This document shows positions 1 to 64,000 of a DNA stretch of 64,000 nucleotides, in pieces (the stretch's first letter is position 1; every line of letters begins with the position of its first letter). The notes beneath the pieces are model-generated. The model did no database searches, was not told where the DNA came from, and saw nothing but the letters and a program-made list of their open reading frames with translations. The translations under genes were made by a program, and so were the position numbers. The stretch is taken from NCBI GenBank assembly GCA_902635945.1, contig CACPPU010000001.1, forward strand, positions 211,891 through 275,890. Direction: 5' to 3'. Source of the stretch: an uncultured Candidatus Actinomarina sp. (GTDB lineage Bacteria; Actinomycetota; Acidimicrobiia; Actinomarinales; Actinomarinaceae).

Positions 1-1286
1 TCAATTAAAAGTTCTGTAGCTGCTCCACCTTCAAGGGCTACTAAGACTCTTCTGAGAGCCCAAAGAGACTCAAGCTCTTTTGGAGATACAAGTCTTTGCT
101 CTTCTCTAGTTCCAGAAGGTGTAACATCAATAGCTGGAAATACTCTCTTATCAGCAAGCTGACGATCAAGACGTAACTCCATATTTCCTGTTCCTTTGAA
201 TTCTTCAAATATAACTTCATCCATCTTTGAACCAGTCTCTACAAGTGCAGTTCCAAGGATAGTTAAGCTTCCCCCACCTTCAATATTTCTTGCAGCACCA
301 AAGAATTGTTTTGGAGGAGTAAGCGCTGTTGAATCAACACCACCAGAGAGAATTCTACCACTAGCAGGAGTTGCTAAGTTGTGAGCTCTAGCTAAACGTG
401 TGATTGAGTCAAGAAGAATGACAACATCTCTTCCTTCCTCAACTAGTCTTTTAGCTCTTTCAATTGCTAACTTAGAAACTTGAGTGTGCTCATCAGGAGG
501 TCTGTCAAAAGTAGAAAATACCACTTCACCATCAACTGATCTCTGCATATCTGTTACTTCTTCTGGTCTCTCATCAACCAACACGACCATTAAATAAACC
601 TCTGGATTGTTGGTAGTTATTGAGTTTGCAATTTCTTTAAGAATTGTCGTTTTACCTGCTTTTGGCGGAGATACAATTAACCCTCTTTGTCCTTTGCCTA
701 TTGGTGCAATCAAATCAATTATTCTCGGAAGAATTTTTTCAGGCTTTCCATCCATTTCAAGTTTTAATCTCTCATCTGGAAAAAGAGGTGTTAATTTATT
801 AAAATCTACTCTTCTAGCAAGTAACTCCGGATCAGCATCGTTTACAGTGCTTGGCTCAATAAGCGCAGGATACTTTTCTTTTTGCCTTGGAGCTCTGATA
901 GGACCAGAGACCATATCGCCTTTGCGCATTCTATATTTCTTTATTAAGCCTGCAGCAACATATACATCTTCCTCACTTGGTTTGTAACCGTTACATCGAA
1001 GGAATCCATATCCTTCTGGAAGAATGTCAAGAATACCATCCCTGGTATCACCTTTTTTAATCTCACTGTCACCAGAGCTAACGACAGAAGGGCCGTCATC
1101 ACTGTCTGATTTGCTAATTACCTCAGCTACTTCAGTTTCCTCTACATCTAGTATTTCATCACTGTGCTCAACCAATAGATCTATAAGCTTTGCTTTCTGA
1201 AGCCCTTTATGCTCAATACCTAAACTCTCAGCTATTGACCTAAGGTCTGCTACAGGTTTTGATTGTAATTGTGATCTTGCGGACAT
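1..1286 (-). CDS. rho: Transcription termination factor Rho (first ~428 codons; C-terminus runs off the window start)
   Basis: Manual minus-strand translation from ATG (1286..1284): [24 protein letters not shown]..., GYGFLR, Walker [43 protein letters not shown] lies about 8 nt upstream. Plus-strand ORFs 196..384 and 607..987 are antisense shadows. Confidence 0.95.
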
Positions 1287-1387
1287 ATTTTTCTCCTATA
1301 TAAAATCAATTTTTTGGAAATGATTTGTGAATTGTTTGTCTGAAAGACAACTTAATTATATACATATTTTTGCTAAAAAGATAATTT

Positions 1388-2230
1388 TTAAAACTTTTTT
1401 GAAAAAGAATACGATACTGCAAAAACCATGCTTGTTAAGTAGTAAATCATTCCATAAATTGCTACTTCCGGCATTTCTAGCGCGAGTGAAATGCCTAAAA
1501 CAATTGGAAAATTTTGACATAAAGCCTCAATTTGTAATGTTTTTGCATCTGGTAAATCAATATTCGAAAAAGTTATCAATATTCTGCTAAAAATAAATAT
1601 CATAATTAAAGAACTAAATGAAACAAGTAATCCCTGTTGTATATTTTCTAAAATGTAAGATGCCAAATCAATTGGTGTCCAAATTGAAACAACAACAATT
1701 AAAATCTTCAAAAATACATCGAGAGGTTTGAAAATTAAATTTGTAAATTTATGAAATTTTACTTTAACTATCATACCAAACACAAAAGGAATCAAAACAA
1801 ACAGAAGTAACTGAATAAACGAAGTTGCTGGATCAAGGCTGAAATTGTTAGATCTTGATGTAATAACTGTAAGCCAAAAAACTATTGTTATTGGTGAAAT
1901 AAGCGATGCAAAAGAAGTCAAGAATACAGATAGCGGAACATTCCCACTTTTAATATGTGCTAGCAAGCCAGACACATGGCCCCCTGGAACAATCAAAACT
2001 ATAACTGCTGCAATTGCAAATACTGAACTACTAAAGAGTTCAGATATTAAAAGACCTATAAGTGGTAATAAAATTAGTTGAATGCAAAGGCCGTACAGTA
2101 AAGATTTTTTTTCTATAAAAATTCTTTTAAACTGTTCCAGATTGCTGCTTAATCCCAAAAAGTAAAATAAAACAGGAATAAATATAGTAACTATATTTAA
2201 AGGTAACGAATTATTTACTGCTTCCCCCAT
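1388..2230 (-). CDS. Bile acid:sodium symporter (SBF/BASS) family membrane transporter
   Basis: Polytopic membrane ORF. The motif LIVPGGHVSGLLAHIKSGNVPLSVFLTS resembles the SBF-family PGG..S...GN..LS signature. I prefer the ATG at 2230 (MGEAVNN) over the TTG at 2245. Confidence 0.6.
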   Translation of the reverse strand: MGEAVNNSLPLNIVTIFIPVLFYFLGLSSNLEQFKRIFIEKKSLLYGLCIQLILLPLIGLLISELFSSSVFAIAAVIVLIVPGGHVSGLLAHIKSGNVPLSVFLTSFASLISPITIVFWLTVITSRSNNFSLDPATSFIQLLLFVLIPFVFGMIVKVKFHKFTNLIFKPLDVFLKILIVVVSIWTPIDLASYILENIQQGLLVSFSSLIMIFIFSRILITFSNIDLPDAKTLQIEALCQNFPIVLGISLALEMPEVAIYGMIYYLTSMVFAVSYSFSKKF

Positions 2231-2294
2231 GAAATAAATATACAAATTTTTTTACAAAATGTATATAAGATCAATATAAAAATTGATTTTTGTA

Positions 2295-3728
2295 TTAATT
2301 ATTATCTTTAACTTTTATAAAAAATCCAACAATTAAAATTGCAACCATGTATCCAATAAGCATTAATGCAAAAGTTAGGGAAAAAGAGCCCATGCTCAAT
2401 AATTCCTGTTGAAGATTTGAGAATTCACTATCTGGAGAGACTATCAATATTCTTATAAACAGCCACAAACCAAGCAAAAAAGAAAGCATTGGAAAAATTT
2501 TGTAAAACCCTTTTGAATCCTTTAATGACTCAACTAGTTCATTTCCTCCACCTGGTAGAGCTTTAAGTAAAACTCCTTCAATGCACATTAAATAACTAAT
2601 TGCGGCAATAGCAGTCAAGACACTTGAGTTAAGAATATATGGGACAGATGTTAGGTAGAAAAATCCAAAACCAACCGCACTTAAAGAAATTGAAGAATAA
2701 AACTTTGGTGAAAGTGTACTAACAGGTCTTTCGCTTATTATGTAACTTGTCGCTATAAATCCAAAAATAAACCCAATAGGCATAGCAAAATATATAAAAG
2801 CAAGAGTTGAGACTAAAGCAAATAATATAGCTTGTGGCGCCCACTTAAATTTCACAGTTTGGTTAAGGAATTGGCTTTCAATAATACCCTCAATACCCTC
2901 ATAAAAGAAAGTAACTGACAGTAACCCAACAAAAGCTGCAATAAACACCGCTAAGTTTTCTAAATCAAGCACCAAAGATGCTCCCTCTTCAACATACCCG
3001 ATTAGAAATGCAGTCATAAATAAAGCAAAAAGTATCTTAATAAAGTTAACAACTCTAGATGTGCCAGAAACATCTCTCTCACTAAAGAAGAACTTTACCT
3101 TGTTTTCAGAGAGAACTTTGTTGAACCATTCCTGTACTAATAAAACTAAATAAAAAAGAATAACTATTGCAGTTGTGATGATAAAAGCAATACTATTTTT
3201 TTCCTGATCAGTTAAATCGATGTCTTCGAAGAGCGGTATGGAAGTTATAAGTTCGTTAGTAATTTCAATATCTAAAAAATTAGTACTTTCAACTATGGGA
3301 GGTGGAATTGTCGTAGTAGTTGTCGAGGTGGTGGTCGAAGAAGTAGTCGTAGTCTCAATCACCTTTGCTGTTAGAAGTGCAGAATTCTGATAAGTCTCTT
3401 TTACAAATTCAACGCACTTTACTGCATTACAGCTTTCATCTGTTTCATCAACGGCTTTAGTTATTTGAACAGTTAAGATAATCTTGACTTCATCTGGATA
3501 ACAACAGAGCTGCAATTCACCACTTTTGGAAGGTACTTGAAAAGCATAAATACTATCTAAATGTTGTATTTCTAAAAATATTTGATCATAATCTTCGTAC
3601 TGGATTAACCAAGAAACTTCAATACTTTCATCTTCTAGTCTGTCTACTTCGATTGAGATATTGTCTTCGTCGACAGTGCTAAATATTAGAAAAAAACAAC
3701 ATAGTGAGAAAATAATTTTTAATTTCAT
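2295..3728 (-). CDS. Unknown polytopic membrane protein: signal peptide, ~130 aa Cys-containing ectodomain, Thr/Ser-rich stalk, ~8 TM helices
   Basis: The 477 aa ORF has an N-terminal MKLKIIFSLCCFFLIFS signal and the stalk TTTTSSTTTSTTTTTIPPP, followed by repeated hydrophobic helices. Its start overlaps the TetR stop (ATGA at 3725..3728). I recognise no family. Confidence 0.6.
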   Translation of the reverse strand: MKLKIIFSLCCFFLIFSTVDEDNISIEVDRLEDESIEVSWLIQYEDYDQIFLEIQHLDSIYAFQVPSKSGELQLCCYPDEVKIILTVQITKAVDETDESCNAVKCVEFVKETYQNSALLTAKVIETTTTSSTTTSTTTTTIPPPIVESTNFLDIEITNELITSIPLFEDIDLTDQEKNSIAFIITTAIVILFYLVLLVQEWFNKVLSENKVKFFFSERDVSGTSRVVNFIKILFALFMTAFLIGYVEEGASLVLDLENLAVFIAAFVGLLSVTFFYEGIEGIIESQFLNQTVKFKWAPQAILFALVSTLAFIYFAMPIGFIFGFIATSYIISERPVSTLSPKFYSSISLSAVGFGFFYLTSVPYILNSSVLTAIAAISYLMCIEGVLLKALPGGGNELVESLKDSKGFYKIFPMLSFLLGLWLFIRILIVSPDSEFSNLQQELLSMGSFSLTFALMLIGYMVAILIVGFFIKVKDNN

Positions 3729-4366
3729 TGATTTCCTTGAACAGCAAGACCTTGCTCTAAAGCCAAAGATGTTTCATTAAGGAACCATTCATCTGTAAAT
3801 GATGACCAAAAACTAGATTCACTGCTAAATCGCATCCACATAAATAAGCAACCGTTAAAATTGCGAATGGTATTTAATGCCAATTTCTTTGCATCAATAG
3901 ATTGATGATCTTTAATGTAATCATTGCAAAGATTAAGGAGTACATCAAAAGGTTCATTAGATATCCAATTACCACTTGAAACTATTTCATTTATATTAAA
4001 GAACATGTAACGAGCAGCAGCTCCTAACTGTATAACTGCCTCAGCTTGCAATTCTATAAATTTATTAATTCTTAATTTAGGATCTTCAACAGACTTAAAA
4101 TATTCTACTAGTTCTTTCTCAACTTCTTGAAAGGCTGAATTAAATATAGCACCGTAAACATCAACCATATTATTTGGGAAATGATTGTAAGCAGTTGCTA
4201 CAGATGTGCCAGCATTTTTTGCAATCATTGAGACATTTATTTTTTTCTTATCTAAATCAGGATCTTGGAGTAGTATTATTGCACTATTTATTAATTTTAA
4301 TTGAGAATCATCATAAATTGTTTTTTGACGAGCAGACCTACCGTCAACTTTTTTTTCGTCTTTCAT
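3725..4366 (-). CDS. TetR-family transcriptional regulator
   Basis: N-terminal HTH SMIAKNAGTSVATAYNHFPNN in a ~210 aa all-helical protein. Its start is 5 nt after the giant gene's stop. Confidence 0.85.
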   Translation of the reverse strand: MKDEKKVDGRSARQKTIYDDSQLKLINSAIILLQDPDLDKKKINVSMIAKNAGTSVATAYNHFPNNMVDVYGAIFNSAFQEVEKELVEYFKSVEDPKLRINKFIELQAEAVIQLGAAARYMFFNINEIVSSGNWISNEPFDVLLNLCNDYIKDHQSIDAKKLALNTIRNFNGCLFMWMRFSSESSFWSSFTDEWFLNETSLALEQGLAVQGNQ

Positions 4367-4371
4367 TGTTT

Positions 4372-7300
4372 CTAACTTATTGCTTCTATTTTTGTAAGTA
4401 TACCTGAAACAATAAGTCTTTCTTTTGCTGAATATTTAGGATGGCATGTTGTTAAAGTTAAACGATCGTCTCCTCTATCAAACAAAACATACTCTCCACC
4501 TACAGCTTCAACAACATCAATGCTATCAACCTGATAATGGAAAGTTTTTGAATCAACTGTTAGTAGAACAGTATCTCCAATATTCACTGCATCCAAATCA
4601 CCAAAAGGTGCTCCATATGTAGTCCTATGTCCAGCAATTCCTACGTTTCCACCTGTCCCAGGTAATGCCGTGCTTGTATAGTGCCCAGGACCAAGCTCCA
4701 ATGTGTTTTCATTTGTTCCAGCTAAGACGTACTGTTGAACATTTATCGAAGAAATTTCAAGGTAACCAAATATCTGAGGTTCACCACCATCAGAAGTAAT
4801 GTTTTCTTCTGGAAGAACTTGTTCAATGAAGCTATCAAAGATTGGAGTGTCATTAAAAAGCTCCCTCAAATTTATAAAGCTACTTTCAGATGCAAAAACT
4901 TCTAAATTATTCTCAAAATTTTGATCTCCACTATAAATTGCTGCTAGCTTTTCTTGTGCTGCTTCTTGCTTAGAATTTGTTAGATACATCTCGTTAAATG
5001 CATAACCAGAAATCAATAAGCCTGAAAATATTAAAAGAATAGAAACCCCTGTTAATATTTTTGCAAAACCCCTATTGCTTTTTTTTAGTTTTGCCTTTTT
5101 TGATGTATCAGTATTGACTGCGACATTTTTGATTTGATTGTCTTCTAAAATCTCATCATTAAATTTAAATTCAATTTTATCTGATGCAATGAGTTGTAAT
5201 ATATTTTCTAATTCTGTCCTTGATATAGTTTCTTTTTTTGATGATTTTTCTTCAATATTTTGGACTGATGAGATAAGATTTAAGACTTCATTATTTAAAT
5301 TATCAATTATTTCATTTTGATTTTTTGAATAAAGACCCTTGTGTAAATATGGATTTACTTTATTAAAGTTTATGAGTACATCTACGCTTTCTTTAACTAA
5401 AAACTCAATTTTAGATTTTAGAACATAAATATTTTGATATAGTGAATCCATAGAATCTGAAGAAGGAACTTTAGTTATCAATCTTTTTTTTCTATATCTT
5501 GTAAAAAGAAATAACCCTGTAAAGAAGGATGCTATTCCTCCTATTCCAAAGTAATTTAAATTGAATCCTGTATTAGCAAGTACAGTTGGTGTTTCTCCTA
5601 ACTGATCTTCAATGTAGTAGTACTGAACCAAATAGTCTTTGTCTTCAACGTAATTATTATCGGTATCAAAATCCCATGCAACATAGTCATTACCTTCATC
5701 ATTTGTAAATGCAACATTGTCAGTATCAATTAACTCAACTTTCACATTTGATACAACCGCGTTACCACTCTCTGACGTACCTAATGCTTGGAGAGTGTGT
5801 ATGCCTGGTTCTAAGTTAGGAGTTGGAAGGCTGCCAACAATATTACCATTAGAGTCTGTTTGTAAAATTCCAACAAATGTTGGTTCAGAAAACATATATA
5901 CTTCAACAAAAGATTCTGGCTCAAATCCCGATGCTTCAATAGAAATCATTCCATCAAGCTCACCTTTAATAATTGCATCCGGTTGTGTAGAAATTTGTTC
6001 AATAACTTGTGGTGGCAAGAACGAGGCATTTGTTAAAGTTACCACTTCGTTAGACACTACTTCCTCTTCATCACAACCAATCGTACAAGTTAATCCAATT
6101 GATAAGGATACTTCATCATTTGATATCTGAACTTCAGATACATCTTCGATATCTACCTTTGTACTAGCATCCACTACATTGTTTACAAGAACACTTGATT
6201 TTTGAGTTAAAGCCTCTTCTATAGGGCCTAGCGTCGTTGGTGGACTTGAATCTTGTCCACCAACAACAAGTGATGAAATATCATCAGTGAGAGATAGCTC
6301 TCCTAATACTGTAGTCGTGGTTGTCGACACAGATAATTCATCACTTAATACTGGACCTCTTAAATTTTCAGAAACAGAGTCTGCTCTTAATACTGGAATT
6401 GTTGTGGTAGTAGTTGTCGCTTCTTTCAAACAGTTTGTTTTCTTTTTAAATTTTCCAACACTCTTATTTGAACCCAAAGCATCTGTAGTAGTTATTCTTG
6501 CCTTATATCTTGCACCTTCAGGAACACCAGAAATTGTGGTGATGGACACAGAAGAGCCGGCAGGAATATTGTATGTATTTTCAGTAACTTTTCTATTATT
6601 TACAAATATTTTTACTTTAAATACAGCAGAGACATTGGATCTTCTATTGTTCATGGACATACCATAATTAGCTCCACCGCCCTCTTGACAGTTTCTTTGA
6701 TTAAAAATTACTGGAAGAAACACATTAGGTGGTTCTTCTGGAATAGTAGTTGTAGTTGTAGTTGTTGTCGTAGTTGTTGTAGTAGTAGTAGTAGTTAATA
6801 CAGTTGATGTAGTTGTAGTTGTTTGTTCTACGATTATACATGAAACTTCAGAACTCGTTGACTGTGTTTCAGCAACCATATTCGTGTACACCCCGTCTGT
6901 AAATGAATCCGTAATTTGCCAAGTGATTGTAGATCCTTCAGGAACTGAAACTGTTAATGATGTATCTGTGGCAAATGAGGCAACTGTTAAATTAGCACTT
7001 AAAGTTGTATATGAACCGCTATCAATCTTATATTCAACCTTTACATAAATCGCAGCGCCCTCGCCACTAGTTATAGAGAGAGTGGAAATCTTGGCATCAT
7101 TAGCACAAGCGGCAAAAGAAGATGAGATGGTTGAAGCTGGATCACAGTCTACTGCATCAGAGGTAGATTGAGTTTCAGCAGACATGTTAGTAAAGTCACC
7201 GGAAGTAAAGCTGTCAGTTATTCTCCAGGTAATTGTTGAACCGTCTGCAACAACATATTGAGTAGCCGTGTTAGTACTATTTGCTGCAACTGAGAGATTA

Positions 7301-10300
7301 GATGTGTGAGTTGAGTATGAGCCACCGTCGACACTGTATTCGATTTTATAGTAAACAGTGTCTGAAGATTCTGTATTATTTATTGTTAATGTTGATATTT
7401 TAGAGCCACTAGCACAACTTCCAAACTCTGAAGAGAATGTAGAGTCAGGATCACAATCTGCCGCTGAGGATTCTGCTTGTGTTTCCTCACTCATATTTGT
7501 GAAATTATTTGAAGTAAAACTGTCTGTAATTTTCCACGTAATTGTTGAACCATGCGGTACTGATGCTGTAACAGACGTATCAGTAGCACCTATGGCTACA
7601 GAGACATTTCCATTTGCTGTTTGGTAAGAACCATCATCAACTTTGTATTCAACTTTATAATATGTAGTCAGACCAGTCAAAGTATGTGCTGTTCCACCTG
7701 AAGCGACAGCAGTTAAATCAATAGCTGTTCCAGCAAGAGCGTTTAAATTTGAGGTCGCAAGCTTGACTCTATTAGCTGTTCCAGATTTGATTATGTAATA
7801 AGTTGTTCCATCAGTTAAGTTTCCTTGTGCTCCGGAGCTGCCTTGTGTATAAATTACAGCATCACCTGTTGCAACTTTAGAATATTCTGAAGATGGTATA
7901 ACTATTTCATCAGTTGATGTAATTAAAACTGAAGAATCTGTTAAATCTAGGCTTCCTGTAGAAATTTCATTATTTGTAATACTCAAAGTCGCAGTTGCTG
8001 TTCCACTTGCACAAGAACCAAATGAATTAGAAAATACTGAGTTAGGATCACAATCTACTGCTGCAGTAGCAGCTTGTTGCTCATAAGATGCGCCAGAAAA
8101 GTTACCGTCTGTACTACTATCTTTGAACCTCCAAGTAATTGTAGATCCATGAGGAACTGAAGCAGACAAAGATGTATTTGTTACACCCTGTCCGACAGAA
8201 AGGTTTGAAGCAGCAGTTACATACGATCCACTATCAATTTTGTATTCAACTAAGTAATAAGCTGTAGCACTCGTATCATTTGTGATGCTAGCTGTATTAG
8301 TTTTTGCACCATTTGCACATGCACTAAATGATGAAGCAAATGTTGTAGCAACTGCACAGTCAACTGTAGAACTTTGTGTCTGTGTCTCCGCACTCATATT
8401 TGTAAAATTCCCAGAAGTAAAAGAGTCGGTTACTCTCCATGTAATTGTTGAACCATCAGCAACATTTTGAGAAACAGATGTATCAGTAGCTGCTGCAGAA
8501 ATTGATAAGTTAGCAGAAGCAGTTTGATAAGATCCATCGTCTATTTTGTACTCTACTTTTACATAAACTGTTGCACTCTCATTGTTTGTAATTTCAATTG
8601 TTGACGAACCTTGTGTTCCAGAACAAGCAATATCTGGCGGATTCTTAACTGTAATATTTGGATCACAATCTACAGCATCACTGGCGTCCATTGTCTCATC
8701 ACTCATGTTTGTAAAATCATTTGAAGTAAAGCTATCGGTTATTCTCCAAGTAATTGTTGAGCCATCAGGAACTGATGCTGTTTGTGATGTGTCCGTGCTG
8801 CTTCCACTTACTGATAAATTACCATTTGCGGTTTGAAATGAACCACTATCAATTTGGTACTCCACTTTGTAATAAACTGTTGCACTTTCAGTATTTTGAA
8901 TACTTAAGGTTGAAGTCTTTGCGCCAGCAGAACATGCACTTAATGATGTGGAGAGATTAGTTTCTGGGTCACAGTCTGCTGTGGCACCTGACTGGGTTTC
9001 TACACTCATATTTGTAAAATCAGCTGATGAAAAACTGTCTGTAATTCTCCAGGTTATAGTTTGCCCATCTGCTACCGAGGCAGTTTGTGAAGTATCGGTG
9101 CTTCCAGCAGTAACTGTAAGGTTCGCATTAGTGGTTTGATATGATCCACTATCAATTTTGTACTCAACTTTATAATATGCAGTTGCACCAGTCAAAGTAT
9201 GTGCAGTACCGCCAGAGGCAACCGCAGTTAAATCAATGGCTGTTCCGGCCATAGCGTTTGCATACGTTGTTGCTAGTTTTACTCTATTTGATGTACCAGA
9301 TTTAATTAAAAAGTACGTAGTACCGTCTGTTAAGTTTGTTTGAGCTCCAGAGCTACCTTGAGCATATGTTACTAGTTCACCGGTGACAGCTGTACCGTAG
9401 GCATCAGAAGAGACCACAATTTCTTCAGTTGAAGTAATTAGTACTGAAGAGCTTGTTAAATCAAGATTGCCTGATGCAAATTCATTATTTTTAATACTAA
9501 TAGTGGAGGTTTGTGCTCCACTAGAACAAGATCCAAATGAGGATGAAATAACTGATGACGGATCACAATCTACTGTTGCGCTTGCTGACATTGTTGTATA
9601 TGAATCTGTAAACGACCCACTTGTTGAAGAGGTTTTATATCTCCATGTTATAGCTTCGCCATGTGCTACGGAATGGGTCAGAGTCTCAGAACTGTTTGCA
9701 GAAACTGATTGGTTTGATGCCTTGTTAGTCCAACTACTTCCACCATCAGTTGAGTAATCAACGTAGAAATAGACAGCTACATTTGCAGAGGCGCTATTTA
9801 ACAATGTTAATGTATTTGTTCTTGCTCCAGCAGAACAGGTAGTAGTAAAGGTTTGCTCAGCACTTGGATCTACATTTTCACAATCTACAGTTGCAAGAAG
9901 AGTGCTTCCAGCTCCTGCACCATCTGTGTTTTGGGTTGTAATGTAAGAGCCTGAAGAAGGGTTAGATGTATCAAATCTAAATTGAAAATAAACTTCTGTA
10001 GTGTCTGCCTGTGCTGACCCTAGGGTGAATATGGTAAAAGCACCTGCAGTTATGGTACTTCCATCTGAAAGATCTGTCCATGTGCCTCCACTACCTATTT
10101 TGTACTGAACATCAACAACTTTAGTTTCATTTGTTCCATTAGTGATAGTTACTTTAGGTGTTGAACTTGTACCTGAACATGTTCCAGCGTCTACAGTGGC
10201 AGTTACGTATCCTGTTACACAATCAACTGTATTGGTAAGTGTGCTACCGCTACCAGCTGAGCTTGTGGTTGTAACATACGAACCTGAAGAAGGGTTAGAT

Positions 10301-11958
10301 GTGCCAGCCCTGACACGCCATGAAATAACTGAGGTATGTGCTTGAGCAGATATAGTGTATGTTTCCGTATTACCTGCAGTAATTCCATTTCCATCTTGTG
10401 TTGTGGTCCAAGAACCACTGCCAATCTTGTACTGAACGTCAAAATAATTAGTTGTGTTTCCTGTATTTTCAATCGCTATTGATGGAACAGCTGCACCACT
10501 TGAACAAGAACCAAGAGAACTTGTAGCAGTCCAAGACGTAGTTGGGCAATTAATTGTTAATGAGAGAGTAATGCCAGTATGATCCCGTGATGATTGGACA
10601 TTATTTGGATCTGAACTATCACTAATCTCTACATAATCCCCAGAACTTGGATTTGATGTCCCTTCTCTGTATCGAAATTGGACTTGAGTTCCGTGATCTT
10701 GAGTATATGAATCTCCAAAAATATGCGTACTTCCTGCACTGAGCGATTGACCATTTAAAGTTGTTACCCAGGAACTCCATCCAGACCCGGTATTTACACG
10801 TCTTTGCAGATCGTAGTACATAGTGGTTTGATAAGCAGTTACATCAACCCTTACATCAGATTGACCATTAGAACAGCTTCCCTGATATGGATCACTTACT
10901 ACGAGATTTCCAGCTGGTGGCTCAACAGGTGCAGTTCCACAACCAGCACCATCAGTATTGCTAGAGCTGTTGAAACTATCACTTGTTAATACAAACTCAT
11001 TTGTGTTGTTTCCTGTAGTTGTATCGTTTGCATAATCATACTTCCATAATCTTCCATCATCGTTTTCTAAGAAATAGACAACTCCATCTCCCATAGTCAT
11101 AGCTGCACCAGAGTTAGAACTCATTGAACTACCCACATTGTTTGCTCTTTGAGTCAAAGCCACACTGATTGATTCATTGCTAGCACCTACATTGGTATGT
11201 GAGACAGTTGCACCAAGTAAGTCATTTGTATTTGAGTTAAAAGCTATGAAGTCGTGCGTTGTGCTATTTTCAATCCATGCAAAGTCTTTTGCCTTATTGG
11301 AAGTCCATGTACTACCAGAGGATATTGATACGCTGATAACTTTATAAGAACCATCTGCATTAAGTCTTATTGCTTTATTGTTTCCAGCAAAGAAACCTTT
11401 TGATGTAAAAATATATTTATAAGTAGTTCCACCAGATTCATATTCATAGTAGGTAGCAGCATTATTATCACCAGTACCAAGATTGTTAGTCACAGAAGAT
11501 ATATGTGTTGCTGTACCAGAGCCGCTAGCGTTGTAATTTAATTTATAGAAATAAACCTGGCTTGTATTTGTCCTTTTTAAAATCGCATACATGTCTCCAT
11601 CTTTAGTGATGCTTAAGGAGTTCAATTCATCAATTTTATTGTGTGACCAGGAACTAAAACTCTCGATTGTTGAAGTTGAAAATGTACTACTTGAATTATT
11701 TGATCCGCGTAAGATACTTAATGTTCCATTACTCCAGGTACTTTGAAAGACATATCCTGCCCCATCAGAGTTTGAGCATGAAAACTCTCCGCTAGCTAAC
11801 ACTGGTTCTGGATCTATTGTCTCAATTGTTGCAAAAGCTATTGAAAAGATAAGCATGAATGCCATGAATGTATTGAAAACTTTATGTAGAAATGGTCGAA
11901 TAGTACCAGAGCGTCTAAAACGCATAGCAAAAATTATGTTGATGAAATATTTAATCAT
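4372..11958 (-). CDS. Giant (2528 aa) secreted repeat protein with an internal LANTG cell-wall sorting signal, fused in frame to a C-terminal class E-like sortase domain
   Basis: A single uninterrupted ORF. It has an N-terminal signal/anchor, an N-terminal globular region and 11 tandem ~100 aa two-Cys modules. These are followed by poly-Thr linkers, LANTG plus a hydrophobic stretch plus RYRKKR, a second TM helix, and then sortase motifs GIAGHRTT, TLTTCHP and KERLIV. Confidence 0.9.
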   Translation of the reverse strand: MIKYFINIIFAMRFRRSGTIRPFLHKVFNTFMAFMLIFSIAFATIETIDPEPVLASGEFSCSNSDGAGYVFQSTWSNGTLSILRGSNNSSSTFSTSTIESFSSWSHNKIDELNSLSITKDGDMYAILKRTNTSQVYFYKLNYNASGSGTATHISSVTNNLGTGDNNAATYYEYESGGTTYKYIFTSKGFFAGNNKAIRLNADGSYKVISVSISSGSTWTSNKAKDFAWIENSTTHDFIAFNSNTNDLLGATVSHTNVGASNESISVALTQRANNVGSSMSSNSGAAMTMGDGVVYFLENDDGRLWKYDYANDTTTGNNTNEFVLTSDSFNSSSNTDGAGCGTAPVEPPAGNLVVSDPYQGSCSNGQSDVRVDVTAYQTTMYYDLQRRVNTGSGWSSWVTTLNGQSLSAGSTHIFGDSYTQDHGTQVQFRYREGTSNPSSGDYVEISDSSDPNNVQSSRDHTGITLSLTINCPTTSWTATSSLGSCSSGAAVPSIAIENTGNTTNYFDVQYKIGSGSWTTTQDGNGITAGNTETYTISAQAHTSVISWRVRAGTSNPSSGSYVTTTSSAGSGSTLTNTVDCVTGYVTATVDAGTCSGTSSTPKVTITNGTNETKVVDVQYKIGSGGTWTDLSDGSTITAGAFTIFTLGSAQADTTEVYFQFRFDTSNPSSGSYITTQNTDGAGAGSTLLATVDCENVDPSAEQTFTTTCSAGARTNTLTLLNSASANVAVYFYVDYSTDGGSSWTNKASNQSVSANSSETLTHSVAHGEAITWRYKTSSTSGSFTDSYTTMSASATVDCDPSSVISSSFGSCSSGAQTSTISIKNNEFASGNLDLTSSSVLITSTEEIVVSSDAYGTAVTGELVTYAQGSSGAQTNLTDGTTYFLIKSGTSNRVKLATTYANAMAGTAIDLTAVASGGTAHTLTGATAYYKVEYKIDSGSYQTTNANLTVTAGSTDTSQTASVADGQTITWRITDSFSSADFTNMSVETQSGATADCDPETNLSTSLSACSAGAKTSTLSIQNTESATVYYKVEYQIDSGSFQTANGNLSVSGSSTDTSQTASVPDGSTITWRITDSFTSNDFTNMSDETMDASDAVDCDPNITVKNPPDIACSGTQGSSTIEITNNESATVYVKVEYKIDDGSYQTASANLSISAAATDTSVSQNVADGSTITWRVTDSFTSGNFTNMSAETQTQSSTVDCAVATTFASSFSACANGAKTNTASITNDTSATAYYLVEYKIDSGSYVTAASNLSVGQGVTNTSLSASVPHGSTITWRFKDSSTDGNFSGASYEQQAATAAVDCDPNSVFSNSFGSCASGTATATLSITNNEISTGSLDLTDSSVLITSTDEIVIPSSEYSKVATGDAVIYTQGSSGAQGNLTDGTTYYIIKSGTANRVKLATSNLNALAGTAIDLTAVASGGTAHTLTGLTTYYKVEYKVDDGSYQTANGNVSVAIGATDTSVTASVPHGSTITWKITDSFTSNNFTNMSEETQAESSAADCDPDSTFSSEFGSCASGSKISTLTINNTESSDTVYYKIEYSVDGGSYSTHTSNLSVAANSTNTATQYVVADGSTITWRITDSFTSGDFTNMSAETQSTSDAVDCDPASTISSSFAACANDAKISTLSITSGEGAAIYVKVEYKIDSGSYTTLSANLTVASFATDTSLTVSVPEGSTITWQITDSFTDGVYTNMVAETQSTSSEVSCIIVEQTTTTTSTVLTTTTTTTTTTTTTTTTTIPEEPPNVFLPVIFNQRNCQEGGGANYGMSMNNRRSNVSAVFKVKIFVNNRKVTENTYNIPAGSSVSITTISGVPEGARYKARITTTDALGSNKSVGKFKKKTNCLKEATTTTTTIPVLRADSVSENLRGPVLSDELSVSTTTTTVLGELSLTDDISSLVVGGQDSSPPTTLGPIEEALTQKSSVLVNNVVDASTKVDIEDVSEVQISNDEVSLSIGLTCTIGCDEEEVVSNEVVTLTNASFLPPQVIEQISTQPDAIIKGELDGMISIEASGFEPESFVEVYMFSEPTFVGILQTDSNGNIVGSLPTPNLEPGIHTLQALGTSESGNAVVSNVKVELIDTDNVAFTNDEGNDYVAWDFDTDNNYVEDKDYLVQYYYIEDQLGETPTVLANTGFNLNYFGIGGIASFFTGLFLFTRYRKKRLITKVPSSDSMDSLYQNIYVLKSKIEFLVKESVDVLINFNKVNPYLHKGLYSKNQNEIIDNLNNEVLNLISSVQNIEEKSSKKETISRTELENILQLIASDKIEFKFNDEILEDNQIKNVAVNTDTSKKAKLKKSNRGFAKILTGVSILLIFSGLLISGYAFNEMYLTNSKQEAAQEKLAAIYSGDQNFENNLEVFASESSFINLRELFNDTPIFDSFIEQVLPEENITSDGGEPQIFGYLEISSINVQQYVLAGTNENTLELGPGHYTSTALPGTGGNVGIAGHRTTYGAPFGDLDAVNIGDTVLLTVDSKTFHYQVDSIDVVEAVGGEYVLFDRGDDRLTLTTCHPKYSAKERLIVSGILTKIEAIS
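4375..4785 (-). other. Sortase catalytic domain (class E-like) at the C-terminus of the giant ORF
   Basis: LGPGHYTSTALPGTGGNVGIAGHRTTYGAPFGDL...DRLTLTTCHPKYSAKERLIVSG. The Cys codon is at 4444..4446. The TM helix GFAKILTGVSILLIFSGLLISGYAF (about 4996..5070) precedes it. Confidence 0.85.
5482..5580 (-). other. Cell-wall sorting signal: LANTG (5566..5580), hydrophobic segment, RYRKKR tail
   Basis: aa 2127-2159: LANTG-FNLNYFGIGGIASFFTGLFLFT-RYRKKR. I checked the frame against the ORF stop. Confidence 0.85.
6745..6795 (-). repeat. 17 consecutive Thr codons (mixed ACT/ACA/ACG) forming a poly-Thr linker within the giant gene
   Basis: The plus strand reads agt/tgt/cgt triplets in frame, and the protein reads VLTTTTTTTTTTTTTTTTTIPEEPP. 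Confidence 0.9.
6840..10920 (-). repeat. Coding tandem repeat array: 11 Ig-like ~100 aa modules, including a 1515 bp higher-order duplication
   Basis: Modules are bounded by ..(V/A)DC(D)P.. and share the core YYKVEYKIDSGSY.T...NLSV...TDTS.TASV.DGSTITWRITDSFTS..FTNMS.ETQ. Near-identical DNA lies at 7676..7980 and 9191..9495, exactly 1515 bp apart. Boundaries are approximate. Confidence 0.85.
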
Positions 11959-12031
11959 AATACAACCACAACAACTACATATTTAATAATAAGTTAGAAA
12001 TTATTCTAAGTAAATAGATTATTTCCAATTT

Positions 12032-13360
12032 TTAGGAAAAATAAGCCTTAATTGACTCACTTATTGCAAATTTGTCATTTTCAAGCTTTAAATACTCTTC
12101 TTTTTCATCAATTTCTACTTCAGAAGAGGTTTCAATTAATGGGGCGATAACATTACTGAATTTCTCAGGAGAAGCTGTGGCAACTGCAACAGTAGGGACT
12201 GAATCATGATTATCTAATGCCATGCGTATTGATGTGACCGAATGTGGATCAAATATAGAACCAAACTCTTCATGTAGAGATTTAATTTCACCTTTAATAT
12301 CATCGTCTAAAAATGTAGTTGATGAAAAAATGTGTTTCAATTTTATAATATTCTCATCAGACAACTTCGCTTTATGTTCTTTTAAGAGTGCGTCATAAAA
12401 TGCAGATGCCCCATCTGTAAAATCAAAAATTAGTCTCTCTAAGCTCGATGGAATCTGTATATCCATGCTTGGAGCAACACTTGGTAAAGTCTTCTCAGGT
12501 GCAAGCTCCCCTGTCTCAATAAATCTTCTCAAAACATCATTTACATTTGTACTACAGAGAATTTTGTTCACAGGCAATCCATTAGATCTTCCAAACCATG
12601 CGGAGTAAGCATTACCAAAATTCCCAGAAGGAATTGCAACATTTATTGGTGAGCTAAATTGCTTTGTAAGCCAGACATAATAAGAGACCTGTCCCATGAC
12701 TCTAAGCCAGTTAATTGAGTTAAGAGAAATGATTCGTCTTCCAAATGGATTCTCTGATAATAAATCTTTAGCAATTCTCTGACAGTCATCATATGATCCC
12801 TCTACTGCAATGTTTAATACGTTGTCTTGAATGACTCTTGTCATTTGCTTTCTTTGATACTCACTAACTTTGTTTGCAGGATGGAGCACGACAATATCAA
12901 TATTTTCAGAATTCTTTACTGCCTGTATTGCGGCACTTCCTGTATCGCCACTGGTAGCAACAATGACAAGTCCTCTCTCACCTAACTCATCAAGTCTCCT
13001 ATTAGCTATTGCACCTAGAGGTTGAAGTGCATAATCCTTGAACGACTTTGTAGGTCCATGAAATAGTTCCATAACAACTGTTGAATCATTTAATTCTTTT
13101 AATGTTGGTTCTGGTGAATTTTCAAATCCAGGATATATTGCTAAGTCATCTACATATTTTGCTGATGCTTGATCAAGGGAAATAAAAATAGTTTTAACAA
13201 AATCTTCGTAGCTTAAGTCTTCCTGTGTTAGATAAGCTAAATTTTCTAAAGTTATTGAATCAGGTAGGTATAAGCCTTTATCTGGTGCAAGTCCTGAGAG
13301 AATAACATCTTGAAAAGACAGTGTCTCTTTATAACCTCTTGTTGATTGGTAATGTACCAC
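12032..13360 (-). CDS. thrC: Threonine synthase
   Basis: PLP-lysine motif FHGPTKSFKDYALQ. At 442 aa it sits directly downstream of hom. Confidence 0.9.
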   Translation of the reverse strand: MVHYQSTRGYKETLSFQDVILSGLAPDKGLYLPDSITLENLAYLTQEDLSYEDFVKTIFISLDQASAKYVDDLAIYPGFENSPEPTLKELNDSTVVMELFHGPTKSFKDYALQPLGAIANRRLDELGERGLVIVATSGDTGSAAIQAVKNSENIDIVVLHPANKVSEYQRKQMTRVIQDNVLNIAVEGSYDDCQRIAKDLLSENPFGRRIISLNSINWLRVMGQVSYYVWLTKQFSSPINVAIPSGNFGNAYSAWFGRSNGLPVNKILCSTNVNDVLRRFIETGELAPEKTLPSVAPSMDIQIPSSLERLIFDFTDGASAFYDALLKEHKAKLSDENIIKLKHIFSSTTFLDDDIKGEIKSLHEEFGSIFDPHSVTSIRMALDNHDSVPTVAVATASPEKFSNVIAPLIETSSEVEIDEKEEYLKLENDKFAISESIKAYFS

Positions 13361-14620
13361 TTAGCTGTAGACGCGAAGTGTCGAAGTTACCGAAGTAACA
13401 GAGTCAAGTGAGGCAATTTGCTTAATGGAATTCTGCATATCTTTTTCAGGCGCTTCGTGAGTTACTAACACTAGTTCTGCCTGCTCCCCACGACCTTCTT
13501 GAATAACGCTCTCAATACTTACATTATTTTCACTAAATGTTCCAGCTATAGAAGCAAGCACTCCCGGTTCGTCAGCTACTGATAATCTAATAAACCAACT
13601 TGAAGAGACGTCATCAAAATTCTTATTATCATTTTTTTGACTTCTTAAGGGATACCAGTTTGATTGTTTACTTGTTAGTTGATGACAAGCACTAAGCACA
13701 TCACCAATAACTGCACTTGCAGTAGGAGCAGCACCTGCACCCGGGCCAGAAAATACTAATTGATTTATATTCTCTCCCTCAACTACGACTGCATTCAGGG
13801 CTCCTCTGATAGCTGCTAACGGATGTTTAGTATCTATAAGTACAGGATGGACTCTTGCATTAAATCCACATTCTTCATTATCAATGAGCGCAACAAGTTT
13901 AATTGTTTTGTTTAACCTACTTGCCCAATCAAAATCTTCTTTTGTAATTGATGAGATACCCTCAGTGTGTACATTGTCCTTGTCAGGAGTTGCACCAAAA
14001 CAAATTAAAGAGAGAATCATTGCTTTATACATTGCATCAATGCCTTCAACATCATTGGTTGGGTCAGGTTCTGCATAACCAAGTTCCTGTGCGGTGTTTA
14101 ACGCATCTTTGTAAGTACTTCCCTCTTCCATAGATGTAAGCATGTAATTACTTGTACCATTAATAATGCCTGTAACTCTACTTAGGTCTTCACCTCTTAA
14201 GCTTTCAATAAGAGGTTTCAAAACAGGGATACCAGCTGCAACTGCAGCTTCAAAATACAGACACGTATTATTTTCCTGAGCTAATTGAACTAGTTCATTT
14301 CCGCAATCTGCAATTATGTCTTTGTTGGCAGTGATAACTGCTTTTCCGTTATTAAGAAGTGATTTTATATATTCTTTTCCAGGCTCAACACCGCCTAGTA
14401 CCTCTATGACTAAATCTATCGAATCATCATTTAAAATATCTTCAAAATTATCTGTGAGTAAATCATTGTTGAAGGTTCTCTCTTTAGATATATCAGAAAC
14501 TAAAACGCTTTTAATATTGATGTTAACTATTTCATTATCAAGGTTTTCAAGACGATCAATAACAGCAGAGCCAATATTGCCCGCACCTAGCATTGCAACA
14601 GTGTATGAATTATTTTGCAT
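13361..14620 (-). CDS. hom: Homoserine dehydrogenase
   Basis: NAD fold MLGAGNIGSAV, the motif GIINGTSNYMLT, and a C-terminal ACT-like segment. Confidence 0.9.
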   Translation of the reverse strand: MQNNSYTVAMLGAGNIGSAVIDRLENLDNEIVNINIKSVLVSDISKERTFNNDLLTDNFEDILNDDSIDLVIEVLGGVEPGKEYIKSLLNNGKAVITANKDIIADCGNELVQLAQENNTCLYFEAAVAAGIPVLKPLIESLRGEDLSRVTGIINGTSNYMLTSMEEGSTYKDALNTAQELGYAEPDPTNDVEGIDAMYKAMILSLICFGATPDKDNVHTEGISSITKEDFDWASRLNKTIKLVALIDNEECGFNARVHPVLIDTKHPLAAIRGALNAVVVEGENINQLVFSGPGAGAAPTASAVIGDVLSACHQLTSKQSNWYPLRSQKNDNKNFDDVSSSWFIRLSVADEPGVLASIAGTFSENNVSIESVIQEGRGEQAELVLVTHEAPEKDMQNSIKQIASLDSVTSVTSTLRVYS

Positions 14621-14673
14621 AATTAGTAAGGATAAATGCTAATTTTTTTGAAACAACAACTTATTTAATGAGT

Positions 14674-15120
14674 TTAGGAGATTTTTTCCCTGACTAATTT
14701 ACTTACAACAGACCCATCAAGACCATCTGATTTTGCCATGACAGCACCGATAATTTTGCCCATTTGAGACATGTCAACATCTCCCATTTCTGAAAGGACT
14801 TCATCTATAATTGCTGCAACTTCTTCCTCATTTAACTGCTCTGGCAGCCAACCACTTAAAAAATCTATCTCAAATTGAATCTTATCTGCCATCTCTGTAC
14901 CTCTATCACCTAAGGATTTATATTCTTCAACAGCTTTTGTCATTTTTTTAACATAAGAGGATATAACTCCAAGAACTAATTCATCTGTCGCTTCCTCGCC
15001 TTTTTCAGACTTTTTTTTAGCAATCTCAGTTTGTACTTGTCTAATAGCATCTAATTTAGGCTTATCTTTTGCCTTCATAGCTTCTTTTAAAGCATCACTT
15101 AATTCGTCAATTAAGGCCAT
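14674..15120 (-). CDS. GatB/YqeY domain protein
   Basis: MALIDELSDALKEAMKAKDKPKLDAIRQVQTEI is a typical YqeY N-terminus. I prefer the ATG at 15120, which avoids overlap with the upstream gene. Confidence 0.75.
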   Translation of the reverse strand: MALIDELSDALKEAMKAKDKPKLDAIRQVQTEIAKKKSEKGEEATDELVLGVISSYVKKMTKAVEEYKSLGDRGTEMADKIQFEIDFLSGWLPEQLNEEEVAAIIDEVLSEMGDVDMSQMGKIIGAVMAKSDGLDGSVVSKLVREKIS

Positions 15121-15124
15121 GGTC

Positions 15125-15781
15125 TCACTTTCTATATAACTGCATTGTATCAGGAATATCTGTGACAATTCCGTATATTTCCATTTCCATATAACGCTGG
15201 AAATCTATTTCGTCATTGACGGTCCAGAGAACTGTTTTATTTTTTGGAAGATCAAAATTTCTGCTGTCAATCAAAGTGTGGTGAGCCATAAAAAATAAAT
15301 CTTCATCATGGTTAGACAATGATTGGGCTTGAAACAGTTCTTCTTCTTTATCAAAAATAATTCCATAATTACTAACAAATAAATCTTTAAATGACTGTAT
15401 TGCTTTCCAGTTAAATGAAGAAATAATATCATCAGGTTCTAATATTGAAAGCATTTTTTGAAATAATATGTCTATTTCTGAATCATCTAGTGAATCGGTT
15501 TTTATTTCAAAGTTAATTTTTCCAAGGAGTTGCTCTCTGGAAATCAATACACAATCTTCCAAAGATTCACCATTTAGTAAGATATCTAACTCAGCAAGGG
15601 TTAAGTCTTTAATTAAATTGTCTCCAATGTTTGGATCGTGAAATAAAATTAAATTATTATCTTTTGTTAATCGAACATCAATTTCAACAAAATCGCAGTG
15701 TTCATTGGCTTTATTGATGCCTGTAAACGTATTTTCTTTGTAAATATGAGGTAAACCTCTGTGGCCAAAAATTTTTCTCAA
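15125..15781 (-). CDS. Glycerophosphodiester phosphodiesterase (GDPD) family protein
   Basis: FGHRGLPHIYKENTF and EIDVRLTKDNNLILFHD match the GDPD HR..ENT / E.D signature. Confidence 0.8.
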   Translation of the reverse strand: MRKIFGHRGLPHIYKENTFTGINKANEHCDFVEIDVRLTKDNNLILFHDPNIGDNLIKDLTLAELDILLNGESLEDCVLISREQLLGKINFEIKTDSLDDSEIDILFQKMLSILEPDDIISSFNWKAIQSFKDLFVSNYGIIFDKEEELFQAQSLSNHDEDLFFMAHHTLIDSRNFDLPKNKTVLWTVNDEIDFQRYMEMEIYGIVTDIPDTMQLYRK

Positions 15782-15827
15782 AATGCCTCCATATAAATTC
15801 GAGTTTAGTACTATTAAGTAACTAGCT

Positions 15828-15843
15828 TGTGAAATATTTCACA
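15828..15843. promoter_or_regulatory. Perfect CRP/FNR-type palindrome TGTGAAATATTTCACA upstream of whiB
   Basis: A 16 nt perfect inverted repeat matching TGTGA-N6-TCACA. Its centre is about 28 nt upstream of the annotated whiB ATG. Confidence 0.6.
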
Positions 15844-15863
15844 AAGTAAGGAAGTATGTGTAA

Positions 15864-16142
15864 ATGTTAAATATTGACTTTGAACAAGAAGACTGGATGT
15901 TAGAAGGTGGCTGTGTGTATGCAGACACTGATCTCTTCTTCCCTGTCGGTTCATCTATGAAAGCAATGAAACAAGCCAATGAGGCTAAAGCTATTTGCAT
16001 GGAATGTCCTGTTGTGAACGAATGTCTAGACTACGCAATAAGAACCAATCAAGATTCTGGAATCTGGGGTGGTACTACTGAGGAAGAGCGTAAATCTATC
16101 AGAAGGCATTACCGTAAAACTGGTCTAGTAATTAACCGTTAG
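15864..16142 (+). CDS. whiB: WhiB-family (WhiB1-like) Fe-S transcription factor
   Basis: Four Cys (C..C..C..C), DLFFPVG, QDSGIWGG and a basic tail RKSIRRHYRK. AAGGAAG lies about 10 nt upstream of the ATG. Confidence 0.9.
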   Translation: MLNIDFEQEDWMLEGGCVYADTDLFFPVGSSMKAMKQANEAKAICMECPVVNECLDYAIRTNQDSGIWGGTTEEERKSIRRHYRKTGLVINR

Positions 16143-16371
16143 AAACTAAGCCCGCTCCTCTTTTACCATCTGATTCATCACTAAATTCTATTGCCTGGAT
16201 TAGAGATGTATTAATTGCTATCTCACCGTCATCATCAGAATGCATGTAAAAATCATTTTCAGATGATAATTTTTTTAATTCTTCCAAAAATTTTTCTTTA
16301 TCTTTAATTTCAACTTCAACACCTGCAGTTGAACCTACCATGTAGATTTTTGCCGTTAAATTGCTAGCCAT
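16132..16371 (-). CDS. Small acidic protein, possibly DUF3107-like
   Basis: The 79 aa ORF begins MASNLTAKIYMVGSTAGVEVEIKD and ends ...LIQAIEFSDESDGKRGAG. By recollection, its size and end pattern resemble actinobacterial DUF3107 proteins, which also neighbour whiB1 in mycobacteria. Not verified. Confidence 0.5.
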   Translation of the reverse strand: MASNLTAKIYMVGSTAGVEVEIKDKEKFLEELKKLSSENDFYMHSDDDGEIAINTSLIQAIEFSDESDGKRGAGLVSNG

Positions 16372-16379
16372 ATCTTCTC

Positions 16380-17357
16380 CTATAAAACGTTTTCACCCAT
16401 AAACAAGGCTGATACTGAATCATCTGTAAATATTGATGTTAGTGCGTTAGCAATTATTGTTGAAACGCTGAGAACCTCTACTTTACCAATTTCTTTTGAA
16501 TTTCCATTTTGAGTTAAAGTGTCTGTAACAATTATTCTATCAATCGGTGCATCCTTTAACTGTACAACGGATCCATCAGAGAAAATACCATGTGTTGCAA
16601 CTACGTTTACTGATTTTACGCCTTTTTCTTTAATAATTCTTGATGCAGCTGCAATAGTGCCTCCGGTGTCAATGATGTCATCCAAAATAATTACATGCCT
16701 ATCCTCAACTTCTCCGATTACAGTAAATGACTTTACTTCATTGTGAATCTTTGGATCTCTCTTTTTGTGAACAAAACCTACATAAGCCTCTAAATGTTTT
16801 GCAAACGTTGTCGCTCTTCCAACTCCACCAGCGTCAGGAGAAATTACTGAAATTGGGCCATCAAACTTTTCTTTAAAATAATCTACAAATAATGGCATCG
16901 CTGTTAAATGGTCAAATGGTTGATCCACAAATCCTTGTATTTGTTGTGTATGTAAATCTATTGAAACTAACCTATCTACACCAGCAGCTATAAACATATC
17001 AGCAATTAACCTTGCAGTGATTGGTTCTCTTGGTAATGCCTTCTTGTCTTGTCTTGAATATGGATAAAAAGGTAGAACTGCAGTTATTCTTTTTGCAGAA
17101 GCTCTTTTAAGAGCATCAACTAAAACTAGTTGTTCCATAATTGTTTTATTGATATCGCCAGAGTGACTCTGTAAAACAAAACAATCTGCACCTCTTACAC
17201 TTTCATTTAATCTGATATAAATCTCGCCACTAGCAAATTCTTTAGATTCTACAGTGGATACTTCAGTACCAAGATTAAATGCGACATTAGACGCAAGCTC
17301 TTCGTTTGAAGAGCCAGAAAAAAGAAGCATCTTTTTCTTACCTGGTTGCTCAATCAT
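16380..17357 (-). CDS. prs: Ribose-phosphate pyrophosphokinase
   Basis: DLHTQQIQGFVDQPFDHL and the PRPP-binding motif ILDDIIDTGGTI. Confidence 0.95.
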   Translation of the reverse strand: MIEQPGKKKMLLFSGSSNEELASNVAFNLGTEVSTVESKEFASGEIYIRLNESVRGADCFVLQSHSGDINKTIMEQLVLVDALKRASAKRITAVLPFYPYSRQDKKALPREPITARLIADMFIAAGVDRLVSIDLHTQQIQGFVDQPFDHLTAMPLFVDYFKEKFDGPISVISPDAGGVGRATTFAKHLEAYVGFVHKKRDPKIHNEVKSFTVIGEVEDRHVIILDDIIDTGGTIAAASRIIKEKGVKSVNVVATHGIFSDGSVVQLKDAPIDRIIVTDTLTQNGNSKEIGKVEVLSVSTIIANALTSIFTDDSVSALFMGENVL

Positions 17358-18715
17358 TTTTTCTTTTTCCTGTCGACATATCCTTCGACATTTTTTTGAT
17401 TATTTCTCTCAATTCCTAATGCTTTTGATGGAACATCTTTAGTAATAACTGAACCTGCTCCAATCATAGATTCTTCTCCAATTGTAACTGGGGCAATTAA
17501 CATCACATCTGATCCTATAAATGCTCCATCTTTAATCTCTGTTTTGTGCTTTTCTTTTCCATCGTAATTAACAGTAATTGCACCCGCAGAGAAATTAACA
17601 TTCTCCCCTAGTTCAGCATCTCCAACATAAGCAAGGTGAGGTACTTTGCTTCCTTTACCTATTTTTGACTTTTTAGTTTCTGCAAAAGAACCAACTTTGA
17701 CTCCCTCTCCTAGTTCAGAACCTGGTCTGATGTGAGCAAATGGTCCTATGTTTCCATTTTCTTGGATTGTTGATTGATCTATTACAGAATTTATTACTGT
17801 TGAATTTTTTCCAATACTGGAGTCATTAATTTGAGCATTTGGACCAATTACACAGTCAATATCAATACTAGTTTTGCCAGTTAAATGAGTGTTAGCTAAT
17901 ATTTTTGTCCCAGAAGATATAGTTACTTCAGAGTCAATGTAAGTGGAAGTAGGATCTTGAAAATAAACACCCTGTTCCATGAAACCTTCAATTAATTTTT
18001 TCTGCATTATGTCTTCAACTTCGTTTAGTTGACTCATAGAGTTTATTCCTTTAATTGAGTCTTCATCTACTTGTACTATAACGATATCTTGTTTTTGATT
18101 ATTTGCAATACCTATTAAGTCAGTTAAGTAAAATTCTCCTTGGGCATTTTTAGTATCTAGAGAGTCAATATTATCAATTAAGAAATCTGTATTAAAACAA
18201 TAAATACCTGAATTGATTTCATTAATTTTTCTTTCATCATCATTGCAGTCTTTTTCTTCCACAATTCTTATCTCTTTATTATTTCTAACAACTCTTCCAT
18301 ACCCATATGGATTTTTCACTTTAGAAGTAAGGAATCCTACTGATGAAGATTTAGTTTTTACTTCGCTTATAAGATTTTGGATATCTTTAGCATCAATGGC
18401 TGGAACATCCCCTGGAACAACTAATGTAAATTCAGATTTATTTTCAACAAATATTTCACCGCTAACAACAGTGGAAACTGCATGTCCTGTACCTAATTGC
18501 TCTTTCTGTAATATATGTTTTGTTGTAGGAGGTAATGAATCAACAACCATATCTGATTCATGCCCTACAACTACATACTGGTTTTCAATAAAAGAAAGTG
18601 TATCTAAAGAATGAGCGAGTATTGCTTTACCAAGAACTTTGTTTAAAACCTTAGGCAAGTTGGACTTCATCCTAGTCCCTTTACCTGCTGCTAATACTAC
18701 GACTGATACACTCAT
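17354..18715 (-). CDS. glmU: Bifunctional UDP-N-acetylglucosamine pyrophosphorylase / GlcN-1-P N-acetyltransferase
   Basis: VVLAAGKGTRMKSNLPKVL at the N-terminus and C-terminal hexapeptide (LbH) repeats. It overlaps prs by 4 nt. Confidence 0.95.
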   Translation of the reverse strand: MSVSVVVLAAGKGTRMKSNLPKVLNKVLGKAILAHSLDTLSFIENQYVVVGHESDMVVDSLPPTTKHILQKEQLGTGHAVSTVVSGEIFVENKSEFTLVVPGDVPAIDAKDIQNLISEVKTKSSSVGFLTSKVKNPYGYGRVVRNNKEIRIVEEKDCNDDERKINEINSGIYCFNTDFLIDNIDSLDTKNAQGEFYLTDLIGIANNQKQDIVIVQVDEDSIKGINSMSQLNEVEDIMQKKLIEGFMEQGVYFQDPTSTYIDSEVTISSGTKILANTHLTGKTSIDIDCVIGPNAQINDSSIGKNSTVINSVIDQSTIQENGNIGPFAHIRPGSELGEGVKVGSFAETKKSKIGKGSKVPHLAYVGDAELGENVNFSAGAITVNYDGKEKHKTEIKDGAFIGSDVMLIAPVTIGEESMIGAGSVITKDVPSKALGIERNNQKNVEGYVDRKKKK

Positions 18716-18725
18716 TTATAAAATA

Positions 18726-18800
18726 CTGGCTGGGGGAGAAGGACTCGAACCCTCAACGTTGGGACCAAAACCCAATGTGTTGCCAATTACACCATCCCCC
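18726..18800 (-). tRNA. tRNA-Gln (anticodon UUG), CCA encoded
   Basis: Manual cloverleaf fold: acceptor TGGGGGA/TCCCCCA, anticodon stem TTGGG/CCCAA, loop TTTTGGT (34-36 = TTG), T-loop TTCGAGT. Total 75 nt. Confidence 0.9.
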
Positions 18801-18818
18801 ATTTGTTATAAACTTATA

Positions 18819-19631
18819 TTAATCATCATTCTGATACAAACTACAATCAATTTTTTTACAATATTGAATAAAACTAAAATTAACATTTTCAGGTTTTAAT
18901 TCTTCTCTTGCTTCGATAATAGAAAAGAAAGATGATCCGCTCCCAGACATAAAAAATTTGTTCTGGTATTTTTCTTGAAGACCGTCTCTCAAAGATACGA
19001 GTTCAGGATATAGCTCAGTAGCAGCTGGCCAAAGATCATTAAAAATCTCAATTTTATTCCAAGTATCTGTATCTCTATTTTTAGAATCCAAGGAATCAAA
19101 TGTATTAAATACGTCCTTAGTGCTTAGTCCAACTTTGGGTACTGCAATTAATAAATCTAAGTCAGTATTTAAATCTAATGGTTTTACAATCTCACCAATC
19201 CCTGTAATTACTGCTGAAACACCTTGAACAAAAAATGGAACATCGCTACCTACTTCACGAACTATTTCAAGATTTGAAGGTAAATCTATTTCATAATTAT
19301 CGCAAAGATATCGAATTACTGCTCCCGCATCAGAACTTCCACCACCGAGTCCACTATTGTAAGGAATTTTTTTATTGATATAAATATCAAAGCTTTTATC
19401 AAAAGAAGGATTATTTTTCCTTATAAGTTTCAAAGCTTTGTGAATCGTGCTTTCAATTTTGTTGAGATTTTCATCACTGAATTTGATATTTTCACTTATT
19501 GATTCTTCGATTTCTATATCGTCATATATATCAACAGGTATCATCAGAGAAGATAGTTTATGTAAACTGTCTTGTTTTTCAGAAAAAATTTCCAAATTTA
19601 AATTTATTTTTGCTGATGTACTTAATTTCAT
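18819..19631 (-). CDS. ispE: 4-diphosphocytidyl-2-C-methyl-D-erythritol kinase
   Basis: KINLNLEI and the GHMP kinase motif PYNSGLGGGSSDAGAV. Confidence 0.9.
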   Translation of the reverse strand: MKLSTSAKINLNLEIFSEKQDSLHKLSSLMIPVDIYDDIEIEESISENIKFSDENLNKIESTIHKALKLIRKNNPSFDKSFDIYINKKIPYNSGLGGGSSDAGAVIRYLCDNYEIDLPSNLEIVREVGSDVPFFVQGVSAVITGIGEIVKPLDLNTDLDLLIAVPKVGLSTKDVFNTFDSLDSKNRDTDTWNKIEIFNDLWPAATELYPELVSLRDGLQEKYQNKFFMSGSGSSFFSIIEAREELKPENVNFSFIQYCKKIDCSLYQNDD

Positions 19632-20419
19632 TTTGATTCCTCAGCAATTAATAAAAAATCCTCTGGACTCAAATCGGAAGCACGTAAATTTGCGTCTAAA
19701 TTGAGTTTGCTAAGTTGATCTTCATTGACTATCGAACTTAATGAACTTCTAATCTTTTTTCGTTTCTGCTGAAATGCAATTTTAGATATTTCAAAAGCTT
19801 TAAACCTAATATCTTCATCAAACAAACTCTCTCTTTGAATAGTCACAACGGTTGATGTAACTTTTGGTTGTGGATAGAAGCAATTTTTTGAGACATCGAA
19901 TTGTATCTTTGTTTCCGTAAACAATTGGAATAAAACTGAAAGCGATCCATAATCCTTTGTTCCCGTTTTAGCAACCATTCTCTCACCAACTTCTTTTTGG
20001 ACCATCACTACATATCTGTGGATCACAGGCACTTCAGTAATAAGATTTACCAATAAACGTGTGCCGATGTTGTAAGGCAAATTAGAGACAAATATCCACC
20101 AAGGTCCAGTTAAAGTTTGATAATCAAACCCCATTGCATCCTCATTGTAAATTTCTATATTCGGTATTCCCGAAAATCTTTCATGTAATACATCTGATGC
20201 TGCTTTATCTAGTTCTACAGCTTTAATCCTGTAGTTGTCTTTAAGTAATTCATTAGTTAACGATCCGGTTCCTGGGCCGACTTCTATAATTGGATCAGCC
20301 AATTGGCCCTGGACTAATTTTGTGATTTTTCTCGAAATGTTTGTATCTATTAAAAAATTTTGTCCAAGTTTATATTTTGGTTTATCTTTTAATTTCTCTA
20401 TCCAAAAATATTCACTCAT
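19628..20419 (-). CDS. rsmA: 16S rRNA (adenine1518/1519-N6)-dimethyltransferase
   Basis: KLGQNFLIDTNISRKI and the SAM motif IIEVGPGTGSLT. Confidence 0.9.
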   Translation of the reverse strand: MSEYFWIEKLKDKPKYKLGQNFLIDTNISRKITKLVQGQLADPIIEVGPGTGSLTNELLKDNYRIKAVELDKAASDVLHERFSGIPNIEIYNEDAMGFDYQTLTGPWWIFVSNLPYNIGTRLLVNLITEVPVIHRYVVMVQKEVGERMVAKTGTKDYGSLSVLFQLFTETKIQFDVSKNCFYPQPKVTSTVVTIQRESLFDEDIRFKAFEISKIAFQQKRKKIRSSLSSIVNEDQLSKLNLDANLRASDLSPEDFLLIAEESK

Positions 20420-21192
20420 TAGGTTTCTCGATTCATTACTTTATTTGTGTTTGTAATTGTAATCTTGGAAAGTTCATTAGCTGTTATGCCAAGCAGCTCT
20501 GCTAGCTTTGCTCCAGTAAATTTAATGTACGTTGGATTATTTCTTTTACCTTTAAATGGTTGCGGGGCTAGATAGGGAACATCTGTTTCTAAGAGTATCT
20601 TGTCTATTGGGATGTTTTTTACTGCAGCTTGTAAATCATGTGCAGTATCGTAAGTTACTATTCCTGAAATTGAAAAATAGACACCAAGGTCAATAAATTT
20701 TTTAGTCCACTTATTTCCTCCAGTCCATGAATGCAAAATAATCGGATTAGTAGTTTCTCTGGTGCTTAAAGTATTAAAAACATCTGAAAAGCTATCCCTG
20801 CAGTGAATAATCAAGGGTTTATTTAATTCTTTCGATACATCTAAATGAAATTCAAAATTTTTTATTTGATTTTCTTTAGATGACAAATTTCTATAGTAAT
20901 CCAGGCCTGTCTCACCAATTAAATCAGCATCCTCCATTAATACTTGTAACTCATTTTTTATATCTTCTAATGAGTCAGCTTCATGGGGATGAAGACCTGC
21001 TGACCAATAAGATTTTTCTGGATAAGTTAGTGAGAACTCTTTGGCTTTTAATGAAGATGATACATCTACACCAGGAATGATAAAGTACTCTAAATTAGAT
21101 ATATCTTCTTCATTTATCTCATCACCCATCAACTGTAAATGACAATGGGTATCTACCCACTTTATATCCTCTAATGTTTCCATTTTATTCAC
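20419..21192 (-). CDS. tatD: TatD-family metal-dependent hydrolase/DNase
   Basis: WVDTHCHL at the N-terminus and the typical ~257 aa length. Confidence 0.85.
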   Translation of the reverse strand: MNKMETLEDIKWVDTHCHLQLMGDEINEEDISNLEYFIIPGVDVSSSLKAKEFSLTYPEKSYWSAGLHPHEADSLEDIKNELQVLMEDADLIGETGLDYYRNLSSKENQIKNFEFHLDVSKELNKPLIIHCRDSFSDVFNTLSTRETTNPIILHSWTGGNKWTKKFIDLGVYFSISGIVTYDTAHDLQAAVKNIPIDKILLETDVPYLAPQPFKGKRNNPTYIKFTGAKLAELLGITANELSKITITNTNKVMNRET

Positions 21193-21222
21193 TACTATAT
21201 AAGGATAGGATTATATAAATTT

Positions 21223-21462
21223 ATGAGTAAAGGCAACTTAAGTAAAATTGACAATTTAGGCCGTGTTGTTATTCCTAAATCTATAAGAAAAGCATTAAAT
21301 ATTGAGCATAATGACGAAATATCAATGTATGTTGAGGGTGAAAGCTTAGTTATTAAAAAAGGTCACAGATCATGTTCTCTGTGTGACTCAAAAGAAATAA
21401 AACATCAAATTGGTACAAAATTTATATGTACTGATTGTGTCAACAATATCAAAGATCTTTAA
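21223..21462 (+). CDS. AbrB/MazE/SpoVT-type DNA-binding domain protein with a C-terminal CxxC...CxxC zinc-ribbon-like tail
   Basis: LGRVVIPKSIRKALNIEHNDEISMYVEGESLVIKK (swapped-hairpin motif), then CSLCDS...CTDC. Confidence 0.7.
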   Translation: MSKGNLSKIDNLGRVVIPKSIRKALNIEHNDEISMYVEGESLVIKKGHRSCSLCDSKEIKHQIGTKFICTDCVNNIKDL

Positions 21463-22261
21463 TCTTTTCATATAGTTCATTAACCGACATATCTGATACG
21501 TAAGATAAAGATTTGGCTATTTCTCTTTTTGGAACCTTATGATCTAATAATATTTTTACAGCAGAATCAATATCCAAATCTATTTTTTTATCATTTTTTG
21601 AAGGACCTATAACTATTGTTATTTCACCTTTTAAGTTTTCTGAAATTTGATTTTTTAAACTGCTTGCCGTCCCTCTGTATATAGTCTCAAATTTTTTAGT
21701 CAGCTCTCTACATATAACAATCTCTGAATCCAGTCCTTTTTTTTCAAAATAATCTAGATCTTTGAGGAGTCTTTTTGGAGATGTAAAACAAACTGATGGC
21801 ATCTTAGAATTATGCAATTTAATAACAAATTCTTCCCTTTCTTTTCCTGCTTTTGGAACAAAGCCTAAAAATTGAAATTCTTTTAATTCGAAACCAGAAA
21901 CTGTTAGAGCTGTCAAAACGCTTGAGGGTCCTGGAATAGAAACAATATTGTAATTTTTTTGCGCCAATTGTTGAATTAATACGTTTCCTGGATCAGAAAT
22001 AAGAGGCGTTCCAGCATCAGAAATTAATGCAACATTCATACCTTTACTAAGTGTTTCCTCTATTTCACTGATCTTAGTTACTTCATTACCTACAAAATAT
22101 GATTTTAAAGGAGTAGTTATAGAAAAGTTATCAGTTAGCTTTTTGGCCCTTCTTGTATCTTCACAATAAATTACATCAACAGAAGCTAATGTTTTCAAAA
22201 TACGATCAGAAATGTCTTCTAGATTTCCAATCGGTGTTGGACAGATGAAGAGAGTACTCAT
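21449..22261 (-). CDS. rsmI: 16S rRNA (cytidine1402-2'-O)-methyltransferase
   Basis: LFICPTPIGNLEDIS and IYCEDTRRAKKL. Confidence 0.9.
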   Translation of the reverse strand: MSTLFICPTPIGNLEDISDRILKTLASVDVIYCEDTRRAKKLTDNFSITTPLKSYFVGNEVTKISEIEETLSKGMNVALISDAGTPLISDPGNVLIQQLAQKNYNIVSIPGPSSVLTALTVSGFELKEFQFLGFVPKAGKEREEFVIKLHNSKMPSVCFTSPKRLLKDLDYFEKKGLDSEIVICRELTKKFETIYRGTASSLKNQISENLKGEITIVIGPSKNDKKIDLDIDSAVKILLDHKVPKREIAKSLSYVSDMSVNELYEKIKDL

Positions 22262-22265
22262 TCTT

Positions 22266-23660
22266 TTAAAAGTCGCTAAATTGGTTACTTATTGAATTTA
22301 GTAACTCAATATCTTGTGAGAGAACAAGCCTCATAGAACTTGTGTCTTTAGAAATCCAAAAATTAGTATCTCCAATGTATAGAGTTCCACCGGCAAAAGA
22401 TTCTGAACTACTAAATCTTGACTGTGAATCTGCCCATAGTAAAAATGCATCATTGATTTCTTGAAGTTCGTTTTGATTGTCACCAGTAATCTTTATAGTC
22501 ATCAAAAGATTTCCAGAATTGTCTTCATAATCTTTCCATGCACCTCCACCTATACCAACTGCTGCGTTTATTGCATTTTTTTGACCTATCTTATCTTGCA
22601 TTAAATAAACTAAATCTAAAGATCCTAGAATCCCCTCATCAACCAACGAATACCCATCAACTTCTATAGAATCTATAATTACCTCTTCATATCTTTCATC
22701 AGTAAAGAATTTTTCAGGTGCATAAATTTGCTCAGAAGTTGGAAGAGTATTTAAGCCATCATTTACGTATCTATATAGGGCATCGTTGAGTGCTTCCATT
22801 TTGCCATTCTTAATAATCTCTTTAGCCAAAACTGGTCCAATGTTGTAATACAGTTCAGCTGGGATATAAAAATATGATGGAAGACTTACTCTACAAGTAA
22901 TGTTAGGGATTTGTGAATTGAAAGTCTGTCTGTCATATTCATCAAAGGCTCCTGTCCATTTGCCCTCTACATAGTCTGCTTGTGCCTCCATTAATGCCAC
23001 AACACCTGGATAGTATGTAAAATCATCTAATTCGTCCATTTCTTCATACCACTTATCTGTAGCGAAATGCTGACCTTGAAGAGAGTGGACTAACTCGTGA
23101 ACAACAACGCTTTGTTCATATAAGTTTAATTTTTTTTGTTTTTTCTTAATTGGAACTCTTAAAATTTTATCTAATAAGTTATATGAGCCTGCTGAAAAAC
23201 ATCTTTGAAATTCAACTTGAAGATTTAATAACTCATCTGGTGACAAATTATTTAAACCCCACATATTTTGAGAAAGTACTGCTCTCGCCCACTCACCCTC
23301 TTCATAGTCTTCTTCAAAGTCATCAAGATAGGAAAGTGCGTTATATTCTTGGTAATCACTAAGTGAATAAAAATGATATTCAGGATCAGAAGTAAATTCA
23401 AGTCCAACCCATTTTTCAACAAATTTCATCAATTCTTTTATCTGATCCTGCATTTCAATGGGTGGTTCAACTAGTTCTAATCCAAACTCATCTAAAGCAA
23501 AGGGTTCTTCGACGGCAATAGTTGTTGTACTCGTTGAGGTGGTTGAGCTCTCTTCAGTTACTAGTTCGGAAGATTCAACAGAAACGTCATCTGCAATGGG
23601 ATCTGCAGATGAGCATGAAATTAAAATTAAAGCTAATAATGTTAATAAATATTTTCTCAT
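22266..23660 (-). CDS. Putative lipoprotein with a Thr-rich linker and an HExxH metalloprotease-like motif
   Basis: Lipobox LILISC, the linker SSTTSTSTTTI, and HELVHSLQ. I recognise no family. Confidence 0.6.
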   Translation of the reverse strand: MRKYLLTLLALILISCSSADPIADDVSVESSELVTEESSTTSTSTTTIAVEEPFALDEFGLELVEPPIEMQDQIKELMKFVEKWVGLEFTSDPEYHFYSLSDYQEYNALSYLDDFEEDYEEGEWARAVLSQNMWGLNNLSPDELLNLQVEFQRCFSAGSYNLLDKILRVPIKKKQKKLNLYEQSVVVHELVHSLQGQHFATDKWYEEMDELDDFTYYPGVVALMEAQADYVEGKWTGAFDEYDRQTFNSQIPNITCRVSLPSYFYIPAELYYNIGPVLAKEIIKNGKMEALNDALYRYVNDGLNTLPTSEQIYAPEKFFTDERYEEVIIDSIEVDGYSLVDEGILGSLDLVYLMQDKIGQKNAINAAVGIGGGAWKDYEDNSGNLLMTIKITGDNQNELQEINDAFLLWADSQSRFSSSESFAGGTLYIGDTNFWISKDTSSMRLVLSQDIELLNSISNQFSDF

Positions 23661-23712
23661 AGGTTTTTAGATTACATGTATTCTATTATTTATAAAAACA
23701 ATTGGAGGAAAA

Positions 23713-24117
23713 TTGATTAAGGAATTTAGAAATTTCATCAATCGAGGGAATGTTGTCGAGCTTGGAGTTGCATTTGTTATGGGTGCATCTTTCAAGTCAT
23801 TAGTGGATGTGTTCACAAAGAGATTAATTGAACCTTTAATAGGTCTAATTATTAATCTCCCAAACCTTGATAATTTAGGTCTTTTTGGAGATGTGGATCC
23901 ATCTTCTGGAATGCAAGCTGGGAGTTTTGGAGCTTTTTTAGGTGAGATAATTAACTACACAATTATTGCATTTGTCATGTTTTTAGTAATAAAAGCGTAT
24001 AACCATTTTGAAGACATGGTTGATGATGAAGAAGAAGATTCTGTTGTAGTCGCTGAATCTAAAGAAGTTCAACTATTAAAAGAAATAAGAGACGGCATAA
24101 ATAAAATTAATAAGTAA
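23713..24117 (+). CDS. mscL: Large-conductance mechanosensitive channel
   Basis: EFRNFINRGNVVELGVAFVMGASF. TTG start with GGAGG 5 nt upstream. Confidence 0.9.
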   Translation: MIKEFRNFINRGNVVELGVAFVMGASFKSLVDVFTKRLIEPLIGLIINLPNLDNLGLFGDVDPSSGMQAGSFGAFLGEIINYTIIAFVMFLVIKAYNHFEDMVDDEEEDSVVVAESKEVQLLKEIRDGINKINK

Positions 24118-24134
24118 TTAAGTAAAATAAATTA

Positions 24135-25895
24135 ATGAGTCAAAGTAACTTAAAACATTTATTTGTTTATTCACAACAGCAAAAGACTAAAGCAAAACGT
24201 GGGATTGTTTATTCAATTCTAAATAAGCTATTTGACCTTGCTCCTCCTGTGTTAATTGGAGTTGCTATTGACATCGTCGTTGAGGGAAATGAATCTTTTC
24301 TATCATCATTCGGTATTCCTGACAGAAGAAGACAACTAATAATTCTTGCCATTTTAACTTTTATAATTTGGGGCCTTGAATCTTTATTTGATTATCTCTC
24401 TGCAGTTACGTGGCGAGGAATTTCTCAAGATATAGAACACAGTTTAAGAACCGAAACGTTTGAAAATGTTTTAAGCCTAGACATGAAATATTTTGAAAAT
24501 AAATCATCTGGAAGGCTGATGGCAATTCTAAATGATGATGTGAATCAGCTTGAGAGATTCCTTGATACCGGAGCTAACAAGTTATTACAAACAGCGACAA
24601 CAGTGATTGTTATAGGAGGTACATTCTTATATATTTCACCATTAATTGCTACATTCGCATTTATACCAATACCAATTATTATCTTTGGTTCATTCAAATT
24701 TACTTCAACTATTGCCAACAGATACGAACGAATTAGAGAATCAATAGAAACCTTAAATTCAAACCTTTCAAACTCAATTTCAGGAATTCTAAATGTTAAA
24801 AGCTTTACTAGAGAAGTGAAAGAATTAGAACGAATTGAAACCTCTTCAAATGAGGTAAAAAGTGCAAATTACCATGCAATAAAATTATCTGCTGCATTTA
24901 TTCCAATTATTAGAGTTGCAATTTTGTTCGGATTCACAGCAACTTTATTAATTGGTGGATTTTTAGCTCTTGATGGAGAGATTAAAGTTGCAACATACTC
25001 AGTGCTTCTTTTTATTACACAAAGATTATTGTGGCCATTAACTGAATTGGGTGATACATTTGATTTATACCAAAGAGCGATGGCGTCTTTCAATAGAATA
25101 TTTTCACTAAAAAATGAAAGCTCAGAAATTGGTAATGGAGATGTAGAATTCAAAAAACTTGAGAACAACATTGAATTAAAGGATGTTTCGTTCTCGTATG
25201 TTGATAACTTTAATGTATTAAATAATGTTGATTTAACAATTAATGCAGGGCAAACTACTGCAATTGTTGGAAGTACCGGTTCGGGTAAATCTACTTTGAT
25301 TAAACTCTTGTTAAGGCTTTATGAAATTAATAATGGTTCTATATCTTACGACTCAAATAGTCTAAAAGACATTGAACTTTCATCTCTTAGAGAGAAGATT
25401 GGCTTAGTCAGTCAAGATGTATTTTTATTTGAAGGAACTGTAATTGAAAACATAGCCTATGGGGATTTAAATGCTTCAGAAAGTGAAGTGTGGAATGCGG
25501 CGCAAAAGTCTGAAGCTGATGAGTTTATAAATAATTTACCTCAAAAGGAAGAAACAATTGTAGGTGAGAGAGGTCAGAAACTTTCTGGCGGACAGAGACA
25601 GAGAATATCAATAGCAAGAGCGATTCTTAAAAACCCTGAAATTTTAATTTTAGATGAAGCAACTTCATCAGTAGATAATGAAACTGAAGCGGCTATTCAG
25701 CGTTCTCTGGACATTCTTAAAAAAGATAGAACTGTTATTGTTATTGCACATAGGCTTTCAACTGTAAGAAATGCAGACATCATATATGTATTAGAAAATG
25801 GTTCTGTTGTTGAGTCTGGTAATCATGAATCATTATTAGATATTGAAGGTGTTTACTCTAAATTATGGTCAGTTCAAACCGGAGAAAAAATTTAA
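24135..25895 (+). CDS. ABC exporter, fused permease/ATPase (MsbA-like type)
   Basis: Six-TM N-terminal half; Walker A GSTGSGKSTL, signature LSGGQRQRISIARA, Walker B ILILDEATS. Confidence 0.9.
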   Translation: MSQSNLKHLFVYSQQQKTKAKRGIVYSILNKLFDLAPPVLIGVAIDIVVEGNESFLSSFGIPDRRRQLIILAILTFIIWGLESLFDYLSAVTWRGISQDIEHSLRTETFENVLSLDMKYFENKSSGRLMAILNDDVNQLERFLDTGANKLLQTATTVIVIGGTFLYISPLIATFAFIPIPIIIFGSFKFTSTIANRYERIRESIETLNSNLSNSISGILNVKSFTREVKELERIETSSNEVKSANYHAIKLSAAFIPIIRVAILFGFTATLLIGGFLALDGEIKVATYSVLLFITQRLLWPLTELGDTFDLYQRAMASFNRIFSLKNESSEIGNGDVEFKKLENNIELKDVSFSYVDNFNVLNNVDLTINAGQTTAIVGSTGSGKSTLIKLLLRLYEINNGSISYDSNSLKDIELSSLREKIGLVSQDVFLFEGTVIENIAYGDLNASESEVWNAAQKSEADEFINNLPQKEETIVGERGQKLSGGQRQRISIARAILKNPEILILDEATSSVDNETEAAIQRSLDILKKDRTVIVIAHRLSTVRNADIIYVLENGSVVESGNHESLLDIEGVYSKLWSVQTGEKI

Positions 25896-27070
25896 CCAAT
25901 CTCTTTTATGATGTGTTCTCCAATAGCTAAAGATGCTGTAGCTGCAGGACTTGGTGCATTCAGGACATGAAGAGATTGCTCTTTTCTTTCAAATACAAAA
26001 TCATCAATTAGTGAACCGTCTTTACCAACTGCTTGGGCACGAACTCCAGCAATCCTTGGAGTTAAATCTTTTTTAGTAATATCAGGAATATATTTTAAAA
26101 TCTCTCTTAAAAAGACATCCTTATTAAGTGACCTATACATTTCAGATATTCCTGTTGAAAAATATCTTCTACCTAATTTCCACATGCCTGAGTAAAAAAT
26201 AGTTTTACTAAACTCAGGAATATTAATTTTTGACCAGTCATAACCCTCCTTAGCAAATGCTAAGACAGCATTGGGACCAGCTTCGATTTTATTATCAACA
26301 GTCTTGGTTAAATGAATTCCTAGAAAAGGAAGATCTGGATCAGAGATAGGATAAATCATGTTATTAACAAGATGACTTTTCTCTTCAGCAATTGTAAAAT
26401 ACTCACCTCTGAAAGGAATAATTCTTAATTCTGGTTCAATATTATCAAGTTGTGCAATATTATCTGAATACAGCCCCGCGCAATTAATTAAAAATTCAGA
26501 TTGGAAAATGGAGTTGTTACTTTCGAGAATTTTTAAATCATTCTTGGTTTTAATTGATTTAATTTTCTGAAAATATTCTATTGTTCCACCTAGAGATTGA
26601 AGCTTAGAAGCTAATTTTTTTGTAACCACACCATAATCTACAACACCAGCTTGTGGAACATGGAGAGCATTATCAAACTTACAGTATGGCTCAAGTGTTA
26701 ATATATCTGATTTTTCCAAAACTTTTACATCTTCCATACTTAATTGAGTTGCTCTTTCCTCCAAAGAAGATAACTTATTCACATCAGTGTCTACAACAAT
26801 TTTGCCTTCTAGTCTGAATGGGATATTTTCTTCCTCTAGAAATTCCAATAACAATTCTCTGCCTCTTATGCATAAATTAGATTTAAATGAATTCGGTTTG
26901 TAATAAATTCCAGAATGAATGACTCCGGAATTTCTTCCAGACTGATGTTTTCCAGGAGAGGTTTCTTTATCTAAAACTAATACATCGTTCCCTAGACTTT
27001 GAAGTTTCAATGCTGCTGATAAACCTACAATGCCTGCGCCAATAACTGCGTGTGTATATACTTTTTTCAT
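25892..27070 (-). CDS. lhgO: FAD-dependent L-2-hydroxyglutarate oxidase-like oxidoreductase
   Basis: VIGAGIVGLSAALKL and GRNSGVIHSGIYYKPNSFK resemble LhgO/YgaF. Confidence 0.75.
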   Translation of the reverse strand: MKKVYTHAVIGAGIVGLSAALKLQSLGNDVLVLDKETSPGKHQSGRNSGVIHSGIYYKPNSFKSNLCIRGRELLLEFLEEENIPFRLEGKIVVDTDVNKLSSLEERATQLSMEDVKVLEKSDILTLEPYCKFDNALHVPQAGVVDYGVVTKKLASKLQSLGGTIEYFQKIKSIKTKNDLKILESNNSIFQSEFLINCAGLYSDNIAQLDNIEPELRIIPFRGEYFTIAEEKSHLVNNMIYPISDPDLPFLGIHLTKTVDNKIEAGPNAVLAFAKEGYDWSKINIPEFSKTIFYSGMWKLGRRYFSTGISEMYRSLNKDVFLREILKYIPDITKKDLTPRIAGVRAQAVGKDGSLIDDFVFERKEQSLHVLNAPSPAATASLAIGEHIIKEIG

Positions 27071-27406
27071 TGGTGGAGGTGCGGGGAGTCGAACCCCGGT
27101 CCTTCCAAGCTATCTAACAGCTTCTCCGAGTGCATCCGATAAAATACGATCAGGCTAGTTATCGGAACCTATGGCCTGAAAGGTTTACCTTAATCTTAGT
27201 AGTTAGTCGGTATCCTAACTAAGCATCCCACATTTCGACGCCATTGCTATCCGAGGTGGGAGCCCCGATAGGTGACGAGCAGCTTATGCTGCTAAAGCCA
27301 ACTTAGGTTTGGCAGTTATATTGTTTTCCTACGTTTTTTACGAGGCCCTAGGACCCTCGACTCGCTACTGAGAGACTCACTTCAAAGTCGAAGCCAGTTC
27401 ACCCCC
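27071..27406 (-). ncRNA. ssrA: tmRNA (SsrA)
   Basis: 5' GGGGGTGAACTGGCTTCGAC and 3' GGGGTTCGACTCCCCGCACCTCCACCA. The acceptor stem has a G3:U pair (Ala identity). An internal tag ORF ends GCT TTA GCA GCA TAA (..ALAA*). smpB lies 7.5 kb away. Confidence 0.9.
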
Positions 27407-27458
27407 ATACAGTTTTATTAGCTCTAAAATTATACTTGAGAATTGAAATATTTTAAAT

Positions 27459-28103
27459 ATGAAAATTAATAACAATAGCTTTGAATTAAATGAAAAACTA
27501 TCAGTAACTATTGATTCTTCTGATAATGACGGATTGGTTTTTATTCCAAATAATGTTGAATTAATCGTTGAAATTGAAAATTATTTTGGAAAAATTACGA
27601 TAAATAACATTGGAATCTCCCCTGTTGAAAGTGAATTTCAAATAAGTAAAAATAGTATAGAGTCACACATACCAAACCTTGATATCAAATTGCTAGATCG
27701 ATATATATACAAAATTTTGTCTGATAAAGCAGGTCTTGCATACTCTCCATATACTTACTTTCCAAATTACGACTTTACAGTTTTTGAAAAAGGAAGAAGG
27801 CCATCAAGCTTAGATTGGTCCATGTTTGCATCGCTATATGTATTTAGCTGTAATGTACTCCCTCTATCAATCAAAGTTGAACTTTCCCTCGCAAAATATT
27901 TAAGAATTTCAGAAGAAAATTTTAAAAGATTTATGAAAAAAATTCCTCAAGAATTATTTAGAAAGTCAGGACACATAGATTCAAGAGGTGGGGATATATC
28001 TTTAGATGCTGAGAATTTAATTAAGCAATATCTTGGTGAAGACCAGAGTGCATTTGAGAACAATCCGTTTTTAAAGTTTTACTCAGAAGTAGATTTTGCC
28101 TGA
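27459..28103 (+). CDS. Hypothetical protein
   Basis: 214 aa ORF with no recognisable motif. It overlaps the convergent neighbour by 25 nt. Confidence 0.45.
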   Translation: MKINNNSFELNEKLSVTIDSSDNDGLVFIPNNVELIVEIENYFGKITINNIGISPVESEFQISKNSIESHIPNLDIKLLDRYIYKILSDKAGLAYSPYTYFPNYDFTVFEKGRRPSSLDWSMFASLYVFSCNVLPLSIKVELSLAKYLRISEENFKRFMKKIPQELFRKSGHIDSRGGDISLDAENLIKQYLGEDQSAFENNPFLKFYSEVDFA

Positions 28104-28519
28104 GGTCTAAGCATCGAGTTTATTTTTTTTGGCGTAATCTTCCAGAGTTCCCTACTTTTAATTTTGTCGTAGTCCCAAGCTTGATCTAGTTCTCTTCTGT
28201 ATGGTTTTCCCGTGTATCTGATAGAGAGTTTATCAATATGATCATCAGCTGATTTTTCAGAAATTATTTCTGTCACCTCTCCCCTAATCTCCCAGCTGGA
28301 ATACATTGCTGTTGGATGAAAAACTACTAATGAAATACTTGAGTTGTTTCTTATATTCTCTGTTTTTTTTCTATCTTTTTCGGTATTAATAAGTATGCAA
28401 TTATCTTGATAGTCAACCCACATAAGATGCGTTTGGATTTCATTATCTTTCAAATGAGTTGAAATTGCACAGAAAGCATTATTATCAATTGCTTCTTTAA
28501 GTTCTTTTGAAAGTTGCAT
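28079..28519 (-). CDS. Pyridoxamine 5'-phosphate oxidase (PPOX-class, probably F420-dependent) family protein
   Basis: Small split-barrel pattern: AFCAISTHLKDNEIQTHLMWVDY..ILINT...K..NI..N..ISLVV. The F420 assignment is by analogy with actinobacterial PPOX-class proteins. Confidence 0.65.
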   Translation of the reverse strand: MQLSKELKEAIDNNAFCAISTHLKDNEIQTHLMWVDYQDNCILINTEKDRKKTENIRNNSSISLVVFHPTAMYSSWEIRGEVTEIISEKSADDHIDKLSIRYTGKPYRRELDQAWDYDKIKSRELWKITPKKINSMLRPQAKSTSE

Positions 28520-28549
28520 ACAGTATTATTTTAAGTAAAAATAGACAAT

Positions 28550-29110
28550 ATGGCTTTCATAAAATTATTTGATTTTAAAAATTCAACTGGACTTTTAAAA
28601 AAAGAATACGAAAAAGGCTTAAGAAGAGCTGGAAGAATATGGAATGTATTAACAATACAGTCACAAACTCCAGAAATACTCAGAGACTCAATGCGTCTCT
28701 ATAATTCAACAATGTTTGGAATTTCAAACGTTCCACGCTTTGATCGTGAACTGCTTGCAGTAGTTACTTCAATTTCCAATGAATGTGAATACTGAATAAG
28801 AGCCCATTTATATGATCTCCGGTCGGAGACAAAAGATCAAAAATTAGTTGATGAAGTAGCTGTTAACTGGAAGGAAAGTGGTTTAACAGAACAACAAAAA
28901 GCTATCTGCTACTTTGCTGAAAAATTAACACTTAATCCTGGGAAAATTGATAAATCAGACGTACAAAAAATTAAAGAATTTGGATATGTTGATAAGGAAG
29001 TTACAGAGATAGTGCAAATAATTTCTTACTTTAATTATATAAATAGAGTTGCTGATGGGCTTGGATTAGAAGCTGAAGATTTTATAGATGAAAAAGGATA
29101 CAAAAAATAA
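28550..29110 (+). CDS. AhpD-like / carboxymuconolactone decarboxylase (peroxidase-related) family protein with in-frame TGA (candidate selenocysteine) at 28793..28795
   Basis: The track ORF ends ...VVTSISNECEY at a TGA. The same frame continues with no stop: IRAHLYDLRSETKDQ...GLTEQQKAICYFAEKLTLNPGKI...EIVQIISYFNYINRVADGLGLE...KK, ending at TAA 29108..29110. This reconstitutes the family motif N-x-C-x-Y-[C/U]-x-x-x-H. Confidence 0.65.
28816..28829 (+). promoter_or_regulatory. Candidate bacterial SECIS core hairpin (UCUCC-GGUC-GGAGA)
   Basis: A 5 bp stem with a GGUC tetraloop that starts 25 nt after the UGA. Bulged A-U pairs could extend the stem. Confidence 0.4.
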
Positions 29111-29151
29111 TTTCCTTTATAAGAGGGTAATATCCTTTTAACATAAGTTGT

Positions 29152-30291
29152 ATGAATCAAACTATTAAGTCCTCAATTTTGTTAATAAGTTTGCTTGGTG
29201 TAAGTTTTTTCGCTTTTAATTTTTTAAGTGATTCACTTGATCAACAAAGTGATACAACACAAGTAGAAACCACTGTAACTTCAACAACTACTCAAATACA
29301 AATAGAAATTGATAGGTTTAATGCATTAGATATTAGCTTGAGAGAATTTATTGACAGTGAACTACTTTCGATAAGTGACGAATGTATAAAATTTGGGTCT
29401 TGGTTTAGCCTAACTGAAAATTGTCTTAATGAATGGTTGTCTGTACTTAATAATATAGATGAAAAAAGTACAACATACGCATCTCATTATGCTTATGCTA
29501 AAAGTTATTTTATTTCAAATTATCAAAACTTAAATGAAGAAGATGTTGAAAATATACTCGATTCTTTAAGCATTGAGTCAGACCTCGCTGTTTGGAATGA
29601 AAAATTAATAGAAGTAACAAGCGTACTAAATATAAAAAATAGTCAAGAGGAAACAACAGCAATATTTCTAAATGATTCAGTAATAAATAAATCTAAAAAT
29701 CTTGGTACATCAGATCTAAAAGATGGCTGTTTAGATTCAACACAAATTAAAGAAAATTTTGAAGAAGAATGGGTAATGCCTGAAAATGTAAATCCAAGAG
29801 ATGAGGAAAAATTTAATTACGCAATAAAAATAGAGCCTTCACTTGGTCTTGATCCTTTATGTATTAAAAATCTTTTGTTTCTTATACTAAATAATGACCT
29901 TGGTTGGACAAATATTGCTGAAAAATCTTTTCAGCTAACTAGTGTCGAAGATAGCGACTATGTTTATATTTTTGCGTCACCAGAAAAAACTGATGAATTA
30001 TGCGCACCAATTGAAACCAACAGTATCTACTCATGCAGAAATGAGCAAAATATTGTACTTAACTTTTTTAGATGGGAAAACGGCGCTGTTGATTTCAAAA
30101 ATGATATTGAAACATATAGAATCTACCTAATTAATCATGAAACAGGACATATTCTTGGCTGGGGACACGTAGGTTGTCCAAAAGAAGGAGCTATTGCTCC
30201 TGTCATGATGCAGCAAAGTAAAGGAACTGAAGGATGCATCCCATATGGATGGCCTGCTTACGAAACAATAAAAAGTAAATTTGATCAGTAA
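29152..30291 (+). CDS. Secreted/anchored protein with a C-terminal HExxH zinc-peptidase-like domain (DUF3152-like by recollection)
   Basis: N-terminal TM/signal SILLISLLGVSFFAF, the linker TTVTSTTTQ, and the C-terminal motif NHETGHILGWGH. Confidence 0.6.
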   Translation: MNQTIKSSILLISLLGVSFFAFNFLSDSLDQQSDTTQVETTVTSTTTQIQIEIDRFNALDISLREFIDSELLSISDECIKFGSWFSLTENCLNEWLSVLNNIDEKSTTYASHYAYAKSYFISNYQNLNEEDVENILDSLSIESDLAVWNEKLIEVTSVLNIKNSQEETTAIFLNDSVINKSKNLGTSDLKDGCLDSTQIKENFEEEWVMPENVNPRDEEKFNYAIKIEPSLGLDPLCIKNLLFLILNNDLGWTNIAEKSFQLTSVEDSDYVYIFASPEKTDELCAPIETNSIYSCRNEQNIVLNFFRWENGAVDFKNDIETYRIYLINHETGHILGWGHVGCPKEGAIAPVMMQQSKGTEGCIPYGWPAYETIKSKFDQ

Positions 30292-30380
30292 GAAAAAGTT
30301 TTTGGTGCCAGCCTAAACAACTAATTCGTTATTTAATTATTGTATTTTTTTAAAACTAATACAACAGATTTTTTTAAAAT

Positions 30381-31304
30381 TTAAAGAGCTACTGAATCAT
30401 CTCCGGCTAATATTTTTTGTATATTTTCTACAGTATCTAAACCAGCTTTTAGTTGCGCCTCATTTGTAGATGCTCCTATATGTGGAGTAGTAATTAAATT
30501 AATATCTGCAAAATTGTCTATATTTTTTGGTGGTTCTTCTGAGTAAACATCTAGACCGGCACCAAATATCCTATTTGATCTTAGAAGTTCAATTAGATAA
30601 TCTTCGTCTAGAACACCACCTCTAGAGGTATTTATCAATATTGCACTTTCTTTAAGTAAATCAAGTTTTTCTTTTGAGATTAGATTCTCTGTTTCTTCAG
30701 TTTTAATAACATGAATTGAAATTACATCTGAAGTGCTTAATAATTCATTCAGCTCTAATCTTTTTTCAGGGCCATCCCATTCTTTGACATAAGGATCATA
30801 AAAAGCAATTGACATACCAAAACTTTTCATTACCTCAGACAGTAAGCGTCCTGCTTTTCCATAACCTACAATTCCAAGTTGTTTTCCAGATAATTCCATT
30901 CCAATAAACTTTTTTCGATCCCACTTACCTTCTTTTAAATGACTATCGGAAAGATTAATTTTTCTTGCTGCATTGATAATTAAAGAAACAGCGAGCTCAA
31001 CAACAGAAGTTAAATTAGCTGATGGTGAATTTGTTACTTTTATATTCTTAGACTTTGCATACTCTATATCAATGTTGTCAACACCTACACCACACCTTGC
31101 TATTATTTTTAGCTTGTCTCCTTTTTCAATTATTTCTTTTGTCAATTGGGTAGAGCTTCTAATAACTACAACTTCTGCATCAATAATTTCTGAAACTAAA
31201 TCTTTATCCTTTGATTCAGATGCAGAGATATCTATACATTCACCAAGTGACTGTAGTTCTTCTAAAACTTTGCTGTTCAATGTATCGCAAATAAGTATTT
31301 TCAT
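30381..31304 (-). CDS. D-isomer-specific 2-hydroxyacid dehydrogenase (short SerA-like, no ACT domain)
   Basis: GIVGYGKAGRLL, NTSRGGVLDE and TPHIGAST. Confidence 0.8.
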   Translation of the reverse strand: MKILICDTLNSKVLEELQSLGECIDISASESKDKDLVSEIIDAEVVVIRSSTQLTKEIIEKGDKLKIIARCGVGVDNIDIEYAKSKNIKVTNSPSANLTSVVELAVSLIINAARKINLSDSHLKEGKWDRKKFIGMELSGKQLGIVGYGKAGRLLSEVMKSFGMSIAFYDPYVKEWDGPEKRLELNELLSTSDVISIHVIKTEETENLISKEKLDLLKESAILINTSRGGVLDEDYLIELLRSNRIFGAGLDVYSEEPPKNIDNFADINLITTPHIGASTNEAQLKAGLDTVENIQKILAGDDSVAL

Positions 31305-32086
31305 TATATGATTTCTAATTTTTTTAAAGCCATTTTATGAATTTCCTTCGATCCAGAAGCCAAAACATATACATTGCTTTGATTAAAATCTAGCTTATTA
31401 CCCTCCCAATCTGTCATGATACCACCAGCTCCTTCTACTACTTTGATTAGTGGTAAATAATCATGAGGTGCGGTTAATCTCTCAGCGACAATATCTATAT
31501 ACCCACTAGCAAGCAAGCCATAGTTGTAACAATCACTTCCTGTAGTTGTAACTTTTACAGACTGCTCAAGTGATTGATACGCTCTCCACTTTTTCATTCC
31601 AAATTCATGACTAGAAGTCGTTGCCATGACAGCGTCTTTTAAATTGTCAACTGCTTTGCATTGCGTAATTTTTTGATTTACCTTCGTTTCATTTGAACAA
31701 AACGAAGTCCACCTTTCTCCTAAGGCTGGACAATCTATTACTCCCCCAATCAATTCATTATCAATTACTAGGGCTATAAGAGTTCCAAAGTCATGCTTTC
31801 CAGCAACAAAGCTTCTTGTTCCATCAATTGGATCAATGTACCATGTGACATTCTCTGATCCTTCAAAGTCATCTAATTCTTCTCCAATAATTTTATGACT
31901 TGGATATTTTTCAAAAATCTTACCTCTTATAAACTGTTCAATGTCTCCGTCCGCTTTTGTAACAGGACTAAAATCTCCTTTAAGCGTTAGGTTTCTAATT
32001 TTCCGAAAATTATTTAGTGCAATTTCACCAGATAAATCCAGTATTTCATTAATAAACTTTTCAAATTCAAAATTTTTATCAGTCAC
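31304..32086 (-). CDS. Inositol monophosphatase family protein (possibly histidinol-phosphatase HisN)
   Basis: IIGEEL and WYIDPIDGTRSF. The HisN role is inferred from actinobacterial usage of this family. Confidence 0.75.
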   Translation of the reverse strand: MTDKNFEFEKFINEILDLSGEIALNNFRKIRNLTLKGDFSPVTKADGDIEQFIRGKIFEKYPSHKIIGEELDDFEGSENVTWYIDPIDGTRSFVAGKHDFGTLIALVIDNELIGGVIDCPALGERWTSFCSNETKVNQKITQCKAVDNLKDAVMATTSSHEFGMKKWRAYQSLEQSVKVTTTGSDCYNYGLLASGYIDIVAERLTAPHDYLPLIKVVEGAGGIMTDWEGNKLDFNQSNVYVLASGSKEIHKMALKKLEII

Positions 32087-32170
32087 TACAAACCACTTAT
32101 TTAAATTAAAGGTTATTTTATATCAAATAAAATATCTTACGACCGATTAACAAAGATTTAACATAGATTA

Positions 32171-32419
32171 CTAAATGTAATTTAATTCTTTTAATTTATT
32201 TTCAAGATCAATATCTGATGGTTCAACCAATAATGATCCGTCATCAAAAACAATAGTGGGTATCCTTCTTTGATTAACTTGTAAAGATTTGATATATTCG
32301 TTTGCTTCTTGGTTAACATCAACATTGATCTCATTAAAATCAATGTTTAATTTTTTCAAAAGAGCTTTAGACCTCACACAGTCTCCACACCAATCAGTAG
32401 TATAAAAATCTATTTTCAT
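32171..32419 (-). CDS. Glutaredoxin-like small redox protein
   Basis: The 82 aa ORF begins KIDFYTTDWCGDCVRSK (CxxC) and has a thioredoxin-fold length. Confidence 0.75.
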   Translation of the reverse strand: MKIDFYTTDWCGDCVRSKALLKKLNIDFNEINVDVNQEANEYIKSLQVNQRRIPTIVFDDGSLLVEPSDIDLENKLKELNYI

Positions 32420-32420
32420 T

Positions 32421-32681
32421 TTATGAATTTCCTTGAAGTGGGTCTAGCAATATAGTAAGCAGGTCACTTATTCCTGCCAAGCTTTGAAAAGCTGTCTCAA
32501 GTGAAATCACTGTATCAACGGCAACCTCTAACTTGGGTAGCAACGATTGGATATCTGCAATAACCGCTAAAGCATTATCAACTTCTGCAGACAAAGTTTG
32601 TAACTCTGAATACAAGAAATACCCAGCACCCAAAAATAAGGTTAAAAGAACTATTTGGAAAAAAAGAATTAATCTAAGCAA
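32421..32681 (-). CDS. Small single-TM hypothetical protein
   Basis: An 86 aa ORF packed with 1-nt spacers between trxA and the glutaredoxin-like gene. Confidence 0.4.
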   Translation of the reverse strand: MLRLILFFQIVLLTLFLGAGYFLYSELQTLSAEVDNALAVIADIQSLLPKLEVAVDTVISLETAFQSLAGISDLLTILLDPLQGNS

Positions 32682-32682
32682 A

Positions 32683-32991
32683 TTAAATTAGTGCTGAAAC
32701 TTTTTCTTTTATGACTTCTTTTGGTTGTACACCAACGAATCTTTCTTTAACTTCTCCGCCTTTAAGCATTACAACTGTAGGTACACCCATAACACCATTT
32801 GCTCCAGCAATTTCTGGATGTTGATCAACATCAAGCTTAACAAACTCTACTCCATCAACTTCACTTGAGAGTTCTTCCAAAATAGGGCTTAAAACTTTAC
32901 AAGGACCGCACCATGTAGCATGAAAATCAATTACAACTGGTGCTTCAGAACTTAATAATTCATTATATTCTTGAGCATTTATATCTTTCAT
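32683..32991 (-). CDS. trxA: Thioredoxin
   Basis: FHATWCGPCKVL in a 102 aa protein. Confidence 0.9.
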   Translation of the reverse strand: MKDINAQEYNELLSSEAPVVIDFHATWCGPCKVLSPILEELSSEVDGVEFVKLDVDQHPEIAGANGVMGVPTVVMLKGGEVKERFVGVQPKEVIKEKVSALI

Positions 32992-33088
32992 TTATCTCCT
33001 TAATTGCTTACTTATTTTATAACCTTTGGATTTATACAAGTAACTTTCTGTGACAAATAAATTAGAATTTTTCTTTATAATTGAACAC

Positions 33089-34618
33089 ATGAACAATGTA
33101 ATTGTTTCTCCACACTACTTATCAACAGAACTTGGTTCAACAATTTTTAATAAGGGTGGTAATGCTGTAGATGCAGCAATATTGACAAATCTCGTCCAAG
33201 GAATAGTTGCACCAGAAACTTGTGGTATTGGTGGAGATTTATTTGCACTTATTTGGGTCCCAGGTAAAAATAAACCAGAATTTCTTGATGCATCTGGTTA
33301 TTCAGGCAGCAATGTTGATCAAAGCTTACTATCAAATTATGAGAGCATACCTTTAAATCATCCTTTATCAGTAACTGTTCCAGGTGCTGTTGGAGGTTGG
33401 AGGGAGTTGAGTAATAAGTATGGAGCTATTCCTATTGAAGATATTCTAGATATTGGAATAAACCTCTGTCACGAAGGATTTTCAGTGAGTAAAGAGCTAT
33501 ATAATTCGTTAAATATTCACGGCGAAGAATTGAGTGGACAAAAATCAGGGTATTCATTCTATAGAGATAATAAACCCTATAGCATTGATACATTAATTAG
33601 ACGACCACAGCTAGGAAAGACTCTTGAGTTATTAAAAAACCATGGGCTTGAATATTTTTACAATGGTGAAATTGCCAAAGAGATATCTAATTCTGTAAAC
33701 GGTTTTATAACTGAAGAAGACTTATCAAACTATGAAGCTATCTGGAGAGAACCGCTGCACCAAAAAATTTATGGATACGATGGTTGGACTAGTCCTCCAA
33801 GTACACAGGGATACTTAACATTAAGCACTTTAAAGGGTTTTGAAATGATCGATAATAAAGATGACTATCTTCATACATTAATTGAGTCTTATAGAATTTT
33901 TGCATCAGACAGGGACAATATTACTTTTGATTATCAAGGAAATGATCAAAACTTTTTAGGTACTGATAGTGAATATATAAGAGATAAAGTAAGTCTTTTT
34001 GACAAGAATGCTGCCGGAAAATATAATTTTCCAATCCCTCATGGAGGAGGTACTGCTTACATGAATGCAGTTGATGAAAGTGGTTTAGGTATTTCATTAA
34101 TTCAATCAAACTTCTATGGTATTGGCAGCAGAATTGGTGTGGGAAATTATGGATTTTTTCTTCACAACAGAGGATGTGGATTTAATCTAATCAGAGGCCA
34201 TCCAAATAATTTAGGTCCCAACAAAAAGCCTTTACATACTTTATCTCCTACAATATGGTCTAAAAATGGCTCTTTAGAATTTATTACTGGGACTAGAGGG
34301 GGGCGTTATCAACCTCAGTTGCTTGCTCAAACCATACTTCCTTACATTCTTGGAGAAAGTAGTTTCGAAGAGATAATGAAAAAACCTAGATGGACGATAG
34401 AATATTTTGGATCTAATACTTCTTCTAATATTAAGTTTGAATTTATAAAGGAACCTGAAATATCCTCTCTAGAAGACAAAGGTCATAAAATTTCAGTTGA
34501 AGACAAACTCATTGGAGGGTACGGTCCAATTTCAACAATTTATAAGAACTCTTATGAAAAGTTTGTTGGAGTACCAGACATTAGAGTCGGTACTGAAAAA
34601 GCATTTAATAATTCCTAA
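33089..34618 (+). CDS. ggt: Gamma-glutamyltranspeptidase family protein
   Basis: GGNAVDAAI and the autoprocessing site KKPLHTLSPTIW (nucleophile Thr). I prefer the ATG at 33089; the track starts at the GTG at 33050. Confidence 0.85.
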   Translation: MNNVIVSPHYLSTELGSTIFNKGGNAVDAAILTNLVQGIVAPETCGIGGDLFALIWVPGKNKPEFLDASGYSGSNVDQSLLSNYESIPLNHPLSVTVPGAVGGWRELSNKYGAIPIEDILDIGINLCHEGFSVSKELYNSLNIHGEELSGQKSGYSFYRDNKPYSIDTLIRRPQLGKTLELLKNHGLEYFYNGEIAKEISNSVNGFITEEDLSNYEAIWREPLHQKIYGYDGWTSPPSTQGYLTLSTLKGFEMIDNKDDYLHTLIESYRIFASDRDNITFDYQGNDQNFLGTDSEYIRDKVSLFDKNAAGKYNFPIPHGGGTAYMNAVDESGLGISLIQSNFYGIGSRIGVGNYGFFLHNRGCGFNLIRGHPNNLGPNKKPLHTLSPTIWSKNGSLEFITGTRGGRYQPQLLAQTILPYILGESSFEEIMKKPRWTIEYFGSNTSSNIKFEFIKEPEISSLEDKGHKISVEDKLIGGYGPISTIYKNSYEKFVGVPDIRVGTEKAFNNS

Positions 34619-35036
34619 TTTCTTTAGAGTGTTCTTTATTTAAAATCTTTTTTCTTTTGTCGTAATCTTTTTTACCTTTAGCTAAAGCTAATTCGATTTT
34701 AATGTATCCATTTTTTTCAAAAACCTTTGTTGCAATTAACGTATACCCCTTTTGAGACAAAAGTCCTATAAGTTTCTTTATCTCACCTTTATGTAAAAGA
34801 AGTTTTCTCTGGGACTTAGGATCGTAATCTGTATTATCAGAATATTTATAGGGCTCAATATTCATTTCCATGATATACGCCTCTTCTTTATCAATACTTG
34901 CAAAAGCATCAACTATTGAAACACCGCCACTTCTGACACTTTTTGTTTCTGGTCCAGAAAGAACTACTCCTGCTTCATAGAAATCTAAAAACTCATAAGA
35001 ATTTCTTGCTTTTCGATTTTCAGCAAATACTTTCAT
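34605..35036 (-). CDS. smpB: SsrA-binding protein
   Basis: NRKARNSYEFLDFYEAGVVLSGPETKSVR. The ATG at 35036 overlaps the upstream TGA by 1 nt. Confidence 0.9.
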   Translation of the reverse strand: MKVFAENRKARNSYEFLDFYEAGVVLSGPETKSVRSGGVSIVDAFASIDKEEAYIMEMNIEPYKYSDNTDYDPKSQRKLLLHKGEIKKLIGLLSQKGYTLIATKVFEKNGYIKIELALAKGKKDYDKRKKILNKEHSKEIRNY

Positions 35037-36409
35037 CAATCGAGGAAACAATATGGGTTGACTCTACCACGAGAGGTCGGATCTAGATATGCTAATGAAC
35101 AATTTGCTGAGCTTGGGTTTCTTAATCTTGTTTCAAAATGAAGATGTGGTCCTGTAGTTCTGCCAGTTGTGCCAATGGTGCCTATTTGATCTCCACTTAT
35201 TACTGACTGACCAACACTTACTAAAATTTTGTCCATGTGAAAATATAATGTTGTCATTCCACCACCATGATCAATAAACACAGTTCTTCCAGCATTGCCA
35301 TAATATCTTGCAAGTATTACAACTCCACCACCCGCAGCATATATGGGTGTACCTCTAGAGGCGGCAATATCTATGGCACCATGAAAGCTTGTAGTGCCAC
35401 CAAGTCTTCTCCATTTATAACCACTTGAAACATAACCTGTCTGGACTGGCCAAAAAAGTTTATCGGGTGCAACACCTCCAGAACTACTTAACCTTTCAAT
35501 ATCAGCTTGGATAGCATCCTCAAGTTTTTCAAGATCAGCATGCTCTTTGTCTAATTTTTCAAGTTCTTTATTTGCTTGATTTAATAAACCCTGTGCATTC
35601 TTCCTTGCCTGAACCACTTGTGCCTTTTTAGACTCTACTAATCTTTTCTCTCGCTCAACTGCTTCTTTCTTATCTTCAATTTCTTCTGCAAACTCCTCAG
35701 CTTCAATAGATATTTCATTTTTTCTTTCTTCTTCATTTTGAAGATTAGTTACTATTTCAACTCTCTCTTCTTCACGTTGAGTCAAAAATTCTGTTTGATT
35801 AGATGCTAAATTTTCGAGTGCATTTAATTGTTCAACTATTTCATAAGCTGAATCAACAACAGTAGACGCATACCCTAATGCTACTAAGAAATTTGAAAGT
35901 TCATCTAGCTCTATGAATAAAGCAGTTGTAGGGCTCATGACTCCATTTATATAAAGACTTACAGCTTGCTCCTGAAGCCCTTCATCAGCTACTAAAAGTT
36001 TTTTTTGCGTTTCAAGTAACTCATTTGATACTTCAGAAATCTCATTTTTAATTTTTCCGAGTTTAATTTGTTCATTAATAATATTTTCTTGTACTGCTAC
36101 TAAATCGTTTAATGTAAAATCGTAATTTTCTAATGCCTTTGCTAACTCTCGTTCAACAACTGCCAATCTACTTTGTACTTCTGCTAGTTCGCTATTCACC
36201 TGTGCAAGGTCTTTATCGTTTGCAATTATTGCTTTTTCTAAATCTGTTCTTTCACCTTCATACTTACTTATTTGTTCAGCAATTGCTTGGAGTTGTCTTT
36301 CAACCTCGATTAACCTATCTTCCGCTGTAATTGCAATTAGTTCATTAGGAAACAAAAAAGAAGTAAAGAAAAAAATGGGGATAAAAAATATTGTAATTTT
36401 TTTAATCAT
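35036..36409 (-). CDS. Coiled-coil M23 family peptidoglycan endopeptidase (EnvC/PcsB-like architecture)
   Basis: A signal peptide and ~300 aa of heptad-rich sequence, then the M23 motifs FHGAIDIAA (HxxxD) and GPHLHFE (HxH). Confidence 0.85.
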   Translation of the reverse strand: MIKKITIFFIPIFFFTSFLFPNELIAITAEDRLIEVERQLQAIAEQISKYEGERTDLEKAIIANDKDLAQVNSELAEVQSRLAVVERELAKALENYDFTLNDLVAVQENIINEQIKLGKIKNEISEVSNELLETQKKLLVADEGLQEQAVSLYINGVMSPTTALFIELDELSNFLVALGYASTVVDSAYEIVEQLNALENLASNQTEFLTQREEERVEIVTNLQNEEERKNEISIEAEEFAEEIEDKKEAVEREKRLVESKKAQVVQARKNAQGLLNQANKELEKLDKEHADLEKLEDAIQADIERLSSSGGVAPDKLFWPVQTGYVSSGYKWRRLGGTTSFHGAIDIAASRGTPIYAAGGGVVILARYYGNAGRTVFIDHGGGMTTLYFHMDKILVSVGQSVISGDQIGTIGTTGRTTGPHLHFETRLRNPSSANCSLAYLDPTSRGRVNPYCFLD

Positions 36410-37277
36410 TTAAAGCTTTTCTGATTCCAACAAAAGACGCTAATAATCCAAAAATAAGTGAAAACATTAATAATGAGAGTGTCAATAATATCAAATAATC
36501 ATCAGAGATTGTTATATCAAAAATACTATCAGCAACTACAGAACTTTTAGAATATTCTATTAATGCCCAACCAAAGCCGACTGCAATGCTTGTTCCAATT
36601 AAAGACTCAATCACTGCTTCAAATATGAAAGGTAGTCTAATGTAAGTTGAAGAAGCACCAATAAGTCTCATTATTTTAATTTCTTTTTTCTTAGAGTACG
36701 CTGCAAGCCTTAAGGTATTAATGATTAAAATGAAAGCTGCAAAACCAATGAGTAGTGCAAAGGCTGAAGCTGAGATAACAAGTGTGTCTGTGAGGCTTAA
36801 TAGCCTTTCAATTGCTTCTCCAGAAGTTCTAATCTCTTTTACAGCCGGATTACCATCTAACCTTTCAATAATCAATTTATAGTTGGATGGATCATTTAAA
36901 TTTATTCTTAAAGATGCAGGTAAGATTTCATAGTCTACTTCGGCCAAAAGTTCTGGTTGATCTTTAAACAAAACTTTGAACTCATCTTCTGCCTCTGGTT
37001 TAGAAAAATAATCAACAGTCCTTACTTCTGGATAGTCTTCAAGTGATGTTTCTAATTGTTTGTGTGCTGTCGTCGTCACTCTGTCATCTAGAAACACAAC
37101 AACATGAATTCCATTCTGCCAACGGAGAGTATTATTTTCAACTATAGATCTTGCAGATAAAGTCGTGAATACAAGGAAGCTAGAAACTAAAACAGCAATT
37201 ATTGTAGCAAATACAAGAAGTGGACTTCTCCTCATATTTAATAGAGTGTTTTTTAGAACGTAAGAAAATTTACCCAT
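36402..37277 (-). CDS. ftsX: Cell division ABC transporter permease FtsX
   Basis: Four TM helices with a large first extracellular loop, plus MRLIGASSTYIRLPF. Directly follows ftsE. Confidence 0.85.
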   Translation of the reverse strand: MGKFSYVLKNTLLNMRRSPLLVFATIIAVLVSSFLVFTTLSARSIVENNTLRWQNGIHVVVFLDDRVTTTAHKQLETSLEDYPEVRTVDYFSKPEAEDEFKVLFKDQPELLAEVDYEILPASLRINLNDPSNYKLIIERLDGNPAVKEIRTSGEAIERLLSLTDTLVISASAFALLIGFAAFILIINTLRLAAYSKKKEIKIMRLIGASSTYIRLPFIFEAVIESLIGTSIAVGFGWALIEYSKSSVVADSIFDITISDDYLILLTLSLLMFSLIFGLLASFVGIRKALND

Positions 37278-37279
37278 AG

Positions 37280-37963
37280 TTACCTAACAATATAGCTTCC
37301 ATCTAATTCATCTCGTACAATCTTTCCATCTGAAAGTTCTAGAACTCTCTTTTTTCTTCTATTAACAATTGAGGAATCATGTGTTGCCATGATAACTGTG
37401 GTCCCTGCTCTATTTATTTTTTCTAATAAAGAAACGATTTGAATACTTAAATCTGGATCAAGATTTCCTGTAGGTTCATCACATAACAGAACTACAGGAT
37501 TGTTTGCTAAAGCTCTTGCTATGCTTACCCGAGTTTGCTCTCCACCAGATAGTTGTCCTGGGTACTTATATGCATTTTCATTTAACTCAACTAAATCGAG
37601 AAGGGTATTGGTTTTAGCATCAATCTCCTCAGGCAAGCTACCCATAACTTCTAAAGCAAAAGAAATGTTTTCAAAGGTGTTCCTATTTTCCAATAACTGT
37701 GGTTCTTGAGTAACTATTCCAATTTTTCTTCTTAATAAGGGAATTTTCCATTTAGGTAATTTTGAAACATCAATATTAGCAACTTCAATTTCTCCTTTTG
37801 TGGCAATATATTCTTTATAAAGTAACTTCAAAAAAGAAGACTTACCACTTCCAGAATGGCCTACTAAATAGACAAACTCACCTTCTTCAACTTTTGTTGA
37901 GATATTAGATATAGCTACGCTTCCACCTTGAAAAACTAAAGATACATTTTTTAAATTAATCAT
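37280..37963 (-). CDS. ftsE: Cell division ATP-binding protein FtsE
   Basis: GHSGSGKSS and [14 protein letters not shown] in a 227 aa protein. Confidence 0.9.
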
Positions 37964-39060
37964 TTATTCCCTGTCTTCGCCATTTTAGATACTCTTTGAC
38001 AAATATGGAAATATCTCCATCAAGAACATTTGCAACATTACCAACTTCAGTATTACCTCTAGCGTCTTTCACTTGCTGATAAGGTTGCAGTACATATGAT
38101 CTAATTTGTCTACCCCAACCAGCCTCGTGTTGATCTCCCCTTATATTATTAATCTTAAGAAGTTCTTCTTCTTTTTGCTTAAGGATTAATTTTGTCTTTA
38201 ATAATTCGAGGGCTCTATTCTTATTTTGCAATTGAGATCTTTCGGCTTGGCAAGCAACTACTAAACCTGATTCAATGTGTGTAATTCTTACTGCTGAGTC
38301 AGTTGTATTCACATGCTGACCTCCAGCGCCCGATGATCTGTACACATCCACTCTTATTTCATCATCTTGAATTACTATTTCTTCATTGTGTTCTATCAGA
38401 GGTACAACATCTACACCGGCAAAACTAGTGTGTCTTCTTTTATTGCTGTCGAAAGGGCTTATCCTAACAAGTCTATGAACTCCTCTTTCGCTTTCTAAAG
38501 TTGCATAAGCTCTATATGACTCTACTCTGATTGATGCTGATTTTATGCCAGCTTCTTCTCCTTGTGAAATTTCTTCAATTTGATATTTCATGTCTTGACT
38601 AGATAAAAACCTGGTGTACATTCTAAATAACATTTCCGCCCAATCGTGTGCATCGACTCCACCAGCACCAGCATTAATTGTTATTACAGCATTTAAATCA
38701 TCATATTCACCAAAATACAAAGCTTCATTTTCAATCTCTTCAATCAATTCCTCAAAGTTATTTATTTCTTCAATGAAATCATTTTCATTCAAATTATCTT
38801 CACCCGTAATTTCTATTAATTCTTTAATATCTGATAAATTTGTTTCTAAATTTTCTAGAGAAGAAATCAACTTTTCTATCGTTGAAGCTTCAATTGATAC
38901 TTTTTTTGCATGTTGAGGGTTATTCCAAAAATCTTTATTATTTATTTCAATATTTAAATCTTTTAACTTTTTTACTTTATTTTCAAAGTCAAAGATACTC
39001 CTTGGCAGAAGTAAGCCGTTCGTTAAATAAAGATAGTTTTTTTAGGATTTCTTTATACAT
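37956..39060 (-). CDS. prfB: Peptide chain release factor 2, requiring a programmed +1 frameshift
   Basis: Frame 0 reads MYKEILKKLSLFNERLTSAKEYL, then CTT TGA C. The +1 frame continues DFENKVKKLKDLNIEINNKDFWNNPQHAKK... and joins track ORF 37956..38870 (SPFDSNKRRHTSFA, GGQHVNTTDSAVR). The total is about 367 aa. Confidence 0.9.
38988..38994 (-). promoter_or_regulatory. prfB +1 frameshift site CTT TGA C with an upstream SD-like AAGGAG
   Basis: The minus strand reads GCC AAG GAG TAT CTT TGA C, the same layout as the classic RF2 autoregulatory site. Confidence 0.85.
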
Positions 39061-41639
39061 TTATCAACCAATCCACATTTTTTATATTTTTTTCCTGAAC
39101 CACAATAACAAGGGTCATTTCTACCTATTTTATCTTTTGTAATTACCTTTTCTTTTACACTATCATCAATATTATTATCTTTTTGAACAATCAAATTTTT
39201 ATCAAAATTTAATAAAATCCTAATTACTGAAAATTTTACGTTATTAATTAGATCCTCAAATAGGTCATATCCCTCATTTTGATACTCTACTAAAGGATCT
39301 CTTTGCCCCATTGCTCTTAAACCTATGCCTGATCGTAGATAATCCATTTCAGATAAATGATCTTTCCATGACTGGTCGATAAATGAGAGCGCTGAACCTC
39401 TTGCAAGATTCCAAAAGTTATCTGTATCCTGTTTTTCGTTTTCATTAAAAAGACCTTCAAGATCTTTATAAATATCCAAATCATCATTTATTTGTAAATT
39501 TTTGATAAATTTACTTCTTACTGAGTCGCTTAATAGCTCTCCTAATTCGTCTTTAACGAGTTCATTGAAATGTTCCAGATTTTCATAGGTCTTTTTATAT
39601 GAATCAATATTGTTTGCAACTGTTTCTAATACATCTGATAGCCAGCCTTCTATCAAGCTATTAATATTTTGAGAGCGCAACAACTCTCTTCGCCATTTAT
39701 AAATGACATCTCTTTGCTGATTAAGAACTTGATCAAACTTTAATACATTTTTTCTTATTTCAAAATTTAATGATTCAACTTGAGCTTGTGCCCTTTCAAT
39801 ACTTTTTGTAACCATTGATTGTTCGATTCTTTCATCATCAGGTAAATTTAGTTTAGTCATTATTGATTCAATTCTTTCACCTTGAAATCTACGCATAAGC
39901 TCGTCTTGTAAAGAAATATAGAATCTTGATTCACCGGGATCACCCTGCCTACCTGACCTACCTCTTAACTGGTTATCAATTCTTCTTGATTCGTGCCTTT
40001 CCGTACCAAGAACATAAAGACCTCCAAGAGACAATACTTTTTCTTTTTCTATTTCTACATAATCTTCAAGTTCTGAAATTTTAGATTCAAGATAATTTGG
40101 ATTATCTTGCTCATTTTCATTTATTTGGAGTTGTAGAGCCATCTCTTCGGCATTACCTCCAAGCTTTATGTCTACTCCTCTGCCTGCCATATTTGTTGCC
40201 ACTGTTACAGCACCTAGCTTTCCTGCTTGAGCAATAATATTGGCTTCTTGTTCATGATTTTTTGCATTAAGTACATTGTGAACAATGCCTTTAGAGGTTA
40301 ATATTTTTGAAATTTCTTCTGACGCTTCAACTGACACTGTACCCAGTAATACCGGTTGTCCATTTTGATTTCTAAGTTTTATATCTTCAATAACAGCATC
40401 TAATTTTGCTTTATTAGTTTTATACACTGCATCTTGCTGATCAGCTCTTTGTATTGGAAGGTTTGTTGGTATTTCAACTACTTCTAAATTGTAAATTTGA
40501 ACAAATTCCTCCTCTTCAGTTTTTGCAGTACCTGTCATTCCAGCAAGGTTTTCGTACATTCTGAAATAGTTTTGATATGTTATAGAAGCTAAAGTTTGAT
40601 TTTCGTCCTGTATTCTTACATTTTCTTTTGCTTCTAATGCCTGATGAAGGCCATCCGAATACCTTCTTCCCTCTAATACTCTACCTGTAAATTCATCAAC
40701 AATTTTTATTTGTCCATCTGAGACAATGTAATCAACATCTTTTACAAATATTGTTTTAGCTCTTAAAGTTGCGGTTAAATAATGAATAAAATTTGTTTTA
40801 GTATTTTCGTAAAGGTTAGATATTCCTAGCTTTGACTCTACGAACTCGACTCCGAGTTCAGTTGTATGAACCTGCTTTTTAGCCTCATCAATTTCATAAT
40901 GAACATCTCTTTTCATTCCCTTAACAATTTTTGTAAATTCTGAATACCACTTTGTAGAATCGCTAACTTTGCCTGAGATAATTAAAGGAGTTCTTGCTTC
41001 ATCAACCAATATTGAGTCAACTTCGTCAATTACACTGTAAAATAACTCTCCTTGAACAAGTTGTTCACTAGAAATAGCCATATTGTCTCTTAAATAATCA
41101 AATCCGAATTCATTGTTAGTTCCATAAGTAATGTCTTTTTTATAAGCTTGATTTTTTTCTTCAGGATCTTGATTTGAGTGTATTAATCCCACATCAAGTC
41201 CCAGAAAATTATAAATTGGACTCATCCACTCTGCATCTCTTTTTGCTAAATACTCGTTAACAGTGACAACATGTACTCCTTTTTTAAATAATGCCATTAA
41301 AGAAATGGGTAGTGTTGAAACTAAAGTTTTTCCTTCTCCTGTTTTCATTTCGGCTATTTTATTTCTTAGTAAGACCAATCCTCCAAAAAGCTGTACATCA
41401 TAATGTCTTTGTCCAAGTGTTCTTTTTGCAGCTTCTCTAATATAAGCAAAAGCCTCAACTTCTATGCTTTGAGGATCTCCTTTTAGTTTTTTTGATAAAT
41501 CTTGAAACTTTACCTTGATTTCTTCATCTGAAAATAACTCAAATTCTTTTTCTTTCTCATTGATGGCTTGAACAATATCGTTTAGCTCTGAAGCAAGCTT
41601 TCCACTTCCAACAGATAAGACTTTTTTAAATATACTCAA
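39042..41639 (-). CDS. secA: Preprotein translocase ATPase SecA
   Basis: MKTGEGKTLV, DEAD-like motor motifs, and the C-terminal zinc motif CYCGSGKKYKKCG. Confidence 0.95.
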   Translation of the reverse strand: MSIFKKVLSVGSGKLASELNDIVQAINEKEKEFELFSDEEIKVKFQDLSKKLKGDPQSIEVEAFAYIREAAKRTLGQRHYDVQLFGGLVLLRNKIAEMKTGEGKTLVSTLPISLMALFKKGVHVVTVNEYLAKRDAEWMSPIYNFLGLDVGLIHSNQDPEEKNQAYKKDITYGTNNEFGFDYLRDNMAISSEQLVQGELFYSVIDEVDSILVDEARTPLIISGKVSDSTKWYSEFTKIVKGMKRDVHYEIDEAKKQVHTTELGVEFVESKLGISNLYENTKTNFIHYLTATLRAKTIFVKDVDYIVSDGQIKIVDEFTGRVLEGRRYSDGLHQALEAKENVRIQDENQTLASITYQNYFRMYENLAGMTGTAKTEEEEFVQIYNLEVVEIPTNLPIQRADQQDAVYKTNKAKLDAVIEDIKLRNQNGQPVLLGTVSVEASEEISKILTSKGIVHNVLNAKNHEQEANIIAQAGKLGAVTVATNMAGRGVDIKLGGNAEEMALQLQINENEQDNPNYLESKISELEDYVEIEKEKVLSLGGLYVLGTERHESRRIDNQLRGRSGRQGDPGESRFYISLQDELMRRFQGERIESIMTKLNLPDDERIEQSMVTKSIERAQAQVESLNFEIRKNVLKFDQVLNQQRDVIYKWRRELLRSQNINSLIEGWLSDVLETVANNIDSYKKTYENLEHFNELVKDELGELLSDSVRSKFIKNLQINDDLDIYKDLEGLFNENEKQDTDNFWNLARGSALSFIDQSWKDHLSEMDYLRSGIGLRAMGQRDPLVEYQNEGYDLFEDLINNVKFSVIRILLNFDKNLIVQKDNNIDDSVKEKVITKDKIGRNDPCYCGSGKKYKKCGLVDKCIKKS

Positions 41640-41641
41640 AT

Positions 41642-42886
41642 TTAGCTAGTGCCGTGCTCCCATGAGTCAAGATATTCAATTTGCTCCTCAGTAAGGACCT
41701 CTAACTCACCACCCATGAGTTCTAATTTAGTTGCAGCTATCTTTAAATCCACTTCTTTAGGTAATGTGTATACTTTTGGTTCCAGAGTTTTATAGTTATC
41801 TTTTATCCACTCTGCTGCAAGAGCTTGGTTAGCAAAAGACATGTCCATAACAGATGCGGGGTGTCCAGTTGCAGCAGCTAAGTTTACTAATCTTCCTTCA
41901 GCTAGAACTAGGATTTCTTTATCGTTATATTTATAACTATCAACGTGGTCCCTCACCCTATCAACGCTTGAACTATGCTCCTTAAGCGCTTTAAGATTTA
42001 TCTCAACATCAAAATGACCAGCATTTGCAAGAGCAACTCCATCTTTCATGACATCAAAATGTTGTTTGTCTAAAGCATGCATATTGCCAGTAACTGACAC
42101 AATAACATCAGCAATTTTTGCAGCATTAACACTGGATTTTACCTCGTAACCATGCATTAGAGCTTCTAAAGCCCTTACTGAATTTGGTTCAACAACTGTA
42201 ACTTTAGCTCCCATACCGTAAGCCCTTTCGGCAACTCCTTTACCACAATCACCAAATCCAATGACTACAACATTTAATCCTGCAATAAGTAAATCCGTAG
42301 CCCTAACAACACCATCCATAGCACTTTGACCAGTACCAAATCTGTTATCAAAAAGGTGTTTGGTGTCTGAATCGTTCACAGCGACAACTGGGAACCTTAA
42401 CTTATTATTTTTTTCCATAGATTTAAGCCTTATTACTCCCGTTGTAGTTTCCTCCATAGAACCCATTACAGGCAAATCAGCTCTATCAGTATGAAGTAGA
42501 GAAACTAAATCAGCACCATCATCCATTGTTATATCTGGTTTAGTGTCTAATACAGAATTTAGATGCTTGAAAAATTCTTCATTACTGACACCGTGAATTG
42601 CATGAACTTCAATACCACTATCAGCAAGATAAGCTGCTACTGAGTCTTTGGTAGAAAGAGGATTAGAAGCACACAATGCGACATTTGCGCCTGCTGACTG
42701 CAAGGTTAACATTAAATTAGCGGTTTCTTTAGTGACGTGCATACATGCACCGATATTTAATCCATCTAGTGGTTTTCTTTTTTCAAAATCAAGTTTTATA
42801 TCTTCCAATACTTGCATTTGTCTTTGGGCCCAGTTAACCTCATCTTTTCCAATTGCGGCTAAATTAGCATCTTTTATTGTTGACAT
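41642..42886 (-). CDS. ahcY: Adenosylhomocysteinase
   Basis: MEETTTGVIRL and the NAD fold VVVIGFGDCGKGVA in a 414 aa protein. Confidence 0.95.
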   Translation of the reverse strand: MSTIKDANLAAIGKDEVNWAQRQMQVLEDIKLDFEKRKPLDGLNIGACMHVTKETANLMLTLQSAGANVALCASNPLSTKDSVAAYLADSGIEVHAIHGVSNEEFFKHLNSVLDTKPDITMDDGADLVSLLHTDRADLPVMGSMEETTTGVIRLKSMEKNNKLRFPVVAVNDSDTKHLFDNRFGTGQSAMDGVVRATDLLIAGLNVVVIGFGDCGKGVAERAYGMGAKVTVVEPNSVRALEALMHGYEVKSSVNAAKIADVIVSVTGNMHALDKQHFDVMKDGVALANAGHFDVEINLKALKEHSSSVDRVRDHVDSYKYNDKEILVLAEGRLVNLAAATGHPASVMDMSFANQALAAEWIKDNYKTLEPKVYTLPKEVDLKIAATKLELMGGELEVLTEEQIEYLDSWEHGTS

Positions 42887-42894
42887 AGTTTTGT

Positions 42895-43890
42895 TTATCC
42901 TTTTAATAATTTTTTTAATTTTTCAATAGAGGTAATGTCATACGGATCAATATTTAAATTGTCCGCAATATAAACGCTTACCAAATCACCTATTAATGTT
43001 AAATGAAATAAATTACTAATGATATTTTTCGAAGATATATTCTCAATTTCGGAGATATCAACCATATCGCGAATAATTTCTTTTGTTAACTCAAATCTTT
43101 TACTAACTTGAGCATTTTCCTCAGAAGATCTTAAAAATAACAATTGATAATTGTTTTTGGAATCATTTTTATTTGCTTCCCAAGAAAGTATTTCATTATG
43201 ATGGACCTCAGGCATATATCCAACAAAAGCTTTAGATTTTGCATTCTCGTTAATTTGAGTCTTCCATCGTTGAGCAACTAAATATGTTAATGGAGTACCT
43301 CCATAAATTACAGAGTTCTTAGTGCTAATCTCTTTGGCGATATTTAAAGCTTGTGTCAACAACTCGTTTTCTGACTGATTAGATAAAGCCTCATTTAAAT
43401 ACTCCCCCGCTTGATTACACATCTCTAGATATATTCCATCTTTATCAGAAGAAACATAATGCATTACAGCTTTTGTCATTAATCCAAACGCTGCTCTAGG
43501 TTGCAGTCCTGTTGGAACTTTAACAAATGGTCGTTCGTGCTCTGTTGCTAATTCTAGTAATTGTCCTCCACTTGAAATTACTGACCAATCTAATTTATAT
43601 TTAATTGCATCATTTACAGCTTCAACAGTCTCTTCAGTGTTTCCAGAATAAGATATAAAAAGACACTTTGGCCTCCTGTCAGCAACTACTTGAGGAATTC
43701 CATATGCTTTTCTAACTTCCACATTTATTTGAGTACTTTCGTTTAAAACAAGCTTTAAAACATCCCCCGCAACTCCAGAACCACCCATACCAACAATTAA
43801 TAAATCATTGTATGAATCAATTACAAAATCAGTTGAAGTTTCTAACTCTTTTTTCAATTGATTACCTAAATCAAGTACGTGTTCAATCAT
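42895..43890 (-). CDS. SIS-domain bifunctional phosphoglucose/phosphomannose isomerase
   Basis: GMGGSGVAGDV, a 331 aa protein located between manB and ahcY. Confidence 0.8.
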   Translation of the reverse strand: MIEHVLDLGNQLKKELETSTDFVIDSYNDLLIVGMGGSGVAGDVLKLVLNESTQINVEVRKAYGIPQVVADRRPKCLFISYSGNTEETVEAVNDAIKYKLDWSVISSGGQLLELATEHERPFVKVPTGLQPRAAFGLMTKAVMHYVSSDKDGIYLEMCNQAGEYLNEALSNQSENELLTQALNIAKEISTKNSVIYGGTPLTYLVAQRWKTQINENAKSKAFVGYMPEVHHNEILSWEANKNDSKNNYQLLFLRSSEENAQVSKRFELTKEIIRDMVDISEIENISSKNIISNLFHLTLIGDLVSVYIADNLNIDPYDITSIEKLKKLLKG

Positions 43891-43896
43891 TATTAT

Positions 43897-45228
43897 CTAT
43901 ATGGTAGTTGAAATTTTCTCTAAAACTTCATCAAGTATGTTTTGAGATGGAGCTTCTATATTTACTCTTAATTTAGGTTCGGTGTTTGAGCCTCTCACAT
44001 TAAACCAAAAGTTTTCATCAAAATATGAAAGACCATCAAGTTCGTCAAATTCACCAGTAAAAACAGTTTTAATTTTCTCCAAAGAACTCTCTACATCTTC
44101 AACTACATAGTTGATTTCTCCAGATGATGGAGGAAAATTATACTTATCGATCATAATGCTAACTTTCTCTCCTCGCTCAGAAATAATAGTCATAAACATT
44201 AATAGAGTAAGTATTGCGGAATCAGCAAAATAATTATCTTTATAATAAAAATGAGCGCTATGTTCACCACCAAAATCTGCTTCGAGTTCTTTCATCATTG
44301 CTTTTATATTTGAATGACCCACCTTACACCTAAAGAGAGAAATATTTTTTGATTCAAGTATTGATAAAGCATGCGGTGAAACATTAACATTATATACAAC
44401 TTTTAAATTATCCTTTTTTTCAGATAAGTAGTCTGCAATTAATGTTGTCATCATACTTCCTGATATAACTTTTCCAGTATCATCAATAAAAACTGCTCTG
44501 TCGGCATCTCCATCAAAAGCTACACCGAAATCAAGTTTTTTTTCTTGAACGAGTTTTATGATCTCTTTCAAGTTGTCTATGCTTGATGGATCAGCCGGAT
44601 GATTTGGGAAATTTCCATCAACTTCCATATAAAGCTTTTCACAGTCAAAATTATAAATTGTTGATAAATCTTCAAAAATAGAACCTATTGCTCCATTTCC
44701 TCCATCAACTCCAAATTTTATTTGGCTATTTACTTTTTCAGGCTTTACTAGGTTTTGAATATGCTCAAAATATAAATCCAGTTCATTGTTTGTTTCTAAA
44801 TTTAAATTGCTTATTGCTCCAAGGTCTATATTTTTAATATTGTTTTTTATTTTTAAAAGACCTGAATGCTCCCCAATTGGTACCGCTCCTGAATTACAAA
44901 GTTTCAATCCATTATATTCTTTTGGGTTGTGAGAAGCAGTGATTATAACTCCTGGTAATTCAAGTAGTCCCGATAATGAATATACAACATCTGTTGGTAC
45001 AAGACCAACATACAAAACTGATTTACCACTGTTAGATATACCAGATGCAACTGCGTTTAACATTTCCTTATTAGATAAACGACCATCATGACCAATTAAA
45101 ATTGTTTCTGAATCAACAAATTCTGCAAAAGAATATCCAATTTTATAAGCATCTTGCAAAGATAGAGTGTCCCCAAAGATACCTCTAATGTCATAGGATT
45201 TAAAAATAACATCTAGATTATTACTCAT
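43897..45228 (-). CDS. manB: Phosphomannomutase/phosphoglucomutase
   Basis: Active-site loop TASHNPKEYNGLK and the metal loop FDGDADR. Confidence 0.9.
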   Translation of the reverse strand: MSNNLDVIFKSYDIRGIFGDTLSLQDAYKIGYSFAEFVDSETILIGHDGRLSNKEMLNAVASGISNSGKSVLYVGLVPTDVVYSLSGLLELPGVIITASHNPKEYNGLKLCNSGAVPIGEHSGLLKIKNNIKNIDLGAISNLNLETNNELDLYFEHIQNLVKPEKVNSQIKFGVDGGNGAIGSIFEDLSTIYNFDCEKLYMEVDGNFPNHPADPSSIDNLKEIIKLVQEKKLDFGVAFDGDADRAVFIDDTGKVISGSMMTTLIADYLSEKKDNLKVVYNVNVSPHALSILESKNISLFRCKVGHSNIKAMMKELEADFGGEHSAHFYYKDNYFADSAILTLLMFMTIISERGEKVSIMIDKYNFPPSSGEINYVVEDVESSLEKIKTVFTGEFDELDGLSYFDENFWFNVRGSNTEPKLRVNIEAPSQNILDEVLEKISTTI

Positions 45229-45249
45229 TACCCAATTATTGTACTCTTG

Positions 45250-45984
45250 ATGGAATCAAAGTTTAATTATAAAAATTTTTCAATTGTAATACCTATTCAT
45301 AACGAAGAGGAAATACTTGAAGAATCTACCAACGCAATATTTTCATTTTGTAAAAATATGGGGATAGATTTTGAAATTATTTTTTCAGAAAATGGGTCTA
45401 CTGATAATACAAAGAAAATTGCTAATGAATTAATTAATAAATACTCAGAGATAAAAATTATAACCAATCCAGAACCAAACTACGGAAATGCATTAAAAGC
45501 TGGATTTGAATTAGCAGAAAATGATTTAGTTATTTCATTTGATATTGATTATTATTCAGAATCTTTTTTACGTGAAGCTTTAATGCTTGATAGCAAATAT
45601 TCATCTATGACAGCTTCCAAAAGACTTGGGTCTTCTGAAGATGGAAGAAGATTTGTTAGAAGACTAGCTACTAAATTTTTTGTAATTCTTTTAAAAACTC
45701 TTTTTGGTACAAAATTAAGTGATACTCATGGAATGAAGGCAATTAAAAAAAAAGAAATTGAAAAATTTCTTCCTCAAGTTATTTCAACTCAAGACATTTT
45801 TGATACTGAATTATTAATAAGAATAGAAAAAAATGGCGGAAAAATAAAAGAGATACCTGCGAAAGTAAATGAAATTAGACCTAGTGTATCCGTAATTTAT
45901 AAAAGGATCCCAAGAACAATAAAAAGCTTATTTAAATTAAGAATTATTTTTTATAGAGAATCTTTAAAAACAAAAAATTTATAA
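45250..45984 (+). CDS. Family 2 glycosyltransferase (polyprenol-phosphate sugar synthase-like)
   Basis: SIVIPIHNEEE, ENGSTDNT and FDIDY (DxD-like). I prefer the ATG at 45250; the track starts at the TTG at 45247. Confidence 0.8.
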   Translation: MESKFNYKNFSIVIPIHNEEEILEESTNAIFSFCKNMGIDFEIIFSENGSTDNTKKIANELINKYSEIKIITNPEPNYGNALKAGFELAENDLVISFDIDYYSESFLREALMLDSKYSSMTASKRLGSSEDGRRFVRRLATKFFVILLKTLFGTKLSDTHGMKAIKKKEIEKFLPQVISTQDIFDTELLIRIEKNGGKIKEIPAKVNEIRPSVSVIYKRIPRTIKSLFKLRIIFYRESLKTKNL

Positions 45985-46415
45985 ATCAAGTATTTGATGG
46001 GAAGTATTGTTCCATGTATAAGAATTGTAATTAAAAGAAACCAAAGTTCATTTTTCTGTAAAGCATCATTGATAAAATTAACTATGAACCAAATAAGATT
46101 TGGAGCAAATAAACTAATTAAATTAGTATAAGAAAAATTCAAAAACTCTTTTAACTTTCCACCAAAAAAACTAAACTTGAAAATTATTCTTCTGGATAAA
46201 AAGTATGAGATGACTACACCAATTAAAAATCCGAGCACATTAGTTACATAAGTTCTTAAGGGGAATTTAATAAAAGTAAGAATAAAAAATTGAAATACAT
46301 ATGTTAAAGTTAAGCCAATCATTAAATTTATAGCTCCAACAATATATGTTCTTACTAGCTGCATCATTGAAGTATCGCTTTGAAAAATATTTAGGGATTT
46401 TAACTTATTAAACAT
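45951..46415 (-). CDS. GtrA-like small membrane protein
   Basis: Four TM helices in ~150 aa, typical of GtrA-family proteins found next to GT2 enzymes. I prefer the ATG at 46415 (MFNKLKSL). Confidence 0.6.
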   Translation of the reverse strand: MFNKLKSLNIFQSDTSMMQLVRTYIVGAINLMIGLTLTYVFQFFILTFIKFPLRTYVTNVLGFLIGVVISYFLSRRIIFKFSFFGGKLKEFLNFSYTNLISLFAPNLIWFIVNFINDALQKNELWFLLITILIHGTILPIKYLIYKFFVFKDSL

Positions 46416-48582
46416 TATCAGACCTTTTTTTATACTTATAAGTAATAAGTAAAGCACCAAAAAGAGTTAAAATTGAAAAGAAATTTAAAGCTTTTTCAAC
46501 ATTACTCAACTCGAATTCAATTTCAACAATCTCATCGTTAGGAATAACTGCCATAAATGACGGAGAAATCCTGAAAGGTCCATGGCCGTTTTTAATTTTC
46601 CAATTTGGAAAATATGATACTTTAATTAAATGAAGTTGATTAGGTTTATTTGTTTTAAAAGTAATCAATTCATTTTGAATATTCAAATCACTTATTAAAA
46701 GGTCAGTATTTCTGTCACTTGGAACAGCTAAGCTTTCATCATAGTTTTCAATTATTTTATAATTTAGTTCATCTCTAAAGCTCTTATATGCTGATTCGAA
46801 GAAGCTTTGTTCACTGCCTTCTCTTAAAACTGCATTTCTAAGACGCTCATAGAAATCTGGGCTCTCAAATATAAAAAAGTTTTCTTCAACTAGCTCTACT
46901 TTTTCAGAGTTAATTGAATAAACATTGAAAACTTCATTTGAGAATAAAAAATTAAAATTTTCATTTTCGTTAGCTTTATCTTTAATTGACTGAGTGTATG
47001 CAATAAAATAATCTACACCCAGTTCTTCCATTAATCTAAATCCTTTATCGAATTCGCCATTAATGTAATTTAACCCTCCAACAGGATTAGAAGGTCTTTC
47101 AGCTACCCCTGAAACTGTTAAAAAATGAAAAGGAGTTGTTATGCTTGAATCAAAATATAAACCTTCAACACTTTGGTGATCTGTGAACATAGGGATTGTC
47201 ATTAATACCATTGGGGTACCATATTTATTTAAATCAGAATTTGGTTCCCACATGATCCTACCTGGCTCAAGTGTGTCTAAACCTTCATAAAGAGTTGTAA
47301 TGTCTGACCAGTTGTTTTTGCTTTCATAACCACTAAAATTCCAATTCAACCAGTGTGGTAAGTAGCTTAAAGTTCCAAAAGTTAGAGACACAAGGGTTGT
47401 GTAAATTAAAAATTTTTCAGAGTTTATTGAAATTAAAAACATAAACAAAATAATAAAAATTACGCTTATTGTTGTTGTTGAATAAGTGTTTCCCCATTTG
47501 GAATAATACAAATACATTAAGTAAGAATTGATAGACAAAATAAATATAGTCAAAGGATATTTACCCTGTATTTTTTTTGTTAAATTCTTAATATCAAAAT
47601 GTAATAAATTAAAAAACAAAATTATGATACCTAAATTAAAAAATGGAACAATCCTGCCATTCCAAAGAGCGCTTTCGGGTCCATAAAAAAATAAAAATAT
47701 TGCGATTGTAATTAAATATAATTCAAATCCAGCAACTGCCTTTAAAGTGGTTCTGCTACTACTTGAAATTACATAAATAATTACACCTATAGCAAATGGG
47801 AGAATATCAGATTTTACTAGATCTGAAAGCTGGGTGTAAGGAGTATATGTCATGTTTGTAGTAAATTCTAAATTTAGAAATAATGAAATAGAAAATCTCA
47901 TAGCAATAAACAAGAAAAATAGAAAGGCTGAAATTTTTACATTAATTTTTACATCACTTTTTAAGAAATAATAAGCAAATATTGGCAAATAAATCATGAA
48001 AGGGATCAAATGGGAAAGCACCGATAGGCCAATAAATAAAGAAGCAATTTCCGTAGAATATCTATGGTTTGACTTTAACAAATAAAATATTGAAAAATTT
48101 GCAAAAGCAATAGAGTAAGTAAAAGAGTACTGGCCTGCAAGTGATGAGGCTAAATTTCCTCCAAAGATTGTGAAAGATTCAGTAAGCAAATAAAGTAACC
48201 CAACCCCAAATCCGTAAAAAGAAAATTCTTTTGAATTGTTTCGCATGAGCATTTCAATAGAAATTACTAATAAAACTTGTGAAATTAGCACCATGGTTTT
48301 AAAAGAAATAGAAAATGGAAATAAAAAACTTAAAAAACTAGTAATGATTGGAGGAAGTGGAAAGTAGAAGTAGTATACCGGGTATCCGGCAAACCAGTCC
48401 TGTGACCATCCGCTTAATTTAAAATTGTTAAATAGCTCAGTAGCAAAAAATTTAGTTGGTACAATATGTGCTCCCATATCCCCACCGGTTGGAAGCAAAT
48501 CTGAAAAAACTAGTTCTAATCGCAAAAATATTAATAACAAAGAACCTAGGGCAACTTTTATAAATAGATTATTTTTAAGCAT
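46408..48582 (-). CDS. Large polytopic membrane protein, putative GT-C-type glycosyltransferase (COG5617/PF10131-like by recollection)
   Basis: The 724 aa ORF has ~13 TM helices, an N-terminal GGDMGAHIVP...SGWSQDWFAGYPVYYFYFPLP, and a large C-terminal soluble domain followed by a final TM. The family call is unverified. Confidence 0.5.
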   Translation of the reverse strand: MLKNNLFIKVALGSLLLIFLRLELVFSDLLPTGGDMGAHIVPTKFFATELFNNFKLSGWSQDWFAGYPVYYFYFPLPPIITSFLSFLFPFSISFKTMVLISQVLLVISIEMLMRNNSKEFSFYGFGVGLLYLLTESFTIFGGNLASSLAGQYSFTYSIAFANFSIFYLLKSNHRYSTEIASLFIGLSVLSHLIPFMIYLPIFAYYFLKSDVKINVKISAFLFFLFIAMRFSISLFLNLEFTTNMTYTPYTQLSDLVKSDILPFAIGVIIYVISSSSRTTLKAVAGFELYLITIAIFLFFYGPESALWNGRIVPFFNLGIIILFFNLLHFDIKNLTKKIQGKYPLTIFILSINSYLMYLYYSKWGNTYSTTTISVIFIILFMFLISINSEKFLIYTTLVSLTFGTLSYLPHWLNWNFSGYESKNNWSDITTLYEGLDTLEPGRIMWEPNSDLNKYGTPMVLMTIPMFTDHQSVEGLYFDSSITTPFHFLTVSGVAERPSNPVGGLNYINGEFDKGFRLMEELGVDYFIAYTQSIKDKANENENFNFLFSNEVFNVYSINSEKVELVEENFFIFESPDFYERLRNAVLREGSEQSFFESAYKSFRDELNYKIIENYDESLAVPSDRNTDLLISDLNIQNELITFKTNKPNQLHLIKVSYFPNWKIKNGHGPFRISPSFMAVIPNDEIVEIEFELSNVEKALNFFSILTLFGALLITYKYKKRSDNV

Positions 48583-48823
48583 CAGTTAAATTTTTACCTA
48601 AATATTTTGTTTTTCTTTTTCCTGCCTCAGTCCATTCTGCGTACCAGTATGGACCGTGTGGACACGAATTACATGACTCTTTTCCGCACTTTATTGACTT
48701 TGTTCTGTAAGAAACTTTTACATCAGATTCAATTTTTAACTTATTGTCCACCAATAACTTTATTCTCTTCAAATCTGCTTCATCAAGTTCTGATAATCCA
48801 TCTAGAATATCTTTGTCTATCAT
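48575..48823 (-). CDS. Small zinc-ribbon-like protein (CGKESCNSCPHGPYWY motif)
   Basis: An 82 aa ORF whose stop overlaps the start of the downstream membrane protein by 8 nt. Confidence 0.5.
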   Translation of the reverse strand: MIDKDILDGLSELDEADLKRIKLLVDNKLKIESDVKVSYRTKSIKCGKESCNSCPHGPYWYAEWTEAGKRKTKYLGKNLTDA

Positions 48824-48868
48824 TACTAAAATGTTAGTTGAAAGGTCAAATATTAAAGGTTCTTATAA

Positions 48869-49765
48869 ATGAAAAAAGTTGTTTATTTAAGTGGAGGTGT
48901 TGGAGGTGCTAAATTTGCGAAAGGATTAAGCAAATTAAGAAATATTGACTTATCAATAATCGTTAATACTGGTGATGACGAATATATACATGGCGTAGCC
49001 CTTTCACCAGACATTGATTCTGTAATTTATGGCTTAGCAAATATAGAGGGTAAACACGGTTGGGGTATTTTAAATGATAAATTCACTGTACATAGTGAGT
49101 TAAAAAAGTTTTATGATTTAAATTTTATGATAGGTGATAAAGACCTAGCCCTTAATTTATTCAGAAACCAAATGATAAACGATGGTTTACAACTTTCAGA
49201 AATTACAGATATAATAAAAAACAAATTCAACATAAGTTGTAAAATTCTTCCGATGTCTGATGATAAAGTAAGTACAAAACTTATTACTAAAAGTGGTGAA
49301 AAATTGAATTTTCAAAATTATTTTGTAGAAAAAATGGCAAAACCAAGATTAAAAAAAATTGTCTATGAGGGTTCTAGAAAAGCGAATGTCTCAAATCAAG
49401 TCATAAACTTGATAAATCAGAGTGATGTTTTGATCATTGGTCCCTCAAATCCAATCCTATCTATTGGTCCCATACTCTCTATAAGTAGCATCAACCAAGC
49501 AATTCAATGTCATAATAATGTTATTGCTATTAGTCCGTTTATAGGAAAAAAAGCACTTAAAGGTCCTTCTGTTCAAAACTTTATTGATATGGGATATAAG
49601 CCAGATATTCAAGGATTAAAAAAATATTATAAAAATCGAGTTAATAAATTTTATGTTCATGATGGAGATTCTGATGGTTCTTCTAACGTCTTTGAAGATC
49701 AAATTGTTTTTAAAAATGAAAATGACTCGAAATTTCTAGCTAAAAAGATATTGCAAAATGAATGA
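48869..49765 (+). CDS. cofD: 2-phospho-L-lactate transferase (F420 biosynthesis)
   Basis: LSGGVGGAKFAKGL in a 298 aa protein, followed by cofE with an 8 nt overlap. Confidence 0.9.
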   Translation: MKKVVYLSGGVGGAKFAKGLSKLRNIDLSIIVNTGDDEYIHGVALSPDIDSVIYGLANIEGKHGWGILNDKFTVHSELKKFYDLNFMIGDKDLALNLFRNQMINDGLQLSEITDIIKNKFNISCKILPMSDDKVSTKLITKSGEKLNFQNYFVEKMAKPRLKKIVYEGSRKANVSNQVINLINQSDVLIIGPSNPILSIGPILSISSINQAIQCHNNVIAISPFIGKKALKGPSVQNFIDMGYKPDIQGLKKYYKNRVNKFYVHDGDSDGSSNVFEDQIVFKNENDSKFLAKKILQNE

Positions 49766-50456
49766 GGTAAGAATAATTCCTATTAAAGGTATTCCAGAAA
49801 TTAAAGTTAATGATAATTTGGCCGAAATCACATTCAACGTATTAAATAAAAGTGAAATAGGTATTGAAGAAAATGACATTTTTGTAGTTACGCAAAAAAT
49901 TGTGTCAAAAAGTGAAGGAATGGAGAGAGATCTTTTAAATTATGATTTTGAAGAGCTCCTGAATAATGAGACTCAAAAAATCATTAGAAAAAGAGGAGAT
50001 TTGGTTATAGCAAAGACAAAACATGGGTTTGTTTGTGCAAATGCTGGAATTGATAAGTCAAATGTTAAAAAAAATACTGCTCTACTTCTCCCTGAAGATC
50101 CTAATAAGTCTGCACACAAATTTCGAAAAAGGTTTGAATCGTTATCAAACTTACCAATAGCCGTCATTATTTCTGATACATTTGGTCGAGCGTGGAGAAA
50201 GGGTCAAGTTAATTTTGCGATTGGTTCATCTGGGATAAGTCCTATTGATAGCTACATTGGCAAATTAGATAGTTTTGAAAATGAACTAAATGCAACAGAA
50301 ATTGCTGTGATTGATGAATTGGCAAGTGCTGCAGAACTAGTCATGAAAAAAACTATTAATATACCAATAGCAATTATTAGGGGTGTTGTTTACAAACAAT
50401 CTAAACTAAATGCAAATGAATTGTTAAGAGACGATAATGAAGATTTTTTTCTTTAA
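49758..50456 (+). CDS. cofE: Coenzyme F420-0:L-glutamate ligase (stand-alone, without an FbiB C-terminal domain)
   Basis: GFVCANAGIDKSN and SDTFGRAWR. Confidence 0.9.
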   Translation: MNEVRIIPIKGIPEIKVNDNLAEITFNVLNKSEIGIEENDIFVVTQKIVSKSEGMERDLLNYDFEELLNNETQKIIRKRGDLVIAKTKHGFVCANAGIDKSNVKKNTALLLPEDPNKSAHKFRKRFESLSNLPIAVIISDTFGRAWRKGQVNFAIGSSGISPIDSYIGKLDSFENELNATEIAVIDELASAAELVMKKTINIPIAIIRGVVYKQSKLNANELLRDDNEDFFL

Positions 50457-51376
50457 GCTTTTAACCAGTTAAAAACTTGTTTCATACCATCATCTAAATT
50501 AAATTCTGGCTTCCAATCTAATTCTTTTTCTGCTTTTGTATTATTTAATACACTTCTATTTAATTCACCTTCTCTAGCAGGTTTGTAAATAGGATTAATT
50601 TCAGAATTAAACTGACTTTTCATTGAATTCGCAAGTTCATTTACTGATGTTTCTACACCTGTACCAATATTTAAAAAATGGTTTTCGTCAATTGTTGATG
50701 CTTTTATCAATGCACTAACAACATCCTTTACATATATATAATCTCTGGTCTGCTCACCATCTCCATAGATTATTGGTTCTTCATCATTTAAATATTTATT
50801 TGCAAATATTGACACTACACCTGCTTCTCCATGGGGGTCTTGTCTTGGTCCGTAGACATTGGATAGGTTTAAAATTGAGTATTTTAAATTTGAATTTTTA
50901 GTCATTATCTTTATTAATTCATTTAACCTTTTTTTAGCAACTCCATAAGGAGATTCTGGCTCATCTGCATAATCTTCTTCAGCAGTAGGAATTACAGAAG
51001 GTTCACCAAAAATTGTTCCTCCTGATGAAGTAAAAACTAATTTTTTACAGTTAGATCTTAAAAGTATTTGTATAAGCTTTATTGGTTGTAAAATATTGTG
51101 TTCAAAATCAAGTGCTGGTTTTTCTACTGATACTACAACTGAAGATTGAGCAGCTAAATGGAAACATACATCTGGATCAAATTTTTCAATTTCTTCTAAA
51201 GACTTTTCAGAACCGAAATCATCAATTATGAATTTAAAATTACCTGTAATTTCTAAATTTTCTTTTTTACCGGTTAAACAATTATCAAAGATTAAAAGCT
51301 CATTTTCACTATTTAAAAGCTCTTCAACAAGATGAGATCCTATAAAGCCAGCTCCACCAGTTACTAATATTTTCAT
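50453..51376 (-). CDS. NAD-dependent sugar epimerase/dehydratase (UDP-glucose 4-epimerase family)
   Basis: VTGGAGFIGSHL and YGVAKK (YxxxK). Confidence 0.85.
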   Translation of the reverse strand: MKILVTGGAGFIGSHLVEELLNSENELLIFDNCLTGKKENLEITGNFKFIIDDFGSEKSLEEIEKFDPDVCFHLAAQSSVVVSVEKPALDFEHNILQPIKLIQILLRSNCKKLVFTSSGGTIFGEPSVIPTAEEDYADEPESPYGVAKKRLNELIKIMTKNSNLKYSILNLSNVYGPRQDPHGEAGVVSIFANKYLNDEEPIIYGDGEQTRDYIYVKDVVSALIKASTIDENHFLNIGTGVETSVNELANSMKSQFNSEINPIYKPAREGELNRSVLNNTKAEKELDWKPEFNLDDGMKQVFNWLKA

Positions 51377-51379
51377 TTT

Positions 51380-52258
51380 TTAATCTTTTCTTATAATTTC
51401 TTTGTTAATAGTAGTGCCAGTATTAATAATTGAACCACTACTAATTATTGAATCTGTAATAGTTACATTATCTTCAATTATGCAGTTATCCAAAATAACG
51501 CTATTTTTTACTATGGCACTTTCGCTAATTTTTACATTATTTGGAGAGATCCAATTCTCTTCCCCCTCAATTACATGTGCAGAAATGTATGATTCAAGAG
51601 TTCCCACATCCAACATATTTCCATAAACAGTATAGGTACTTAATAAGTTCGCTTTTGATAGCATCGGGAAAACCTGTCTTTCAAAAGAACACGGTGTTTC
51701 AAGATTGTTTTGTATTGCTAATATATCTTTCTTATATAAGTGATACAAACCAAGACTTATTTTATTTCCATAACTTTTATCTTTTGGTTTTTCTACAAAT
51801 TGAACTACTTTATCATCTTTATCTATTACTAACACACCAAATCTTGTTGGATCATCGACCTCATATGATCCAATTAGAGAGTTAGGACATTTACTTGAGG
51901 CATTGACGAAATTAGGTAAATCAACATTTAACAATAAATCACCATTCATACAATAAAATGCATCTGGCATTGTGTCTAAATTTTCAACAATATATCCTGC
52001 CGTGTCTAGCTTAGATTTTTCGAAAAGAAGATTTACATTTCTATTGTGGTTATTTTTATAATCTAACCACAATTTTTCATGTTTGATTGAGCAAATTAAA
52101 TTAAAATTAAAATTCTCGAAATTTGAAAATTGTTGAATAATTTTATCAATTATTCTTACTCCTCTAATTGTGAGTAAAGCTTTTGGTATTCCTGAAGACA
52201 GTGGTTTAAGTCTGGTTGCTTCCCCTCCAACTAACAAATAAATTTCATTCATCTTCAT
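51380..52258 (-). CDS. Sugar-1-phosphate nucleotidyltransferase (mannose-1-P guanylyltransferase-like) with an LbH tail
   Basis: LVGGEATRLKPLSSGIPKALL and C-terminal hexapeptide repeats. Confidence 0.8.
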   Translation of the reverse strand: MKMNEIYLLVGGEATRLKPLSSGIPKALLTIRGVRIIDKIIQQFSNFENFNFNLICSIKHEKLWLDYKNNHNRNVNLLFEKSKLDTAGYIVENLDTMPDAFYCMNGDLLLNVDLPNFVNASSKCPNSLIGSYEVDDPTRFGVLVIDKDDKVVQFVEKPKDKSYGNKISLGLYHLYKKDILAIQNNLETPCSFERQVFPMLSKANLLSTYTVYGNMLDVGTLESYISAHVIEGEENWISPNNVKISESAIVKNSVILDNCIIEDNVTITDSIISSGSIINTGTTINKEIIRKD

Positions 52259-53630
52259 TAAGAATATTAAAAAACTTATTTAAATCGTCATCTTTTTCTA
52301 AATTTATGATTTTATCCCATACTTCTGATGCTTTTTCTGTATCAAATAAGAATTCCACATTCCTGAAAAATTTATCTTTTAAAAGCGGAATTGCTTCTTC
52401 TCTTCTTGAAGGATGGCCTATAGGATTTTCTATAGTGATTTTTTCTGAAGTTGAGTTGTCATTGTAAACAATTTCTATTGAGTTAGATATATGTCTCTTT
52501 GAAAATTCGTAATAATCTCTCGTGAATTGTGGTTCTTCTAAGACAAAAATCTTTTTTCTTAAATTATTAATTTTTTCAAATCCCTCAAAACTCTCTTCAT
52601 ACATTTCATATTTTAAATCTCCATAGAGAAGTGCCGCTGCAACCATATACTCCAGACTATGATCTCTATCAGACGCATTTTTTAAAATCTCTTTGTTTGA
52701 AATTATCCTCACAGCAGGTTCATGCGTATAAATATTGACTTTTTCAAATTTATTAACATTATTATTAAATTCTTTACTTAATTTAATTGCGGCTTCTACT
52801 GCTGACTGACCATGGAACTCAGCAGGAAAAAGCACTTTAAATAAAATATTCTGAATAACCCAATTGTTAAGATCTTTTCCAAATTCTATTTTTGAATTAT
52901 CCAAGAAACTAGACTCAAATCCCCACTTATCTTCATTCTGAACAGATTCATAAATTTCATCTTTATGACTGCTAATAATTGAAAGCTCAATACCTCTTCT
53001 AGAGGCATCTGCAGCTGCCCAACTTTTTCTTTTTCCAACATTAGGAAAATGCCGGTATGCCCTTAGAGTTGGTCCATCTAAAAGTATATTATTGACTGTT
53101 CTTCTTACAGCAGTTGTATCACCATTATTTACTAAATACGAGAAGACAGAACCCGAAGCGAGTTTTACATAAAAAACGTGATCATAACCTAATTTGTTTA
53201 ATGAAGTCCCCAAGCACAAAGAACCCTGTATTTCATATGCTTTAGTTAGAGCATTTGTAAAATCATTAAACTTGTAATTATTGTTTTTAGAAAAATAGCT
53301 ATAAATTGAACCAAAATTATCAGATGGATGCGCCCACTCTTTAGCCAAAAAAGTATCGTTGTAATCAAACCATCTCGTTAAAACAGTAAGGTACCAAGAA
53401 ATATCTTCATAGCTTTGGTTAACTGTTAAATTTTTAAATGGGTTTTTAAAATTTAGGTTTAAATTATTTTTTGACGCAAATTGAACAACATTATCATGAC
53501 TACTTGCTTCGATTATGCATCCAATGGTATCTAATATTGCTAATTTTGAAGAAAAGAAATGTTTATCATTTTCATCTAAATCCTTAGAAATATATTCAGT
53601 AATTAATATATCTAAATTGTTAGAATTCAA
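52245..53630 (-). CDS. prpD: MmgE/PrpD family protein (2-methylcitrate dehydratase-like)
   Basis: N-terminal AILDTIGCIIEAS, ~460 aa, immediately downstream of a citrate synthase-family gene. Confidence 0.75.
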   Translation of the reverse strand: MNSNNLDILITEYISKDLDENDKHFFSSKLAILDTIGCIIEASSHDNVVQFASKNNLNLNFKNPFKNLTVNQSYEDISWYLTVLTRWFDYNDTFLAKEWAHPSDNFGSIYSYFSKNNNYKFNDFTNALTKAYEIQGSLCLGTSLNKLGYDHVFYVKLASGSVFSYLVNNGDTTAVRRTVNNILLDGPTLRAYRHFPNVGKRKSWAAADASRRGIELSIISSHKDEIYESVQNEDKWGFESSFLDNSKIEFGKDLNNWVIQNILFKVLFPAEFHGQSAVEAAIKLSKEFNNNVNKFEKVNIYTHEPAVRIISNKEILKNASDRDHSLEYMVAAALLYGDLKYEMYEESFEGFEKINNLRKKIFVLEEPQFTRDYYEFSKRHISNSIEIVYNDNSTSEKITIENPIGHPSRREEAIPLLKDKFFRNVEFLFDTEKASEVWDKIINLEKDDDLNKFFNILNEDE

Positions 53631-53633
53631 AAA

Positions 53634-54704
53634 TTATCTCTCTGAAGGTCCGATATACTTGGCTGCGGGTCTAATCAAAATATCTTGTTCTCTTTGTTCA
53701 AAATAATGTGATGCCCATCCAACCGATCGTCCAGCAACAAATATCGGAGTAAACAAATCTACTTCAAAACCAAGCTCAGCTAATAGAAGGCCGCCATAAA
53801 AATCTACATTTGGAAAAAGATTTTTTTCTTCATCCATAATTTGATCAATTTTTTTTGCAATTTCAAATCTATTTTTCGACTCATCACTGTTGACTAATTT
53901 TGATACCCAATTTTTTACTATTGGACTTCTTGGATCCTGTATTTTGTAGACACCGTGCCCAAACCCCATAATTTTTGTTTTTTGCTCTAGGAGCTCTTTA
54001 ATTCCTTTTTCTGCATCGTCAACAGTTTCGAAAGAATTAATAAGCTCTACCGCTCTCTCATTAGCTCCACCGTGAAGTTCTCCTTTGAGTGTTGCTATTC
54101 CTGAGACTATAGCGCCAGTGAGGTCTGCTCTTGTAGATGCTGTAACCCGTGTTGCAAACGTTGAAGCATTAAATCCATGTTCGGCATACAAAATCAACAT
54201 ATCATCTAAAGCTTCTAATTTTTCTTTTGATGTCCCGTTAGGCAAAAGAGAGCTGGCTACCAAGTATTGCTTGTCTAGCTCGTCGCATACTTCTTGGTGG
54301 TAAGAAGCAATAATGTAACAGACTATTGCTGTTATTCTTGCTGATAATTCTGTTTTATCCTCATTATCTAAACTTTTTTTTCTAAGTGTTGTTAGTTCAC
54401 CCTTGTATGAAACAATTGTTCTGACAACATCCATAGGATGAAGTTTTTCTTTAATCTCTCCAAGTAATTCATTTAATTTTGTGTCTTTAGAAGTTTCTAA
54501 ATAATATTTTGAGAAACTTTTCTTAAAATTTTTATCTTCTATTGAATCTGTAAGAATTAGAGATGCAACTTCTTCGTAAGTTTTGTTTGATGTTAGATCA
54601 GTTGCGTCGTGACCTCTATATCTAAGTGAAGTACCTTCTTTACCAACTGTCGATATTGCTGTTTCTCCTGCAATGACGCCTCTTAAACCAGGTGAATAAT
54701 CCAT
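53634..54704 (-). CDS. prpC: Citrate synthase family (probably 2-methylcitrate synthase)
   Basis: GFGHGVYKIQDPRS and HGGANE. The pairing with prpD suggests a methylcitrate role. Confidence 0.8.
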   Translation of the reverse strand: MDYSPGLRGVIAGETAISTVGKEGTSLRYRGHDATDLTSNKTYEEVASLILTDSIEDKNFKKSFSKYYLETSKDTKLNELLGEIKEKLHPMDVVRTIVSYKGELTTLRKKSLDNEDKTELSARITAIVCYIIASYHQEVCDELDKQYLVASSLLPNGTSKEKLEALDDMLILYAEHGFNASTFATRVTASTRADLTGAIVSGIATLKGELHGGANERAVELINSFETVDDAEKGIKELLEQKTKIMGFGHGVYKIQDPRSPIVKNWVSKLVNSDESKNRFEIAKKIDQIMDEEKNLFPNVDFYGGLLLAELGFEVDLFTPIFVAGRSVGWASHYFEQREQDILIRPAAKYIGPSER

Positions 54705-54794
54705 CGGTACAATTGTACTGTATTAAAGTATATAAGGCTAGAAATTTAGCTGTACAAAGTAATAGTTTGTCACTATTGAGGTTATCATTTTCAT

Positions 54795-57677
54795 ATGGCA
54801 CAAATTCATAATTTAGAATCTAAAACTAGGTACGGATCAAGGTATGTTGCAGGTTTTATAATTCTTATTTCAAGTATTTTATTAGCAGGGTGGGTAGGTT
54901 TCTTCATCTTTTTACCGATTAAATCAAGTATGGAAGTTGTTACAAACCTTGAAGAAAAATTTTTACCGAGAGCAGAGGGTATGGTTCTAAATTTTGTCTC
55001 ATTGTCTGAGCCGTCAACAATTATTACATCTGACAATCAGATATTAGATGAATTGCATGACGGATTAAATAGGGATCCAATTCCATTGTCAGAGGTACCC
55101 TCATTTGTTATCAATACATTGCTTGCAGCAGAAGATAGTAACTATTACCTTCATGAAGGCGTTGATTTTGTTGCTATTTTAAGTGCAGCTCTTGACAATT
55201 TAAGAGGTGTTACACGTGGTGGATCAACAATTACTTCTCAGGTTGCAAAACAATCATTCGTTGGTGATGAAATCTCAGTTAGAAGAAAAGTTGCAGAAGC
55301 AGTAGTAGCAGCTGAGTTAGAGAGACGGTATACAAAAGACCAAATCTTGGAATACTATATAAACTCAATTTACTGGGGCTCTGGAGCATACGGTATACAA
55401 TCTGCTGCATATGAATACTTCGGTAAAGACATACGTGACATCACGTTGGATGAAGCAGCAACTCTAGTTGTTATTATTAGAAGCCCAGCTTATTACAATC
55501 CCAGAAAATATCCAGAGAGAGTCATCGAAAGAAGAAATGATGTTTTAAATATAATGCTCAAAGAGGGCTTTATAGTGGATATCCAAGCTAGATCGGCTAA
55601 GCTTGCTCCTCTTAATGTTATCGAATCAGTTCAAGTTGATTCACAAGCAGAACATGTTGTTGCAGAGGTAAAAAGACAATTACTAAATGACCCTCAGTTT
55701 GCTGTTTTAGGAAATACAAAAGAAGAAAGAAAAAAGAAAATATTTGGTTGCCCATCTGATGATACTTCCTGTACCGGAGGAGGTGGCTTAAGTGTTTATA
55801 TAACTTTAAATCTTGAATACCAAAAACATGCGAATCAGATATTAAATAAATGGGTACCTTCAGAAAATTTTGATGATGAAAATGATGAACCTAAACCAAC
55901 TGGAGTAATTACTTTATTGAATAATTTAACTGGTGGTATTGAAGTAATGGCTTCAGGAATTCCTTTTGAAGAAGAACAATATAACCTCGCAACTCAGGGG
56001 AAAAGAAATCCTGGTTCTGCTTTTAAACCAATTACTTTGTTAGCAGCTTTAGAATCTGGTTCTAAATTATACAGTTACAGAGACTCAAGAAGTCCAGTTG
56101 AAATAGATTGCGGTTACCCCTGTGCTCCTGATGGAGTGGGAACAAAATGGGTGGTTAGAAATTATGGTACTTCAATAACCGCCGATCGTTATTTAAATAA
56201 AATTCCTGCACAAGATAGAGCTATTGAACTTCAATGTGTTGGTTATCATGTTGAAGATATAAAAAATCTTGACTTTATTAAACAATTTCCACTTGTATCA
56301 AATTTAGATGAGATAGATGACGAAGAAGAAAAACTAATTGAAATTGGTAAAGCGTTAAATCAAATTGATGAAGAGGGTAACCCTATTGTTTATCAAGAAG
56401 ATACAGAAAATGTTAATTTTCCAGAAGGTACCACAGTAATTTCAGACCCCGAATTAATTGAACAACAAGCAAATACGACACAAATTGATACTGAGAGTGA
56501 AACTCAATACATTTTCAAACCTTGTAATGATAAAAGCGAGTACAACAGATCTGTAAAACTTTTAGACACATCTGGAATGATTTCATTAGAAGAAGCTACA
56601 AGAAGGTCAATAAACACTGTTTTCGCTCAAATGGCATCTGAGTTAGGTGGTGAAAAACTAGCGTCAACTGCAAACAGAATCGGCATAGATTCTGAGATTG
56701 ATCCGGTTATTTCTCTAACACTTGGTGCTGGCGCTGTTACACCTATAGAGATTGCATCCGCTTATTCTTCTTTTGCCACTAATGGCGTACTAGCACCGCC
56801 ATACCTAATTGAAAGAATAGAAGACTCAAATGGTGAAGTGCTATATCAAAATATAGTTTCGCAGAGAATTTCAATACCTGACCCTGGAGCTGCTGCTGCT
56901 GTAAGAAAAACATTAGAAGTAGCAGCACAATTTGGAACAGGCACAAGAGCAGTTCTAGATGACAGGCCTATTGCTGGAAAAACTGGCACTCACCAAGGCT
57001 TCAGAGAGGCGTGGTTTATAGGATTTATTCCTCAATATACCTCATCAGTATGGATTGGTTTTGCTGAAGAGCAACTTCCATTGACTGATGTAGAAATTAA
57101 TGGCGAAGTAATAAGAAATGTATCAGGAGGACGAGTTCCAGCACCAATGTGGAAAGAATTCATGACAAAAGTAGTTGAAAATCTTCCTGTTTTAGAATGG
57201 CCAAGTGACCCAAGTGATTTAGAGAAATATTATGAGATACCTACTGTATTTATCCCTGAACTGACTGGTCTGAATGTTCTAAATGCAGAAGAAATTGCAT
57301 TCTCAAACTATCTACTACCGGATATAAAGCTTGTAGATTCAGAAGAAGCACCTGGACTAGTGTTAACTCAGAGCATCGAAGTAGACGAAGAAGTTCCAGA
57401 AGGTACGGTAATTGAACTAGAGGTTTCAGGGCAAAAGTTCTCTGCGCCTATACCAAATATTCCTCCTTGTGAATTTACACCTGATGAAGCTGAAGATTTA
57501 ATCAAAACTTATATGAGAGAAAATAATGTCATTTTATTTTTAAAGAAAAATTTTGAATCAAGTGATATTCAAGGATGTGAAGGGAAGGTAATTGGAACAA
57601 ATGTCTCTCAAGGAGCAACTATGTCAACTGGAGACACTTTAATATTTATTGTTGAGAACTCTGAGGATAATTCTTAA
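54795..57677 (+). CDS. Class A penicillin-binding protein (GT51 transglycosylase + transpeptidase) with a C-terminal PASTA-like region
   Basis: EDSNYYLHEGVDF, GSTITSQVAK, SxxK (GSAFKP), SxN (SINTVF) and KTGT, after an N-terminal TM helix. Confidence 0.9.
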   Translation: MAQIHNLESKTRYGSRYVAGFIILISSILLAGWVGFFIFLPIKSSMEVVTNLEEKFLPRAEGMVLNFVSLSEPSTIITSDNQILDELHDGLNRDPIPLSEVPSFVINTLLAAEDSNYYLHEGVDFVAILSAALDNLRGVTRGGSTITSQVAKQSFVGDEISVRRKVAEAVVAAELERRYTKDQILEYYINSIYWGSGAYGIQSAAYEYFGKDIRDITLDEAATLVVIIRSPAYYNPRKYPERVIERRNDVLNIMLKEGFIVDIQARSAKLAPLNVIESVQVDSQAEHVVAEVKRQLLNDPQFAVLGNTKEERKKKIFGCPSDDTSCTGGGGLSVYITLNLEYQKHANQILNKWVPSENFDDENDEPKPTGVITLLNNLTGGIEVMASGIPFEEEQYNLATQGKRNPGSAFKPITLLAALESGSKLYSYRDSRSPVEIDCGYPCAPDGVGTKWVVRNYGTSITADRYLNKIPAQDRAIELQCVGYHVEDIKNLDFIKQFPLVSNLDEIDDEEEKLIEIGKALNQIDEEGNPIVYQEDTENVNFPEGTTVISDPELIEQQANTTQIDTESETQYIFKPCNDKSEYNRSVKLLDTSGMISLEEATRRSINTVFAQMASELGGEKLASTANRIGIDSEIDPVISLTLGAGAVTPIEIASAYSSFATNGVLAPPYLIERIEDSNGEVLYQNIVSQRISIPDPGAAAAVRKTLEVAAQFGTGTRAVLDDRPIAGKTGTHQGFREAWFIGFIPQYTSSVWIGFAEEQLPLTDVEINGEVIRNVSGGRVPAPMWKEFMTKVVENLPVLEWPSDPSDLEKYYEIPTVFIPELTGLNVLNAEEIAFSNYLLPDIKLVDSEEAPGLVLTQSIEVDEEVPEGTVIELEVSGQKFSAPIPNIPPCEFTPDEAEDLIKTYMRENNVILFLKKNFESSDIQGCEGKVIGTNVSQGATMSTGDTLIFIVENSEDNS

Positions 57678-59032
57678 TTATTTGCTTCTTTAGCTAGAAA
57701 GTTAAAATAGCCAAGAACTCCAAATCCTGTACCACCCTCTGGATAAATGGAACTGCTTGATCTAGACCTTGCAGGTCCAGCAATATCTAAATGTATCCAG
57801 TTTAGATCATCAACAAACTCTTCAAGAAGTAAAGCAGCTGTTATTGCTCCCCCAAACCTTCCCCCAGAGTTCTTCATATCAGCGATGTTAGATTTAATAA
57901 GTGATTTATAACTTTGTTCCAATGGGAGTGAATGATAGTTTTCAAACCCATCACTGTTAGAATCCAAAAAACTTTCTAGGGTACTTTTGTTATTAGAGAA
58001 AACTGCACCAATCTCAACGCCTAATGCAACATATGCTGCACCAGTAAGTGTGGCAACATCACATATAATGTCTGGCTTACTTTCGCTAGCAAAGGCTAGA
58101 GCATCAGCCATAATCAATCTGCCTTCAGCATCTGTATTCATAACCTCAATAGTTTTACCATTTCTCATGTTTAAAATATCACCTGGTCTAATCGCTGTAC
58201 CGCTAGGCATATTTTCAACTATGGGAGTATAAACTTTCAAGCCTATGTCTAAATCTTGTTTAGCTACTAGTGCAATTATTCCCCAAGCAGTTGCGGCACC
58301 AGCCATGTCTGTTTTCATTGTTTCCATACCAGCAGGAGATTTCAAAGAGAGTCCACCTGAGTCAAACAGAACACCTTTACCTATTAATGAAATCTGCTTT
58401 TTTGCTTTTGGATTATATTCTCCAACTAGAAATTTTGGAGATCTTTCGGAGCCTTGAGACACTCCAATAACTCCTCCCATATTATTTTCTTTAATCCATC
58501 CTTCATCATACGATTTAAAACTAATTTTTAATCCATCAATTAATTCCTCAACCTTAGCCTGAAAAAACTCTGGAGATTTAGTTAGTGCTGGAAAATTAAC
58601 CATATCTCGAACCCAAAATATTGAATTGACTTTATTTTCAATTTCTGTTGAGAATTCACTATTTAAAATATTTATATTTATTTCTTGAGACTTAGTTGAT
58701 TTGAAATTTTCAAATCGGTAAGTAGACAACATTATTCCTAATTCAATTAAATACATGTTTAAATTTTCAGCAATAGCGGTTAATTTCAAATCGCAATCAA
58801 TATTGATTTTTTTACCAATCGATGCTCCGAGATTTACAAAATCATATTCTGATTTGCAACCATCGGTACCAACTATGAGAAGCGCTGTCTCATCTGTTGA
58901 GTTGTAGTTTGACATATAAAACATTTGATTTTTTTTAGCTTCAAATTTATTGGCTTCAAACAAAATTCGATTTCCATCATAATTGTCAATGCTTTCATTA
59001 ACTCGATCTGTAAGTAGAACTTCAATTTTCAT
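57674..59032 (-). CDS. pepA: Leucyl aminopeptidase (M17)
   Basis: GKGVLFDSGG and NTDAEGRL. Confidence 0.9.
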   Translation of the reverse strand: MKIEVLLTDRVNESIDNYDGNRILFEANKFEAKKNQMFYMSNYNSTDETALLIVGTDGCKSEYDFVNLGASIGKKINIDCDLKLTAIAENLNMYLIELGIMLSTYRFENFKSTKSQEININILNSEFSTEIENKVNSIFWVRDMVNFPALTKSPEFFQAKVEELIDGLKISFKSYDEGWIKENNMGGVIGVSQGSERSPKFLVGEYNPKAKKQISLIGKGVLFDSGGLSLKSPAGMETMKTDMAGAATAWGIIALVAKQDLDIGLKVYTPIVENMPSGTAIRPGDILNMRNGKTIEVMNTDAEGRLIMADALAFASESKPDIICDVATLTGAAYVALGVEIGAVFSNNKSTLESFLDSNSDGFENYHSLPLEQSYKSLIKSNIADMKNSGGRFGGAITAALLLEEFVDDLNWIHLDIAGPARSRSSSSIYPEGGTGFGVLGYFNFLAKEANN

Positions 59033-59571
59033 TTACTTGATGTCCATTCTTTTTCAAAATCTCTCGCCATCATCCATAATAAGTCAGATAGTCTATTTAG
59101 ATATATTAAGACAAAAGTGTCCTCGATTTCATTAATTTTTTTCCATGCAACACATTTTCTCTCAGCTCTTCGTGATACAACTCTACACCAATCAAATTTT
59201 GAAGAAATACTATTTTCACCAGGAACTACAAAAAAATCTGGAATTCCATTCTTATCAGTTAAATAGTCTATATCTTTTTCAAGGCTTTCTACCATACTGC
59301 TAGTAACAAGTGTCTCTGCTGGTTTTAATTTTGATCTACTCTTTTTCGAAGTTGCGAGCTCTGCTCCAACAACAAACAATTCTCTTTGAATTCTTAAAAC
59401 GACTTCCTTGGTCTCAAGAGGTAGTTCTTTTTCATATCTGATTAGTCCCAGAGCAGCAACTAGTTCATCAACAGATCCATAAGCTTCAGGTGCGATACTG
59501 TCTTTGGATACAGCATCTCCATATAAAAGCCTGGTTTCACCTTTATCTCCTTTTTTGGTATAAATCTTCAT
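59029..59571 (-). CDS. PduO-type ATP:cob(I)alamin adenosyltransferase
   Basis: MKIYTKKGDKGETRL at the N-terminus of a 180 aa protein. Confidence 0.85.
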   Translation of the reverse strand: MKIYTKKGDKGETRLLYGDAVSKDSIAPEAYGSVDELVAALGLIRYEKELPLETKEVVLRIQRELFVVGAELATSKKSRSKLKPAETLVTSSMVESLEKDIDYLTDKNGIPDFFVVPGENSISSKFDWCRVVSRRAERKCVAWKKINEIEDTFVLIYLNRLSDLLWMMARDFEKEWTSSK

Positions 59572-59586
59572 AACTTAAGAATAGTG

Positions 59587-60249
59587 TTATAAAGAAAGTA
59601 TTAGTGTTCCAGAAGCTCCTAATGAAACGATGAGCGACAAATAACTTAATCCTGTACTGGCCATAACTCCTGTATATGATTTTTCTTGTAAAGATTTAAA
59701 TGATGCATATGAAAGTATCCCTGCTGAAATAAATAAAAAGACAATTACATTATTTAATAGTTCATTACCCACTATATTAAAAAATACTGTAGAACTTTCA
59801 TATATATTTGTAAGGACAGACAATGAGAGAATAAAAGAAAGATACATAGAAAACTTTGCTATGTTTTTCATGCCTTCTCGATTAATTGTAGGATCAACAA
59901 GGAACCAATGACCAATCATCATGGACGAAAATACAGCAGATATTAATAAAATAGGAACGAGATTTTTAACATTATTGATACCGATGACATTTAATGATGA
60001 AACAGTGAAAGATATAAAAGCAAGCACTAGATAATAAAATTTTTCATTCCTACTATATGCAATCAAATAAAATGCCAAAAAAAATACCCCTATTTGGGAA
60101 AAATTATTAAAAATCAAAAAAATATTTGCTGAAATAATAGCAACAAATAATATACTAAATCCTTTTTTGGGATTAGTAGAACGCACTATATACATCAAAA
60201 AAGGTATACAAAATGTTAAAAAAATGTAGGTGAATTCACTCAATTGCAT
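59587..60249 (-). CDS. Hypothetical polytopic membrane protein
   Basis: A 220 aa ORF with ~7 hydrophobic helices and no recognised motif. Confidence 0.45.
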   Translation of the reverse strand: MQLSEFTYIFLTFCIPFLMYIVRSTNPKKGFSILFVAIISANIFLIFNNFSQIGVFFLAFYLIAYSRNEKFYYLVLAFISFTVSSLNVIGINNVKNLVPILLISAVFSSMMIGHWFLVDPTINREGMKNIAKFSMYLSFILSLSVLTNIYESSTVFFNIVGNELLNNVIVFLFISAGILSYASFKSLQEKSYTGVMASTGLSYLSLIVSLGASGTLILSL

Positions 60250-60621
60250 ATGTTATTTACAATAATAGAAGTGTTTAAAAATATAATAAAAAATAATAGC
60301 AATCAAGCTTTAACGATTTCAATTCTACTCATGTTTTCAATAAGAATTGTTTCTAAAGAATCATCGCAATTATTTTCCCCAGTGTTAGTTTTTTCATTTA
60401 TTTCATATTTTCTAATGTTTACCATTGCATTAGAGGCACTCAAAAAAAATAAAATAATAGGTATTTACCTTTTTATGACGATTTTTTTTATTCCTCCTAA
60501 TATACTCCCAGAGTACAAAGGTCTATTGTTTCCTATTACATATCTCTCTCATTTCACTTATCTAGGTTATTTAATTTCATTAGAATTATTTAATAAGTGG
60601 AAAAAAAGTCATGAACTATGA
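60250..60621 (+). CDS. Hypothetical small membrane protein (uncertain)
   Basis: A hydrophobic ORF of ~123 aa from the ATG at 60250. The AT-rich sequence could produce it by chance. Confidence 0.3.
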   Translation: MLFTIIEVFKNIIKNNSNQALTISILLMFSIRIVSKESSQLFSPVLVFSFISYFLMFTIALEALKKNKIIGIYLFMTIFFIPPNILPEYKGLLFPITYLSHFTYLGYLISLELFNKWKKSHEL

Positions 60622-60651
60622 AATATACGCTATGTACCCTAAAATGAAATA

Positions 60652-63615
60652 ATGAAACAGGGTCTTAAGAAAACTTCATTCTTTCTTATTGTATTTTTTG
60701 CAACTACTTTTCTTATTAATTTACAAAAAGAGCCTGCATTTGCACATAAAGTGCCAACAAGTATTACTTTAAATTGTGCAGATAATGCGGTAGCTCCTCT
60801 AAACAATTTAAAAGACATTCAAACTTTTCTTAGTTGTAACGGTTTTAATCCTGGCCCAATAGATGGACTTGCAGGTTCAAGAACTGACGGAGCAATCAAA
60901 AGCTTTCAAAAAACTGTAGGCCTTTTAGCAGATGGTGAAGTGGGGCCTGCAACAAAGCAAGCTATGAGAAGTTACAGTTCTGTCTCATTTACGTTCCAAG
61001 GAAGTGGCTGGGGTCACGGAGTTGGGCTTAGTCAATATGGAACAAAAGGATTGACTGAGTTGGGAGCTAGTTTTTGTTCCAACACAAGTTCGTGTAGCTC
61101 TAATGAAGTTGTGAGTTATTATTTTCAAGGTACTTCTGTAAAACAGTTATCAGAAATTAACTTATCATCACCAGATATAGCAACAAACAATAACGCATTA
61201 TGGGTTGGACTAGCTCGAAATGCAAGGTCTATAAACTTAACTACTCTTCCTTCTTCAAGTCCCCCAACCTTATTTATATGTCAGGAAAATCTACCTCAAG
61301 TAGCAGGAGTCCAAGCATTTCTTTCATCAAGAGGCTTTGACCCAGGTACTGTAGATGGTGCATTAGGTGAAAGGACTGCAAATGCTCTTAAAAATTACCA
61401 AGCTTCTGTAGGTATAGGACAATCTGGAACTATAAATGATGAAACTTTAAATAAGATTAAATCCGATGCAACTTCCGATGGGCCATGCGAATCAGATTTT
61501 GGTCCATTAAAAATAGCAGGTGGTGCAACCATAAATATAATTTATTCGAATGGAAATTGCTACTTTACTGGACACCCCTTACTATCAAAAGTTCCTGCAT
61601 CATGCAATATTGGAATTAGCTGGTCTGACGGAGGACGAATTAGAGTTGGTCCGAGAGAACATAAACATGGCATTCTTAAGTTAAGAAACAAAAATGTATC
61701 AAGTGGTTTTCATGTATCACTAGCTGTAAATATTGAAAAGTATTTATATGGCCTAGCTGAAATGCCATCTCATTGGAATGTGAAAGCGCTTGAAGCTCAA
61801 GCTTTAGTTGGTAGAAGTTATGCTGTCTTCCAGTATTTAAAGCAAAACATTCCCTCAGAAAAAACTGATATTGATGCTGGATTATCAAGCTCAAGAAAAG
61901 ATTATTGTTGGTGCCATATAGGCTCAACAGCCTCTAGTCAATATTACTATGGGTATTTGAAAGAAATTGCTGGACCAAATTGGGTGCAAGCAGTTAACAA
62001 TACATCAGGAAAAGTCATTACATATGACGGAGGATATACTCAAAGTACTGTTGTTCAAGCATTTTATTCATCATCAACTGGTGGAAAAACTAATGATAAT
62101 GTAGTTGGATTTGGCTCAGCTACACCTTGGCCATATTTAAAAACAGTTGACGACCCATGGTCAGTAGACAACAGAGTTGGAAACCCCAAAGCTGCGTGGT
62201 CATACGACTTCAGCTCTTATCAGCTATCCAAAAATATTCTTTGTGGTGACACTCCATGCTTTGATGCTATAACAGATATTTATGTATCATCTGTTTCTGA
62301 GTCAGGCGCTGCTTTACAGGTCACAATGAAAGGTTTTAAAAATGGCTCAGCAAAAACTGTAACTAAATCCGGTAGAAATATTAAATCTCAATTAGGATTC
62401 ACTTCTCATTATTTCAAAACTTCAAGTCAGTCAGATATTTCGAATTTAAGCATTGGACCAATTACTGCAAATAGTACTACAACAACTGCTGTTGAAAATT
62501 CATCAAGCTCAACAGGTGACACTCCGCAGTATGCAACTTCTTCTAGTGGTCTAAACTACTTATCAAAAGCAGGACTTTTAAATGTTTGTAATGAAACATC
62601 AAGTGCATGCCAAGCAAAAACAATTTCAAGAGAAGAAGCTGCAGCAGTTGTAACTGTTGTTGGTGGGGTCTCTCTCGATGCACCAAATGCGTATAGTGAC
62701 GATGATCAAAGTTTGTACCAACAAGCAACAAATGCCTTGCCTTATTATGGAATGCAAGTTTGTTTTGGTAGCCCATTTCAAATTGAACCATCTGAAACTG
62801 TTTCCAGAGATGAACTCGCTTGTTTACTTGTAAAGTCTATTAAAGCTGGAACAACAGAAAATCTTAGTGGTTCAATTGATAAGTTTTCTGATGAGGGTGC
62901 AAGTAAATGGACGAATGAAATAAATGTACTTGCAGCAAATGATGTAATACCAGCATGTAGTGACTTAAGTGATAAATTTTGTCCAAGTCGAAAAATAACA
63001 ATAGGAGAAGTTTCATATATTGTAAATAGACTAGTTGAGAAGTCCCTAATTCCAACATCGGTTTTTGATGTTAATCCATTCCAAGCAGGCTGGGCAGCAA
63101 ATGGTGGTGAAGTAACACAAGCATCATCAACAGCTGTTTCCAATCCTAATGCAGGGAATGATGCATGCGTACCTCAGGACAACAGCTCTCTAGTTATCAA
63201 TTCAACTTTAGACATTCAACAATTCCTTTCCAACAATGGATTTAATCCTGGACCAATTGATGGTCAATCTGGTCCAAAAACTAAAAATGCAATTGTTTCC
63301 TTCCAAAAAGAAAATGGACTTTTAGCAGATGGAATTGCTGGAAATAAAACTAAAGCTGCAATGAGAGCATACACGGGTTGTAAAAGTGAAAATTTTTGCG
63401 TAGCAAGAGACAATAGGTCAGCAAAACTTGACTCTATTGCAGATGTTCAAACCTATTTAGCAAACAACGGTTTTAACCCAGGAATTATAGATGGAAAAAT
63501 GGGATCGTATACAAGAGAAGCAATTAAGGCCTTCCAAAGAAAAGTTGGATTAATTCCAGATGGAGTTGCTGGGGCAAGAACTAAATCAGCAATGAAGTCT
63601 TATACGGGCTGTTAG
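60652..63615 (+). CDS. Secreted SpoIID/LytB-domain protein with four peptidoglycan-binding (PG_binding_1-like) modules and SLH-like segments
   Basis: GWGHGVGLSQYGTKG, AQALVGRSYAV and SSSTGGKT (SpoIID). The motif F/YL..NGFNPG.IDG..G..T..AI..FQ...GL..DG..G..T appears four times. FSDEGASKWTNEINVLAANDVIP...FCPSRKITIGEVSYIVNRL is SLH-like. Confidence 0.8.
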   Translation: MKQGLKKTSFFLIVFFATTFLINLQKEPAFAHKVPTSITLNCADNAVAPLNNLKDIQTFLSCNGFNPGPIDGLAGSRTDGAIKSFQKTVGLLADGEVGPATKQAMRSYSSVSFTFQGSGWGHGVGLSQYGTKGLTELGASFCSNTSSCSSNEVVSYYFQGTSVKQLSEINLSSPDIATNNNALWVGLARNARSINLTTLPSSSPPTLFICQENLPQVAGVQAFLSSRGFDPGTVDGALGERTANALKNYQASVGIGQSGTINDETLNKIKSDATSDGPCESDFGPLKIAGGATINIIYSNGNCYFTGHPLLSKVPASCNIGISWSDGGRIRVGPREHKHGILKLRNKNVSSGFHVSLAVNIEKYLYGLAEMPSHWNVKALEAQALVGRSYAVFQYLKQNIPSEKTDIDAGLSSSRKDYCWCHIGSTASSQYYYGYLKEIAGPNWVQAVNNTSGKVITYDGGYTQSTVVQAFYSSSTGGKTNDNVVGFGSATPWPYLKTVDDPWSVDNRVGNPKAAWSYDFSSYQLSKNILCGDTPCFDAITDIYVSSVSESGAALQVTMKGFKNGSAKTVTKSGRNIKSQLGFTSHYFKTSSQSDISNLSIGPITANSTTTTAVENSSSSTGDTPQYATSSSGLNYLSKAGLLNVCNETSSACQAKTISREEAAAVVTVVGGVSLDAPNAYSDDDQSLYQQATNALPYYGMQVCFGSPFQIEPSETVSRDELACLLVKSIKAGTTENLSGSIDKFSDEGASKWTNEINVLAANDVIPACSDLSDKFCPSRKITIGEVSYIVNRLVEKSLIPTSVFDVNPFQAGWAANGGEVTQASSTAVSNPNAGNDACVPQDNSSLVINSTLDIQQFLSNNGFNPGPIDGQSGPKTKNAIVSFQKENGLLADGIAGNKTKAAMRAYTGCKSENFCVARDNRSAKLDSIADVQTYLANNGFNPGIIDGKMGSYTREAIKAFQRKVGLIPDGVAGARTKSAMKSYTGC

Positions 63616-64000
63616 CCAAGATAGTTTCTGATTTTTTTTCCAATAGATTCAGCATTAACATTGAAAAACTCTGCTAAAGCATTTTCTGGTGCAGATTTGC
63701 CGAATGTCTGAACGCTAAAAGATTCTGTTATATTACCAATGTAATCTGACCATCCAGCAGCTTTACCTAACTCAATAGTAAAGGTAAATTTATTGTTATT
63801 TAATGACTCAGATATTTTAGGAGTCAGTTTATTTAGTATTGGTACGCTTACAACTTGAACTGAATATTCTTTAAGTGTTTCTTTTATCTCTAACGCTAAA
63901 TTAACTTCAGAGCCTGATGCAAAAATAGTTAAATCTTCACCTTTGGAAATTATAAAACCACCATTTAGAAAATCTGAATAATCGACATCGTAATCTAAAA
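63612..64000 (-). CDS. tkt: Transketolase (C-terminal ~129 codons; N-terminus lies beyond the window end)
   Basis: Manual minus-strand translation: ...GEDLTIFASGSEVNLALE...SVQTFGKSAPENALAEFFNVNAESIGKKIRNYLG*, a typical transketolase C-terminus. Confidence 0.85.
   Translation of the reverse strand, partial: LDYDVDYSDFLNGGFIISKGEDLTIFASGSEVNLALEIKETLKEYSVQVVSVPILNKLTPKISESLNNNKFTFTIELGKAAGWSDYIGNITESFSVQTFGKSAPENALAEFFNVNAESIGKKIRNYLG

What the first reader, a model, noticed from the sequence alone, without database searches (positions are those of the whole stretch)
4375..5580. A complete LAxTG sorting signal reads through, with no stop, into its own sortase: substrate and enzyme in one polypeptide
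Seen in sequence: aa 2127-2159 of the 2528 aa ORF are LANTG, FNLNYFGIGGIASFFTGLFLFT and RYRKKR. This is a textbook cell-wall sorting signal, which normally forms the extreme C-terminus of a protein. Here the frame continues for 369 more codons. These comprise a ~140 aa Lys/Glu/Asn-rich segment, a basic patch (KKAKLKKSNR) and a second TM helix (GFAKILTGVSILLIFSGLLISGYAF, about 4996..5070). A sortase domain follows, with His (GIAGHRTT), Cys (TLTTCHP, codon 4444..4446) and Arg (KERLIV). Established knowledge: actinobacterial class E sortases recognise LAxTG, and sortases are encoded as separate genes, usually not even next to their substrates. Inference: basic residues flank both cytoplasmic ends of the loop, which predicts a membrane hairpin. 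That topology places both the LANTG motif and the catalytic domain on the outer face. The protein could therefore process itself in cis, or process a neighbouring copy. Cleavage would release the ~2130 aa adhesin for wall attachment and leave behind a two-TM sortase. In DNA this AT-rich, 397 stop-free codons after the motif are unlikely to occur by chance. An internal Met (M2170, 5449..5451) exists but has no recognisable SD. I found no other LAxTG substrate in this window.
Basis: partly seen in the sequence, partly recalled or inferred. Interest (0 to 1): 0.9.

Follow-up and report, generated by a model that had tools for sequence, protein, structure and literature searches.

The report
Surface protein fused to its sortase
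In a clade of tiny, abundant marine actinobacteria, a giant cell-surface protein and the sortase enzyme that should cut it and fasten it to the cell wall are encoded as one polypeptide, an arrangement I could not find described anywhere.

Summary
ORF 4372..11958 (-) encodes 2528 aa: signal peptide, ~2070-aa repeat-rich passenger, LANTG + hydrophobic helix + RYRKKR, a 137-aa loop, a second TM helix, and a class-E-like sortase (Pfam E=1.6e-28; His/Cys/Arg and the class E Tyr present).

An A8 run inside the RYRKKR codons made a homopolymer artefact plausible, since ±1 A gives an immediate stop. That is refuted. Eleven independent Ca. Actinomarinales loci, including single-cell genomes with different junction DNA, read through in frame. 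So do 61 protein-cluster representatives down to ~35% identity, with [LM]AxTG kept in 60 of 61.

A sister clade keeps the two genes separate. There a giant substrate ends in a canonical sorting signal. Its stop overlaps the start (TAATG/TAGTG/TGATG) of a stand-alone two-TM hairpin sortase, which is the architecture the fused protein would leave after LANT|G cleavage. Where that sortase loses the Ala-recognising Tyr, its substrate motif changes from xAxTG to IPxTG.

Best reading: a self-contained wall-anchoring module in which each adhesin carries its own sortase, acting in cis or on a neighbouring copy. Cleavage itself is inferred, not shown. It is a new variant of a known system, and I found no report of a natural fusion.

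The parts
4372..11958 (-). Single ORF of 2528 aa (stop codon 4372..4374): passenger + internal sorting signal + loop + sortase
   Evidence: Complete orthologous fused ORFs: L005 2207..11239 (3011 aa stop-to-stop) and P0146 (1471 aa).
11794..11958 (-). N-terminal export signal (aa 1-55): basic RFRR, hydrophobic core aa 27-45, likely cleavage near VLA|SGEF
   Evidence: Hydropathy scan. The mature N-terminus '[AS]GEFSC.NSDG' is shared with P0146, which has a classical signal peptide. The cleavage site is inferred.
5581..11793 (-). Passenger (aa 56-2126): about ten or more ~100-aa modules marked by close Cys pairs, with ITWRITD-like motifs; two longer inserts; poly-Thr linkers (a T17 run at aa 1722-1738); 30% Ser+Thr
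   Evidence: No Pfam family match above threshold and no PDB sequence match.
5566..5580 (-). LANTG sorting motif (aa 2127-2131); predicted scissile bond T2130|G2131
   Evidence: L, A, T and G are invariant in 13 divergent sequences. Counts in 61 fused sequences: LAATG 33, LAETG 11, LANTG 9, LADTG 4, MADTG 3, LAATC 1.
5500..5565 (-). TM1 (aa 2132-2153), the hydrophobic segment of the sorting signal, oriented out-to-in
   Evidence: Mean Kyte-Doolittle hydropathy 1.22. Helix in the AF2 model.
5482..5499 (-). Basic tail RYRKKR (aa 2154-2159); contains the A8 run at 5484..5491
   Evidence: Net charge +4.1 on average over the 10 residues after TM1 in 61 sequences.
5071..5481 (-). Cytoplasmic loop (aa 2160-2296): a folded helix-strand-helix-helix-strand domain of unknown function, ending in the basic patch KKAKLKKSNR (5071..5100)
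   Evidence: AF2 model pLDDT 78, pTM 0.71. No Pfam hit and no PDB fold match, best E 3.7. Homologous to part of the loop of the stand-alone sister-clade sortase.
4996..5070 (-). TM2 (aa 2297-2321), oriented in-to-out; equivalent to the N-terminal membrane anchor of ordinary class E sortases
   Evidence: Mean Kyte-Doolittle hydropathy 1.73. NCBIfam class_E_sortase aligns from aa 2305. Outgroup sortases match from about here onward.
4771..4995 (-). Exoplasmic linker (aa 2322-2396, about 75 aa) between TM2 and the catalytic domain
   Evidence: Low pLDDT and partly helical. Length 72-77 aa in 61 sequences.
4375..4770 (-). Sortase catalytic domain (aa 2397-2528): class E Tyr2427 (4678..4680), His2444 (4627..4629), Cys2505 (4444..4446), Arg2514 (4417..4419)
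   Evidence: Pfam PF04203 E=1.6e-28. TIGR01076 86.5 bits, above its 39.35 cut-off. Foldseek hit to class E 5go6, TM 0.79, rmsd 1.5. Conservation across 79 sequences: His345 and Tyr328 (429-aa query numbering) invariant, Cys406 and Arg415 kept in at least 90%; all four invariant in the 13-sequence alignment.

Best explanation
This is a natural substrate-sortase fusion that works as a self-contained wall-anchoring module.

Shown:
- One ORF encodes, in order: an export signal, a ~2070-aa repeat passenger, a complete LAxTG / hydrophobic / basic sorting signal, a folded ~135-aa loop domain, a second TM helix, a ~75-aa linker and a class-E-like sortase with an intact Tyr/His/Cys/Arg set.
- This order is conserved throughout one clade of Ca. 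Actinomarinales.

Inferred:
1. The passenger is exported by Sec.
2. TM1 stops transfer and the loop stays in the cytoplasm, with basic residues on both inner ends.
3. TM2 re-inserts and exports the sortase domain. LANTG and the active site then sit on the outer face, a few nanometres apart.
4. Cys2505 attacks the T2130-G2131 bond of its own chain or of a neighbouring copy.
5. The acyl-enzyme is resolved by a peptidoglycan or lipid II amine, and the passenger becomes covalently wall-bound.
6. A 398-aa two-TM hairpin sortase stays in the membrane.

The design gives 1:1 enzyme-to-substrate stoichiometry and co-localisation. The sister clade achieves the same by translational coupling of two separate genes.

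The fusion is topologically 'free'. The sorting-signal tail and the N-terminus of a class E sortase are both cytoplasmic, so joining them in frame leaves every part on its proper side.
For: 1. Real and ancient.
- In-frame read-through occurs at 11 independent loci: window, L001-L007, L090, L092. These include Illumina single-cell genomes whose junction codons differ and carry A5 rather than A8.
- 61 cluster representatives from ENA, JGI, Tara and NCBI span passenger end, loop and sortase at 97% down to 35% identity.
- The fused clade is monophyletic in 90 of 100 bootstraps.

2. The motif is under selection. L, A, T and G are invariant across 13 divergent sequences while the flanks diverge. 60 of 61 representatives keep [LM]AxTG.

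3. The topology is conserved.

4. The enzyme looks competent and of the right specificity.
- His and the class E Tyr (SrtE1 Y229 in 'GHY', PMC5148588) are invariant, and Cys and Arg are kept in at least 90% of 79 aligned sequences.
- Class E is the best NCBIfam class and gives the best PDB sequence matches. The sortase fold is confirmed.

5. Sister clade as a natural control.
- A giant substrate of 3100-3700 aa ends in [FYI][AP]xTG-TM-R.AYRF*.
- Its stop overlaps the start of a 541-555-aa sortase built as TM-loop-TM-sortase.
- That is the architecture predicted for the post-cleavage fragment.

6. Enzyme and substrate co-vary. Sortases reading GPG[HY]Y pair with xAxTG, and those reading GPGYI pair with IP[YF]TG.

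7. Feasibility. Engineered SrtA-LPETG-protein fusions self-cleave (Mao 2004, as described in PMC10334657).

8. No other sortase or sorting-signal protein lies in the window. Each Actinomarinales genome in the scan gave one locus.
Against: - No experimental evidence of cleavage or wall linkage exists for any member.
- AlphaFold does not dock LANTG into the active site; that segment has pLDDT below 50.
- The class E HMM score is below NCBI's cut-off (121 bits against 160).
- Cell-wall chemistry of this order is unknown (PMC7771536).
- Whether this is the only substrate or the only sortase in the genome could not be tested, because only about 6% of a genome was available.
- The Tyr/Ala to Ile/Pro covariation is probably a single evolutionary event.
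- The polarity of the change (fusion or fission) is unresolved, because the two clades are sisters.
Confidence: 0.6

Rival explanations
1. Sequencing or assembly artefact. A one-base error in the A8 homopolymer at 5484..5491, or a chimeric contig, joined a normal substrate gene to a separate sortase gene.
For: A7 gives RYRKKD* and A9 gives RYRKKKIDN*. Either would restore a textbook C-terminal sorting signal. Some database entries are called as ~360-aa stand-alone sortases (P0009, P0010, P0073, P0075).
Against: - L004-L007 have only A5 runs and different codons at the junction, yet all read through.
- 61 independent cluster representatives read through.
- A complete 3011-aa ORF exists in a single-cell genome.
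- The stand-alone calls that were examined are artefacts: N-gaps for P0009 (L002) and P0056 (L092), a contig end for P0073 (L091), and an upstream frameshift in an acidic low-complexity run for P0075 (L090).
- Third-codon-position bias continues across the junction.
Confidence: 0.01
2. The fusion is real but the motif is not cleaved. The protein stays a permanently membrane-anchored giant, and its sortase domain serves other substrates or none.
For: Cleavage is untested. AF2 leaves LANTG disordered and undocked. A two-TM anchor would be enough to hold the passenger at the surface.
Against: - LAxTG is invariant across 13 divergent sequences amid divergent flanks, and 60 of 61 representatives keep [LM]AxTG. 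That is hard to explain without recognition by the enzyme.
- The sister clade keeps a canonical, necessarily cleavable sorting signal on the orthologous giant protein.
- Motif and specificity residue co-vary.
- No other substrate was seen in the window.
Confidence: 0.1
3. The sortase cleaves LANT|G, but the outcome is not wall anchoring. The result is hydrolytic release (shedding) of the passenger, or transfer to another acceptor such as a Lys of another subunit, as in pilus polymerisation by class C sortases.
For: - Class C sortases are the second-best NCBIfam and PDB matches.
- The wall structure of the order is unknown.
- Sortases hydrolyse their acyl-enzyme when no nucleophile is available; this rests on established knowledge, and engineered self-cleaving fusions work this way.
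Against: - Class E is the best-scoring class.
- The class E Tyr and LAxTG motifs match housekeeping wall-anchoring enzymes.
- No pilin-type accessory genes lie in the conserved neighbourhood.
- I did not test for a pilin motif in the passenger.
Confidence: 0.15
4. The functional sortase is made mainly from an internal start (M2170 or TTG2160), so the co-linear reading frame is incidental.
For: In-frame ATG at 5449..5451 and TTG at 5479..5481. A protein starting there would still have a valid N-in topology.
Against: - With no stop codon, ribosomes translating the passenger must continue into the sortase.
- The Met is not conserved; other lineages read LDNIY, LEDIY or IENIY.
- There is no excess of promoter-like sites (6 found against 9.3 expected) and no terminator at the junction.
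- The stand-alone sister-clade sortase starts with its own TM helix, not with the loop.
Confidence: 0.07

Closest known systems
Class E (housekeeping) sortases of Actinobacteria: S. coelicolor SrtE1/SrtE2, C. diphtheriae SrtF, S. avermitilis and T. fusca SrtE
   Same: - Best-matching class by HMM and by PDB sequence search, with the same fold.
- His/Cys/Arg triad and the 'GHY' Tyr proposed to read Ala at P3 of LAxTG.
- Membrane anchor N-terminal to the catalytic domain.
- SrtE1 also has a functionally required cytoplasmic N-terminal extension (PMC5148588).
   Different: - Those enzymes are separate proteins with many substrates. This one is the C-terminal part of its presumed substrate.
- It scores below the NCBIfam class E cut-off (121 bits against 160).
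- Its cytoplasmic domain matches no family or fold in Pfam or the PDB.
Canonical LPXTG/LAXTG cell-wall sorting signal
   Same: Motif, hydrophobic segment of about 22 aa and Arg/Lys tail in the canonical order and spacing.
   Different: By definition the signal ends the protein. Here 369 residues follow it. The orthologue in the sister clade does end canonically.
Stand-alone two-TM 'hairpin' sortase (with RecA_C insert) of the sister Actinomarinales clade (P0121-P0141; L008, L009, L083-L088)
   Same: Orthologous locus and synteny, homologous loop domain, TM2, linker and sortase. Its giant substrate lies immediately upstream. Its architecture equals the predicted post-cleavage fragment of the fused protein.
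   Different: - Separate gene with a stop/start overlap.
- Own N-terminal TM helix.
- About 170 extra loop residues, including a RecA C-terminal domain.
- This family is itself undescribed as far as I could find.
Dedicated sortase-single substrate gene pairs (for example class GN 'marine sortase' TIGR03784 with its adjacent target; recalled from NCBIfam/TIGRFAM descriptions)
   Same: One sortase genetically tied to one adjacent substrate.
   Different: Those are two genes in Gram-negative bacteria with a different motif. TIGR03784 scores far below its cut-off here (63 bits against 158).
Engineered self-cleaving sortase fusions (His6-SrtA-LPETG-protein; Mao 2004)
   Same: Enzyme and recognition motif in one chain, and self-cleavage at Thr|Gly is demonstrated (PMC10334657).
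   Different: Those constructs are artificial, soluble and ordered the other way round (enzyme, motif, cargo). The cargo leaves as the Gly-started fragment, and there is no membrane hairpin and no wall transfer.
Type Va autotransporters (analogy only)
   Same: Passenger and its own surface-display or processing machinery in one polypeptide, often with cleavage between the two.
   Different: Unrelated proteins, outer-membrane beta-barrel, different chemistry.
SafA-sortase pairing and the SafA-sortase fusion in Bifidobacterium dentium (PMC9282373)
   Same: An extra TM segment genetically or physically coupled to an actinobacterial class E sortase anchor. That paper uses the fusion as evidence of a functional link.
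   Different: SafA is a 52-aa N-in/C-out protein with an FPW motif, fused at the sortase C-terminus. It is not a substrate.

Membership tests
Sortase superfamily (Pfam PF04203 / TIGR01076) | Profile match above the curated cut-off | tested here: met
   PF04203: 99.4 bits against cut-off 26.6, E=1.6e-28, aa 2400-2519. TIGR01076: 86.5 bits for the 429-aa module and 83.6 bits for the full protein, against cut-off 39.35.
Sortase superfamily (Pfam PF04203 / TIGR01076) | Catalytic His, Cys (TLxTC) and Arg | tested here: met
   H2444, C2505 and R2514 are present. All three are invariant in the 13-sequence alignment. Across 79 aligned sequences His is invariant and Cys and Arg are kept in at least 90%.
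Sortase superfamily (Pfam PF04203 / TIGR01076) | Eight-stranded sortase beta-barrel fold | tested here: met
   AF2 pLDDT 80-94 for the domain. Foldseek probability 1.00 to many sortases, e.g. 5go6 TM 0.79 at rmsd 1.5.
Class E sortase (NCBIfam NF033747) | HMM score above the curated cut-off (160 bits) | tested here: not met
   121.2 bits. It is the best of all class models (class C 99, SrtD 93, class D 77) but lies below the cut-off.
Class E sortase (NCBIfam NF033747) | Conserved Tyr in the beta3/beta4 loop (SrtE1 Y229, 'GHY'), proposed to select Ala at P3 | tested here: met
   GPGHY with Y2427, invariant in 79 sequences. Its position was identified from the SrtE1 primer sequences and text in PMC5148588 and from alignment to class E 5UUS and 5GO5.
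Class E sortase (NCBIfam NF033747) | Cognate substrates carry LAxTG | tested here: met
   The only candidate substrate is the protein's own LANTG. LA[AEND]TG occurs in 57 of 61 fused homologues. Actual cleavage cannot be tested with these tools.
Class E sortase (NCBIfam NF033747) | Stand-alone enzyme with a single N-terminal TM anchor | tested here: not met
   The enzyme is the C-terminal 230 aa of a 2528-aa ORF. Outgroup Acidimicrobiia enzymes match only TM2 plus the catalytic domain.
Cell-wall sorting signal (LPXTG-type) | Pentapeptide motif, then a ~20-aa hydrophobic segment, then a basic tail | tested here: met
   LANTG / FNLNYFGIGGIASFFTGLFLFT / RYRKKR, conserved in 61 sequences.
Cell-wall sorting signal (LPXTG-type) | Located at the extreme C-terminus | tested here: not met
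   369 residues follow in frame. The same holds at 11 loci.
Cell-wall sorting signal (LPXTG-type) | Cleaved between Thr and Gly and linked to peptidoglycan | not testable with these tools
   Needs biochemistry or proteomics.
Class GN 'marine' sortase (TIGR03784) | HMM score above the curated cut-off (158 bits) | tested here: not met
   63 bits.

The most novel reading that the evidence does not exclude
The fused protein is an obligate, essentially single-turnover 'auto-sortase'. Each giant adhesin is anchored in cis by the sortase it carries, much as autotransporters display themselves. The conserved cytoplasmic loop domain, held between TM1 and TM2, gates or positions that one reaction. TM1 may also shield the sortase anchor, as SafA does. 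This would be the first natural case of a sortase that is stoichiometric with, and physically part of, its substrate. It would also be a ready-made minimal self-anchoring module.
Probability: 0.25. Interest if true: 0.85.

Novelty: new variant of a known kind. Interest (0 to 1): 0.72.

Why it matters
Sortase and sorted protein have always been treated as two molecules that must find each other in the membrane. A conserved natural fusion changes that picture in several ways.
- It is 'Rosetta-stone' proof of a dedicated enzyme-substrate pair in an uncultured but abundant ocean lineage.
- It offers a simple system for asking whether sortases can act in cis, what the cytoplasmic extensions of class E sortases do, and how stoichiometry is controlled.
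- With the sister clade, it gives a natural fused-versus-split comparison. That comparison includes a Tyr-to-Ile / Ala-to-Pro co-change bearing on the proposed class E specificity rule.
- The ~400-aa C-terminal module could be a compact self-anchoring tag for surface display.
- It also matters for annotation. Gene callers and NCBI label fragments of this gene as 'class E sortase, partial', and several MAG bins carrying it are assigned to the wrong taxon.

Tried and rejected
- **Homopolymer or frameshift artefact at the A8 run.** Tested against 10 other loci and rejected.
- **Programmed slippage at the A8 run, to make both a canonical substrate and the fusion.** The run is not conserved (A5 in L004-L007). 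Early out-of-frame stops are expected in 32% GC DNA, where the stop probability is about 0.086 per codon. Not pursued.
- **'Stand-alone' ~360-aa sortase calls inside the fused clade.** Those examined (P0009, P0056, P0073, P0075) are explained by N-gaps, a contig end or an upstream frameshift.
- **Internal promoter or terminator at the junction.** None above background.
- **AlphaFold docking of LANTG into the active site.** The segment is disordered in the model, so this says nothing about cis versus trans.
- **Function of the loop domain.** No Pfam hit and no PDB fold match.
- **Function of the passenger.** No Pfam family match above threshold and no PDB sequence match.
- **Internal sorting signals in other long sortases.** Among the best 150 of 1.84 billion representatives, none occurs outside this family.
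- **Literature.** Six full-text searches found no natural sortase-substrate fusion and no mention of sortase in the Actinomarinales genome paper.
- **Polarity of the event.** The NJ tree makes the fused and split clades sisters, so the direction stays open.
- **First bootstrap output.** The support values printed were unusable because rooted clades were matched against unrooted replicates. They were recomputed as bipartitions.
Full report
**Observation**

The minus-strand ORF 4372..11958 encodes 2528 aa.
- LANTG, aa 2127-2131 (5566..5580)
- a 22-aa hydrophobic segment
- RYRKKR (5482..5499)
- a 137-aa K/N/E-rich stretch ending in KKAKLKKSNR
- TM2 (4996..5070)
- a sortase domain with H2444, C2505 (4444..4446) and R2514

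Pfam Sortase matches aa 2400-2519 at E=1.6e-28. At this base composition, 397 open codons have a chance probability of about 4e-16.

An A8 run (5484..5491) lies inside the RYRKKR codons. Deleting one A gives ...RYRKKD*, and adding one gives ...RYRKKKIDN*. A single homopolymer miscall could therefore have fused a perfectly ordinary substrate gene to a downstream sortase gene. This had to be settled with independent sequences.

**The fusion is real and conserved**

A search with the last 429 aa found dozens of proteins from ENA, JGI, Tara and NCBI that cover 99-100% of the query at 97% down to 33% identity. Two are named 'class E sortase, partial [Candidatus Actinomarina sp.]'. All those inspected read LA[NDAE]TG, hydrophobic segment and basic tail straight into loop, TM2 and sortase.

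In a 79-sequence alignment, 61 cluster representatives span passenger end, loop and sortase. Their motif counts are LAATG 33, LAETG 11, LANTG 9, LADTG 4, MADTG 3 and LAATC 1. In a 13-sequence alignment reaching 35% identity, L, A, T, G and the first tail Arg are invariant while their surroundings are not.

At the DNA level, Ca. Actinomarinales genomes all read through:
- MAG MED-G97 (L003) and single-cell genomes L004-L007.
- L005 holds a complete stop-to-stop ORF of 3011 aa, with LAATG at aa 2617 and the catalytic Cys at aa 2982.
- P0146 is a complete 1471-aa version with a classical signal peptide.

The A8 run is absent from L004-L007, which have A5 and other codons. That removes the artefact hypothesis.

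The shorter 'stand-alone' calls that I examined are trivially explained:
- L002 and L092 are scaffolds with N-gaps. In L002 both flanks of the gap read ...FTRYRKKRLVSA... .
- L091 starts at a contig end.
- L090 has a frameshift in an acidic low-complexity run upstream of an intact LAATG-to-sortase frame.

Other short hits are chimeric contigs. L001, a 236-kb contig, has three frameshifts in the passenger but an intact junction. Differences from L003, L002 and L001 are concentrated at third codon positions in the sorting signal, loop, TM2 linker and sortase alike.

**What the enzyme is**

- NCBIfam ranks class_E_sortase first at 121 bits, below its 160-bit cut-off. Class C follows at 99 bits. 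The general sortase model TIGR01076 passes.
- The best solved-structure sequence matches are class E enzymes 5UUS, 5GO5/5GO6 and 5CUW.
- The AF2 model has a confident sortase barrel, and Foldseek matches all sortase classes. Class E 5go6 gives TM 0.79 at rmsd 1.5.
- Kattke et al. (PMC5148588) proposed that the Tyr of SrtE1's '...VGHY229...' reads Ala at P3 of LAxTG. It corresponds to Y2427 in GPGHY, which is invariant in the alignment.

This is a divergent class-E-like sortase.

**Topology**

Across the 61 fused sequences, mean net charge is:
- -1.5 in the 15 residues up to the motif
- +4.1 in the 10 residues after TM1
- +5.3 in the 12 residues before TM2
- -0.8 in the 14 residues after TM2

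The TM2-to-sortase linker is 72-77 aa in all sequences, which by inference is ample to reach a motif five residues from the membrane.

The loop is not a mere spacer. Modelled alone, it folds as helix-strand-helix-helix-strand with pLDDT 78 and pTM 0.71. It has no Pfam match and no PDB fold match.

**The sister clade is split, and that is the most informative result**

This lineage is represented by L008, L009 and L083-L088. The sortase family P0121-P0141 is 541-555 aa, shares 47-93% identity with the L008 sortase used as query, and sits on contigs up to 867 kb. The same syntenic locus (hom-thrC-giant gene-...-SBF-rho-rpmE-prfA) holds two genes:
- The giant protein (3100-3700 aa) ends canonically in [FYI][AP]xTG, a TM segment and a short basic tail ending in YR[FY], followed by the stop codon.
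- The stop overlaps the next start (TAGTG, TAATG, TGATG), or directly abuts it in L087 and L088.
- The next gene encodes a sortase with its own N-terminal TM helix (M.YFF.YL.III.NI.AVL.VL-R.RRN), a long cytoplasmic loop, TM2, the linker and the catalytic domain.

That loop contains the same conserved domain as the window's loop, plus about 170 extra residues. The extra part includes a RecA C-terminal domain (PF21096, E=9e-18).

This stand-alone two-TM hairpin sortase has the architecture that LANT|G cleavage would leave behind in the fused protein. The stop/start overlap suggests near-stoichiometric co-translation.

On the TM2-plus-sortase region, bootstrap support out of 100 is 90 for the fused sequences as a clade, 100 for the split sequences as a clade, and 100 for the two together against other Acidimicrobiia. 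That indicates one fusion or fission event, with the fused state then kept through divergence to about 35% identity. Other Acidimicrobiia and Thermoleophilia match only TM2 plus the catalytic domain. Some have an LAxTG substrate directly upstream (L022, L043).

**Enzyme-substrate co-variation**

Sortases with Tyr at the class E position (GPGHY or GPGYY) are paired with xAxTG: LAxTG, MADTG, FADTG or YAVTG. The sub-lineage reading GPGYI is paired with IPYTG or IPFTG (L083, L085, L086). This is probably a single event. It is what the Tyr-reads-Ala model predicts, and it ties each sortase to the neighbouring or attached giant protein.

**Mechanism**

Shown: the architecture, its conservation, the motif and triad conservation, the topology signals and the split-clade counterpart.

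Inferred, in order:
1. Sec export of the passenger.
2. Stop-transfer at TM1.
3. Cytoplasmic loop.
4. Re-insertion at TM2.
5. Attack of Cys2505 on T2130-G2131, in cis or on a neighbouring copy.
6. Transfer to a wall amine.
7. Retention of a 398-aa hairpin sortase.

Engineered SrtA-LPETG-cargo chains self-cleave, so the chemistry is feasible within one chain (Mao 2004, via PMC10334657).

An inference on origin: a sorting-signal tail and the N-terminus of a class E sortase are both cytoplasmic. SrtE1 even has a required cytoplasmic extension. Loss of the stop between adjacent genes would therefore preserve topology. Reading through the stop in the split clade would instead give three TM helices and put the sortase on the wrong side, so the two states are not interconvertible by a point mutation.

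**Limits**

- No experiment exists for any member.
- AF2 leaves LANTG undocked.
- Cis versus trans, the acceptor, and whether this is the only substrate and only sortase of the genome are all open.
- The window holds no other sortase or sorting signal, but it is only about 6% of a genome.

**Novelty**

- Six full-text searches found no natural sortase-substrate fusion.
- The Actinomarinales genome paper does not mention sortase or LPXTG.
- An exhaustive scan of 1.84 billion representatives found the full-length module in a handful of clusters of this family only. None of the other best 150 sortases has an internal sorting signal.

The parts are known and the arrangement is new, so I rate it a new variant of a known kind. 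The organism is Ca. Actinomarinales by the 93% match to MED-G97 and by shared synteny.

Noticed in passing
L008:9437-11059 (aa 87-140 of the sortase); also L009, L083-L088, P0121-P0141: The stand-alone sister-clade sortase carries a confident RecA C-terminal domain (PF21096, E=9e-18) in its cytoplasmic loop between two TM helices. Precomputed Pfam shows it in about 20 cluster representatives. I have no explanation for a RecA_C domain inside a membrane sortase.
   Followed up: partly
L083:~9900-10001, L085 and L086 junctions, compared with L008, L009, L087: Where the sortase reads GPGYI instead of GPGYY or GPGHY (loss of the class E Tyr), the adjacent substrate motif is IP[YF]TG instead of xAxTG. 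This is a natural co-change matching the specificity model of PMC5148588.
   Followed up: partly
window 5484..5491: A8 homopolymer inside the RYRKKR codons. A ±1 slip gives a stop within 1-4 codons and would yield a canonical C-terminal sorting signal. It is present in close relatives (L001-L003) but not in L004-L007, so it is not a conserved device. Slippage in this species is not excluded.
   Followed up: yes
window 3725..4366 (-) and 2295..3728 (-): Directly downstream lie a weak TetR-like 213-aa protein and a 477-aa protein with signal peptide, ectodomain, Thr-rich linker and multi-TM C-terminus. Both are conserved in synteny with the giant gene in the fused lineages (L001, L005, L090-L092). 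Counterparts of 521-532 aa occur in the split lineages. They may be functionally linked.
   Followed up: no
window 5581..11793 (-): The passenger consists of about ten or more ~100-aa modules marked by close Cys pairs, with ITWRITD-like motifs, two longer repeated inserts and poly-Thr linkers including a T17 run. It has no Pfam family match above threshold and no PDB sequence match. Its length varies from ~1050 to ~3700 aa among relatives.
   Followed up: partly
window 4651..4665 (-), aa 2432-2436: The sortase domain itself contains 'LPGTG' in its beta3/beta4 loop (ALPGTGGNVGIAGHR). Most homologues read LPGSGGN, so this is a coincidental motif and not a sorting signal.
   Followed up: yes
P0003; L008 (PBXG01000025.1): Contigs carrying this Actinomarinales locus are deposited under 'Nitrosopumilaceae archaeon' and 'Gammaproteobacteria bacterium RS590'. 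These are likely MAG binning contamination; L008 has 35% GC and Actinomarinales synteny.
   Followed up: partly
L001:2736-10001: In a 236-kb JGI contig the giant gene is broken into four frames by three frameshifts, one of them a missing G in GAGGAG-GATGAT. These may be long-read indel errors or a decaying copy. The sorting-signal-to-sortase junction is intact.
   Followed up: partly
L087 and L088, ~2995-3005: In one split sub-lineage the substrate stop and the sortase ATG are adjacent in the same frame (...RRGYRF*MAYFF...). Stop read-through would create a three-TM chain with inverted sortase topology.
   Followed up: no
window 59590..60252 (-): A 221-aa ORF ends ...MASTG followed by a hydrophobic stretch but no basic tail. 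This is probably a chance resemblance in a membrane protein and not a sortase substrate.
   Followed up: no
window 4996..5010 (-), end of TM2: TM2 ends in a conserved small-residue pattern (G/I-Y-A, then polar residues) that resembles a signal-peptidase site. In Actinomyces, the class E sortase anchor is cleavable unless masked by SafA (PMC9282373). TM1 of the hairpin might play a similar shielding role. This is speculative.
   Followed up: no

Follow-up and report, generated by a model that had tools for sequence, protein, structure and literature searches.

An AhpD-like gene of Candidatus Actinomarina with an in-frame UGA predicted to encode selenocysteine

In Candidatus Actinomarina, an apparent stop codon inside a gene for an AhpD-like protein almost certainly encodes selenocysteine (Sec), judging from the sequence and its comparison with relatives. 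The gene lies in the window, by which we mean the whole stretch of 64,000 nucleotides analysed here (contig CACPPU010000001.1 of assembly GCA_902635945.1, positions 211,891 to 275,890). Taken as a whole, the explanation that we hold with high confidence is that of one gene spanning the UGA, in which this codon is decoded as Sec by means of a downstream hairpin and whose product would be a selenol/thiol oxidoreductase in peroxide defence. The evidence comes from the reading frame and its protein family, from the conservation of the codon and the hairpin, and from the behaviour of TGA elsewhere in the window.

The reading frame, its family and the predicted active site

The ATG at 28550 starts an ORF of 81 codons that terminates at ...SISNECEY-TGA. 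Past this TGA (28793-28795) no stop interrupts the frame for 104 codons, up to the TAA at 29108-29110, and in the window gene this downstream segment is free of Met codons. Read across the TGA, the joined product of 186 aa contains N-E-C-E-Y-[TGA]-I-R-A-H, and the tryptic peptide that includes residue 82 is ELLAVVTSISNECEY[82]IR. The G+C content of the window is about 32%; with stops making up roughly 8% of random codons here, the chance of 104 open codons is estimated at about 2e-4, and after the TGA of 11 other long ORFs in the window the frame reads on for just 0-51 codons. An earlier note on this DNA had described the frame, the 104 codons, the absence of Met and the joined motif, and on rechecking the sequence all were exact. 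The features of the gene are collected in Table 1.

Table 1. Positions of the gene and its predicted functional elements, numbered from the first nucleotide of the window
Feature	Position	Strand	Details and basis
AhpD-like (TIGR01926/COG2128, CMD-fold) predicted selenoprotein CDS	28550..29110	+	186 codons + TAA, one in-frame UGA
Glu67 codon, predicted proton-relay glutamate	28748..28750	+	12 residues ahead of Cys79; read from sequence
Redox motif C79-E-Y-U82 (TGT GAA TAC TGA)	28784..28795	+	sequence and 86 related loci
UGA codon 82, read as selenocysteine (predicted)	28793..28795	+	87/87 conservation, Cys alignment in homologues
His86 codon, predicted proton-relay histidine (U-x3-H)	28805..28807	+	sequence; homologues
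Putative SECIS hairpin within the CDS (UCUCC 28816-28820, GGUC 28821-28824, GGAGA 28825-28829)	28816..28829	+	comparative
True stop TAA	29108..29110	+	frame reading

With U82 entered as Cys, the joined product matches TIGR01926 ("peroxidase-related enzyme") over its full length at 135.5 bits (cutoff 81.8), residues 13-175 lying on profile positions 12-175 of 178; the Pfam CMD match reaches 34.2 bits against a cutoff of 23. The joined product also matches five solved structures (PDB 6k40, 2oyo, 3c1l, 2pfx, and 2prr) with E = 1e-19 to 3e-25. NECEY-UGA-IRAH aligns with NRCVYCAVSH of 6k40 and NRCLYCAVSH of 2oyo, the UGA standing opposite the second Cys, and His86 falls on a position that His also occupies in the solved homologues and that is kept in 87/87 sequences of the comparison described below. 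The earlier note had read the TGA as a replacement for the second redox Cys, which is borne out by the alignments with TIGR01926 and with the solved AhpD-like structures, and had assigned the downstream half to the AhpD/CMD family, which agrees with the full-length TIGR01926 match. Its proposed check, an alignment with Cys-containing CMD homologues, places the second Cys of CxxC on the TGA. Together, Glu67, Cys79, Tyr81, residue 82, and His86 make up the signature E-x11-C-x-Y-C-x3-H, with the predicted Sec in place of the second Cys; this signature and its proton relay have been reported for PA0269 and M. tuberculosis AhpD (PMC3141380). Membership in a different model, NF041238 (AhpD_rel_CFYUT), was rejected, the score of 49.4 bits being far below the cutoff of 175. 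By every sequence-level criterion, the gene is a member of the AhpD-like (COG2128/TIGR01926, CxxU) family.

Conservation of the codon, the downstream frame and the hairpin

For the comparison, 80 loci were taken from a scan of one genome per species and 6 from metagenome contigs found through a split gene call; the window gene and these 86 fetched loci form a set of 87 sequences with 41-98% protein identity. The best relatives are Candidatus Actinomarina single-cell genomes (96-98% identity), among them AG-911-M23, in which contig L001 has the gene at 98% protein identity. The remaining loci belong to further Actinomarinales and to GC-rich Acidimicrobiia, apart from a few MAGs with the label Acidobacteriota or Chloroflexota. 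Codon 82 is TGA and codon 79 is TGT or TGC in 86/86 related loci. All 30 distinct Actinomarina genes are intact, with an ATG, a single TGA, and 186-190 codons. Codons 1-81 of these 30 genes have a median dN/dS (Nei-Gojobori) of 0.056, and codons 83-185 have 0.134, values obtained at saturated synonymous divergence (dS > 1.3); the second value shows that the part after the TGA is translated. The catalytic His and the family-invariant FNYINR motif, both 3' of the TGA, are conserved as well.

Cys-form orthologues were also identified (L092 and L095-L097), and these carry TGC at codon 82, in a motif of the form TxxC. Two further loci, L090 and L091, have a Sec-to-Arg variant (AGA) with the hairpin still present. 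Public protein sets either give residue 82 as 'W' or split the gene into proteins of 81 aa and 104 aa. For example, the protein record of P0001 has 'W' where the DNA reads TGA, so the Trp in this record is a gene-calling artefact.

The stem of the hairpin starts at the 21st nucleotide past the UGA, and 25 nt (28796-28820) separate the UGA from the loop; an extra pair, G28814-C28830, may form across a bulged A28815. The arms, the GGUC loop and the distances of 21 and 25 nt in the earlier note were all reproduced exactly when the sequence was rechecked. Single-sequence folding of 28785-28860 did no better than shuffled sequence (z = -0.36) and was counted neither for nor against the hairpin; strong support for the hairpin comes from comparison with relatives. 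The minimum-energy fold (UGAUCU/AGAUCA) was set aside as a pairing specific to the window and without conservation in relatives. An Rfam scan of 28400-29300 with E up to 10 returned no SECIS family and only chance matches to eukaryotic snoRNAs and miRNAs; a preprint on Actinomarina likewise had no Rfam SECIS match (bioRxiv 10.64898/2026.04.03.716425).

Across the ungapped alignment, the four core pairs are kept by every one of the 87 sequences. One of these pairs, at columns 36:49, covaries: it is C-G in 46 sequences, U-A in 29, and U-G in 3, and no sequence breaks it. Paired cells amount to 84%, compared with 35-50% when the partners are slid, and the covariation score was reached by 0 of 500 shuffles. 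The U-A state of Actinomarina (GAU...ACA) has a separate counterpart in GC-rich genomes (GAU...AUC), which amounts to at least two events. Two-sided covariation is seen in this one stem pair only, and the conserved peptide D-L-R-x-E-V imposes part of the stem complementarity. When only the Actinomarina sequences are folded together, their consensus structure is precisely the 5-bp stem with the GGUC loop, and other Acidimicrobiia have a stem of 7-8 bp, CGACCUC(C)/(G)GAGGUCG, with energies of -8.2 to -14.0 kcal/mol. Loops in relatives are GGUC or CGGGNN/CGUGCC.

Codon choice within the hairpin is also constrained. Codons 89-93 read GAT CTC CGG TCG GAG throughout the 30 Actinomarina genes, the sole change being CTC to CTT in 4 of them, which retains a G-U pair. 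Arg91 is CGG in 30/30 genes, Arg84 is encoded by six different codons, and neighbouring codons vary freely. The string makes use of the rarest synonymous codons in the window (CGG, 1.0% of Arg; TCG, 3.7% of Ser; CTC, 5.5% of Leu), and the joint probability of the whole string under the codon usage is 4e-6. In the four Cys-form orthologues, whose codon 82 is a Cys codon, Tyr or Phe stands in place of the Leu, and 3 of the 4 have an A-A mismatch at the centre of the stem.

A published model of bacterial SECIS elements specifies a loop of 3-9 nt on top of a 4-16 bp upper stem, a G at one or both of the first two positions of the loop (as a rule G followed by G or U), and a minimum free energy of <= -7.5 kcal/mol (PMC13188914). 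The window hairpin fits this model in its 4-nt loop, 5-bp stem, leading GG, and 25-nt spacing. The Actinomarina hairpin is weak, its -5.6 to -6.9 kcal/mol lying slightly on the weaker side of a threshold of -7.5 kcal/mol whose intended segment may differ; a 63-nt segment gives -8.4 kcal/mol solely if an unrelated second hairpin is counted. The suggestion made earlier from the sequence of the window, that the GGUC-loop hairpin is a SECIS, has come through the comparison as a conserved element that fits the loop, stem, G, and spacing rules.

Decoding of the UGA and the alternatives

Under the proposed mechanism, translation would begin at AUG 28550 and the ribosome would not terminate at UGA 28793-28795. 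The hairpin at 28816-28829, about 21-37 nt downstream, would act as a bacterial SECIS and, as in the standard bacterial mechanism, recruit SelB-GTP-Sec-tRNA(Sec); Sec would then enter as residue 82, and translation would go on to the TAA at 29108. Neither selA, selB, nor selD gave a match in the window or the 86 loci (tblastn with E. coli SelA, SelB, and SelD, 1e-3), and ARAGORN found no tRNA-Sec in the window or in 60 related loci, which agrees with the earlier statement that the window holds no selA, selB, selC, or selD. The objection that the genome may be free of Sec machinery is contradicted by a preprint in which each of the 84 complete Actinomarina genomes is reported to have selA, selC, selD, and a divergent selB (bioRxiv 10.64898/2026.04.03.716425). 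The same preprint predicts about 5 selenoproteins per Actinomarina genome, and no AhpD-like one is named among them.

The genetic code of the window is standard, since TGA is the normal stop of 11 of its 50 long ORFs (22%). Genes that end in TGA include those for KsgA, a cobalamin adenosyltransferase, a GDPD-family protein (glycerophosphodiester phosphodiesterase), and an M23 peptidase (35036..36409), and in the first three the Pfam match reaches the C-terminal end of the profile. Two such genes, for the M23 peptidase and a TetR protein, had been put forward earlier as cases of ordinary termination at TGA; the peptidase was found as described, and the TetR gene was not identified, the one TGA-ended ORF of TetR-like size that was scanned (3725..4366, 213 aa) giving no Pfam match. 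A mechanical search of the window for the arrangement "ORF-TGA-ORF" yields 36 candidates, of which only 28550..29110 has a CxxU/UxxC context; most of the others resemble shadow frames of known genes.

Three rival explanations, which together account for a small part of the probability, were weighed against this background. The gene could be a pseudogene in which TGG or TGC mutated to TGA and left the downstream frame as a relic. A single substitution turns TGG, TGC, or TGT into TGA, gene calling ends the gene at 81 aa, and the window is without Sec machinery, all of which such decay would accommodate. It would have to be squared, though, with an identical TGA in every one of 87 sequences that span 41-98% identity and several phyla of MAGs, with the intact downstream frame of all 30 Actinomarina copies and their dN/dS at saturated dS, and with a catalytic His and an FNYINR motif conserved past the TGA. 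A decaying downstream half in close relatives, named earlier as the mark of a pseudogene, was excluded, as this half is intact and under purifying selection, and we regard loss of function as having next to no likelihood. Termination at the UGA might instead be real, giving an 81-residue protein, or two products of which the second is an internally started C-terminal protein of 104 residues. Metagenome annotations do call genes of 81 aa and 104 aa, and SelB-dependent read-through in bacteria is always below 100% efficiency. However, there is no Met past the TGA in the window gene, and the 'M' of the called 104-aa protein is a Leu codon taken as a start; the residues I-R-A-H-L, which lie between the TGA and that called start, are conserved and include the catalytic His. 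The TGA falls within the CMD/TIGR01926 domain, and neither half is a complete fold; the frozen synonymous positions reveal an RNA element at precisely the distance of a SECIS. Two separate proteins, or a short one, are thus very improbable.

Read-through could also proceed without selenium, with a near-cognate or suppressor tRNA inserting Trp, Cys, or Gly, or with a local reassignment of the code; in one version the hairpin would merely stimulate the read-through. To this explanation, its version with the stimulating hairpin included, we assign a low probability. Public protein sets that give codon 82 as W speak for it, as do the shortness of the Actinomarina hairpin and the reported divergence of SelB, and under selenium shortage Cys or Trp can take the place of Sec in some bacteria. 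Yet 22% of the long ORFs end normally at TGA, so the code is not reassigned, and the 'W' stems from gene callers, the DNA being TGA. The position is that of the redox-active Cys of the family, and UGA-less orthologues carry TGC at this codon. The genus has selA/B/C/D according to the preprint, and the family is an established selenoprotein family. Decoding of the UGA as selenocysteine is the reading carried forward here.

Gene neighbourhood, proposed function and comparison with known systems

The product is most likely a selenol/thiol oxidoreductase in peroxide defence. M. tuberculosis has a relay in which electrons pass from NADH to Lpd, DlaT (E2), AhpD, AhpC, and finally peroxide (PMC12028322), and by analogy a dihydrolipoyl-E2 protein would supply the predicted selenoprotein with electrons, and the selenoprotein would hand them on to a peroxiredoxin or straight to hydroperoxides. 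A lipoyl-E2 donor has some support because other Acidimicrobiia have the orthologue immediately after a 2-oxoacid dehydrogenase E1-E2 cluster. Among GC-rich Acidimicrobiia, an E2 gene ends 3-9 nt before the start of the orthologue on the same strand in 30 of the 48 loci with enough upstream sequence. This adjoining E2 has lipoyl, E3-binding, and acyltransferase domains, with E1 alpha and beta genes before and an S10 peptidase gene after, and the Cys-form orthologues have the same E1-E2-AhpD-like gene order. The arrangement suggests a lipoyl-E2-coupled redox relay as in M. tuberculosis. A literature search found no paper joining AhpD, selenocysteine, and lipoamide.

The Actinomarina neighbours are a divergent PNPOx-like (pyridoxamine 5'-phosphate oxidase family) gene and a DUF3152 gene, with no obvious functional link. 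Searches by tblastn of the window and the Actinomarina loci detected neither E1, E2, or S10 peptidase (with Acidimicrobiia proteins) nor AhpC or Lpd (with E. coli proteins); across the window and all loci, the sole match to Lpd in the search with E. coli AhpC and Lpd was in L037, 9 kb away. More tentatively, and with the odds against it, the AhpD-like selenoprotein gene of Acidimicrobiia might be the last redox gene of an E1alpha-E1beta-E2 operon and its product a Se-dependent acceptor of electrons from lipoyl-E2. The operon would then encode a Sec version of the mycobacterial Lpd-DlaT-AhpD relay, and Actinomarina, with its genome of about 1.1 Mb, might have kept the gene off the operon as one of some five selenoproteins. 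Its SECIS, unusual in its small size (a stem of 5 bp, a GGUC tetraloop and about -6 kcal/mol), would possibly suit the divergent SelB reported from the genus.

Public Actinomarina assemblies and protein sets carry this gene truncated, split, or mistranslated with Trp. Reading it correctly gives a redox enzyme back to one of the most abundant bacteria of the surface ocean and makes a named addition to the roughly five selenoproteins lately predicted per Actinomarina genome. The gain for general biology is small, as AhpD-like CxxU selenoproteins are already catalogued. Of continuing interest are the E2 linkage, the very small SECIS, and the Sec-to-Arg variant with its hairpin in L090/L091. The E1-E2-AhpD-like order in Acidimicrobiia offers a testable electron donor for the AhpD-like family, and the minimal Actinomarina SECIS is a compact natural test case for recognition by SelB.

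Several known systems can be set beside the window gene. M. tuberculosis AhpD and P. aeruginosa PA0269 have the same Glu...Cys-x-x-Cys...His proton-relay signature (PMC3141380), and the linkage of the Acidimicrobiia orthologue to a lipoyl-E2 gene parallels the electron transfer from DlaT to AhpD in M. tuberculosis (PMC12028322). Overall similarity of these proteins to the window protein is low, and they differ from it in chain topology and length. The M. tuberculosis enzyme has Cys rather than Sec; its gene adjoins ahpC, whereas the window gene has no AhpC-type gene nearby. Assignment to an AhpC/AhpD system of the M. tuberculosis type was rejected, as neither AhpC nor Lpd was found in the window or the Actinomarina loci and adjacency to E2 is confined to other Acidimicrobiia; the likeness would be one of mechanism. 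Among solved homologues, about 160 residues can be aligned with 6k40 (alkyl hydroperoxide reductase AhpD), 3c1l (Mlr4105), and the uncharacterized peroxidase-related proteins 2oyo, 2pfx, and 2prr, which have in common with the window protein an active-site helix N-x-C-x-Y-C-x3-H and, at the C-terminal end, the motif ...FN..NRV...; they differ in having Cys at the UGA/Sec position, a comparison made by sequence alone. NF041238 (AhpD_rel_CFYUT) and NF041047 (a distant AhpD homologue, CxxU) are likewise CMD-fold redox proteins with Sec in CxxU.

The closest counterpart is the published selenoprotein family itself. The "AhpD-like protein" (COG2128, CxxU) was described as a new selenoprotein family of the Sargasso Sea with 27 sequences (PMC1088965), and "AhpD-like 1" ranks fourth in abundance among the prokaryotic selenoprotein families of GOS, where 37 samples contained 299 of its sequences (PMC2398784). 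More recently, a 2026 review lists the AhpD-like selenoprotein as TIGR01926, CxxU (PMC13188914). Selenoproteins of this kind are already known, having been catalogued since 2005 from ocean metagenomes, and the statement in the earlier note that AhpD-like ones had been reported from marine metagenomes was correct (PMC1088965, PMC2398784). The publications on the family do not assign its genes to Actinomarina or Acidimicrobiia and do not mention an E1-E2 neighbourhood (PMC1088965, PMC2398784, PMC13188914), and the E1-E2-AhpD-like order in other Acidimicrobiia may be a new finding. The window gene and the published family share the same HMM, the CxxU motif, a downstream hairpin with a G in its apical loop, and an origin in the surface ocean, and no essential difference separates them.

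Sequence changes at codon 82

Four orthologs of the AhpD-like selenoprotein gene are Cys forms, with TGC at the codon that is TGA in the Sec forms. Their motif is T-R-Y-C, in which the first Cys is gone and the second is the TGC-encoded residue, and the centre of the SECIS hairpin is disrupted in three of the four; they share the E1-E2 synteny described below. The Sec forms carry C-x-Y-U without exception. In a relative of 59% G+C (loci L090 and L091), the Sec codon is replaced by AGA (Arg), one substitution away from TGA. A SECIS-like hairpin is still intact in this variant (GACCUC-CGGGCU-GAGGUC, -9.2 kcal/mol), the gene neighbourhood differs, and the variant seems to have lost Sec recently.

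Trp is given at residue 82 in public metagenome protein sets (P0001-P0036, P0058-P0066). The DNA of locus L089 has TGA at this codon, and the Trp-82 entries are therefore artefacts of code-4-type gene calling. Further public entries divide the gene into products of 81 and 104 aa.

Among the TGA-terminated genes of the window, those with the longest open read-through encode a cobalamin adenosyltransferase and a protein with nucleotidyltransferase and hexapeptide-repeat domains. Neither has a Cys near its TGA, so both codons look like ordinary stops.

Coordinates of the features discussed (window positions unless a fetched locus, L, is named)
Feature	Position	Strand	Remark
Cys-form orthologs	L092:5001-5570; L095:2501-3070; L096:2501-3070; L097:816-1385
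Arg-variant gene	L090:5001-5582; L091:638-1219		protein P0056
Cobalamin adenosyltransferase, full-length	59029-59571	-	51 codons open past TGA
Nucleotidyltransferase/hexapeptide-repeat gene	17354-18715	-	34 codons open past TGA
tmRNA gene	27071-27406	-	tag AKPKLALAA; 1.1 kb upstream of selenoprotein gene
214-aa ORF	27459-28103	+	no Pfam family
PNPOx-like gene	28079-28519	-	convergent to 214-aa ORF
Glutaredoxin	32171-32419	-	redox cluster
86-aa ORF	32421-32681	-	redox cluster; no Pfam family
Thioredoxin	32683-32991	-	redox cluster
Gamma-glutamyltranspeptidase	33050-34618	+	redox cluster
smpB	34605-35051	-	~5.5 kb downstream of selenoprotein gene
Loci among which E1-E2 linkage occurs	L025-L080; also L092, L095, L096
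E1 gene, example	L032:5794-7653
E2 gene, example	L041:6869-8566

Neighbours in Actinomarina

The placement of the tmRNA gene relative to the selenoprotein gene is kept across all Actinomarina loci, and the 214-aa ORF, which overlaps the 3′ end of the PNPOx-like gene by 25 nt, is conserved, in metagenome contigs from Actinomarina, as a neighbour of the selenoprotein gene. A small redox cluster (32171-34618) lies 3 kb downstream of the selenoprotein gene.

Linkage to 2-oxoacid dehydrogenase genes

In GC-rich Acidimicrobiia, 30 of the 48 loci with enough upstream sequence have the gene order E1 alpha and beta, E2 and the AhpD-like ortholog, with an S10 peptidase gene after E2. Only 3-9 nt separate the stop codon of the 2-oxoacid dehydrogenase E2 gene from the start of the ortholog. 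A literature search found no paper joining AhpD, selenocysteine and lipoamide. The E1-E2-AhpD-like arrangement is common to Sec and Cys forms.
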